Assembly (NCBI RefSeq): GCF_002075285.3 | Contig: NZ_CP021983.2 | Span: forward strand, 780,001 to 812,000 | Direction of reading: 5' to 3' | Source of the DNA: Halomicronema hongdechloris C2206 | GTDB lineage: Bacteria; Cyanobacteriota; Cyanobacteriia; Phormidesmidales; Phormidesmidaceae | Length of the DNA stretch: 32,000 bases | Part shown: positions 1 to 32,000 of the stretch, piece by piece | Layout of the letters: every line of letters starts with the position of its first letter | Position numbering within the stretch: the stretch's first letter is position 1 | Program-made: the position numbers and the translations under genes | Notes under the pieces: model-generated | The model's input: the letters and a program-made list of their open reading frames with translations, nothing else | What the model was told of the DNA's origin: nothing | Database searches by the model: none

Positions 1-1
1 T

Positions 2-283
2 CTGCAGGACAATGGTCGGGCCCGGTTGGTGGGTGATGTCACCTTTGGCAAGGGGCTGATTCAATCTCTGTTTGATTTGCCGGGAGAGGCTGGCTTAGCG
101 GTGACCGTGGCTAAGTATGAGACCCCTAACCACCACGATATTCATCGCCTTGGCATCACTCCCGATAAGGTGGTCGAGGCTGTTCCCACGCCAAGAACGC
201 AGTTTGGCTCAGATCAGGATCAGCAGTATCAGGCGGCGGTGGAGATGCTAACCGCCCCAGCGGTGATTGCCGGTGCCCAGTAA
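2..283 (+). CDS. C-terminal processing peptidase (S41 family), 3' end only; 5' part lies outside the window
   Basis: The frame is open from the window edge. The translation LQDNGRARLVGDVTFGKGLIQS... matches the conserved S41 'ALQDxxRAxLVGxxTFGKG' region. Confidence 0.75.
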   Translation: MQDNGRARLVGDVTFGKGLIQSLFDLPGEAGLAVTVAKYETPNHHDIHRLGITPDKVVEAVPTPRTQFGSDQDQQYQAAVEMLTAPAVIAGAQ

Positions 284-1547
284 ACCCTACCGTACCTATC
301 ATGACCCCCTGCATGGGGCGATTACACTGGATGGTCAGGAGCCTACAGAGGCCCTACTGATTCGCCTCATCGATACGTCTCCCTTTCAGCGGTTGCGCCG
401 CATTCGGCAGTTGGGACCAGCCAGTTTGACCTTCCATGGGGCCGAAAGTTCTCGATTCACCCATTCTCTGGGGGTGATGTTCATTACCCGGCGGGTGTTT
501 GATCGCCTGGCCCAGGAGCACCCGATTTTGCGATCGCATCGCACCGCGGTGCTCTGTGCTGCCCTATTGCACGATATTGGCCATGGCCCCTTTAGCCATA
601 CCGCCGAAAACATCTTCGGCTGCCATCACGAGCAATGGACCCGCCGGATTTTACAGCAAGCCCCGGAGGTGCGATCGCAACTGCAGCAAGTCTCTCCCGA
701 TTTAATTGCAGCCATCGACCAGATTTACACTCACCAGCATCCGGTGCCCTTGGTCTGGCAGATAGTCTCTAGCCAGCTCGACTGCGACCGACTCGACTAT
801 CTGCTGCGGGATAGCTACTTCACCGGCGCTCGCTATGGTCACCTCGATCTCGATCGGATTTTGATGGCCCTGGAGATGGACACTCTCACCCAGCAACTCG
901 TCGTGGCCCGCAAGGGATTAGCGGCCATCGAGCACTATCTAGTAGTGCGCTACTTCATGTATGCCCAGGTCTATAACCATCCCAAGAACCTTACCGCCGC
1001 CTGGGTGTTAGAACAAGCCTTGCAACGGGCCCGGGAACTCCTATACCACGGTGCCTTAGACGCCGATGCCACCGTTCAAGCCTGGTTGACACAGCCCAAC
1101 CACCAGCTCGCCCTCGACACTTACCTCAGCGGCGATGACATTGTCTTTCTCTATCACCTACACCGCTGGCAACACCACAGTGACCCATTGTTGTCAGACC
1201 TATGTCGCCGGTTTCTGGATCGTGATTTGCTGAAAGCACTGGAAGTAACCCCCCTGCCAGACAACCAGCACACCGCATTACTGCAAATGCTACAACACCA
1301 AATGCAGCAGCAAGGATGGGAAGCAGCCCGCTATAGTGGCCTGCGCCGTATCTGGAGCCGGGGCTATACCCTCTATCAGCACGGCATCCTAGTGCGCACC
1401 GGCAATGGCCTGCAAGACATCAACCAACTCTCGCCAGTTGTGCAGACGCTGACCCAGGCCCATGCCCGTCTATGGCTATTGTACCCCCGCGCCTGGGAGC
1501 AGTCTGCCCATCACCTCTATCATCAGCTACAGCAGCGGAGCCACTAG
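267..1547 (+). CDS. HD-domain phosphohydrolase (COG1078 / dNTP-triphosphohydrolase-like)
   Basis: Motifs HSLGV, LLHDIGHGPFSH and DCDRLDYLLRDSYFTG are present. The TTG start at 267 is uncertain (GTG 273 is an alternative). It overlaps the preceding gene by 17 nt. Confidence 0.8.
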   Translation: MPVPSKPYRTYHDPLHGAITLDGQEPTEALLIRLIDTSPFQRLRRIRQLGPASLTFHGAESSRFTHSLGVMFITRRVFDRLAQEHPILRSHRTAVLCAALLHDIGHGPFSHTAENIFGCHHEQWTRRILQQAPEVRSQLQQVSPDLIAAIDQIYTHQHPVPLVWQIVSSQLDCDRLDYLLRDSYFTGARYGHLDLDRILMALEMDTLTQQLVVARKGLAAIEHYLVVRYFMYAQVYNHPKNLTAAWVLEQALQRARELLYHGALDADATVQAWLTQPNHQLALDTYLSGDDIVFLYHLHRWQHHSDPLLSDLCRRFLDRDLLKALEVTPLPDNQHTALLQMLQHQMQQQGWEAARYSGLRRIWSRGYTLYQHGILVRTGNGLQDINQLSPVVQTLTQAHARLWLLYPRAWEQSAHHLYHQLQQRSH

Positions 1548-2219
1548 GCGCAGCGCCTCTAGATCGAGTTGTTGCAGCTGCTCGTAGGCATTGGCAATGA
1601 TCCGATCTCCCCGTAAGAAACCGGTATTAGCCGCTGGACAAAGATAGGCTAAGGTCTCGGGGGAAAACGCCTGGGCTAGCCGCTGCACCTGTCGCAGTTG
1701 GCGTGGCCAGTGAAAGGTCTTGCTAAAGCGTAGGGGCGTCGGTCGTCCCTGGGGATCCGGCAACAGATGGCGCCCCGTAAAGAGTACGCCGCCATAGGCC
1801 TCGTAGTACAAACAGGCGGAACCGGGCGAATAGCCTGGTGTCCATAGGGCACGGCAGGTGGGGCTGAGGTCGATGGTTTGTTGAAAGGTGGTGGGCTGCA
1901 ACTGGGGCAGTAAGTAAGCCTCCTGTTCCTGAATCACCACCTCACAGCCTAAGGCCTTTTGGAACTCGTTAACTTGGCCAATGGCCCCCCGATGACTCAG
2001 GCACAGCCAGCGAACGCCGCCCTGCTGCTGCAAAAAGTCCACGTTAGTCTGATGCCAAGCTGGTGTATCCACCAGCAGGTTCGCCGACCGTCCCTGGGCA
2101 TCATTCTCTACAATGAGGTAAGCAGTAGCCCCTAACGTCTCCCGATTGGGGGGAAACGCGAATACCGTGTCCAGGATTTGGCGAGGCAACTTCGGGGAAG
2201 TTGCCGTCGGTGCAGTCAT
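1527..2219 (-). CDS. Metallo-beta-lactamase-fold protein with degenerate metal-binding motifs
   Basis: The layout is MBL-like: LLVDTP..., LCLSHRGAIG where THxHxDHxG is expected, TPGYSPGS where PGHTPGS is expected, and FTGRHLL where FTGDxLF is expected. Confidence 0.5.
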   Translation of the reverse strand: MTAPTATSPKLPRQILDTVFAFPPNRETLGATAYLIVENDAQGRSANLLVDTPAWHQTNVDFLQQQGGVRWLCLSHRGAIGQVNEFQKALGCEVVIQEQEAYLLPQLQPTTFQQTIDLSPTCRALWTPGYSPGSACLYYEAYGGVLFTGRHLLPDPQGRPTPLRFSKTFHWPRQLRQVQRLAQAFSPETLAYLCPAANTGFLRGDRIIANAYEQLQQLDLEALRLVAPLL

Positions 2220-2599
2220 AGCTATCCCCTATGATTCGCTGTTGATATCGCTCTCAATGGTAGCCAATGCCTGTCCCCTCTGTGGATTACCCTGACCGAG
2301 GACCGGTAGGATGGAGAGGGTGATCACTTGCACCGGTCAGTTTGGGCTATCAGGCATTTGGAATGTCTGAACCATTGAGGATAACAGTGGCTCACCAGCT
2401 TGTCTTGCTGCAGTCGTCGGGTAGCGCATGTATAACAAGGCACCAATGTCCCGTCCCATATCTAGCCCAGGTCGAGATCGGCCATGTTCTTCTAATCCCC
2501 CTTCACGGCCAAACTTGGACCTGCCCCAATGTCTCCCGGTAGACACTTTGGGATAATTGCTAACGTCAGGTAGGGTAACGATTTTTTTAACGGCTTATT

Positions 2600-4078
2600 G
2601 TGATATCGGCCATGCTTTTCTGGTTGCTTCTCCTGGGCATTTTTACCTACGTTGTGGTCAAGCGCAGCGTGGCTAATGTCACTCGCACGCCGACGTGGTT
2701 ACTGTGGCTGGTGATGATGTTGCCTGCCTTTAGCTTGGTGATCTGGGCTTCGGTGCAGGGCAGCGAAGAGCCTTTTCCCACGGTGCTGCTGATTAGTTTG
2801 TTTGTCCTATGTCCCCTACTGTACTGGTGGTTAATTCAGTGGGGCCGCCCGCAGCCTGCTGCTCAGGTCAAGGCTAGGCCCTCTGAGCGCACAACACTGC
2901 CATCATCAGAGGAATCAAAATCTACCCTACGCCCCATGAACCGGGATGAAGAAGCGACGCTGAAGCATTGCTTCCCCTGGACGGTTTATTACCTACAAAA
3001 CATCGAATATCGTCCCCAGGCCATGATCTGTCGGGGACAATTGCGGGCAACCCCAACGGTGGCCTACGAGACGGTGCGAGAGAATGTCCACTCTCGCTTT
3101 GGGGATCGGTTTCTGTTGGTATTTCAAGAGGGATTTAATGGTAAGCCGTTCTTCGCCCTAGTGCCTAATCCCCGCACTCAGACCCAGCAAATGTCTACCC
3201 AACCACCATTGACCCGGCCGGGATTGGCCCTGGGTTTATTTTTGACGACGGTGTTCACCACCACCGGGGTGGGCGCGATCATTGCCGGGGTGTCTGAAGA
3301 GACGCTGCAAGCAGACCCGGCCTCGATTTTGCGGGGATTGCCCTATGCCTTAGCCCTAATGGCCATTTTAGGGATCCACGAATTGGGACATTATCTGATG
3401 GCGCGGCGGTATCAGATTCAGACGACGTTGCCTTATTTCATTCCGGTGCCCTTCTTTCTAGGGACCTTCGGGGCATTTATTCAGATGCGCTCGCCGGTGC
3501 CTAACCGCCGCGCCCTGTTTGATGTGGGCATCGCTGGTCCTATGGCTGGCCTAGTCATTACCTTGCCTGTGCTGCTCCTGGGGTTACGGCTGTCAACTGT
3601 GGTGCCGTTAGCGGAGGAAGCCAGCTTACTTAATTTTGAGGCCCTCGACCCCAGTGCTTCGGTCATGGTAGCGTTGCTGAGTAAACTAGCCTTAGGCAGC
3701 CGCCTGACCCTAGAACATGCCATTCATTTGCATCCCATGGCGGTGGCTGGCTGTTTGGGGTTAGTGGTGACGGCTCTCAATCTGATGCCGGTGGGGCAAC
3801 TGGATGGCGGGCACATTGTCCATGCCATGTATGGTCAACGTACTGGGGCTATTATTGGTCAAGTGTCACGCCTACTCGTGCTGGCGCTGGCAGTGGTGCA
3901 TCCGGAATTGCTAATTTGGGCGATTCTGTTGTTTTTTATTCCGGCAGTGGATGAGCCCGCTCTGAATGATGTGAGTGAGTTGGATAATCAACGTGACCTC
4001 TGGGGTCTAATGTCCCTGGTTGTGCTGGTGATGATTGTCTTACCGGCTCCTTCCCCGCTGCTGTCGCTACTGTTTTGA
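2600..4078 (+). CDS. Site-2 protease family (M50) membrane metalloprotease
   Basis: HELGHYLMARR (HExxH) and NLMPVGQLDGGH (NxxPxxxLDG) motifs with multiple hydrophobic helices. GTG start at 2600; ATG 2612 is an alternative. Confidence 0.85.
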   Translation: MISAMLFWLLLLGIFTYVVVKRSVANVTRTPTWLLWLVMMLPAFSLVIWASVQGSEEPFPTVLLISLFVLCPLLYWWLIQWGRPQPAAQVKARPSERTTLPSSEESKSTLRPMNRDEEATLKHCFPWTVYYLQNIEYRPQAMICRGQLRATPTVAYETVRENVHSRFGDRFLLVFQEGFNGKPFFALVPNPRTQTQQMSTQPPLTRPGLALGLFLTTVFTTTGVGAIIAGVSEETLQADPASILRGLPYALALMAILGIHELGHYLMARRYQIQTTLPYFIPVPFFLGTFGAFIQMRSPVPNRRALFDVGIAGPMAGLVITLPVLLLGLRLSTVVPLAEEASLLNFEALDPSASVMVALLSKLALGSRLTLEHAIHLHPMAVAGCLGLVVTALNLMPVGQLDGGHIVHAMYGQRTGAIIGQVSRLLVLALAVVHPELLIWAILLFFIPAVDEPALNDVSELDNQRDLWGLMSLVVLVMIVLPAPSPLLSLLF

Positions 4079-4143
4079 GTCAGTAGTGGGTTGCTAGAGT
4101 ATGTGGAAGTCCCTGTGCTCTCTTGTCTGGTGAGGACAAATCC

Positions 4144-4581
4144 ATGGCCCACGATGTCACTCAGTGGCTAGCTGAAATCCGCACCCTGCAGCAGCAACTG
4201 GCCCAAGTACGTCAGGAGCGCGATGATGCCTATGCCAGTGCCGCTACCTGGCGGCGGCTGTATGAAACTGAGGCGCGACAGCGACGACAGGATACGCAGG
4301 CGTTGCGATCGCAGCTGCAGTCTCTGCAGGAAACCCTAACCCAGCTCAATGGTCAGGGGACTGATTTTCTAGAGCACGCGGTGGATCTGTCCCAGCAACA
4401 GATCTCGGACATCAATACTATCGACGAGTTGCGATCGCACCTAACGGCTGTCCTGCAGCGTTGCCAACAACTGCGTCAAGCCCTAGAATGCGAACGGCAC
4501 CAACACGGACAAACGCGCCAAGCTCTAACCACCGCCTTGGGAGACACCTTCGATCGGGTCAAAGGGTGGTCATCTAGTTAA
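4144..4581 (+). CDS. Hypothetical coiled-coil protein
   Basis: Gln/Leu/Arg-rich helical sequence. ATG 4144 is preferred over the track's non-ATG start at 4123. It is convergent with thrC, and the two stop codons overlap in TTAA at 4578-4581. Confidence 0.45.
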
Positions 4582-5699
4582 AACCCCATAACCCCAGCCA
4601 AGGTCTCTAGATCAGCCGGCAACCCTCCCTTCACCTGATTTTGGCTGTGCTTAATTGCCGTGTCCGGATCTTTGAGCCCATTCCCCGTGAGCACACAGAC
4701 TACCGTTGCCCCAGCAGGCACCCGATCCTTAACCTTCAATAAGCCAGCCACAGAGGCGGCACTGGCCGGTTCACAGAAAATCCCCTCTTCTGCTGCCAGC
4801 AATCGGTAGGCTGCCAAAATCTCTTCATCAGTGACGGCTGAAAACTCGCCCTGACTCGCTTCCTGAACTGCCCTGGCCCGATCACGGTTAGCCGGATTGC
4901 CAATGCGAATAGCCGTAGCCACCGTTTCTGGATGAGTTACCGTGTGGTTCAGCACCATAGGTGCCGCCCCCGCTGCCTGAAATCCCATCATCCGAGGCAA
5001 GCGCTGGCACCGTTCCTGCTGGTGGTACTCACAGAATCCCATCCAATAGGCCGTGATGTTTCCAGCATTCCCCACGGGGATGCATAGCCAATCCGGAGCA
5101 TCTCCCAGAACGTCCACTACCTCAAAAGCCGCCGTCTTCTGCCCCTCCAAGCGAAAGGGATTGATGGAATTTACCAAGGTGACTGGATAGTGCTCAGCCA
5201 ATTGACGCACCATGGTTAAGGCCTGATCAAAATTGCCCTGAATGGCCAAAACCTCAGCCCCATAGAGTAGGGCTTGGGCCAACTTACCCATGGCCACATA
5301 GCCATCCGGGATGATCACAAACGCCCTGAGGCCACCGCGACGAGCATAGGCTGCCGCCGCCGCTGAGGTATTGCCAGTGCTGGCACAAATGACGGCTTCA
5401 GCCCCCATTTCCTTAGCCTTAGAGATGGCCAGGGTCATGCCTCGATCTTTGAAGCTGCCGGTTGGGTTTAAGCCGTCATACTTGACGAACACCTGCACCG
5501 AGCGACCGACACGCTCAGCAATCGCTGGCACCCTAATCAGCGGGGTATTACCTTCACACAGACTCACAATTGGGGTGGCATCTGTCACCGGCAGGAAAGG
5601 ACGATATGTTTCGATCAACCCTGGCCAAGGACGTGTACCAATGGCAGGATAGTCAGCCTGGGGACTCTCAGAGATAGGGCTATTTAAGCTCAGGGTCAC
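4578..5699 (-). CDS. thrC: Threonine synthase
   Basis: PLP-lysine motif GSFKDRGMT and [14 protein letters not shown], with length and overall pattern typical of ThrC. GTG start. Confidence 0.9.
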
Positions 5700-6036
5700 G
5701 ATAGATCACTTGAACCGCGGCATCAGCAAGATTCGGTCTATCGTCGACACTGCTCCAGGTGAACCCAGGGACCTTAGTGACGTTTGAGCAATAGACCGTG
5801 TCCTTCAGTCTAACGTGTGCTCCGAACAGACCTACAGAGAAAATCCCTTGATCCACTTCAGAAACTGCCACAATTCCATCTAGACCACTGAGTTAGTCTC
5901 AATACCATCTGTAGCAGCTGATTTAGTTTAGAATCCATGGCATCGCTTCATCCATCTATCTGTCGATGCAATTTCAGGAGTTGGATGGGATGCTACTTAA
6001 GCATTCACCTAAATCGCCTGACGCCACGCTTAAATT

Positions 6037-6306
6037 GTGGAGCACCCGATGAGTATGCTGTCGGCCCCCTCTCGCTGCGAGCCCCCCTATGCCCTCCTAG
6101 AGCAATCCAGACGGCCCCCAGAAGCGTCCTTCCCCCATGCCATTGCTCCTACAAACTGGATTGCAGATCAGACATCTCCCTACTCCCTAGCTCACCAAGT
6201 CGAGTTACAGCACCTACAGGCAGAGGCCGATGCACTCTTACGGCAGCTGCAAGCCATTCAGCAAGCCCGAGGGACCTCACCCACTAGTACTCTGCAGCAG
6301 AAATAA
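6037..6306 (+). CDS. Hypothetical small protein (weak call)
   Basis: 89-aa ORF with a helical C-terminus (HQVELQHLQAEADALLRQLQAIQQ). It competes with the overlapping ORF 5937..6287 in another frame, and no motif was recognised. Confidence 0.25.
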   Translation: MEHPMSMLSAPSRCEPPYALLEQSRRPPEASFPHAIAPTNWIADQTSPYSLAHQVELQHLQAEADALLRQLQAIQQARGTSPTSTLQQK

Positions 6307-6512
6307 CGCCTCTATTGATCGTGGCATCCATGGGAAGGGTATCCCGTTTGAATAGGAGCACCTGTGTTGCAGCCATTGCCTTAATCCTACTCAGTTGTGT
6401 TCCCATTAGCACAGGCAGCTACCAAGAGGCATAGGAAGTAAGCCTCCTGTCGTTCCACCCGAGTTCCTGTGCCGCAGCGATGAGGTGATGATTTATCTGC
6501 TCATCTCGCTCA

Positions 6513-8051
6513 CTAGCCCAAAAACAGGTGATAGGCGGGGTTTTGGTTCTCGCCCCAGTAGGGATAGCCCAGGGTGTCTAAGAAGGCTTGCCAGTCGTCC
6601 ATATCTTGGGGGGGCACCTGAATCCCCGCCACGATGCGGCCGTAGTCGGAGCCATTATTGCGATAGTGGAACAGGCTGATGTTCCAGTTGGGGCTCATGG
6701 CGGTGACAAACTTCATCAGGGCTCCAGGCCGCTCCGGAAACTCGAAACGATAGAGTAATTCATCCTGGGCCAGGGGCGATTTACCTCCCACCATGTGGCG
6801 CAGGTGCATCTTGGCCAGTTCGTTATCGGTGAGATCCAGGGTAGTGAAGCCCTGAGACTCGAACTTGGCGGCAATTTCGGCGGCATCGACCCGGTCGCGG
6901 ATTTGCAGGCCGACGAAAATGTGGGCTTCTTCTTGGTGGGCGATGCGGTAGTTGAACTCGGTCAGGTTGCGTTTGCCGATACACTCACAGAATTGGCGCA
7001 GACTGCCGGGTCGCTCGGGAATGGTGACGGCGAAGATGGCCTCTCGCCGCTCCCCTAACTCGGCCCGCTCGGCCACAAACCGCAGCCGATCGAAGTTCAT
7101 GTTGGCACCACAGGCGACGGCTACCAGAGTCTGTCCCTGAATGCCCTGCTGTTCTGCATAGGCCTTGGCGCCGGCCACAGCTAGGGCGCCGGCCGGTTCC
7201 AAAATAGAGCGGGTGTCTTCGAAGACATCTTTGATGGCGGCACAGGTGTCGTCAGTGTCTACCCGAATGATGCGGTCGACATAGCGCTGGCAGAGGCGGA
7301 AGGTCTCGGCCCCGACTTGCCGCACCGCCACTCCATCGGCAAACAGGCCGACTTGCTCTAGCCGCACCCGCTGTCCAGCCTGCAGGGACTGGTACATGGC
7401 GTCGGCATCGGTGGGTTCGACGCCGATGATCTGGATCTCTGGCCTTAGCCGCTTGACATAGGCGGCAATGCCGGCAATCAGGCCACCGCCACCGATGGCC
7501 ACGAAGATGGCATGAATCGGTTGCTGATATTGGCGCAGGATTTCCATGGCGATGGTGCCCTGGCCCGCAATCACATCAGGATCATCGAAGGGATGGATGA
7601 AGGTAAGGCCCTTTTCTCGCTCCAGTTGGCGGGCATGGCTATAGGCATCGTCGTAGGTTTCGCCGTGGAGCACCACGTCGCCGCCGCGGGCTTTGACGGC
7701 GTCAATCTTCACTTGGGGAGTGGTGGTGGGCATGACGATGATGGCCCGACTGCCCAGATGACGAGCTCCCAAGGCTACCCCCTGGGCATGGTTGCCTGCC
7801 GACGAGGCAATCACGCCCTTGGCTAGGCTTTCTGGGGGTAAATGGGCCATTTTGTTATAGGCTCCCCGCAGCTTGAAGGAAAACACCGACTGCACGTCTT
7901 CCCGCTTCAGCAGTACCTGGTTCTGCAGTCGGGTGGATAGATTAGGGGCGACTTCCAAGGGGCTCTCTTGGGCCACGTCATAGACCCGAGCCAGGAGGAT
8001 GCGTTCTAGATAACCGTCGCTGGACATGGAGGGGAGGGTAATGGGCGACAT
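6513..8051 (-). CDS. ilvA: Biosynthetic threonine ammonia-lyase (threonine dehydratase)
   Basis: PLP motif SFKLRGAYN, a GGGGL glycine loop and a C-terminal regulatory region. ATG at 8051 (MSPITLPS...) is preferred over the track start 8105 and gives about 512 aa. Confidence 0.9.
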   Translation of the reverse strand: MSPITLPSMSSDGYLERILLARVYDVAQESPLEVAPNLSTRLQNQVLLKREDVQSVFSFKLRGAYNKMAHLPPESLAKGVIASSAGNHAQGVALGARHLGSRAIIVMPTTTPQVKIDAVKARGGDVVLHGETYDDAYSHARQLEREKGLTFIHPFDDPDVIAGQGTIAMEILRQYQQPIHAIFVAIGGGGLIAGIAAYVKRLRPEIQIIGVEPTDADAMYQSLQAGQRVRLEQVGLFADGVAVRQVGAETFRLCQRYVDRIIRVDTDDTCAAIKDVFEDTRSILEPAGALAVAGAKAYAEQQGIQGQTLVAVACGANMNFDRLRFVAERAELGERREAIFAVTIPERPGSLRQFCECIGKRNLTEFNYRIAHQEEAHIFVGLQIRDRVDAAEIAAKFESQGFTTLDLTDNELAKMHLRHMVGGKSPLAQDELLYRFEFPERPGALMKFVTAMSPNWNISLFHYRNNGSDYGRIVAGIQVPPQDMDDWQAFLDTLGYPYWGENQNPAYHLFLG

Positions 8052-8132
8052 TCTCACGCTACCACTGCCTGGGTATTTCCAGGACCATGGGAGAATCTGA
8101 AGCAAGTTCGTGGGGGGTAGTCTGTAGGGGCG

Positions 8133-9026
8133 ATGCAGGTCATCGGCATTGACTTAGGGGGCACGGCCATTAAGGCAGGGCGCTTTAACCAGGCGGGAGA
8201 CTGTCTGCAATCGCTGACTATGCCCACGGCGGCACCGCCGCACCCGGATCAGGTCTTGGCCCAGATGGCCGCTGCGATCGCATCCCTCGATCCTCACCAC
8301 CAGGTGCACGCCATCGGGGTCGGCACGCCGGGGCCAGCCGATGCCGCCGGCCGGGTAGCCCGCATTGCCATCAACCTAGCCGGCTGGATCGAGGTGCCCG
8401 TGGCCGACTACTTAGAGGCCAAGGGTGGCCGCCCCACGGTGGTGGCCAACGACGCCAACTGTGCCTGCCTGGGGGAGGCCTGGCTGGGGGCGGGACGACC
8501 GTTTCGCGATATCGTCATGCTGACCCTGGGCACTGGCGTCGGCGGGGCGGTAATGCTGAATGGTCAGCTGTTTTTAGGGCGCCATGGGGCCGCCGCCGAA
8601 CCCGGCTTAGTCACCCTAAACCCTGAGGGCCCCGCCTGCAATAGCGGCAATCGCGGCTCCCTAGAGCAATACTGCTCGGTGCAGGCGGTGCGGCGACAAA
8701 CCGGCCAAGAGCCCAGTCACTTGGCAGCTCGAGCCCGGGCCGGAGATGCCGATGCGATCGCATTTTGGCAACAGTATGGCCGCTGGCTGGGGGCCGGTTT
8801 AGCCAGTTCTGTCTACCTACTCACCCCGGAAGCCATCATTTTGGGCGGCGGCATCAGTGCCAGTGCCGACCTGTTTCTGCCCAGCACCCTAACCGAGCTG
8901 CAGCAACGGGTGATGGCCACTTCCTACGACAATCTACAGATCTGTATCGCCCAACTAGGCAGCCAGGCTGGCCGGGTCGGGGCCGCCAAATTGGCCCTAC
9001 AGCAGTTGGGGCTAGGCAGAGACTAG
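8133..9026 (+). CDS. glk: ROK-family glucokinase
   Basis: N-terminal IGIDLGGTAIK, ANDANCACLGEAW and GTGVGGAVMLNGQLFLG motifs. Confidence 0.8.
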   Translation: MQVIGIDLGGTAIKAGRFNQAGDCLQSLTMPTAAPPHPDQVLAQMAAAIASLDPHHQVHAIGVGTPGPADAAGRVARIAINLAGWIEVPVADYLEAKGGRPTVVANDANCACLGEAWLGAGRPFRDIVMLTLGTGVGGAVMLNGQLFLGRHGAAAEPGLVTLNPEGPACNSGNRGSLEQYCSVQAVRRQTGQEPSHLAARARAGDADAIAFWQQYGRWLGAGLASSVYLLTPEAIILGGGISASADLFLPSTLTELQQRVMATSYDNLQICIAQLGSQAGRVGAAKLALQQLGLGRD

Positions 9027-9065
9027 GACAGGGCGGCAGCCGTGAACTACACCGTGCCCTACTAC

Positions 9066-10028
9066 CTACTCGGGATATGGGCCCGAAATCGGCTGGCCAC
9101 ACACCCGAGTCAAGACCCAGTCCCGCATCAAGTCATTGACTAACTCTGGCCGCTCATCGTGGGGGCAGTGGCCTGCTGGTAAATAATGCTCCGTCAGCTG
9201 CGGATAATACTGGCGAAAGCGGGCGCCCCGCTGCCGCGTATCCATCCAGGGATCTCCCTCGCCCCAGAGCGTCAGCAAGGGGGGGCAGAGTCGAGTTAGC
9301 AGGACATCCACCGGTTCTCCCCGAGGCGCCTTAAACACCGAGGCAAATACCCTAGCCGCGCCAGCGTCACAAGCGGGGCGATAGATCGCCTCTACCAGAT
9401 CATCAGTCACCGCCGTGGCATCTAGATACACCTTCATCAAGGTCTTGCGAATGGTGGCCCGCCGCCGTACATACTGAAACAACAGCCAACTGGGCAGCGG
9501 CTGCAGCATGACACTGCGTAGGGCCTTAGCCAGGGCACCACCAATGCTAGATTTAGCCGTTGAGACCTGAGCATCCGAGAAGGGGCCAGCACTGTTCAGT
9601 AGCACCAGCCCGGCGGCAGCCTCTGGATGATTAGCGGCGACACAGAGACTGGCATAGCCCCCCAAGGAGTTACCGACCAACACCACTGGTTGCCCAATGA
9701 CTTGGGTAATAAAGTCGTGCAATTGGGCCTGCCAGAGATCACCGCTGTACTGCCAGGGGGGTTTAGCCGAGCGGCCGAACCCCACCAAATCGATGGCCCA
9801 CACCTGAAACTGATGTTGGAGATCGGCCAGGTTCTTCCGCCAGTGGTCGGTAGACGCCCCAAATCCATGTACCAATAGCAACGGCGGGCGATCGCCTGGG
9901 GGGGGTCCGGCTTGAACGTAATAGACTGGCTGTCCTCGCCAGGTCCAGTGCTGGCCAACACCAGAGGAATCAATGGGATTACGGTCAGAAATCGTCACCA
10001 TCGCGGTTAACCATCGTGAATAAACCAT
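9066..10028 (-). CDS. Alpha/beta-fold hydrolase
   Basis: LLLVHGFGAS oxyanion motif, GNSLGG nucleophile elbow and a C-terminal GHCPHDE histidine. The start is ambiguous: ATG at 10028 or 10001, and the track start 10139 is probably too long. Confidence 0.75.
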   Translation of the reverse strand: MVYSRWLTAMVTISDRNPIDSSGVGQHWTWRGQPVYYVQAGPPPGDRPPLLLVHGFGASTDHWRKNLADLQHQFQVWAIDLVGFGRSAKPPWQYSGDLWQAQLHDFITQVIGQPVVLVGNSLGGYASLCVAANHPEAAAGLVLLNSAGPFSDAQVSTAKSSIGGALAKALRSVMLQPLPSWLLFQYVRRRATIRKTLMKVYLDATAVTDDLVEAIYRPACDAGAARVFASVFKAPRGEPVDVLLTRLCPPLLTLWGEGDPWMDTRQRGARFRQYYPQLTEHYLPAGHCPHDERPELVNDLMRDWVLTRVCGQPISGPYPE

Positions 10029-10290
10029 GTTCGAGTCCAGCCCCGAAGGGTTGTCTAGGAAAGACTGCCAGGTCTGGAGCGGAGCTGGGTACCTCCCTAT
10101 TCCAGACCAAACTAGCCATAAGCCCTTTAATCTCAGCACTTTTCCCTAGCAAGTCCTTCAGGCTGTTTTGATGGTAGCGAATCCCCTCTTAAATCCAGGG
10201 AACTAGCTTCCAGGCTGCTATCGGCAGCTGACAAAACTTGATAGGGTAACACTGCTTTCGTGTCGCATTCGTATCAGGTGGTCCAGTGCT

Positions 10291-11754
10291 ATGGCTGCTC
10301 TCGCCCGTTCCCACAAAATTCCTCGCCGCCGCCGTACCAAATGGCTCTGGTTTGAGCGCCTGATGGCTCTGATTGCCCTAGTCAACTTAGCCCTAGTCCT
10401 ATTCGACCTCAGCTATATCCGCTTTCGAGACTTTTATTTGAAGTTCGTGCCAGAGCTCACTGAGTGGTACGGCGCCACCTATAAGGGCATTCAGCCAGAG
10501 CGATCCACCGTGACCTACCTAGAGACCGTGGATCGCCTCGAGGAGCAAGTGGCCCAAACCGGGCTGCAATCACGTCAGGCAACTATCTTGTTGAACCAGC
10601 TGCAACAGCAGAGCATCGAGCTAATCGATGAGAACCCCTTTCAGGTGGCCAATAAATCCGGCACCCTAGAGCGGATCAAAAACATGATGCGCGATCGCAT
10701 CGGTACCGATTCTGCCAAAGTCGCCTTTCGCACCTTCTGGAGCCAAGACCATCTGAGCCAAAATCCCTGGTCTGAGGAAATAGACTTCTTCAACGACGAC
10801 ATCAAGCCGTTGATGCAGACCAACTACTTCCGTCGCATTGGCATCGACGGCTTACCCTTGGATTGGTTCTGGCAGATCGACGGTTGGTTCATCCTTGTAT
10901 TTGGTCTGGAGCTGGCAGCTCGCTCCTTCTACCTCTGCCGTCACTACAAAAATGTCACCTGGCTCGATGCCCTCTTGTGGCGTTGGTACGACCTGTTAAT
11001 GGTGCTGCCGTTTAGTGCCGTGCGAATGCCCGTCCTCGGCTTGAGCCGCACCATCACCGTTGCCATTCGCCTCGATCAGTCCCAGTTGATCGATTTACAG
11101 CCCTTACGGAATCGCATCAATCGCTTCTTTATCAGCCAAGTGGCGATTGAACTCACCGAGGTCGTGATCCTGCGCATTATCGATCAATGTCAAAACCTGA
11201 TCCGAGCCGGAGATGTCACCCGCTGGTTAGTGGATGCCGGCACCGGCCGCCGCTACATCGACATCAATGGCATCGATGAGCTACAGGTCATGTCCCAACG
11301 GTTCATCACCATCCTGGTAGAGCAAGTGTTGCCCCAAATCAAACCAGAAATCGACGCCGTACTGAACCATAGCCTTAACCAGGTGCTAGGCCAAGCCCCA
11401 GCCTATGGCGGCCTGCGTCGGCTACCTGGCATTGGCACCCTGCCTGATCAACTGGCCCAGCGCCTCGCTGCAGAGATATCTACCAATGCCTATGACGCCC
11501 TCAAGCAGACCCTAGAGGATGATCAGGGAGCGGTACTGATCCGCAGCCTGGTGGCCAAATTGACCGACCGTCTACGCCATGAGGTGCAGCAAGATGACAC
11601 CCTGGATGAATTCGAGTCCCTGACCGTAGCCCTACTGGAGGAGGTCAAGCTCAACTATGTGCGTCGCCTGGCCGCCGAGGACATAGAACAGCTGATGGAA
11701 GAACGGTACCGCCTCTACAACGTCACTCAGGAAGGCCGCGCCTCCTCCAACTAA
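10291..11754 (+). CDS. Hypothetical membrane protein
   Basis: 487-aa ORF with a basic N-terminus, several hydrophobic helices (LMALIALVNLALVLF, GWFILVFGLELAA, YDLLMVLPF) and a long helical C-terminal half. No catalytic motif was recognised. Confidence 0.6.
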   Translation: MAALARSHKIPRRRRTKWLWFERLMALIALVNLALVLFDLSYIRFRDFYLKFVPELTEWYGATYKGIQPERSTVTYLETVDRLEEQVAQTGLQSRQATILLNQLQQQSIELIDENPFQVANKSGTLERIKNMMRDRIGTDSAKVAFRTFWSQDHLSQNPWSEEIDFFNDDIKPLMQTNYFRRIGIDGLPLDWFWQIDGWFILVFGLELAARSFYLCRHYKNVTWLDALLWRWYDLLMVLPFSAVRMPVLGLSRTITVAIRLDQSQLIDLQPLRNRINRFFISQVAIELTEVVILRIIDQCQNLIRAGDVTRWLVDAGTGRRYIDINGIDELQVMSQRFITILVEQVLPQIKPEIDAVLNHSLNQVLGQAPAYGGLRRLPGIGTLPDQLAQRLAAEISTNAYDALKQTLEDDQGAVLIRSLVAKLTDRLRHEVQQDDTLDEFESLTVALLEEVKLNYVRRLAAEDIEQLMEERYRLYNVTQEGRASSN

Positions 11755-11788
11755 ACCCCGAGGCAGCCTCAGCCCCCTTGCCTACTCA

Positions 11789-12583
11789 CTACCTGAGCGG
11801 CCACCAGGAGACCTTGTCCCGAGTCGCCCCATAGATCTGCTTTAGCGCCTCTGGATCCACCACCTGTACCGTATCGGGGTTGGAGTCAGCTGCCTTACCG
11901 GCCTTGAGTAAGCCAATCTGGGTCATCCCCTTGAGTACCTGTTCCACGGTGCGATGGTTCAGTTGACAGGCGCGGGCAATAATATCAACTGGCAGGTCAA
12001 AACTGTAGGTACCATCTAGGCTAGGTTGGTTGCCTAAGGATCGTTCCTGATAAATCAGGGCCCGCAATAGGGCTGCCACTGCCTGAGGAGGATAGGTGCT
12101 GCAGTTTAGCAGATGATATTGAAACTTCTCTCGCATCTCAAATAGCAAATCATACCGCTGCCGAAACACATCACTATCTCGGTAGAGGGCTTGGACAGCG
12201 GCGACGGGTAATTTGATCACATCGGTGGTTTTATAGGCTTCCACTAGACTCGGGAAAGCCCTCAACACCGGGCCATGGCTAAAGGCGAGGTTTCGCATGC
12301 CGAAACACCCGCCGGGATAGGTCAGGGCGATGATCCGATCGAGAGGAGTGCTGCGCACCACCACCGGCCCGCCCGCCACGATGGCATAGAGATGCTCCAG
12401 CCAGGTCTGGGGGCGAAACGCTGTAAATACGGGGCGATTGGAATAAAGTTTCTCTAAAATCAGCGTGTCAGGAGACAGGTAAGACGCCAACCAACTGGGC
12501 TCCATGTGCCGAAACAAAACGTTCCCCTGGATCAGGACCACAATCGGGTCAAAGGCATTAGCATGCTTGGCTGGTTTAGCCAT
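11789..12583 (-). CDS. Crp/Fnr-like transcription regulator (putative)
   Basis: The N-terminal region is laid out like a cNMP-binding beta-barrel, and the C-terminus has an HTH-like segment (IARACQLNHRTVEQVLKGMTQIGLL). The assignment rests on architecture only. Confidence 0.5.
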   Translation of the reverse strand: MAKPAKHANAFDPIVVLIQGNVLFRHMEPSWLASYLSPDTLILEKLYSNRPVFTAFRPQTWLEHLYAIVAGGPVVVRSTPLDRIIALTYPGGCFGMRNLAFSHGPVLRAFPSLVEAYKTTDVIKLPVAAVQALYRDSDVFRQRYDLLFEMREKFQYHLLNCSTYPPQAVAALLRALIYQERSLGNQPSLDGTYSFDLPVDIIARACQLNHRTVEQVLKGMTQIGLLKAGKAADSNPDTVQVVDPEALKQIYGATRDKVSWWPLR

Positions 12584-12760
12584 GGCGAAGCAGGAATTTG
12601 TACCAACCCTGGTTTATTGTCCCATGGAGTCGAGGAGGAAGGGATTAGGAAGGGATTAGGAAGGTTAGGAGTAGATTTGGTCGGTTCTGGGAGCAATGCG
12701 CTACTATAAACGATGGACAGCTTTTAGAAGGTGTCCTCCCGTTTCTGATAGGTATTGAGG

Positions 12761-12787
12761 AAAGTGGGTTGGTACCCACTTTTTTTT
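12761..12787 (+). terminator. Intrinsic-terminator-like hairpin immediately upstream of the rimP ribosome-binding site
   Basis: Perfect 9-bp stem AAAGTGGGT/ACCCACTTT (12761-12769 / 12774-12782) with loop TGGT, running into a T8 tract (12780-12787). GGAG at 12791-12794 and the rimP ATG at 12802 follow. Confidence 0.5.
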
Positions 12788-12801
12788 ATGGGAGTTGGTC
12801 T

Positions 12802-13272
12802 ATGACACATCCTCTCATCCCCCAAATTTTGGATTTAGCGGCTCCGGTAGCCGAACGGTTGGGATTAGAGATCGTCGGGGCGGTTTTTCAGACCAATCAG
12901 GCTCCGCCTGTGTTGCGGATTGATGTGCGCAATCCCAGCCAGCATGATACCGGATTAGATGACTGCGAGCGAATGAGTCAGGGCATCGAAGCAGTACTCG
13001 ATGCTACCGATATCATTCCTGATGCCTATGTACTGGAGATTTCTAGTCCTGGCATTTCGTCTCAGCTCACCTCGGATCGGGACTTCATAGTCTTCAAAGG
13101 ATTCATGGTGGAGGTGCACCTATCCACACCCCACCGGGGTAAACATCAGTGGGTAGGCCAATTAATTCGCCGCGACGACACCACCCTTTATCTCAATCAA
13201 AAAGGTAAGTCCATTTCCCTACCCTGGAAAGCTGTTGAATCAGTTCAACTCAGTAATCAGTCCGTTGACTAG
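12802..13272 (+). CDS. rimP: Ribosome maturation factor RimP
   Basis: [26 protein letters not shown]... is a typical RimP N-terminus. The gene sits first in the rimP-nusA-ylxR-infB order. The ATG at 12802 has a GGAG 7 nt upstream. Confidence 0.85.
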
Positions 13273-13336
13273 GGTGCCCCCTTTCCAAGCCTGTCGGGTC
13301 TCCCCCTCACTACCATTTTACCTGGAGGTGTATGCC

Positions 13337-14869
13337 ATGTCTCTCGTTAATTTGCCAAATTTACAGGAACTGATTGACCACATCAGCCGTGAGCGCAATT
13401 TGCCTAAGCACGCCGTCGAAAATGCCCTACGAGAAGCCTTACTAAAGGGATATGAACGCTATCGGCGCACTCAGCGCATGGATGGTAATGTCCAATTTGA
13501 GGAAGATTATTTCGACAATTTCGATATTGAGCTAGATACCGATGAATATGGCGAGCAAGGATTTCGGGTCTTAGCCAGCAAGGCCATCGTTGAAGAGGTG
13601 CAGAGTGCTGATCACGAGATCGCGCTGGTAGAGGTGCAGGAAGTTGCTCCCGAAGCTCAATTGGGGGACACGGTGGTGTTAGATGTTACCCCAGAGCAGC
13701 GGGAATTTGGTCGTATGGCAGCGATTCAAACAAAGCAGGTATTAGCCCAAAAGTTACGGGATCAGCAGCGTAAGATGATCCAGGAAGAATTTCAGGATTT
13801 AGAGGGCACGATTCTGAATGCTCGGGTGCTACGGTTTGAGCGTCAGTCAGTGATTATGGCCGTCAGCAGCAGCCTCGGGCAGCCTGAGGTCGAGGCTGAG
13901 TTGCTGAAGCGCGATCAACTGCCTAATGACAACTATCGGGCTAATGCTACTTTTCGAGTGGCGCTCAAAAAAGTATCGGAAGGATCCCATCGTGGCCCTC
14001 AACTGCTGGTGTCTCGGGCCGATGCCAGTTTGGTGGTAGAACTCTTTTCCAACGAAGTACCAGAAATCGAAGATGAAATTGTGCGGATTGTGGCGGTGGC
14101 ACGGGAGGCCAATCCTCCCTCCCGTTCTGTGGGGCCTCGCACCAAGATCGCAGTGGATACGGTAGAACGGGATGTAGATCCGGTAGGAGCCTGTATCGGC
14201 GCCCGCGGTTCTCGGATTCAGGTCGTCGTGAATGAGCTGCGGGGCGAGAAAATTGATGTGATTCGCTGGTCTCCGGATCCCGCCACCTATATCGCCAATG
14301 CTCTGAGTCCAGCTCGGGTGGATGAGGTGCGCCTGATGAACCCAGAAGAACGGCAGGCCCATGTGTTGGTGCCCGAAGATCAGCTCAGTTTGGCCATCGG
14401 TAAAGAAGGGCAAAATGTACGACTGGCGGCCCGTTTGACGGGCTGGAAGATTGATATTAAGGATGCGGCTAAGTATGACTATGCCGCCGAAGATGAAAAA
14501 CAGGCTGAAATCCAAGCCCAGCGGGAAGCTCAGCAGCAAGTAGCCCTAGCAGCTACGGCAGCAACTGCCACCGATTTAGAGGCCAATCTAGAGGATGAGA
14601 ACGGGGCTGCAGAGGAAGCCCTAGCTCCTGTGACAGGTCCATCCTTAGCTGATGCCGCCATGGCAACAGAAGAGAGGGCAACTGCCAGGGAGGCAGGCAC
14701 ACCAGAGGCCTCAACGCCGGCAGAATCAGCTTCAGAGGCGGTGTCGGATAACGCAGCGTCGGCTGAGGATTCCCTGGAAGAGAACACGCTGGCAGAGGAC
14801 CTTGAAGAGGACACAGTCGACGAAACCCCCGTCGAAAGCGATGAAGCCTATCCAAGGGAAGAAGAGTAA
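13337..14869 (+). CDS. nusA: Transcription termination/antitermination factor NusA, with a long acidic C-terminal extension
   Basis: The N-terminus LIDHISRERNLPKHAVENALREALLKGYERY, an S1 region, and KH motifs GACIGARGSRIQ and LAIGKEGQNVRLA. ATG 13337 is preceded by GGAGG (13324-13328), so the track start 13235 is an upstream extension. Confidence 0.9.
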   Translation: MSLVNLPNLQELIDHISRERNLPKHAVENALREALLKGYERYRRTQRMDGNVQFEEDYFDNFDIELDTDEYGEQGFRVLASKAIVEEVQSADHEIALVEVQEVAPEAQLGDTVVLDVTPEQREFGRMAAIQTKQVLAQKLRDQQRKMIQEEFQDLEGTILNARVLRFERQSVIMAVSSSLGQPEVEAELLKRDQLPNDNYRANATFRVALKKVSEGSHRGPQLLVSRADASLVVELFSNEVPEIEDEIVRIVAVAREANPPSRSVGPRTKIAVDTVERDVDPVGACIGARGSRIQVVVNELRGEKIDVIRWSPDPATYIANALSPARVDEVRLMNPEERQAHVLVPEDQLSLAIGKEGQNVRLAARLTGWKIDIKDAAKYDYAAEDEKQAEIQAQREAQQQVALAATAATATDLEANLEDENGAAEEALAPVTGPSLADAAMATEERATAREAGTPEASTPAESASEAVSDNAASAEDSLEENTLAEDLEEDTVDETPVESDEAYPREEE

Positions 14870-14948
14870 CCAAGCCCCGCCCACTAGTATGGAATAGCAC
14901 CTTTTATTGAGACCATCGTTTGGCTCCTATCCTGGGTGGGGGCTGCCA

Positions 14949-15233
14949 ATGAAACCCAATCTACGCCGCTGTATCAGCTGCCGCAAAGTGGCTCCGAAGT
15001 CGGCCCTTTGGCGAATCGTCCGCGTTTTTCCCAGCCGGACAGTACAATTAGATGAAGGTATGGGGCGGTCAGCTTACCTCTGTCCTCAGGTAGATTGCCT
15101 CCGGACAGCTCAAAAGAAGAACCGTCTCGGACGTGCCCTGAAAGCGTCAGTGCCACCGAGTATCTACGAAGAGCTCTGGCAGCGGTTGGAGTCTTCCTCG
15201 GTTAAGGGGTCTGAGCGCTCCTCACCAGATTGA
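14949..15233 (+). CDS. ylxR: YlxR/DUF448-family RNA-binding protein
   Basis: RRCISCRKVAPKSALWRIVR motif, and the position between nusA and infB. ATG 14949 is preferred over the track start 14907. Confidence 0.8.
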   Translation: MKPNLRRCISCRKVAPKSALWRIVRVFPSRTVQLDEGMGRSAYLCPQVDCLRTAQKKNRLGRALKASVPPSIYEELWQRLESSSVKGSERSSPD

Positions 15234-15490
15234 AGGGCTGTCCTGTCAGTAAATGGGCAACTGCCCCAAGATTGTCTACTGTTACCCGCTGTTCAGCTGT
15301 AGCGGTGACTGATTAAACTCAATAGAAGAGGAGTATAGTCTTTATGCTCTGCTTTGATGACCGACGATAAGCCTATCAACGGTCAGCTTGGGTGAGGTAA
15401 CGAGTCGTTTGCATAGGAAGGTTGATGTAGTTTCGTTAGAAAAATAGGACGGGCATATGGCATAGCTAGGATTGTCAGAGGGAGATTTGG

Positions 15491-18400
15491 ATGAACAACG
15501 GCAAGATCAGAATTTACGAATTATCACGGGAACTAGATTTAGAGAATAAGGATATTTTAGCGATCTGCGATCGCTTGAATATTGCCGTAAAAAGTCATAG
15601 CAGTACCATCACTGGTGAAGACGCTGCCCAGATTCGGTCGGCTGCTAAATCGGCAAGGGCTGGTAAGGCTAAGCCTCGACAACCTGAGAAGGCTCATAAT
15701 GGCGCGCGTCCGCCAGTAAGGAAGCAACAAATCTTAGAAATTCGTCGCCATCGAACAGCGCCCAAACCGCCGAATGCTCCTGAACCTCCCCAATCGCCAG
15801 AGGAGCCTGCTGCTATCGACAATGATGAAGTCAGCCAGGGAGAGGTTGATGCTCTGATGACCCCTCCCAGCCGTCCGGAGGCTCCGACGCGTCCCTCTAG
15901 CACCCAGCTAAAACCACCGGTGAGTCGTCCACAATCCCCGGGCCAGGCTGAGGCTGAATCACCTCAGCCACCGAAGCCGAAGACAGCTAGTCCGCCGGAG
16001 CCAGAGGAGCAACCCGCGGAGCCGTCGGAAGATAAGGCTACTGCTCCGGCGGCAAAGGCACCTAGTAAGCCCAAGCCAGAACTGATTGGACCGCCTCCCA
16101 AGCCGACTCGTCCTAAGCCCAAGGTCACCAACCGCCGGGCTCAAGCTGATACCTCCGAGCCGGCGGCGAAGTCGGCTCGACAACCCACTATCCCGATTCG
16201 GGAAGTAGATGATGATGACGACGATGGGCCGAAGCTTAAGCCGAAGCCGAAGCTACGTCGTCCCAAACCATCAGAGCCGCAACAAGACGAGCAGCCCGTC
16301 ACCCCTGAGCAAGATGACACCGAAGACTCGAGGGATGCTAGGGATGACTCTGCCCGTGAACCATTGCTGAAACGGCCATCTCCATCGCGATCGCAACGCC
16401 GCAAGACTCGAGAAGAGCCTGTTGATGAAGAGCAGGAAATGCGGCCCAAGGCTGACAAGAAGAGCAAGCGGCGTCAGGCCATCATTGAAGATGATGACGA
16501 ACTCGAAGAAGTGATTGAGGGTGGATCCGGCGGTCAGTCCGATGCTTCCTCTAATCTAAGTGTGTCCCTAGCTCGGCCCCCTAAGCAGAAGAAGGCATCT
16601 GCTTCGAAACCCTCTGCACCTGCGACTCGCTCCTATAAACCCCCTAGTCGCGATCGCAGCGGCAGTAGTCGTCAACAACGGCGGGAACGGCAAGAGCAGG
16701 CCACCCAGCAAGAGCGGCCAGAAATTCTGACTCTAACCAGCGAACTGACTGTACACGAACTGGCGGCCAAGATCGTTGTACCTGAAACCGATATCATCAA
16801 GTCCCTCTTCTTCAAGGGGATCGCCGCTAACATTAATCAGACTCTAGACGTCCCCACGGCCAAGATGGTGGCTGAAGAGTTCGACATTCTGGTGGAGACT
16901 GCTGAAGCCGAATCTGAAGCCAAGAAGATCACTGAGATGTTAGATGACAGTGATCTGGAAAGCCTGGTGCGGCGACCGCCAGTCGTCACTATCATGGGCC
17001 ACGTTGATCACGGTAAGACGACCCTGTTGGACTCCATTCGCAAAACCAAGGTAGCCCAGGGAGAAGCCGGTGGTATCACTCAGCATATTGGGGCCTACCA
17101 TGTCGATGTGGACCATGAGGACGACTCTCAACAGATTGTCTTCCTCGACACTCCTGGTCACGAAGCATTTACCGCTATGAGGGCTCGGGGTGCCCGCGTG
17201 ACCGACATTGCCATCCTGGTGGTTGCGGCTGACGATGGGGTGCGCCCCCAAACCATTGAAGCTATTAGCCATGCTAAGGCAGCTGGGGTGCCGATCGTGG
17301 TTGCTATCAACAAGATTGACAAAGAGACAGCCCAGCCTGATCGAGTCAAGCAAGAACTCATGGAACATGGCCTAGTGCCAGAAGAATGGGGCGGCGATGC
17401 CATCATGGTGCCCGTCAGTGCGATTGCCGGTGAGAACCTCGATAATCTATTGGAAATGCTGCTCCTGGTGGCTGAGATCGAAGATCTACAGGCCAATCCA
17501 GATCGCCTGGCTAAGGGGACAGTGATTGAGGCCAACCTCGATAAGGCCCGAGGACCGGTGGCGACCCTACTGGTGCAAAACGGCACCCTGAAGGTCGGTG
17601 ATGCTGTTGTCGCGGGCTCTGTCTTTGGTAAGGTGCGAGCCATGATTGATGATCGGGGTCAGCGAGTCACCTCGGCCTCACCATCCTTTGCCGTAGAGGT
17701 GCTGGGCTTGAATGATGTCCCGGCGGCTGGCGATGAGTTTGCCGTCTACGGTGATGAGAAAGAGGCTAGAGCCGTGGCTGATTCTCGAGCGACGGAGCAG
17801 CGCCAATCCCGTCTGCAGCAGGCCATGGCCTCTCGTCGGGTAACTCTGAGTTCCTTGTCAGCCCAAGCCCAGGAAGGAGATCTGAAGGAGCTAAACCTGC
17901 TGCTCAAGGCCGATGTGCAAGGTTCCTTGGAAGCCATCTTGGCAGCGTTGCAACAGCTACCTCAGAACGAAGTGCAGGTGCGCGTGTTGCTGGCAGCTCC
18001 CGGTGAAATTTCCGAAACGGACGTGGATTTGGCTGCGGCCAGTGGGGCTGTGATTATTGGCTTCAATACCACTCTGGCACCAGGGGCCCGTCAAGCCGCA
18101 GATCGCCTAGGCGTGGATGTGCGCGACTATGACATCATTTACAAGCTCCTAGAAGATATTCAGGGAGCCATGGAAGGCCTACTGGAACCCGAGCTGGTCG
18201 AGGAGTCCCTGGGTCAGGTAGAAGTGCGCGCTGTGTTCCCGGTGCGCAAGGGCTCAGTGGCCGGCTCCTATGTACAGTCCGGCAAGGTTACCCGTAATTG
18301 CCATCTGCGGGTATTGCGCCAGGGCGAGGTGGTGTATACTGGTAAACTCGATTCCTTGAAGCGCATGAAGGATGATGTCAAAGAGGTGGCGGCTGGCTTC

Positions 18401-18505
18401 GAGTGCGGTATTGGTATTGATGGCTTTAATGACTGGAAAGAAGGCGACATTATTGAAGCCTTCCGTCTGGTGACGAAGCGCCGCACATTAGCAATGGCTC
18501 GGTAA
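15491..18505 (+). CDS. infB: Translation initiation factor IF-2
   Basis: GTPase motifs [20 protein letters not shown] and NKID, with a long Pro/Lys/Glu-rich N-terminal region. Confidence 0.95.
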
Positions 18506-19599
18506 TGCAGTCTTTTCGGCTTGATCCCTACCTCTGGATTCACCTAGCAGGACTGGCAGCTGTACCGCTTTGGTTCGATGTTTGTTTACTGGGGCTGGCT
18601 GCCGGTGACCCTGTTCTGCCAGTTTGGCTAGAACTAGGAGTGCTGGCGGTTGTAGGAGTGTTGCCTGTGTTGTGGATGCAGTGGCAGCGGCCTTTCTGCA
18701 TCTTTAGCCTGGTGGCGTTGGCACTGAAGCCAGACCAGATGAGCCCTAACCAACGACGCCTATTACATCTGTTTCAGGATCCCATCGGCCGTGGGGTGTC
18801 TCTGCTGGTTCCCTTGCCGTTGCTCTGGGGACTGTGGCAGCTCTATCGCTTGGCTCCCTTAGCTGCGAACAGTACTCCCTTCTCCAATCGAGGGGTAGGG
18901 GTGCTGGTGGCTGCGATCGCATTTTTGCTGGTCAATTTGTTTACTCAGGTACCTGTGCGGGTGCTGCGGGTACTATTGGCTCCAGCCACTGCCTTAGACG
19001 GGGTAGATCCCTATGCTCCAGAGGCCATTCCCCAAGATTTCACCTTGATTGGGCTGCGGGTAAACCAGATTCTACCGCCACTGGAAATACCATCGGCTGA
19101 AGCCCCGCCTGAGTCGCCGTCCCAGCCAGCAGTAACCGACCAAGAGGAAATAGCCCCTGCCCCTTTGGCCAAGGAAGATAAGGAAGATGGGGATGAGACG
19201 GATGACACCATTGTCTCGCAGACAGAACCAGCCCCAGAGGAAGAGCCGGCGGCTGCCGAGATGGCTGCTGATGTCTCTACCGACGCAGGATTGGCAGCTT
19301 GGCCCGTCGATGACTCGGTCGAAGCCCTGGATTATGAAGGCCAGGCCCCACAACCTGCCGAGTCTGAATCTGTTGACTCCCCAGAGGGAGACGGGCAGGA
19401 TGGGCCAGAATCTTCCTCAGAGGAGAGCTCGGCCATAGAATCCCATGTCTCCTCAGATGCCCCTCAGCCAGACGACAGCAATGGCTATCATCTTCAAGAG
19501 ACAGATGTGCAGCCCCCAAAGGGGCATTCAGAGCACGAGCACGAGTCATCCTCGCAGTCGCCAGATGAGCCTGGTGATGCTGAATCAAGGTCAGAGTAA
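18505..19599 (+). CDS. Membrane protein with an acidic low-complexity C-terminal tail
   Basis: The ATG overlaps the infB stop (TAATG). The N-terminal ~190 aa are hydrophobic helices; the C-terminal ~170 aa are Glu/Asp/Ser/Pro-rich. Confidence 0.55.
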   Translation: MQSFRLDPYLWIHLAGLAAVPLWFDVCLLGLAAGDPVLPVWLELGVLAVVGVLPVLWMQWQRPFCIFSLVALALKPDQMSPNQRRLLHLFQDPIGRGVSLLVPLPLLWGLWQLYRLAPLAANSTPFSNRGVGVLVAAIAFLLVNLFTQVPVRVLRVLLAPATALDGVDPYAPEAIPQDFTLIGLRVNQILPPLEIPSAEAPPESPSQPAVTDQEEIAPAPLAKEDKEDGDETDDTIVSQTEPAPEEEPAAAEMAADVSTDAGLAAWPVDDSVEALDYEGQAPQPAESESVDSPEGDGQDGPESSSEESSAIESHVSSDAPQPDDSNGYHLQETDVQPPKGHSEHEHESSSQSPDEPGDAESRSE

Positions 19600-19828
19600 G
19601 GGCTGATTTGCCAACCACAGCGCCGACTTGACACAGCCATCAGGTGCTCAAGTGACGGTGGAGTGCGATTTTGGATAATGTTTCACGTCACATTTATGGC
19701 TGCTTAACAGACTAGACGGCATTTCTGTGGCATCTAACACAATGTAGCCTGGGTGACTGCGCTATCCTAAGATTGAGCTCGTATGAGGCTGGCTCCAATA
19801 TAATCTAGGTTTTGGCAGCGAGGCATTT

Positions 19829-20029
19829 ATGACTAGGCTTTCTTCTCACCAGGCTGATCAGTTCGCCGATGATGCCACTATTTGGCAGAGTTTAAAGTGT
19901 GCGATCGCAAATAGTTCTGGATTTCAGCGCTGGCAGGGAGAGCAGAGTGAGACGGATCTGGCAAAAACGCCCCTAGAGCAATTGGTTCGTCGTTACCTAC
20001 GAGAAACCCTCGAGACTCTCGCTTATTAA
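19829..20029 (+). CDS. Small hypothetical protein (66 aa)
   Basis: ATG ORF with a TATAAT hexamer at 19799-19804 upstream and a terminator hairpin downstream at 20109-20142. Confidence 0.45.
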   Translation: MTRLSSHQADQFADDATIWQSLKCAIANSSGFQRWQGEQSETDLAKTPLEQLVRRYLRETLETLAY

Positions 20030-20108
20030 GGACGACCCCAGGCTAAGCCACCTGGGCTAGTTAACTCAGTGACGCATTCTGCAGTCATTGATAGCACCCT
20101 TGCCTGAG

Positions 20109-20142
20109 ATGGAGATCCCCAGGTCTCCATGGTTATTTTTTT
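20109..20142 (+). terminator. Rho-independent terminator
   Basis: 7-bp stem ATGGAGA/TCTCCAT (20109-20115 / 20124-20130) with an 8-nt loop, followed by GGTTATTTTTTT. Confidence 0.6.
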
Positions 20143-20225
20143 ATTGGCCGTTACACAATTGGAAACCCCGTCCCACGGTGAATAGGCTAACCCCATACTG
20201 GTGATGATCGCCTAGGAAAGTCATC

Positions 20226-21110
20226 ATGGTTTATCGGTTACCGTATTGGGCCCGGGGTGGAGTATTATTAGCGGCGCTCTGGTTAGTGGGTTGTGGTGCG
20301 ATATCGACACCGGAGTCGACAAGTAATGAGGCCGTATCTGAGGCCATGACCGCCGAGAATTCTGCGGCACCGGCGCGTCAGGATCAGACCGCCGAGGTGG
20401 CAGCAGATACCTCTGCCTTACCCGAACGGCAGCCTCAGTTGGTGAAACAAGCTAACATGTCGCTGCGGTTAGCCGATGTAGAGGCAGGTATCGACGCCAT
20501 ATACGATCTGGCCGTTCAGCAGCAAGGGGATATCCTGAATCTTCGAGATCAGCAGCCAGACACCGGCCAACCTCGTCAAGTTTCACTGCGGCTACGGATC
20601 CCTCAGAGTGCCTTAGAAGCGACCCTAGACGCCCTGCGACAGCTGGGTGAAGTCCAGCAGCAACAGGTCACAGTTACCGATGTGTCAAACCAGTTGGTGG
20701 ATCTGCAGGCCCGGCTGCGGAATTTACGCAAGTCAGAGGAAACTCTATTGACGCTCATGGAGCGCTCTGGATCGGTGGCAGATGTGCTGCAGGTGGCTCA
20801 AGAACTGAGCAATGTCCGGGAAACCATCGAACGCCTCGAGGCGCAACGACAGCAATTGAACACCCAGGTAACCTACGCCACGGTGCAGGTGCAGCTGGAA
20901 GCAACGGTCACTCCGGTCCCCACCAACCCTCCCTTGGCGGAGACCCTAACCAATACTTGGCAGCAGGCTACCCATTCCGTCAGCGACCTCAGTACTGGCG
21001 TGTTGCGCCTCAGTCTCTGGCTGATTGCCTACAGTCCCTATTGGGCGCTGGTGTTGGCAGCAGCTTGGGGGTATCGCCGTTGGCAACGGCAGGCCCAGTC
21101 CTCTTCTTGA
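20226..21110 (+). CDS. DUF4349-like lipoprotein (putative)
   Basis: Signal peptide with lipobox-like LVGCG, a central coiled-coil segment (LRNLRKSEETLL..., ERLEAQRQQLN) and a C-terminal TM helix. The architecture is recalled for DUF4349. Confidence 0.55.
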   Translation: MVYRLPYWARGGVLLAALWLVGCGAISTPESTSNEAVSEAMTAENSAAPARQDQTAEVAADTSALPERQPQLVKQANMSLRLADVEAGIDAIYDLAVQQQGDILNLRDQQPDTGQPRQVSLRLRIPQSALEATLDALRQLGEVQQQQVTVTDVSNQLVDLQARLRNLRKSEETLLTLMERSGSVADVLQVAQELSNVRETIERLEAQRQQLNTQVTYATVQVQLEATVTPVPTNPPLAETLTNTWQQATHSVSDLSTGVLRLSLWLIAYSPYWALVLAAAWGYRRWQRQAQSSS

Positions 21111-21373
21111 GTGGTAACAAGGAGATCCCGTGCCTCTGGGCGGGTAATGCTGTGCGAGTACTACTGCTAGAAAGTCCTGGGAACTGCTAGTTAATCGGCC
21201 CTTTTCTCTAGAATTCTGCTGTTTTGTCGTGGGATCGCGTCCGTAAAGATTCACAGTATTTTCATTCGCAGCAGCGAGAACTTAAACGAGGATTTTAGAG
21301 GCAAGCAGTACGATTGAAGTTACACGGATTCCATTTGAAGTTGTCCCACCTCCCCTGAGCCCTGGAGACAGAT

Positions 21374-21399
21374 TTCGTTAAGGACATTCGTTAAGGACA
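21374..21399. repeat. Perfect tandem duplication of the 13-mer TTCGTTAAGGACA
   Basis: Read directly from the sequence: 21374-21386 and 21387-21399 are identical. Confidence 0.9.
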
Positions 21400-21558
21400 A
21401 AGGAAAGTGCTGGGGAGCAATGGGGGCGATTAAGCTGAGCATTACATTGCAGCAATCTGAGATTCGTGCCCAGTCTATTTTCTAATTTTTTTATTGATTT
21501 TTGTCAATGGGATATCGCTTGTAATGATCGCAGTATCTTTCACCCGAGTAGCAATGTT

Positions 21559-21578
21559 TAGACACTTATAGACACTTA
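21559..21578. repeat. Perfect tandem duplication of the 10-mer TAGACACTTA
   Basis: Read directly from the sequence: 21559-21568 and 21569-21578 are identical. Confidence 0.9.
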
Positions 21579-21702
21579 CCTTAAAGCAGCATGCTATTTT
21601 GCTTGAGCGTTACGTCAAAAAATTTACCGTAGAGACCAGCGCTCAGGCTGCATTAAATAATGAACTGAGCCTGGTGTATACTACCCACCTAGATTTAATA
21701 AA

Positions 21703-22617
21703 ATGACCTCATCAATTACCCAAAACAGCCTTTATCAACCCCTGCATCCTTTCTTGGTCGCTGACCATACTGTTGACTTTTCTGGCCCTATTCCTGTAGA
21801 CACTGCCCTAACGCCGAGTCCAGCGATTACGGCCAATAGTAACTATTTCGATCATCCCGACTGGGCCTTGAACTATTTCAATGCCTGTCATCGTACCGAT
21901 GGTTTTAAGGAGCGCTGGCAAGCAGCGACTGGCACCTGGGATGACAAGATTGTGGTAGATGTGGGCTGTGGCCCTGGCAATGTGTTTGCCACGGTGGGCG
22001 GACAGCCGCGGTTGTTGATTGGGGTGGATGTGGCCTTGGGATCGCTGGCCCTAGCGCAGGAGATCGGCTATGTGCCATTACTGGCTGATGCCCATCAAAT
22101 GCCCTTGCGATCGCACATGGCCGATCTAGTCCTCCTCAATGCCACCCTGCACCACTGCGAAAATATGGAGCGGGTCCTAATCGAGGCAGCTCGCCTAGTC
22201 AAGCCCGGCGGCAAGCTAGTCATCGATCACGATCCCCAACTGCAGGCCTGGAACTATCGAGGCCTGGGCATGGCTATGTATCGGATTCGTCACCATCTCT
22301 ATGCCCGCTGCCTAAAGGACTTGGACATGGATCCCCATGAGCGGACCTATGCCCTGGCCACCGAAATTCATCACCATCCCGGCCATGGCGTCACTGCCGA
22401 ATTCTTCCGAGGCAGCCTGGGCCAGCTTGGATTTCAGGTCAATCTCTATCCCCATAACCAAACCCTAGGAGCCGAGACCTTACAGGGCCAACGCGGTTCC
22501 TTTCCCCATTGGCGCTACCCCCTAGGGCAAATACTCTCAGGCATTAACCCCTGGTCTGACGAAGCGGCCCTCTCGCTATTGTGTGTGGCGGTTCGAGCCG
22601 TTGCCGATTACTCATAG
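21703..22617 (+). CDS. Class I SAM-dependent methyltransferase
   Basis: Motif I VVDVGCGPGN and the post-I/II pattern ...LLADAHQMPL..., LVKPGGKLVI. Confidence 0.8.
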   Translation: MTSSITQNSLYQPLHPFLVADHTVDFSGPIPVDTALTPSPAITANSNYFDHPDWALNYFNACHRTDGFKERWQAATGTWDDKIVVDVGCGPGNVFATVGGQPRLLIGVDVALGSLALAQEIGYVPLLADAHQMPLRSHMADLVLLNATLHHCENMERVLIEAARLVKPGGKLVIDHDPQLQAWNYRGLGMAMYRIRHHLYARCLKDLDMDPHERTYALATEIHHHPGHGVTAEFFRGSLGQLGFQVNLYPHNQTLGAETLQGQRGSFPHWRYPLGQILSGINPWSDEAALSLLCVAVRAVADYS

Positions 22618-22691
22618 GAACTCTCTGGAGACTAGAGGTTCCATGCCCAGTTACACTAAGGCTATGGCTTCTAGGCTGGAGACAAATCCCT

Positions 22692-23111
22692 ATGGCCCCC
22701 CTTCCGCAGAAACGGCCCCGCCAACTCTCCCTGGGACCGTTAGAGCAGGAAATCATGGCGATCATATGGCAAGCGAACTTGACCACGGCCACGGCTATCC
22801 ATGGGTATATCCTTAGGGATCCTGATCGGGAATTGGCCTATGCATCGGTAATGACGGTGCTGCAGCGTCTCGGTAAAAAGGGATGGGTTACCTGCGATCG
22901 CAGCCAGCGTCCCTATCGCTGGTACCCAGTCGTGTCATCCCAGGAGGCCGCCGTCTGGAAGGCTCACCAACAGCTAGCGGACTTTCTGGCGGTTGGTAAT
23001 CCCGATGTGGTGGCGGCTTTCGCCGATAGTCTCGATACTGCTAGCGTAGAGCAACTAGACGCCATTGCCCGGCGTATCCAAGCCATTCGACAGCAACGAC
23101 AAGCGCCTTGA
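22692..23111 (+). CDS. BlaI/MecI/CopY-family winged-helix repressor
   Basis: LGPLEQEIMAIIW...AYASVMTVLQRLGKKGWV is typical of the Penicillinase_R family. ATG 22692 is preferred, because the track start 22581 overlaps the methyltransferase 3' end. Confidence 0.8.
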   Translation: MAPLPQKRPRQLSLGPLEQEIMAIIWQANLTTATAIHGYILRDPDRELAYASVMTVLQRLGKKGWVTCDRSQRPYRWYPVVSSQEAAVWKAHQQLADFLAVGNPDVVAAFADSLDTASVEQLDAIARRIQAIRQQRQAP

Positions 23112-23962
23112 TGCATCTGAGCTTATTGCTACTGATAGGGCTGCTGGCTGTGGTCATGCGTCTGCTTTGGCCGCGACCTCAGGGATCTTGGCCACAGCGC
23201 TGGTGGTCTACCCTGCAAGGATTCTCCCTACCGCCGCTGTTGCTCTTGACGATGGCTTTGGCGGTCTTGGGCATGGGGGGACATGGCCACATGCTAGGTC
23301 TGCCGGTCAGCCATGGGGGCTGTGGTTTGGCCTTGCTATGGTGGGGCATTGCCCTAGGGCACTTAGTCTGGGCTGGCGGACAAATGGTGCGATCGCATCA
23401 GCAGACAAAGCACTTACCAGTCCTAGCCCTAGCCGACGATCATCCTGTCAGCATTTTGCCCGTAGCCATTCCCTATGCCGCTCAAACAGGCATCTGGCAA
23501 CCAAAAACCCTCCTCAGTCAAGGGCTCTTGCAGGAGCTCAACCAGGAAGAACTCTCAGCTGTCCTAGCCCACGAAGCGGCCCACTGCCACTACCAAGATC
23601 CCTTCTGGTTTTTCTGGCTAGGCTGGCTCAGGCGCTGGAGTGGCTGGTTACCTCGTAGTGAAGACTTTTGGCAAGACCTGCTACTACTGCGAGAGCTGCG
23701 GGCCGATCAGTGGGCTAGCCAACGGGTCGATCCTCTACTGCTGGCTAGCGTGCTCGTCAAATTAGCGGCTATGCAGCAATCGCTGGCCATTCCCGGCGCC
23801 ATCTCACTACACGAGGCTTCTCTTAACCGTTTAGAAGAGCGAGTCGATGCCCTGCTAAACGCTGCTGCTACTGACTCAGTCGATAGTCCTGCCTCAGTTT
23901 TTCCTTATCCTGGGTGGTCTATGGCCCTACTTCCCTTGCTGACAATTTTGTTGCACCAGTGA
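23108..23962 (+). CDS. BlaR1-like M56 membrane metalloprotease without an extracellular sensor domain
   Basis: HExxH in LAHEAAHCHYQDPFWF with N-terminal TM helices. The start (TTG 23108 / ATG 23111) overlaps the repressor's stop codon. At only 284 aa there is no penicillin-binding-type C-terminal domain. Confidence 0.75.
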   Translation: MMHLSLLLLIGLLAVVMRLLWPRPQGSWPQRWWSTLQGFSLPPLLLLTMALAVLGMGGHGHMLGLPVSHGGCGLALLWWGIALGHLVWAGGQMVRSHQQTKHLPVLALADDHPVSILPVAIPYAAQTGIWQPKTLLSQGLLQELNQEELSAVLAHEAAHCHYQDPFWFFWLGWLRRWSGWLPRSEDFWQDLLLLRELRADQWASQRVDPLLLASVLVKLAAMQQSLAIPGAISLHEASLNRLEERVDALLNAAATDSVDSPASVFPYPGWSMALLPLLTILLHQ

Positions 23963-23996
23963 GGGAATTGGCCAGGGATGAGGCAACTGGCGCAAT

Positions 23997-24210
23997 CTAA
24001 AGCCGCGTCAGCCAGCCAAACACCCCTTGACCAGTCAGGGCTTCAAACAGGAGGGCCGAGACAAACCCGATCATGGCCAAGCGGCCATTCAGCTGCTCGG
24101 CATATCGGTTGAAGCCAAATCGCTGATGGTCATCGCCATAAACTTTAGGCTCAACCGCAAAATTATTCAGGCGGATTGCCCGCTTCAGGGGTGTATCCGT
24201 TGGGCGTCAT
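23997..24210 (-). pseudogene. hli: High-light-inducible protein (HLIP / CAB-ELIP-HLIP family) gene interrupted by a 1-nt frameshift
   Basis: The minus-strand ATG at 24210 gives MTPNGYTPEAGN, then a stop after 15 codons. The adjacent frame reads RLNNFAVEPKVYGDDHQRFGFNRYAEQLNGRLAMIGFVSALLFEALTGQGVFGWLTRL* (stop 23997-23999), with the HLIP signature FGFxxxAExxNGRxAMIGF...E..TGQG. Removing one C of the CC at 24173-24174 (minus-strand sense) joins both parts into a 70-aa HLIP. The gene is absent from the ORF track. Confidence 0.7.
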
Positions 24211-24236
24211 GGCAGCATATCCATCTATCTGCCCAC

Positions 24237-24254
24237 ATCGTAACGCAATGTAAA
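24237..24254 (-). promoter_or_regulatory. HLR1-like element (candidate RpaB binding site) upstream of the hli gene
   Basis: The minus strand reads TTTACATT-GC-GTTACGAT. The HLR1 consensus is two (G/T)TTACA(T/A)(T/A) direct repeats spaced by 2 nt, so half-site 1 is perfect and half-site 2 has one mismatch. Its 3' edge lies 26 nt from the hli ATG. Confidence 0.5.
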
Positions 24255-24292
24255 TACTTGTTGCATTTTCTTGGTAGAAGGGTGAGAACTGC

Positions 24293-24829
24293 CTAGGTGA
24301 TTGCCTGAAAACGCTCTATTAGCTGCCGCAGCCGTACCTTGATGGCAATGTACGTAGACACCTGATAGTGTTCAGCCAACAACCACACCACCAGAGTCAT
24401 ATGGGTCAGCAGGGTGATGATGGCCCAGGCAATCGGCCAAGCCAACGCCTCATCTAAGGGTGGAAACATGTAAGCTGACACACTGATCAGGCCGACCGGA
24501 GCAATGATGAGCAAAATGCCCACGATCCAGACCATCAGCGTCATATCCAGATCTCCCTGGCGCAGGGATTTCCAAGTACGACCGTTCCACCGCCAACCAG
24601 TGGGCTGGGTACCATCGACCATGTGAATGGTCTGCTCACTCAGATTGGCCGCAAACATATGTCGGCAAAAGTCGCAAGAAAACGACTCCATCAGGACCAA
24701 GGCGTGAATATGGCCATGGCGGCAGACTGGACAGAGATACTGATTTGTCAGGCTGAGTCGCACTGGTTCGGCTCCTGACCGTTCCCTTCCCTGATGCGTC
24801 TGCTGCGGGTTAGATGATAACCAAGCCAT
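24293..24829 (-). CDS. Hypothetical membrane protein with an N-terminal zinc-ribbon-like CxxC...CxxC motif
   Basis: CPVCRHGH...CDFCRHMF followed by two long hydrophobic helices. ATG 24829 is preferred over TTG 24847. Confidence 0.55.
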   Translation of the reverse strand: MAWLSSNPQQTHQGRERSGAEPVRLSLTNQYLCPVCRHGHIHALVLMESFSCDFCRHMFAANLSEQTIHMVDGTQPTGWRWNGRTWKSLRQGDLDMTLMVWIVGILLIIAPVGLISVSAYMFPPLDEALAWPIAWAIITLLTHMTLVVWLLAEHYQVSTYIAIKVRLRQLIERFQAIT

Positions 24830-24870
24830 AGGAGGAGATGAAGGCAATCATGGGGACATTGCTTAATTGC

Positions 24871-25626
24871 TTAGAGCATACCGGCAACCACCATGCTACC
24901 GATGGTGCGGGTATAGTGTTGGCCATTGTAAGCGAGAATGACAACCGGCTCCTCGGACATCTCAATACGATGGACTCGCACCCGCCCACCCGCTAAGCTA
25001 TCTCCGACACTGACGTAACGGCTGGTTTTGGCATTGGGTTCTTTCACAATTAAATGGATGCGATCGCCAACTTGCACGACCCCACTGAGTTCAAGGGCAT
25101 CTACTGGGTTTCGGGCAGGAGAAGACGCTGCCGCTACTGCAGGTGTCTCGGGGGCAACTTCACGGCTAGGTAAGGGGGGCAAGGAAGCCGGGGGGGCAGT
25201 GACGGATACAGTTGGCAGGCTCTGGGGAGGCGTCGCCACAGCCACTGGAGTCGTGGTCGCAGCGGTGGCAACTGGCGTCGCCGTCGCCGCGTCTGGACCA
25301 GTTAGGGAGGGTCGGGTCAGGGGAGCAAAGGGATCGGTCCGTCCAGCAGTCACCTGGGCTAATCGGGCTGCCTTATCGGATGGCTGTAACAGCCCGGGAT
25401 CGGCCAATGTCAGTAGTGATGTTGTCGAGGCCAAGGGAGAGGTGAACAAGGGCGGTGCTGGGCTAGTCTCTGTGACGACCTTTGGAGTCGAAACGTCTGC
25501 CTGTTCCGGCGAGGCAGTCATCAAGCGCACTAAGCTACCAACGGCCAACGCTAGGCCAACGCTGCCAGCCAAGACCCAGATGACCTGACGATTTGAGAGT
25601 GTTTGCGGTGCAGCGGATGGTGTCAT
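24871..25626 (-). CDS. Hypothetical membrane-anchored protein with a Pro/Thr/Ala-rich linker and a C-terminal beta-rich domain (PilP/GspC-like by eye)
   Basis: N-terminal TM helix (VIWVLAGSVGLALAVGSL), then a PTA-rich low-complexity stretch, then C-terminal LSGVVQVGDRIHLIVKEP...VSVGDSLAGGRVRVHRIE.... ATG 25626 is preferred over TTG 25632. Confidence 0.5.
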   Translation of the reverse strand: MTPSAAPQTLSNRQVIWVLAGSVGLALAVGSLVRLMTASPEQADVSTPKVVTETSPAPPLFTSPLASTTSLLTLADPGLLQPSDKAARLAQVTAGRTDPFAPLTRPSLTGPDAATATPVATAATTTPVAVATPPQSLPTVSVTAPPASLPPLPSREVAPETPAVAAASSPARNPVDALELSGVVQVGDRIHLIVKEPNAKTSRYVSVGDSLAGGRVRVHRIEMSEEPVVILAYNGQHYTRTIGSMVVAGML

Positions 25627-25696
25627 TGCCAATTCCCCAGGACTAACCCACGAGCTTCCCTGTAGGATAGCGAATTATTCCTAAAATAACGTTAGA

Positions 25697-25867
25697 TTAA
25701 CGCCATTTCCTCAGCTTAATAATTTTGCTCAATACGCTCCCTGGTTGGCTGGGTCCCCCTGGCACGCCAAGGCAGCAGATTGTGATGAAATACATCCCGG
25801 CGGAGCCATAATCGTATCCCTGCAGTCGAATGGAACGACGATGGTGGTTTTCGGGGTCGTAGTTCAT
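25697..25867 (-). pseudogene. Truncated REP-associated tyrosine transposase (RAYT, IS200/IS605-like Y1) gene remnant
   Basis: MNYDPENHHRRSIRLQGYDYGSAGMYFITICC matches the conserved N-terminus of cyanobacterial RAYT-like transposases from memory. Similarity ends after ~32 aa (about 25772) and the frame stops at 25697; full-length members are much longer. Confidence 0.55.
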
Positions 25868-25948
25868 CAGAGATATGCGATCGCTTCTCCAGTTAGAATT
25901 CCCTGAATATCGGGTGGAGGCGTATGTCTGCAGATCACACATGGGATA

Positions 25949-26053
25949 GGGGCGCCCAGGCTATTGGTCGGGGCGCACGGGCTATCGGTCGGGGCGCCCA
26001 GGCTATCGGTCGGGCGCCCAGGCTATTGGTCGGGGCGCACGGCCGTGCGCCCC
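25949..26053. repeat. REP-like tandem array: four ~21-nt units followed by a perfect 22-nt palindrome
   Basis: The units are GGGGCGCCCAGGCTATTGGTC (25949-25969), GGGGCGCACGGGCTATCGGTC (25970-25990), GGGGCGCCCAGGCTATCGGTC (25991-26011) and GGGCGCCCAGGCTATTGGTC (26012-26031). They are followed by GGGGCGCACGGCCGTGCGCCCC (26032-26053), which is its own reverse complement. Confidence 0.9.
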
Positions 26054-26104
26054 GACGGGCGGTGGGGTACCACGTGTAGGGTTTGCAGAATCGGTGTTAA
26101 TCCT

Positions 26105-26533
26105 TCAATGTCGCGGCATCGGCCATAGCTTTTTGAATAGCGTTTGCTGGCCATTGAGAAACGCCAGCAACTCCTCCGATTCCACTGAGCCATCGGGAAA
26201 CAGGGTGACCAGCTCGCAATATTGCCGGGTGACTAAGGGCATGGGCTTTCTAGGATTCTCAGGATCTTTCACCAGCCGCACTTTGGGATACATGCGATGC
26301 CACAGCCGCCCAATAGTTCCCATTTGCCCCGTCATTGATGACCGATAAATTGATCCCTCGGGAATGCCAACCGACGGAATCGCCTCTCGATAGGGGCCAT
26401 GCAGCCATCGCACCGCTTCACAATCGTCCAGGCCATCGGTTTCACGTCCCCACACCTGCACCCTGTCTGGATGCCAGGCTTCTCGCCAGTTGGCATGGGT
26501 ATCGGGTTGGGGCGTCACGGTTTGCAACTGCAT
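26105..26533 (-). CDS. Hypothetical 142-aa protein, translationally close partner of the RAMP gene
   Basis: The ATG at 26533 lies 15 nt downstream of the RAMP stop codon on the same strand. The ORF is intact and no motif was recognised. Confidence 0.6.
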   Translation of the reverse strand: MQLQTVTPQPDTHANWREAWHPDRVQVWGRETDGLDDCEAVRWLHGPYREAIPSVGIPEGSIYRSSMTGQMGTIGRLWHRMYPKVRLVKDPENPRKPMPLVTRQYCELVTLFPDGSVESEELLAFLNGQQTLFKKLWPMPRH

Positions 26534-26548
26534 CCACTCTCGGGCCGC

Positions 26549-27817
26549 CTAGCGCACTTCGGCAATGAAATCCCCTACTTTTTCCAGCTTGCGCACCCGT
26601 ACATCCCGTACCTGGGACCGTTTACCCAACCATTCCCAGTGGCAGCCGATCAGCGGTTTGTAGCCCTGGTCATAGTAGTCGGGATAGACCAGACGATGGT
26701 CGGCCCGGCGCCAGGATTTGCCAAAGCCACCGAAGACCATGGCAAAGCGGGTCAAGGCTTCAATCAGTTTCGTTAGGGCTTGCCGCTGGGGCTGAGGTAG
26801 GTCTCGGGTGAGCCGCCAGAGCAGTTCTCCCTCCACCGTGTAAGTAGGCTGACTATAAGAACCTTGCCCAAAATCATCTAGCTCCAACTGGGTGTCGAGA
26901 AAGGCCATACTCAGCAAGCCCACAGTGGCTCCACCCCTAATGCCGCCAAACAGCTCCTGGACCAAACCTTCAGCTTGATCTGCACTGGTTAAGCCGCCAA
27001 AGATACGCAGGGCATGGCCCCGGATGGCGGCGCGAAATACGTTGGGGCGAAACTCTCCGGTGCCATCCACTAGCTTGGCAGCCTGACCCTGCCCCTTGAG
27101 GCGCGTGCGGTAGAGAATATCGCTGCTGCGTTGTTGGGGTTGACCATAACCGGCACTGACGCGACAGCCCAGCCCCAGGGACAGCGCCGTTTCCCAAATA
27201 TGCCAGATTTGCTCCCATTCAAGGTCATCCAGGGGAGTAGTGCTGGAGATGCCGACTGCCAGCTTAGGTTTATAGAGGGAGATCTGTATGAATGCCCCGC
27301 CTTCCTTCTCTCCAGATTTCACCTGCCACTGCTGCTGGGGATGGACAATATCCACCAGGTTCTGAGTCCAGCGGGTATCGGTGGGGTAACCGCCATGAAA
27401 TCGTAAAATGCCGGGGCGAAAGTCATCATTTTCTAGTTTTTCGCCGCAGTAGCGATCGCATGTCCCTTCCGGTAATTCCCCCGTCCGTTCCAGCTGCCGA
27501 GCCGCCTGGCGGAACACGCCCTTCATGCTGCTGCCGGGGTAAAAGGGCCAACCCCTGGCCCCAATCACCGGACGAATCACCCCATCGTCTTGGCCGCTAT
27601 TGGTAATGAAGCGCCAGCTCAAGGCATAGGTGCGGGTTTGCACGTCTTTGCCAAAATCAGGCGCCTCTGGATAGGCCTTGTCGACCCATTCATCGGCCCA
27701 GCGCTCGGCATCTTGCTCGGGGGCCTTAGGGATCAGCCGCTGCACCTGGCAGCGACCCTCCACTTGGGCCCGAAACATCAGGGGGACTTGGTTGGCGATC
27801 GTAGAGGAGTGAGCCAT
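26549..27817 (-). CDS. RAMP-superfamily protein: Cmr6-like N-terminal RAMP domain plus a second RAMP-like C-terminal half
   Basis: The N-terminal half has LSWRFITNSG...GWPFYPGSSMKGVFR (Cmr6-type WR...G.P.iPGSS.KG..R), GILRFHGGYP, LVDIVHPQ (Cmr6 'D...pH') and a glycine-rich loop LGLGCRVSAGYGQ. The C-terminal half has FRPNVFRAAIRGHALRIFGG, ELFGG, VGLLSMAF and FGGFGKSW. ATG 27817 is preferred over TTG 27853. Confidence 0.7.
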   Translation of the reverse strand: MAHSSTIANQVPLMFRAQVEGRCQVQRLIPKAPEQDAERWADEWVDKAYPEAPDFGKDVQTRTYALSWRFITNSGQDDGVIRPVIGARGWPFYPGSSMKGVFRQAARQLERTGELPEGTCDRYCGEKLENDDFRPGILRFHGGYPTDTRWTQNLVDIVHPQQQWQVKSGEKEGGAFIQISLYKPKLAVGISSTTPLDDLEWEQIWHIWETALSLGLGCRVSAGYGQPQQRSSDILYRTRLKGQGQAAKLVDGTGEFRPNVFRAAIRGHALRIFGGLTSADQAEGLVQELFGGIRGGATVGLLSMAFLDTQLELDDFGQGSYSQPTYTVEGELLWRLTRDLPQPQRQALTKLIEALTRFAMVFGGFGKSWRRADHRLVYPDYYDQGYKPLIGCHWEWLGKRSQVRDVRVRKLEKVGDFIAEVR

Positions 27818-27837
27818 GGGGATACCTGAATCGAGAT

Positions 27838-28392
27838 TTAAACCATCAACCAACCAAACAGTTGGTCTGCGGTGAGGGAGAGGTTAATATCCGTCAGCAC
27901 TGGCAGGGGAACATCCCCCCTGAGCAACTGCACCCGCTGATCGGACCAAACCACCAGGACCGTTTCTTCCTCCGGGTCAAGCAACCAGCCCAGTTCGGTG
28001 CCCTGTTGGGCACAGTGCAGCAGGTTGCCTAACACGCGAGTCTGGCTCTGCTCAGGTGAGAGAATTTCGATCGACCAGTCTGGGTGAATGGTGAAGCGAT
28101 TGGCGATGCGCCCTGAGGGTTGACGAGGAATGCGGCTCCAGCGAAATACCGCCACATCAGGCACGATGGATCGACCAGCAACCGTACAGCGCAATTCAGG
28201 AAAGGCCATGGCGACTTTGGCCGCCTTGGCTTGCTGATTAATCGTTTCACACAGGGTTCCCTGTAGCAGGCTGTGTTCCCCTTGTGGCATGGGTTTCTGG
28301 ATGACTTTGCCATCGATAAATTCAGAGGCGGGCTTGGTTTCAGGGAGTTTTAGGAATGCTTCCAGGGTGAGCGATGAGGTTGAAATGGTCAT
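27838..28392 (-). CDS. Uma2-family (DUF820) PD-(D/E)xK endonuclease-like protein
   Basis: Typical Uma2 pattern: EFIDGKVIQKPMP, PDVAVF, SIEILSPEQS, LGWLLDPEE. Confidence 0.8.
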   Translation of the reverse strand: MTISTSSLTLEAFLKLPETKPASEFIDGKVIQKPMPQGEHSLLQGTLCETINQQAKAAKVAMAFPELRCTVAGRSIVPDVAVFRWSRIPRQPSGRIANRFTIHPDWSIEILSPEQSQTRVLGNLLHCAQQGTELGWLLDPEEETVLVVWSDQRVQLLRGDVPLPVLTDINLSLTADQLFGWLMV

Positions 28393-28397
28393 GGTCT

Positions 28398-28982
28398 CTA
28401 CTCTTCTTCAGCGAGCTCTCCAGCTGCCAGTAGTGTCTCCACCGTCAGGTCCAGCTCTGGAAACGTTGGGGATACCAGTGGCTGATGGCCGACAAACACC
28501 GTCTCCTCATACATGCCTTCGTCAAGCTGCAGCACCGTCACCGTTGACTGCAAGGGGTCAACGATCCAATATTCTGGTACGCCCAGGGCGGCATATTCCG
28601 TGCGCTTGTAACGGTAATCGCGGCTGACGGACTCTGGACTCACCACCTCCACCGTCAGTAAGGGAGCAGTTTGGCAAATGGCGGATTCATCAAGAAAATT
28701 GCTGACCTGCTCTGGAGTTAGTACATAAACGTCAGTCAAACGTGATTTCCGGACGCCGGTACGAATCCCCGCTTCTCGAAAACACAGCCATCTAAAGCCT
28801 AAACGACGAATTTCAGTATCGAGGCACTGCTCAATGAATTTAGCTATCAGCATATGCCGAAACGTTGGTGGCGTCATTGCGACCAGTGCTCCATCCACCA
28901 GTTCGTAGCGAGCGGCAGTGCCGTCGTCGTAGGCGACATAGTCTTCAAAGCTGATCTGGGTTGTGGCGGTTGACGGTGTCAT
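28398..28982 (-). CDS. Uma2-family (DUF820) PD-(D/E)xK endonuclease-like protein
   Basis: YELVDGALVAMTPP, TDVYVL, TVEVVSPES..D...K..YAALGVPEYWIVDP. ATG 28982 (or GTG 28985). It is separated from the next Uma2 gene by 5 nt. Confidence 0.8.
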   Translation of the reverse strand: MTPSTATTQISFEDYVAYDDGTAARYELVDGALVAMTPPTFRHMLIAKFIEQCLDTEIRRLGFRWLCFREAGIRTGVRKSRLTDVYVLTPEQVSNFLDESAICQTAPLLTVEVVSPESVSRDYRYKRTEYAALGVPEYWIVDPLQSTVTVLQLDEGMYEETVFVGHQPLVSPTFPELDLTVETLLAAGELAEEE

Positions 28983-29140
28983 CACACCCCCTCCAGTACT
29001 AAGGTGCTGTGGGTGTTTTTATTCTGGCATCTCCCTAATAGCTGGCAGTGACACCAAGGTGGTAGGGTGGGCATTGTCTCATCTAGAGTTTGGGCTGATG
29101 GTGATTGAGCCAAGCAATGCCCGCCGTTTCGCATAGTTGG

Positions 29141-29177
29141 TGGGCAAGCCAGGATTGTCGTATTTTGCTGAGGTGAC
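29141..29177. repeat. Copy A of a 37-nt dispersed repeat
   Basis: TGGGCAAGCCAGGATTGTCGTATTTTGCTGAGGTGAC is 32/37 identical to 31084-31120 by manual alignment without gaps. Confidence 0.75.
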
Positions 29178-29407
29178 CTGTGATGGGATTGCCCACCCTA
29201 CTTTCCTTGGTTACACTCTGAAACCGCCCCAATTCTGTCCAGGGATATGACAACCATGCTGACATCTGGTGACGTAACGATCCGGCAGGAGTTATCTCAA
29301 GTGGGCATAGGTGGCGTGACCCAGTTTCCCTTGCCAGAGATCACTCTACCCAATGCCTGGCCCTTCTTTGGGAAAACAGACCTCCCCCTCAGAGTCGATG
29401 AGACGCT

Positions 29408-30589
29408 ATGAAAACAATCCGCAGCCTGCGCCTTAGTCAGCGATTACCCATTTTATTGGGGGTGGCATTGACTGCCTGCGCCCAGATCACCGTCACTGGA
29501 CTGACCCAGGGAGAACAGGCGAATCAAACCATCACCGTCAACGCCCTGGAGATCAAACGTGGGCGAATTGATACCCTGGCTCGGGTCCAGACCTTTCAAG
29601 GTCAACCCGCTGTTGATTCGATTAACGAGCTCGCTATTCAGCTCAGCATTACCGAAGCCAATAATCCGCCGGATTTCAGCGAAACCTACTACTACCTCGC
29701 CATCAGTAGCCCCAAAGAAGCCATTCTGGGAGGAACGACCGGTGACCCCAACTATGTCCCTAACCAAATTGGCAAATTAACGTTTCTGACACTTAATCAA
29801 GGTGATAACCGAGTCGAAGCCGCCCCCCAAATCGGAGATGCCCATGCAGGCGCATCCTGGTTGGCGAGAGTTGAAGCCGATGATCGGACGATTCCCTGGT
29901 CCATTACAGAGGGCGATAATTGCTTTCTGCTCGAAGCGGAGGAGGAAGATTGCTTTGATATGGAAACCCTGTCTCGTCTGCTATTCGAAACCCTGGCAGA
30001 CTCCATAGAACAGGGTATGCGCAACGATATCCCAGCCATCCAAAGCATTCGCCATCGCCTCCATTTCGTACCGCGAGTGAGTCATCCAGCGATCGGGTTG
30101 AATAACCGACCGGCTAAGGGCTTCGGGTTTATCTACTTTGCTCAAATTAATGTGCCCGGTGCCAATTTCCAGGTGTATATACCCATTAATTTCTTGTTTA
30201 TTGCCAATGTCAATCAGTACATCCTTGTGGTGGACCCGCTCGAATTGGACACCCAGGATCAAAAGACCATTGCCCAAATTTATGTCAAAGAGAATATCGC
30301 TGGGGGCATTGATCTCAACCTTACCGAGCAGATTATCCGCGACCAACTCATCGACCAACTCCAAGCTGCTCCCTTACCGGTTCTGATTCCAGGTATTGAT
30401 TTTTCCGAGGCCCTGTTAACGGCCATGAATGGTGCTGCTGGTAATCCCTCGCAACTCTCCGATGATTTTGATATTTTATTGAGCCCATCTGGGGAAAATC
30501 GGGATCTGGCAACCACCATTCTATGGGAACAACTGGTTCCCGGTAATATCCTGCCCCGCAATCAAGTCGACCTTTTCTTCCTGGAGTAA
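29408..30589 (+). CDS. Hypothetical lipoprotein (393 aa)
   Basis: Signal peptide with lipobox LTAC (MKTIRSLRLSQRLPILLGVALTAC). No recognisable motif, and the codons are visibly more AT-rich than in the core genes. Confidence 0.6.
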   Translation: MKTIRSLRLSQRLPILLGVALTACAQITVTGLTQGEQANQTITVNALEIKRGRIDTLARVQTFQGQPAVDSINELAIQLSITEANNPPDFSETYYYLAISSPKEAILGGTTGDPNYVPNQIGKLTFLTLNQGDNRVEAAPQIGDAHAGASWLARVEADDRTIPWSITEGDNCFLLEAEEEDCFDMETLSRLLFETLADSIEQGMRNDIPAIQSIRHRLHFVPRVSHPAIGLNNRPAKGFGFIYFAQINVPGANFQVYIPINFLFIANVNQYILVVDPLELDTQDQKTIAQIYVKENIAGGIDLNLTEQIIRDQLIDQLQAAPLPVLIPGIDFSEALLTAMNGAAGNPSQLSDDFDILLSPSGENRDLATTILWEQLVPGNILPRNQVDLFFLE

Positions 30590-30697
30590 CCCGAGCTTGG
30601 GTTAAGTCATTCAATCAGAATTCGCTCCCATGGAGCGGCCGTCGTGTGGGTTGAGGCACGAAACCCACGACCCTTTGAATCAGCTTTTGCACCGTGA

Positions 30698-31069
30698 CTG
30701 AGTTCAGCTCAAGTTCAGCAGGGAAACTGGCGGCGGGGACGGGGCTGCAGCCAGTGCTTTCAGTCCGGGTACCTAGGCCGCGAAGCCATCGTGGAGCTGC
30801 TGGAAGTCGATGATCGCATTCGCGAGATCATGTACGACGGCACCATTACCCAATTGCAACATCACCTCAGCAAAGTCGGCTTCCTATCCTTTCGCGGTGC
30901 GGCCATTGAGAAGTTATTGACCGGCGCCACCACCTCTGAAGAAGTGCTCAGGGTGCTTCCCCGCAGTTCTTTGACCCGAAAAACAGCGGCCGATACGGAG
31001 GTTTTACAGCTGGTGCCCTCTGGGTCAGACGCATTTGCCGTGGCGTCTGAAAAGCTTACCTATAGCTAA
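30698..31069 (+). pseudogene. C-terminal fragment of a PilB/GspE-type secretion/pilus ATPase gene
   Basis: The frame is open only from 30698. It reads ...CSQCFQSGYLGREAIVELLEVDDRIREIMYDG...LLTGATTSEEVLRVLP, which is the C-terminal Cys motif and tail of GspE/PilB ATPases. The ~450 aa carrying the Walker motifs are absent, and only ~110 nt separate it from the upstream gene. Confidence 0.65.
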
Positions 31070-31083
31070 GTTCCTCAGAAAAA

Positions 31084-31120
31084 TGGGCAAGCCAGAATTG
31101 TCGCATTTTCCTGAGATAAC
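31084..31120. repeat. Copy B of the 37-nt dispersed repeat, embedded in a long imperfect hairpin
   Basis: TGGGCAAGCCAGAATTGTCGCATTTTCCTGAGATAAC. The arms CTCAGAAAAATG (31074-31085) and CATTTTCCTGAG (31104-31115) pair at 11/12 positions around an 18-nt loop. Confidence 0.75.
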
Positions 31121-31216
31121 TGACATTTCGCAGGTTGACAGTATTTTTTTGATGTGCCCGGCTTCTCTACGCTGAGTTTAGGAGAACATCTATAGAGTCA
31201 TTTCGAAGAATTGGTA

Positions 31217-31951
31217 TTATTTCCTAATTAGAGAGGTTGACAATGTTTTTAGGGCTTCATCTATTCTTTGAAGACCACATTCAGAACTACTTTCACTCCA
31301 CTCTAGTAATGCATAAGTACGGATACCCTGTGCTGCAGAACTTTTGGGTATGACATTAGAGGGTGGCTTTACTATGAATAGGAGTTGTTCAAACTGAACT
31401 TGTGGAAGATTTTGGATTAAATCAAAAAGTTCGTTCCGCTGCTTTATTTCATCGTAAGTTTTAACTTGATCTTCTTCTAAATATTCATCTGATTCTAATT
31501 CATTTTGAAAGAAATCCCTAAGGCAGGTCAATAGTGAGCAAACATCATCACTAATTAAAAATCCCCATCTCTCAATGATTTCATTAATAATGTTGATCAA
31601 TTCGGAAAAATCTTTCTCTTCATATAAACCTATGCAAGTCAATAGCTGACTACCGCAATTATAGATTTCTTCCTCATCGCTGTCTTCACCAGCCTGTAAG
31701 ATGGAACTAGCAATATCTGCAGCATATTTAGTTGATTCAATGAAATTCATCCAGAATTCATTAATTGCATCTAAAAGGCGATCAGTTCCAGTAGCACAAA
31801 TTTCATGGTAATAAAATTCTATTTGGTGCTTTTTTAGATAATTCTCATAGCGAGAATATTTTGAATCGTTTTTTTCTAAACAATCTAGATCCTGTCTTAT
31901 TTCGGACAGCAAATCTTGATAGTGTCTGCTCAGCCTTCGGGAGCATCTCAA
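31217..31951 (-). CDS. Hypothetical protein encoded in a strongly AT-rich (foreign-looking) segment; the C-terminus resembles a short helical adaptor/effector-associated domain
   Basis: 244-aa ORF whose composition contrasts sharply with the rest of the window. The C-terminal NLPQVQFEQLLFIVKPPSNVIPKSSAAQGIRTYALLEWSESSSECGLQRIDEAL resembles adaptor domains seen on cyanobacterial STAND/caspase/TIR conflict proteins (from memory). The TTG start at 31951 is uncertain. Confidence 0.55.
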   Translation of the reverse strand: MRCSRRLSRHYQDLLSEIRQDLDCLEKNDSKYSRYENYLKKHQIEFYYHEICATGTDRLLDAINEFWMNFIESTKYAADIASSILQAGEDSDEEEIYNCGSQLLTCIGLYEEKDFSELINIINEIIERWGFLISDDVCSLLTCLRDFFQNELESDEYLEEDQVKTYDEIKQRNELFDLIQNLPQVQFEQLLFIVKPPSNVIPKSSAAQGIRTYALLEWSESSSECGLQRIDEALKTLSTSLIRK

Positions 31952-32000
31952 AGTTGCAAAAACATCAACAATCGTAGGCTCTATTCAGATAGGCACATCG

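Follow-up and report, generated by a model that had tools for sequence, protein, structure and literature searches.

Can a RAMP gene serve outside any CRISPR-Cas locus, coupled to a small protein and to nuclease genes? Four tightly packed genes in the 32-kb stretch of DNA analysed here (the window) raise this question. The initial annotation read them as two Uma2 genes, an uninterrupted ~423-aa RAMP gene and an unknown 142-aa partner; it favoured a co-opted, CRISPR-independent module, with a decayed type III locus, of which only this piece survives, as the fallback reading. Our analysis supports the fallback (by the state of the gene, the lack of cmr2-cmr5 and the operon context of the homologs): the locus is most probably the 3' end of an effector operon of a cyanobacterial type III-B variant, stranded from its other genes and inactivated recently.

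A single cmr6 reading frame

The coordinates of the ORFs bore out the described arrangement of four minus-strand ORFs separated by 5, 20 and 15 nt. The features of the region are as follows.

28398-28985, minus strand: Uma2A ORF; likely start at the ATG at 28982, gene intact
27838-28392, minus strand: Uma2B ORF; intact gene of the Uma2/PD-(D/E)xK type, 20 nt upstream of cmr6
26105-27817, minus strand: whole cmr6-family gene; 570 codons plus the final stop, broken at codon 423
26549-27817, minus strand: N-terminal cmr6 ORF (the "423-aa RAMP"); ATG start, 422 codons plus TAG, holding both RAMP modules
26549-26551, minus strand: premature amber stop TAG, codon 423; CAG (Gln) in relatives
26105-26548, minus strand: C-terminal cmr6 segment; the "142-aa" ORF plus the five codons preceding its ATG
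26105-26533, minus strand: "142-aa" ORF; ATG at 26533

The N-terminal and C-terminal ORFs lie in the same frame with one TAG codon between them, and the 15-nt "spacer" consists of the five in-frame codons that follow this TAG (GTG CGC TAG GCG GCC CGA GAG TGG ATG). Thus, the RAMP gene is not uninterrupted: the homologs read through the position of the stop, and the window copy (TAG at codon 423 of 570) lacks the complete ORF of a RAMP/Cmr6-type subunit. A profile search of both ORFs, a check that the initial annotation had itself suggested, returned the same PADLOC Cmr6 model (PDLC01212) for the N-terminal ORF (E 8e-174, profile positions 4-388) and for the C-terminal one (E 5e-35, positions 397-499), the two matches being collinear within one profile. 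The Pfam RAMPs profile scored slightly below its cutoff with the N-terminal ORF (21.9 versus 22.1 bits), and the NCBIfam Cmr6, Csx7 and Cmr4 models gave only weak partial matches, far under their cutoffs. The RAMP signatures noticed at the outset (YPGSSMKGVFR and GGFGKSWRR) are present in the N-terminal ORF, whose two RAMP modules are PGSSMKG...GCRVSAGYGQ and EFRPNVFRAA...GGFGKSWRR.

When joined, the two ORFs match single homologs from one end to the other (alignment A1). The fused sequence shares 58-81% identity, over 97-100% of the length, with nearly all 120 homologs listed, which are almost without exception single full-length proteins (mostly ~550-580 aa) named Cmr6 or RAMP superfamily protein. 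In this alignment the ATG at 26533 corresponds to the conserved Met429 of the family and is no new start, and the C-terminal segment contributes the family-invariant residues W428, W444, R445, E446, W456, G457, H473, W506, H507 and R508. The "unknown partner", which shares the RAMP frame and matches the C-terminal part of the same profile, is therefore the C-terminal quarter of a Cmr6-family protein of ~565 aa, a tandem-RAMP subunit.

Structural analysis was performed on an AlphaFold2 model of a 79%-identical homolog (P0002; pLDDT 73.7), not on the interrupted window sequence. In the PDB, this model finds its best fold matches among subunits of type III-B effectors (9l7c_A, E 4e-6; 3x1l_H, 9l7c_I and 6s6b_I, probability 0.91-0.99); searching PDB sequences with the profile of the family yielded only marginal Cmr6 and Csm5 matches (E 0.4-0.5). 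The RAMP (RRM-like) fold with glycine-rich loops is thus represented by motifs in the window sequence itself and by the fold of the homolog. In the model, the site equivalent to the stop lies inside a helix (408-428), and the C-terminal region forms a compact, confident beta-rich domain. Judging from these sequence relationships, the whole gene is assigned to the cmr6 family, which encodes the large RAMP subunit in a type III-B variant of cyanobacteria. In Cmr complexes, Cmr1 and Cmr6 cap the Cmr4 backbone at the 3' end of the crRNA; by analogy, the Cmr6 protein of this family would occupy such a cap position.

Gene order in related loci and in the window

The genetic neighbourhood was compared among the 83 related loci for which 2.5 kb or more of upstream sequence was available, a comparison likewise proposed in the initial annotation. 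In 81/83 of them cmr4 and cmr5 lie upstream of cmr6 on the same strand, and cmr2 and cmr3 precede this pair wherever the contig reaches that far. The homologs are therefore almost always found in cmr2-cmr6 operons, of the order cmr2(cas10)-cmr3-cmr4-cmr5-[Uma2]-cmr6 in intact relatives, often with an array nearby (of the first 83 related loci, 45 have CRISPR arrays no further than 10 kb away).

The window lacks these neighbours. Cmr2-5 queries from four related loci (L001, L003, L005 and L019) gave no tblastn match in the 32 kb, so that the early observation of a missing Cas10/Cmr2 extends to Cmr3, Cmr4 and Cmr5, and no cmr2-5 gene is present within 4.2 kb upstream of the window cmr6. The absence of a repeat-spacer array from the window was upheld by all scans: no CRISPR array was found, no Rfam family matched (CRISPR-DR families included), and the search for relics of the repeats of related loci returned only chance-level matches of 7-13 nt, the longest being 13 nt. 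Promoter and terminator counts in the region 25600-29500 were at the level of shuffled sequence. The flanks carry gene stubs, including a C-terminal fragment of PilB/GspE, plus a low-GC segment. The neighbouring ORFs of 393, 244, 253 and 184 aa had no Pfam, NCBIfam or PADLOC match, and a Cas or defence function for them was not retained.

Both Uma2 genes upstream of the RAMP gene, recognized as such from the beginning, are full-length members of PF05685: Uma2A matches profile positions 1-172 of 172 (E 2e-33, 115.8 bits versus a cutoff of 27) and Uma2B positions 1-160 of 172 (E 7e-29, 101 bits versus 27). As members of Uma2/DUF820, a putative PD-(D/E)xK restriction-endonuclease-like family, they show nothing unusual; Uma2A also matches the PADLOC defence-candidate family PDC-S03 (E 1e-73). 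Orthologs of Uma2B (66-77% identity) are located between cmr5 and cmr6 in seven loci (L001/L002, L004, L005, L006, L009 and L019). Orthologs of Uma2A (70-73% identity) lie upstream of Uma2B only in L005 and L019, and the similarity to these two loci stops at the start of Uma2A (about window position 29003). The Uma2A-Uma2B-cmr6 block has thus been kept together in three lineages (the window, L005 and L019). The suggestion that the adjacency of the Uma2 genes may be coincidental was only half right, as it failed for the proximal gene: to judge from its orthologs, Uma2B is no chance neighbour and was inherited within this clade as part of the cmr5-cmr6 junction. Both Uma2 genes are probably intact passengers or accessories that were inherited with the operon junction.

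In L005, the cmr6 ortholog is intact, although its upstream cmr4-cmr5 pair is divergent and followed by a cmr6b gene of its own; in both L005 and L019 the Uma2A-Uma2B-cmr6 block sits directly behind cmr4-cmr5-cmr6b. This arrangement may or may not represent two tandem loci of which the second has decayed, since other loci also keep two cmr6 genes with one cas10. In six related loci, two cmr6 paralogs accompany a single cas10/cmr3, which indicates that retention of a second large RAMP is possible. It is also worth mentioning that the cmr5-cmr6 junction of the relatives (not of the window) repeatedly hosts Uma2 genes or mini-arrays, and that in some related loci a single cas10/cmr3 goes with two sets of cmr4-5-6 or with two paralogs of cmr6. 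Such junctions and doubled sets may interest CRISPR specialists.

The premature stop codon and the state of the locus

The closest relative (L102, ~88% nucleotide identity) has CGC CAG at the stop site, where Q is the majority residue in alignment A1. Relative to this copy, dN/dS is 0.09 before the stop and 0.10 after it. The window copy departs from near-invariant columns at only 2 positions (rank 15 of 41), and its branch is not lengthened in the tree. Since no decay is seen besides the stop, either the inactivation happened very recently or the TAG reflects a sequencing error or strain polymorphism; we read it as a recent nonsense mutation. No amber suppressor tRNA was found in the window. 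Approximately 7% of related copies are also disrupted, which indicates that real pseudogenes are common in the cmr6 family.

One cmr6 gene cut by one stop codon, without the rest of its operon, is most probably the ordinary remnant of a decayed locus rather than a novel defence module. The initial annotation had stated that homologs embedded in complete loci, together with truncation of this copy, would point to a plain remnant, and this is what we observed. The ancestral state would have been a cmr2(cas10)-cmr3-cmr4-cmr5-[Uma2]-cmr6 operon, from which a rearrangement with its breakpoint at the start of Uma2A (about 29000) probably removed or moved everything upstream of Uma2A-Uma2B-cmr6. A single C-to-T change (Gln423, CAG to TAG) would have followed the loss or move of the upstream genes. 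The product is predicted to lack the conserved C-terminal domain of ~145 residues and hence to be non-functional. Some observations speak against a remnant: besides the stop the gene looks healthy, the window extends 3.0 kb upstream of Uma2A and no further, so that the missing part of the locus could be situated behind an insertion, and a Cmr complex elsewhere in the genome could have used the subunit in trans until recently.

It is unlikely, yet the best surviving alternative, that the TAG stems from an error in sequencing or assembly, or from a clone polymorphism, and that an intact orphan cmr6 serves a Cmr complex elsewhere in trans, as a second large-RAMP subunit. The purifying selection on both sides of the stop, the normal invariant columns, the six loci with two cmr6 genes and the intact ortholog in L005, despite its divergent upstream cmr4-cmr5 with their own cmr6b, are consistent with this explanation. 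However, a substitution that happens to make a stop is an unlikely assembly error, disruption is not rare among the related copies, and the 4.2 kb upstream are devoid of cmr2-5, in contrast to the cmr4-cmr5 pair present in almost all relatives. Slightly less probable still is a version in which the Uma2A-Uma2B-cmr6 block is a selectively retained unit providing an auxiliary large-RAMP cap and a Uma2 accessory nuclease to a Cmr complex elsewhere, the TAG being an error, a polymorphism, or tolerated as a two-piece protein; the loci with one cas10/cmr3 and two cmr6 paralogs hint at such a unit.

Very improbable is a functional split, in which the 422-aa and 142-aa pieces are both made, through re-initiation at the ATG, and reassemble into a working subunit. 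An in-frame ATG does occur, 15 nt beyond the stop and with a purine-rich GAGAG in front of it; the model of P0002 shows a compact, confident domain for the C-terminal part, and this part is still under purifying selection versus L102. However, the ATG and GAGAG are conserved coding sequence (R-E-W-M), unchanged in L102, so that nothing shows adaptation for re-initiation, and the break falls inside a helix and not at a linker. The other disrupted family members break at differing positions, none of them at the codon-423 site; this scatter excludes a recurrent natural split site and argues that the break is not a designed one. Moreover, cmr2-5 are missing from the window all the same.

The CRISPR-independent RNA-binding or defence module of RAMP, partner and Uma2 nucleases is the least credible reading, despite the block shared with L005 and L019 and the PDC-S03 match of Uma2A: its "partner" belongs to the RAMP gene, the homologs sit in cmr2-cmr6 operons, the L005 and L019 blocks lie behind other cmr genes and not alone, among relatives with enough flanking sequence the block is found apart from cmr genes only in the rearranged locus L081, and the sole stand-alone copy seen, that of the window, carries a stop codon.

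As a decayed remnant, the locus would be biologically minor: a pseudogenised fragment from a family of cyanobacterial III-B variants that has many members and is already annotated. It carries a lesson for annotation: one nonsense codon made a single cas gene look like a "RAMP plus unknown partner", and such a pair might pass for a novel minimal system.

Comparison with known systems

The nearest known proteins are the large RAMP subunits of the cyanobacterial III-B variant (PDLC01212; e.g. P0002 and P0027 of Fischerella sp. JS2), which are 58-81% identical along their full length and share both RAMP modules and the C-terminal domain. The Uma2-cmr6 junction is common to the window and its nearest relatives; the window copy differs from them in the TAG at codon 423 and in lacking the upstream cmr2-cmr5 genes and an array.

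A more distant counterpart is CRISPR3 on plasmid pSYSA of Synechocystis sp. PCC 6803, a subtype III-Bv system with a Cmr1-Cmr6 fusion protein, whose crRNA maturation is Cas6-independent and RNase E-dependent (PMC6546367, PMC12464536). Its gene order (cas10-cmr3-cmr4, a 131-aa cmr5-like gene and a large RAMP gene) is the same as in the loci related to the window. Across its two RAMP modules, the N-terminal ORF is collinear with the fusion protein (WP_242018641.1, 649 aa), the match covering residues 128-502 of the latter (hhalign probability 96.5%, E 8e-10), but the identity of the two families is only ~21-23% (BLASTP 21%, E 2e-12), the C-terminal domain of ~140 aa of the window family remains unaligned with the fusion, and no Cmr1-specific NCBIfam or PADLOC profile matched the window ORFs. 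The Cas10 proteins also differ in length (553-604 aa in the related loci versus 980 aa on pSYSA). The repeats of the related loci end in ...TTGGAAAC, which resembles the CRISPR3 5' handle, AUUGAUUGGAAAC (PMC3575380).

The occurrence of Uma2 inside cyanobacterial III-B operons has already been published. Type III-B clusters 4 and 5 of Microcystis aeruginosa FACHB-524 are described as Cas10-Cmr3-Cmr4-Uma2-Cmr5-Cmr1-6 operons, and the III-B operon of this strain is complete and was expressed as a complex (PMC11855584). By gene order and description, these clusters resemble the window in placing Uma2 in a cyanobacterial III-B setting near a long Cmr6 or Cmr1-6 protein; in FACHB-524, however, the Uma2 gene lies between cmr4 and cmr5, unlike the cmr5-cmr6 junction occupied in the relatives of the window.

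A single reading frame interrupted by a stop codon

Four minus-strand open reading frames (ORFs), with gaps of 5, 20 and 15 nt in the order listed, were present as initially annotated:

28398-28985, minus strand: Uma2A, full-length Uma2 (PF05685)
27838-28392, minus strand: Uma2B, full-length Uma2 (PF05685)
26549-27817, minus strand, from ATG: RAMP ORF of 422 aa with the expected glycine-rich motifs
26105-26533, minus strand: 142-aa ORF, C-terminal part of the Cmr6 profile

Translation of 26105-27853 revealed that the last two ORFs are continuous in frame, with a TAG codon at 26549-26551 (...GTG CGC TAG GCG GCC CGA GAG TGG ATG...) as the sole interruption. The RAMP gene, previously described as uninterrupted, is therefore split, and the 15-nt "spacer" consists of five codons in frame. 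The PADLOC Cmr6 profile PDLC01212 (499 positions) matched the 422-aa ORF at 4-388 (E 8e-174), while the 142-aa ORF matched profile positions 397-499 (E 5e-35). The Pfam RAMPs score of the RAMP ORF was 21.9 bits (cutoff 22.1 bits), and NCBIfam Cas models gave only weak, partial matches. A search with the fused sequence of both ORFs yielded 1268 relatives; the best 120 of these were cyanobacterial, and nearly all had 550-580 aa, with 58-81% identity at 97-100% query coverage, and were named Cmr6 or RAMP superfamily protein in their sources.

In the alignment of the fused product with its homologs, most have Gln in the column of the TAG. The closest relative, L102 (a 1.8-kb metagenome contig with ~88% DNA identity to the window), reads CGC CAG where the window has CGC TAG, so that the stop is a single C-to-T change. 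The profile matches over both ORFs, the Gln column and the CAG of L102 together indicate that the 142-aa ORF, previously taken for an unknown partner, is the C-terminal quarter of the same Cmr6-family protein. The ATG downstream of the TAG was rejected as a new start, since it encodes Met429, conserved across the family.

An AlphaFold2 model (pLDDT 73.7, pTM 0.69) was built on an intact homolog, P0002, which shares 79% identity with the window protein. Its best fold match in the PDB was 9l7c_A (E 4e-6), followed by 3x1l_H, 9l7c_I and 6s6b_I, all subunits of type III-B effector complexes. The stop site falls within the helix 408-428 of this model, ahead of a confident beta-rich domain (residues ~450-562), and many family-invariant residues lie after it. 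A protein stopping at residue 422 would be devoid of a conserved domain.

Operon context of related loci

Loci carrying a cmr6 homolog were retrieved from genomes (80) and metagenomes (18), and Cmr2-5 were placed by tblastn. In L001/L002 (79% identity) and L003 (Fischerella sp. JS2) the homolog is the last gene of an operon, cmr2(cas10)-cmr3-cmr4-cmr5-(Uma2)-cmr6. Upstream sequence of 2.5 kb or more was available for 83 loci, and in 81 of these cmr4 and cmr5 preceded the homolog on the same strand; the exceptions were a locus in decay, with cmr2-5 truncated and cmr6 carrying a stop (L035), and a rearranged one (L081). Of the first 83 loci, 45 have CRISPR arrays no more than 10 kb away; the repeats end in ...TTGGAAAC.

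In this type III-B variant, the cmr5-cmr6 junction is a hotspot for insertions: it holds a small array (3-11 repeats) in six loci (L016, L022, L025, L029, L034, L035) and Uma2 in seven (L001/L002, L004, L005, L006, L009, L019). The latter are orthologs of Uma2B (66-77% identity), joined by Uma2A in L005 and L019. The Uma2-cmr6 adjacency, initially regarded as possibly coincidental, was therefore inherited within a Leptolyngbya-like clade and did not arise by chance.

Six loci (L031, L040, L043, L055, L005, L019) carry two large-RAMP cmr6 paralogs (30-45% identity) and apparently one cas10/cmr3. The order in L031 and L043, cmr2-cmr3-cmr4b-cmr5b-cmr6b-(APE2256 gene or array)-cmr4-cmr5-cmr6, suggests a single Cas10-Cmr3 serving two backbone/cap sets.

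Surroundings of the gene in the window

The lack of effector partners and of a CRISPR array, already reported for this DNA, was confirmed: the 32-kb window contains no similarity to Cmr2-5, no array, no Rfam match and no relic longer than 13 nt of the repeats of related loci. Housekeeping genes, among them nusA, infB and one for a threonine dehydratase, are present, and the window is chromosomal. L005 and L019, the nearest syntenic loci, resemble it only as far as ~29003, exactly where Uma2A starts. The adjoining ORFs are:

upstream of Uma2A, plus strand: 393-aa ORF, unrelated, no family match
30791-31069, plus strand: 92-aa ORF, gene stub
31217-31951, minus strand: 244-aa ORF, no family match
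25697-25942, minus strand: 81-aa ORF

The 92-aa stub matches GspE/PilB/TfpB ATPases with its first 55 residues alone, and just at their extreme C-terminal end (NCBIfam matches far under cutoffs, E 1e-4 to 2e-5). The 244-aa ORF lies in a segment (31001-32000) whose GC content drops to 37%, versus 52-64% in the rest of the window. This DNA, at the edge of the window, was probably acquired recently.

Directly beyond the final stop of cmr6, a 21-bp tandem repeat occupies 25949-26038 (GGGGCGCCCAGGCTATCGGTC; 4.3 copies with 88% matches); it was rejected as a CRISPR array because it has no spacers. The 81-aa ORF beyond it had no match in Pfam or NCBIfam; it contains ...HHRRSIRLQGYDYGSAGMYFITICC..., which we take to resemble the N-terminus of REP-associated/IS200-like Y1 transposases, and may be a transposase stub. 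An HD-domain protein (HD + HD_assoc_2; 267-1547, plus strand) has a weak PADLOC dGTPase match (E 6e-10); both a housekeeping role as dGTP triphosphohydrolase and one as a defence dGTPase are conceivable.

Age of the stop and status of the gene

Apart from the TAG, no signs of decay were detected by dN/dS, near-invariant columns or branch length. The Nei-Gojobori dN/dS against L102 was 0.091 before the stop (237 codons) and 0.102 after it (148 codons), F188V and G232S are the sole changes of the window copy in near-invariant columns (rank 15th of 41), and a neighbour-joining tree shows no lengthening of its branch. The mutation is therefore recent, or else the TAG stems from an error in sequencing or a polymorphism of the clone.

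The protein of intact relatives is the tandem-RAMP subunit of a Cmr complex. At the 3' end of the crRNA, Cmr1 and Cmr6 cap the Cmr4 backbone, and by analogy such a cap role may be proposed here. In the window the gene lacks its partners, and its predicted product the C-terminal domain; it is most likely a non-functional remnant; of the initial proposals, that of a decayed type III locus is thus favoured by the premature stop, the absence of cmr2-5 and array from the window, and the almost constant cmr4-cmr5 company of relatives. Were the TAG an error, an intact orphan cmr6 could work in trans, which we consider unlikely.

Disrupted cmr6 copies also occur elsewhere (~7% of those compared), by in-frame stops (L035, residue 44; L040, residue 332; L066, residue 26; L093, residue 444) or frameshifts (L019, L097/L098), with the break placed differently each time; some of these copies are from MAGs of low coverage and may reflect assembly errors. 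This scatter of breaks speaks against residue 423 being a designed split site, and a functional protein made of two pieces is accordingly improbable. In CP101712.1, a Synechocystis sp. B12 plasmid similar in size to pSYSA of Synechocystis sp. PCC 6803, tblastn detected a homolog (55% identity) at 45587-47224 as four separate pieces, where no gene is annotated; this copy, too, may be disrupted. Least credible of all is the co-opted, CRISPR-independent module initially proposed, as its "partner" is part of the same gene and the Uma2 adjacency characterises complete operons rather than a free-standing unit.

Comparison with known type III-B systems

The locus is best viewed as a commonplace remnant of a locus type described before. 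In Microcystis, type III-B operons with an internal Uma2 gene next to a Cmr1-6 fusion have been published (PMC11855584). Synechocystis CRISPR3, located on pSYSA, represents subtype III-Bv, with a Cmr1-Cmr6 fusion, no Cas6 and crRNA matured by host RNase E (PMC6546367, PMC12464536). Its gene order is the same as in the relatives studied here, and hhalign places its 649-aa fusion collinearly with the two RAMP modules of the window family (probability 96.5%, E 8e-10); identity is 21-23%. However, the C-terminal domain of the window family is absent from this alignment, and Cas10 of the relatives (553-604 aa) is much shorter than that of pSYSA (980 aa). As judged from these comparisons, the gene appears to belong to a cyanobacterial type III-B variant Cmr6 family, related to yet distinct from the Synechocystis III-Bv protein.

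Follow-up and report, generated by a model that had tools for sequence, protein, structure and literature searches.

In the solved Cmr complexes, the Cmr4 backbone terminates in Cmr6 at the 3′ end of the crRNA, and the adjacent Cmr1 contacts RNA. Loci of the III-Bv type, to which the cyanobacterial protein Sll7085 belongs, are characterised by a lack of cas6 and by crRNA maturation through the host RNase E. The gene order on plasmid pSYSA of Synechocystis sp. PCC 6803 is cas10, cmr3, a peptidase gene, cmr4, a gene for a small protein and the gene for a 649-aa RAMP protein, Sll7085. Passages of PMC6546367 and PMC10243305 describe this last protein as a Cmr6-Cmr1 fusion of subtype III-Bv (CRISPR3), and both sources cite Behler et al. 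2018.

The window analysed here is a 32-kb stretch of DNA (positions 780001-812000 of the single 5.58-Mb contig of Halomicronema hongdechloris C2206) that carries, on its minus strand at 26105-27817, a gene of 570 codons and a stop for a Cmr6-Cmr1 fusion subunit, with one in-frame TAG inside. This gene is very probably a stray, gene-sized duplicate of the fused cap subunit of a cyanobacterial III-B variant (Cmr) and a young pseudogene, the working copy being a paralog elsewhere in the genome. Residues 78-418 of the window protein match residues 142-498 of Sll7085 in a single BLASTP alignment (21% identity, E 9e-13), which spans both glycine-rich loops and the domain junction. The initial annotation had presented a two-RAMP polypeptide headed by a Cmr6-type domain as a non-standard architecture; the fusion reported for Sll7085 in the passages of PMC6546367 and PMC10243305 cited above is already in the literature and is collinear with the window protein. 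The Cmr6-Cmr1 architecture is thus not new, and belongs to a published cyanobacterial III-Bv class.

The reading frame of the window gene is interrupted. Read from a TTG, the minus-strand ORF covers 26549-27853 (434 aa); from the ATG at 27817, which we take as the start because homologs begin at the equivalent position, it comprises 422 codons. Codon 423, read directly from the sequence, is a premature TAG (26549-26551, minus strand); the corresponding codon of the paralog is CAG, and the residue in close homologs is Gln. Position 26549, previously taken as the end of the protein, is therefore a nonsense codon within a longer gene. Downstream, a 142-aa ORF at 26105-26533 lies in the same frame as the upstream ORF and aligns with the C-termini of homologs, and reading the TAG as Q yields a 570-aa protein (26108-27817) that is collinear with them. 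A search of 5.8 billion proteins returned 1192 relatives; among the best 120, lengths were 506-579 aa, nearly all at least 545 aa, compared with 422-434 aa for the window ORF. Given the TAG, the length of the homologs and the same-frame downstream ORF, the compact two-RAMP polypeptide of about 420 aa proposed earlier represents a truncated reading and not a protein family, the family being 550-580 aa long. Two annotations in the window, a compact two-RAMP protein and a 142-aa partner, are thereby corrected to one nonsense-cut gene.

Pfam and NCBIfam profiles alone did not settle the architecture, as the RAMP, Cmr6 and Csx7 matches were all sub-threshold. Pfam RAMPs (PF03787) matched residues 103-238 of the 434-aa ORF (E 3e-4, 21.8 bits against a cut-off of 22.1), the curated Cmr6 model TIGR01898 scored 17.3 bits against a cut-off of 51.1, and the Cmr1 model TIGR01894 gave no match to the window protein at E up to 0.01. 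When PDB sequences were searched with a family profile, Cmr6 chains took the top three places (E 1.4e-8, 3.3e-8 and 5.3e-7), ahead of Csm3 and Cmr4. We modelled the read-through protein with AlphaFold2, using a 56-sequence alignment as input (mean pLDDT 89.5, pTM 0.88), and Foldseek searches with this model retrieved type III RAMP proteins only.

In the predicted structure, residues 1-230 form a Cmr6 domain and residues 232-568 a complete Cmr1 with both of its domains. The Cmr6-like domain, a RAMP of the Cas7 group encoded at 27128-27817 (minus strand), is assigned from both structure and profile matches. Residues 1-228 superpose on Cmr6 chain 3x1l_H (VIA-align Z 13.5, 203 residues aligned, rmsd 3.6), a second Cmr6 chain, 9x25_I, was matched with Z 13.2, and residues 57-230 align with the Cas7 core of Csm3 chains with Z about 13. 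This part is a divergent, shortened domain, not a standard stand-alone Cmr6. Next comes the Cmr1 N-terminal RRM domain (residues 232-398; 26624-27124, minus strand), the second RAMP of the initial annotation, which is predicted to contain strand 234-245, helix 259-276, strands 302-316 and 323-336, helix 342-362, a glycine-rich loop and strand 392-396. The Cmr1 C-terminal domain (residues 399-570; 26108-26623, minus strand) completes the chain, and its last 142 codons are those of the former partner ORF.

Across both Cmr1 domains, VIA-align matched residues 233-566 of the model to residues 3-327 of Archaeoglobus fulgidus Cmr1 9l7c_A (Z 20.8, 274 of 325 residues, rmsd 3.5), 232-567 to Cmr1 4l6u_A (Z 20.2), 233-568 to Pyrococcus furiosus Cmr1 4w8x (Z 16.9) and 232-561 to the Cmr1 of Cmr-beta, 6s91_J (Z 14.3). 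Because TIGR01894 finds no match in the window protein, the Cmr1 assignment rests on the predicted structure together with collinearity with Sll7085. The structural comparison bears out a fusion headed by a Cmr6-type domain and continued by another RAMP/RRM unit that carries a separate glycine-rich loop; residues 232-398 form a Cmr1 RRM in the model and not a tail unrelated to a single RAMP fold. The earlier count of two RAMP units was right that there is more than one but fell short for the partner, which is a whole two-domain Cmr1 (residues 232-568). Only its first half had been noticed, because the nonsense codon cuts the ORF.

The sequence motifs on which the initial annotation relied are all present and are kept across the family, for which we aligned 56 sequences with identity down to 31%. 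They comprise GILRFHGGYP (residues 136-145), LGLGCRVSAGYGQ (214-226), FRPNVFRAAIRGHALRIFGG (256-275), ELFGG (288-292), VGLLSMAF (299-306) and FGGFGKSW (362-369). Glycine-rich loop 1, LGLGCRVSAGYGQ (27140-27178, minus strand), closes the Cmr6 domain and pairs in the BLASTP alignment with GAGSQINTGYGQ of Sll7085; loop 2, FGGFGKSW (26711-26734, minus strand), pairs with GGIGQGARR. Residues G215, G217, G223, Y224, G225, R257, R266, R271, G275, G291, F365, R370 and R371 are invariant, and G363, G364, G366 and W369 are conserved in at least 90% of sequences. As the glycines and arginines of both loops are invariant or conserved to at least that level, the motifs are family features and not chance matches. 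The GILRFHGGYP strand (27383-27412, minus strand) has H-G-G in this family at the place of L-D-A in Sll7085. LRFHGGYP is the majority reading, with F140 invariant and L138, R139, G142 and P145 at least 90% conserved, which confirms that the 'F.DA.P' position is without an acidic residue here.

Besides the window copy, the genome encodes three relatives. The closest is an intact paralog at 814404-816113 of the contig, which lies 8.3 kb from the window copy, shortly beyond the edge of the window, with 94% amino-acid and 89.6% nucleotide identity in a gapless alignment. The paralog occupies fifth place in an operon that also encodes a 632-aa Cas10/Cmr2 with Cmr2_N and palm2 domains, the RAMPs Cmr3 and Cmr4, and a 140-aa protein in the Cmr5 position ahead of the 570-aa fusion; an AAA_16 ATPase gene follows. 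The second relative (61% identity), at 2.28 Mb, belongs to another operon of the same order, with a 518-aa Cas10 and a Csm6-like CARF protein. The third, at 0.71 Mb, is a 709-aa protein (30% identity) encoded after a 1095-aa Cas10, Cmr3, Cmr4 and a small protein. In this longer relative, NCBIfam matches at about threshold were obtained for Cmr6 (residues 237-373) and for Cmr1 (residues 403-475; TIGR01894 scored 28.6 bits, with the cut-off at 28.65). GGDD is retained in both short Cas10 proteins (518 and 632 aa), but an HD dipeptide is missing from their N-terminal region. The 1095-aa Cas10 has such a dipeptide at residue 40, and its N-terminal ~185 residues are without counterpart in the short proteins. 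Each of the three operons has a CRISPR array nearby in our own genome scan, the arrays being at 826-832 kb, 704-707 kb and 2.295 Mb. Within the 32-kb window, a window-wide repeat search found no CRISPR array, and no cas10 or adaptation genes were found.

The same arrangement recurs in other cyanobacteria. Of 301 Cyanobacteriota genomes sampled, 36 have a member of the family (27 of 134 genera), and all ten loci that we fetched from other genomes encode a short Cas10, Cmr3, Cmr4, Cmr5 and the fusion, in that order, with a Csm6-like CARF gene after the operon in four. Separate cmr1 and cmr6 genes are absent, the fusion being the last core gene in the paralog operon, in the second operon and in those 10/10 loci. 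Altogether, the compact fusion (~565 aa) is paired with an HD-less Cas10 in each of the 12 operons examined. The window copy itself is not operonic and stands alone behind two Uma2 genes; no such solitary copy was seen among the ten fetched loci.

The duplicated DNA comprises two segments. The gene itself (26105-27820) matches 814401-816116 at 90% in blastn, and a 148-nt stretch at 29056-29203 (minus strand) matches 816172-816319, the segment between cmr5 and the fusion in the intact operon, at 87%. In the operon copy, 55 nt separate this segment from the gene downstream of it; in the window the separation is 1.2 kb and is filled by two tandem Uma2-family genes of 184 and 195 aa (27838-28985, minus strand; Pfam Uma2, E 7e-29 and 2e-33). 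The 148-nt element has terminal inverted repeats, and since the repeat GTAGGGTGGGC bounds seven elements in the genome (about 137-227 nt, six of them 137-141 nt), we regard it as MITE-like. Either the duplicated DNA ends upstream with this element, or the element is a MITE common to both copies. Searches with blastn and tblastn found no remnant of cmr5 or other cmr genes beside the stray copy. Over 25600-29450, promoter and terminator counts were not above those of shuffled sequence, and Rfam gave nothing at E up to 0.1.

Comparison of the window copy with the paralog gave a dS of 0.41 and a dN/dS of 0.092 before the TAG and 0.096 after it. When amino-acid changes were polarised with ten outgroup proteins, 13 were private to the window lineage and 17 to the paralog. 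Because dN/dS is about 0.09 on either side of the TAG, the stop is recent: the window copy has been under constraint like that of a working gene for nearly its whole history, and the nonsense change is young. The least ordinary point of the locus is that a solitary copy has been so long under purifying selection.

In this lineage Cmr6, which is the final Cas7-like subunit of the backbone, and the two-RRM protein Cmr1 are made as one polypeptide of ~565 aa with Cmr6 first. Judging from the solved Cmr complexes, such a fusion would fix a 1:1 Cmr6:Cmr1 stoichiometry and terminate the Cmr4 filament on the crRNA. The 94%-identical paralog, with a large CRISPR array nearby, would supply this function. 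In the window copy, a recent C-to-T change at codon 423 (CAG to TAG) would leave a product consisting of Cmr6 and the first Cmr1 domain, without most of the second. A product ending at residue 422 is probably inactive, and the window copy is most likely a young pseudogene.

The selection statistics also suit an unlikely reading in which the stray gene acts, or used to act, as a free-standing and functional alternative cap, so that either Cmr6-Cmr1 paralog may cap one Cmr backbone; the TAG would then be a very recent loss, or the cap would be made in two pieces, residues 1-422 and a restart from Met429. The long purifying selection (dS 0.41, dN/dS 0.09 in both segments) and the lack of excess amino-acid changes in the window lineage (13 against 17) are as this reading predicts, and if both pieces were still in use, dN/dS past the stop would likewise be low. 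Met429, whose ATG is ancestral in the family, lies 15 nt (five codons) past the TAG. The gene is also packed tightly behind two co-directional Uma2 genes and so could be transcribed with them. Against this, the same statistics would result from a young stop, or from a copy that diverged within an operon at another site before a recent move to the window. No convincing Shine-Dalgarno sequence was seen by eye ahead of the Met429 codon, and the TAG falls within helix 411-431 of the AlphaFold2 model, early in the Cmr1 C-terminal domain and thus at a poor natural split site. All ten fetched loci are operonic, with no solo copy among them. Selection may have retained the free-standing copy as an interchangeable Cmr6-Cmr1 head, the second available to the adjacent Cmr complex, with the TAG being a very recent loss or giving a two-piece head through restart at Met429; to this idea we give slightly more, though still little, credence. 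To our knowledge, no type III effector has been described in which subunits are swapped at the target-sensing end.

Decoding of the TAG by recoding or suppression, such that the window copy gives rise to the complete 570-aa protein, would account for sequence past the TAG that is conserved as well as the sequence before it, and is highly improbable: it is a guess with no positive support, and the paralog and close homologs have an ordinary Gln codon or residue here. ARAGORN found 45 tRNA genes in the genome, none with a CUA, UUA or UCA anticodon, and in the absence of such a suppressor tRNA we rejected recoding. The TAG could also be a sequencing or assembly error, in which case the copy is intact. 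A new minimal system outside CRISPR effectors, in which an orphan module of the ~420-aa two-RAMP protein and the 142-aa partner acts with the two Uma2 nucleases, might be suggested by a 32-kb window free of cas10, adaptation genes and CRISPR arrays, but has next to no chance of being correct. The 142 aa ascribed to a partner are the C-terminal part of this gene, a complete cmr operon with an array holds the intact paralog at a distance of 8.3 kb, homologs are operonic in 10/10 loci, and Uma2 genes are also inserted in other cmr operons (locus L029; Synechocystis PCC 7338). The reading frame and the context of the paralog refute the orphan module. A recent nonsense mutation in a stray duplicate of the cap subunit remains the reading that we prefer for the window copy.

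The archaeal III-B proteins offer a close structural comparison. The folds of Cmr1 and Cmr6 from A. fulgidus (9l7c, 4l6u and 3x1l), P. furiosus (4w8x) and Sulfolobus islandicus Cmr-beta (6s6b) superpose on the model domain for domain. In these archaeal systems, Cmr1 and Cmr6 are two polypeptides of about 300-340 aa each, whereas the window family has a single chain, its Cmr6 part is trimmed to about 230 aa, and identity to the archaeal subunits is 9-16%. No solved structure of any fused Cmr6-Cmr1 form was found in PDB searches, and the confident model makes the predicted domain boundaries usable for expressing the fusion.

Consecutive Cas7/RAMP domains in one chain are likewise found in III-D subunits (8s9t-8s9x, chains A and D) and in the III-E Cas7-11/gRAMP proteins. 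These fused multi-Cas7 proteins were retrieved by Foldseek with probability 1.0 and E 5e-8 to 3e-5; in VIA-align, Cas7-11/gRAMP reached Z about 12-13 with about 306-332 residues aligned, and III-D chain A reached Z about 12 with about 167. The III-D and III-E fusions replace most or all of the backbone, and III-E systems are without Cas10, Cmr3 and Cmr4. In contrast, the window family joins just two cap subunits, and Cas10, Cmr3, Cmr4 and Cmr5 are separate genes. Cas7-11/gRAMP, a large single-protein effector that needs no Cas10, Cas5 or separate Cas7, has four Cas7 domains and a Cas11 domain, compared with one Cas7-like domain and Cmr1 in the 570-aa window protein. The suggested trend toward a fused effector of the Cas7-11 type does not fit a family that is operonic with Cas10, Cmr3, Cmr4 and Cmr5. 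That operon context also led us to reject a 'mini single effector' of the Cas7-11 kind.

The nearest relative in the literature is Sll7085. Both proteins are cyanobacterial and have Cmr6 followed by Cmr1, and in the paralog operon the fusion gene likewise comes fifth, preceded by cas10, cmr3, cmr4 and a small cmr5-like gene. The window protein differs in being ~80 aa shorter (570 compared with 649 aa) at 21% identity, and in reading FHGGYP where Sll7085 has FLDAYP. The partner Cas10 of Sll7085 is 979 aa long, whereas those of the window family are short (518-632 aa) and HD-less. A tblastn search of PLSDB matched 18 records, with pSYSA not among them. The 709-aa relative in the same genome, which accompanies the 1095-aa Cas10, is closer to Sll7085, with 35% identity. 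Because this relative has 35% identity and the window protein 21%, we regard the window family as a distant, shorter branch of the Sll7085-type fusion, a compact subfamily of ~565 aa that is fairly widespread in cyanobacteria.

A complete type III-B variant operon lies on the minus strand just past the end of the window (L005:7217-17074 in the fetched stretch L005, or G000:C1:811217-821074 in genome coordinates of the same contig). Its genes run in the order Cas10, Cmr3, Cmr4, a 140-aa Cmr5-like protein and the intact 570-aa fusion, followed 3' by a gene for an AAA_16 ATPase and by two unassigned ORFs. These encode 269 and 244 aa, and the 244-aa one, at the far end, occupies window 31217-31951 (minus strand). 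The Cas10 of this operon, at 632 aa, has GGDD at position 369 and is without an N-terminal HD. Nearby, at 826-832 kb, at least 56 copies of the repeat CCCCACCGATTGGGTTAATTCGGAATAGTTGGAAA make up a CRISPR array that spans about 5.8 kb.

The whole operon sits between the arms of a 111-nt inverted repeat (window 30587-30697 and G000:C1:821273-821383), which are 86% alike and spaced 10.6 kb apart; this repeat could delimit a cassette able to move or to invert. Directly 3' of the stray gene are four head-to-tail units of 20-21 nt each (GGGCGCCCAGGCTATTGGTCGG...; window 25950-26042), close to which its similarity to the operon copy ends. A further family consists of MITE-like elements, roughly 140 nt long and edged by the inverted repeat GTAGGGTGGGC, with copies at window 29062-29201 and at G000:C1:836961-837098, 838449-838586, 2286103-2286243, 4750046-4750183 and 4961514-4961650. 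One copy lies upstream of the stray fusion gene, another upstream of its 94%-identical counterpart in the operon, and a third directly downstream of the second cmr operon.

Uma2-family genes recur within or adjoining cyanobacterial cmr operons. Two are located upstream of the stray fusion gene (window 27838-28985); another (L029:7369-7902), in the genome of a different cyanobacterium, lies between cmr5 and the fusion together with an extra 375-aa ORF, and in Synechocystis PCC 7338 a further one (L008:5007-5561) separates cas10 from cmr3.

In total, the genome of Halomicronema hongdechloris C2206 has three Cmr-type loci. Two are compact, and their Cas10 proteins, 518 and 632 aa long, are HD-less; the compact locus at 2.28 Mb (L006:4094-11352 = G000:C1:2278094-2285352) ends in a gene for a Csm6-like CARF protein. 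The other is a classic III-Bv locus (L007:7250-16513 = G000:C1:713250-722513) whose Cas10 has 1095 aa and whose Cmr6-Cmr1 fusion, at 709 aa, is 35% identical to Sll7085, the published III-Bv fusion from plasmid pSYSA of Synechocystis sp. PCC 6803.
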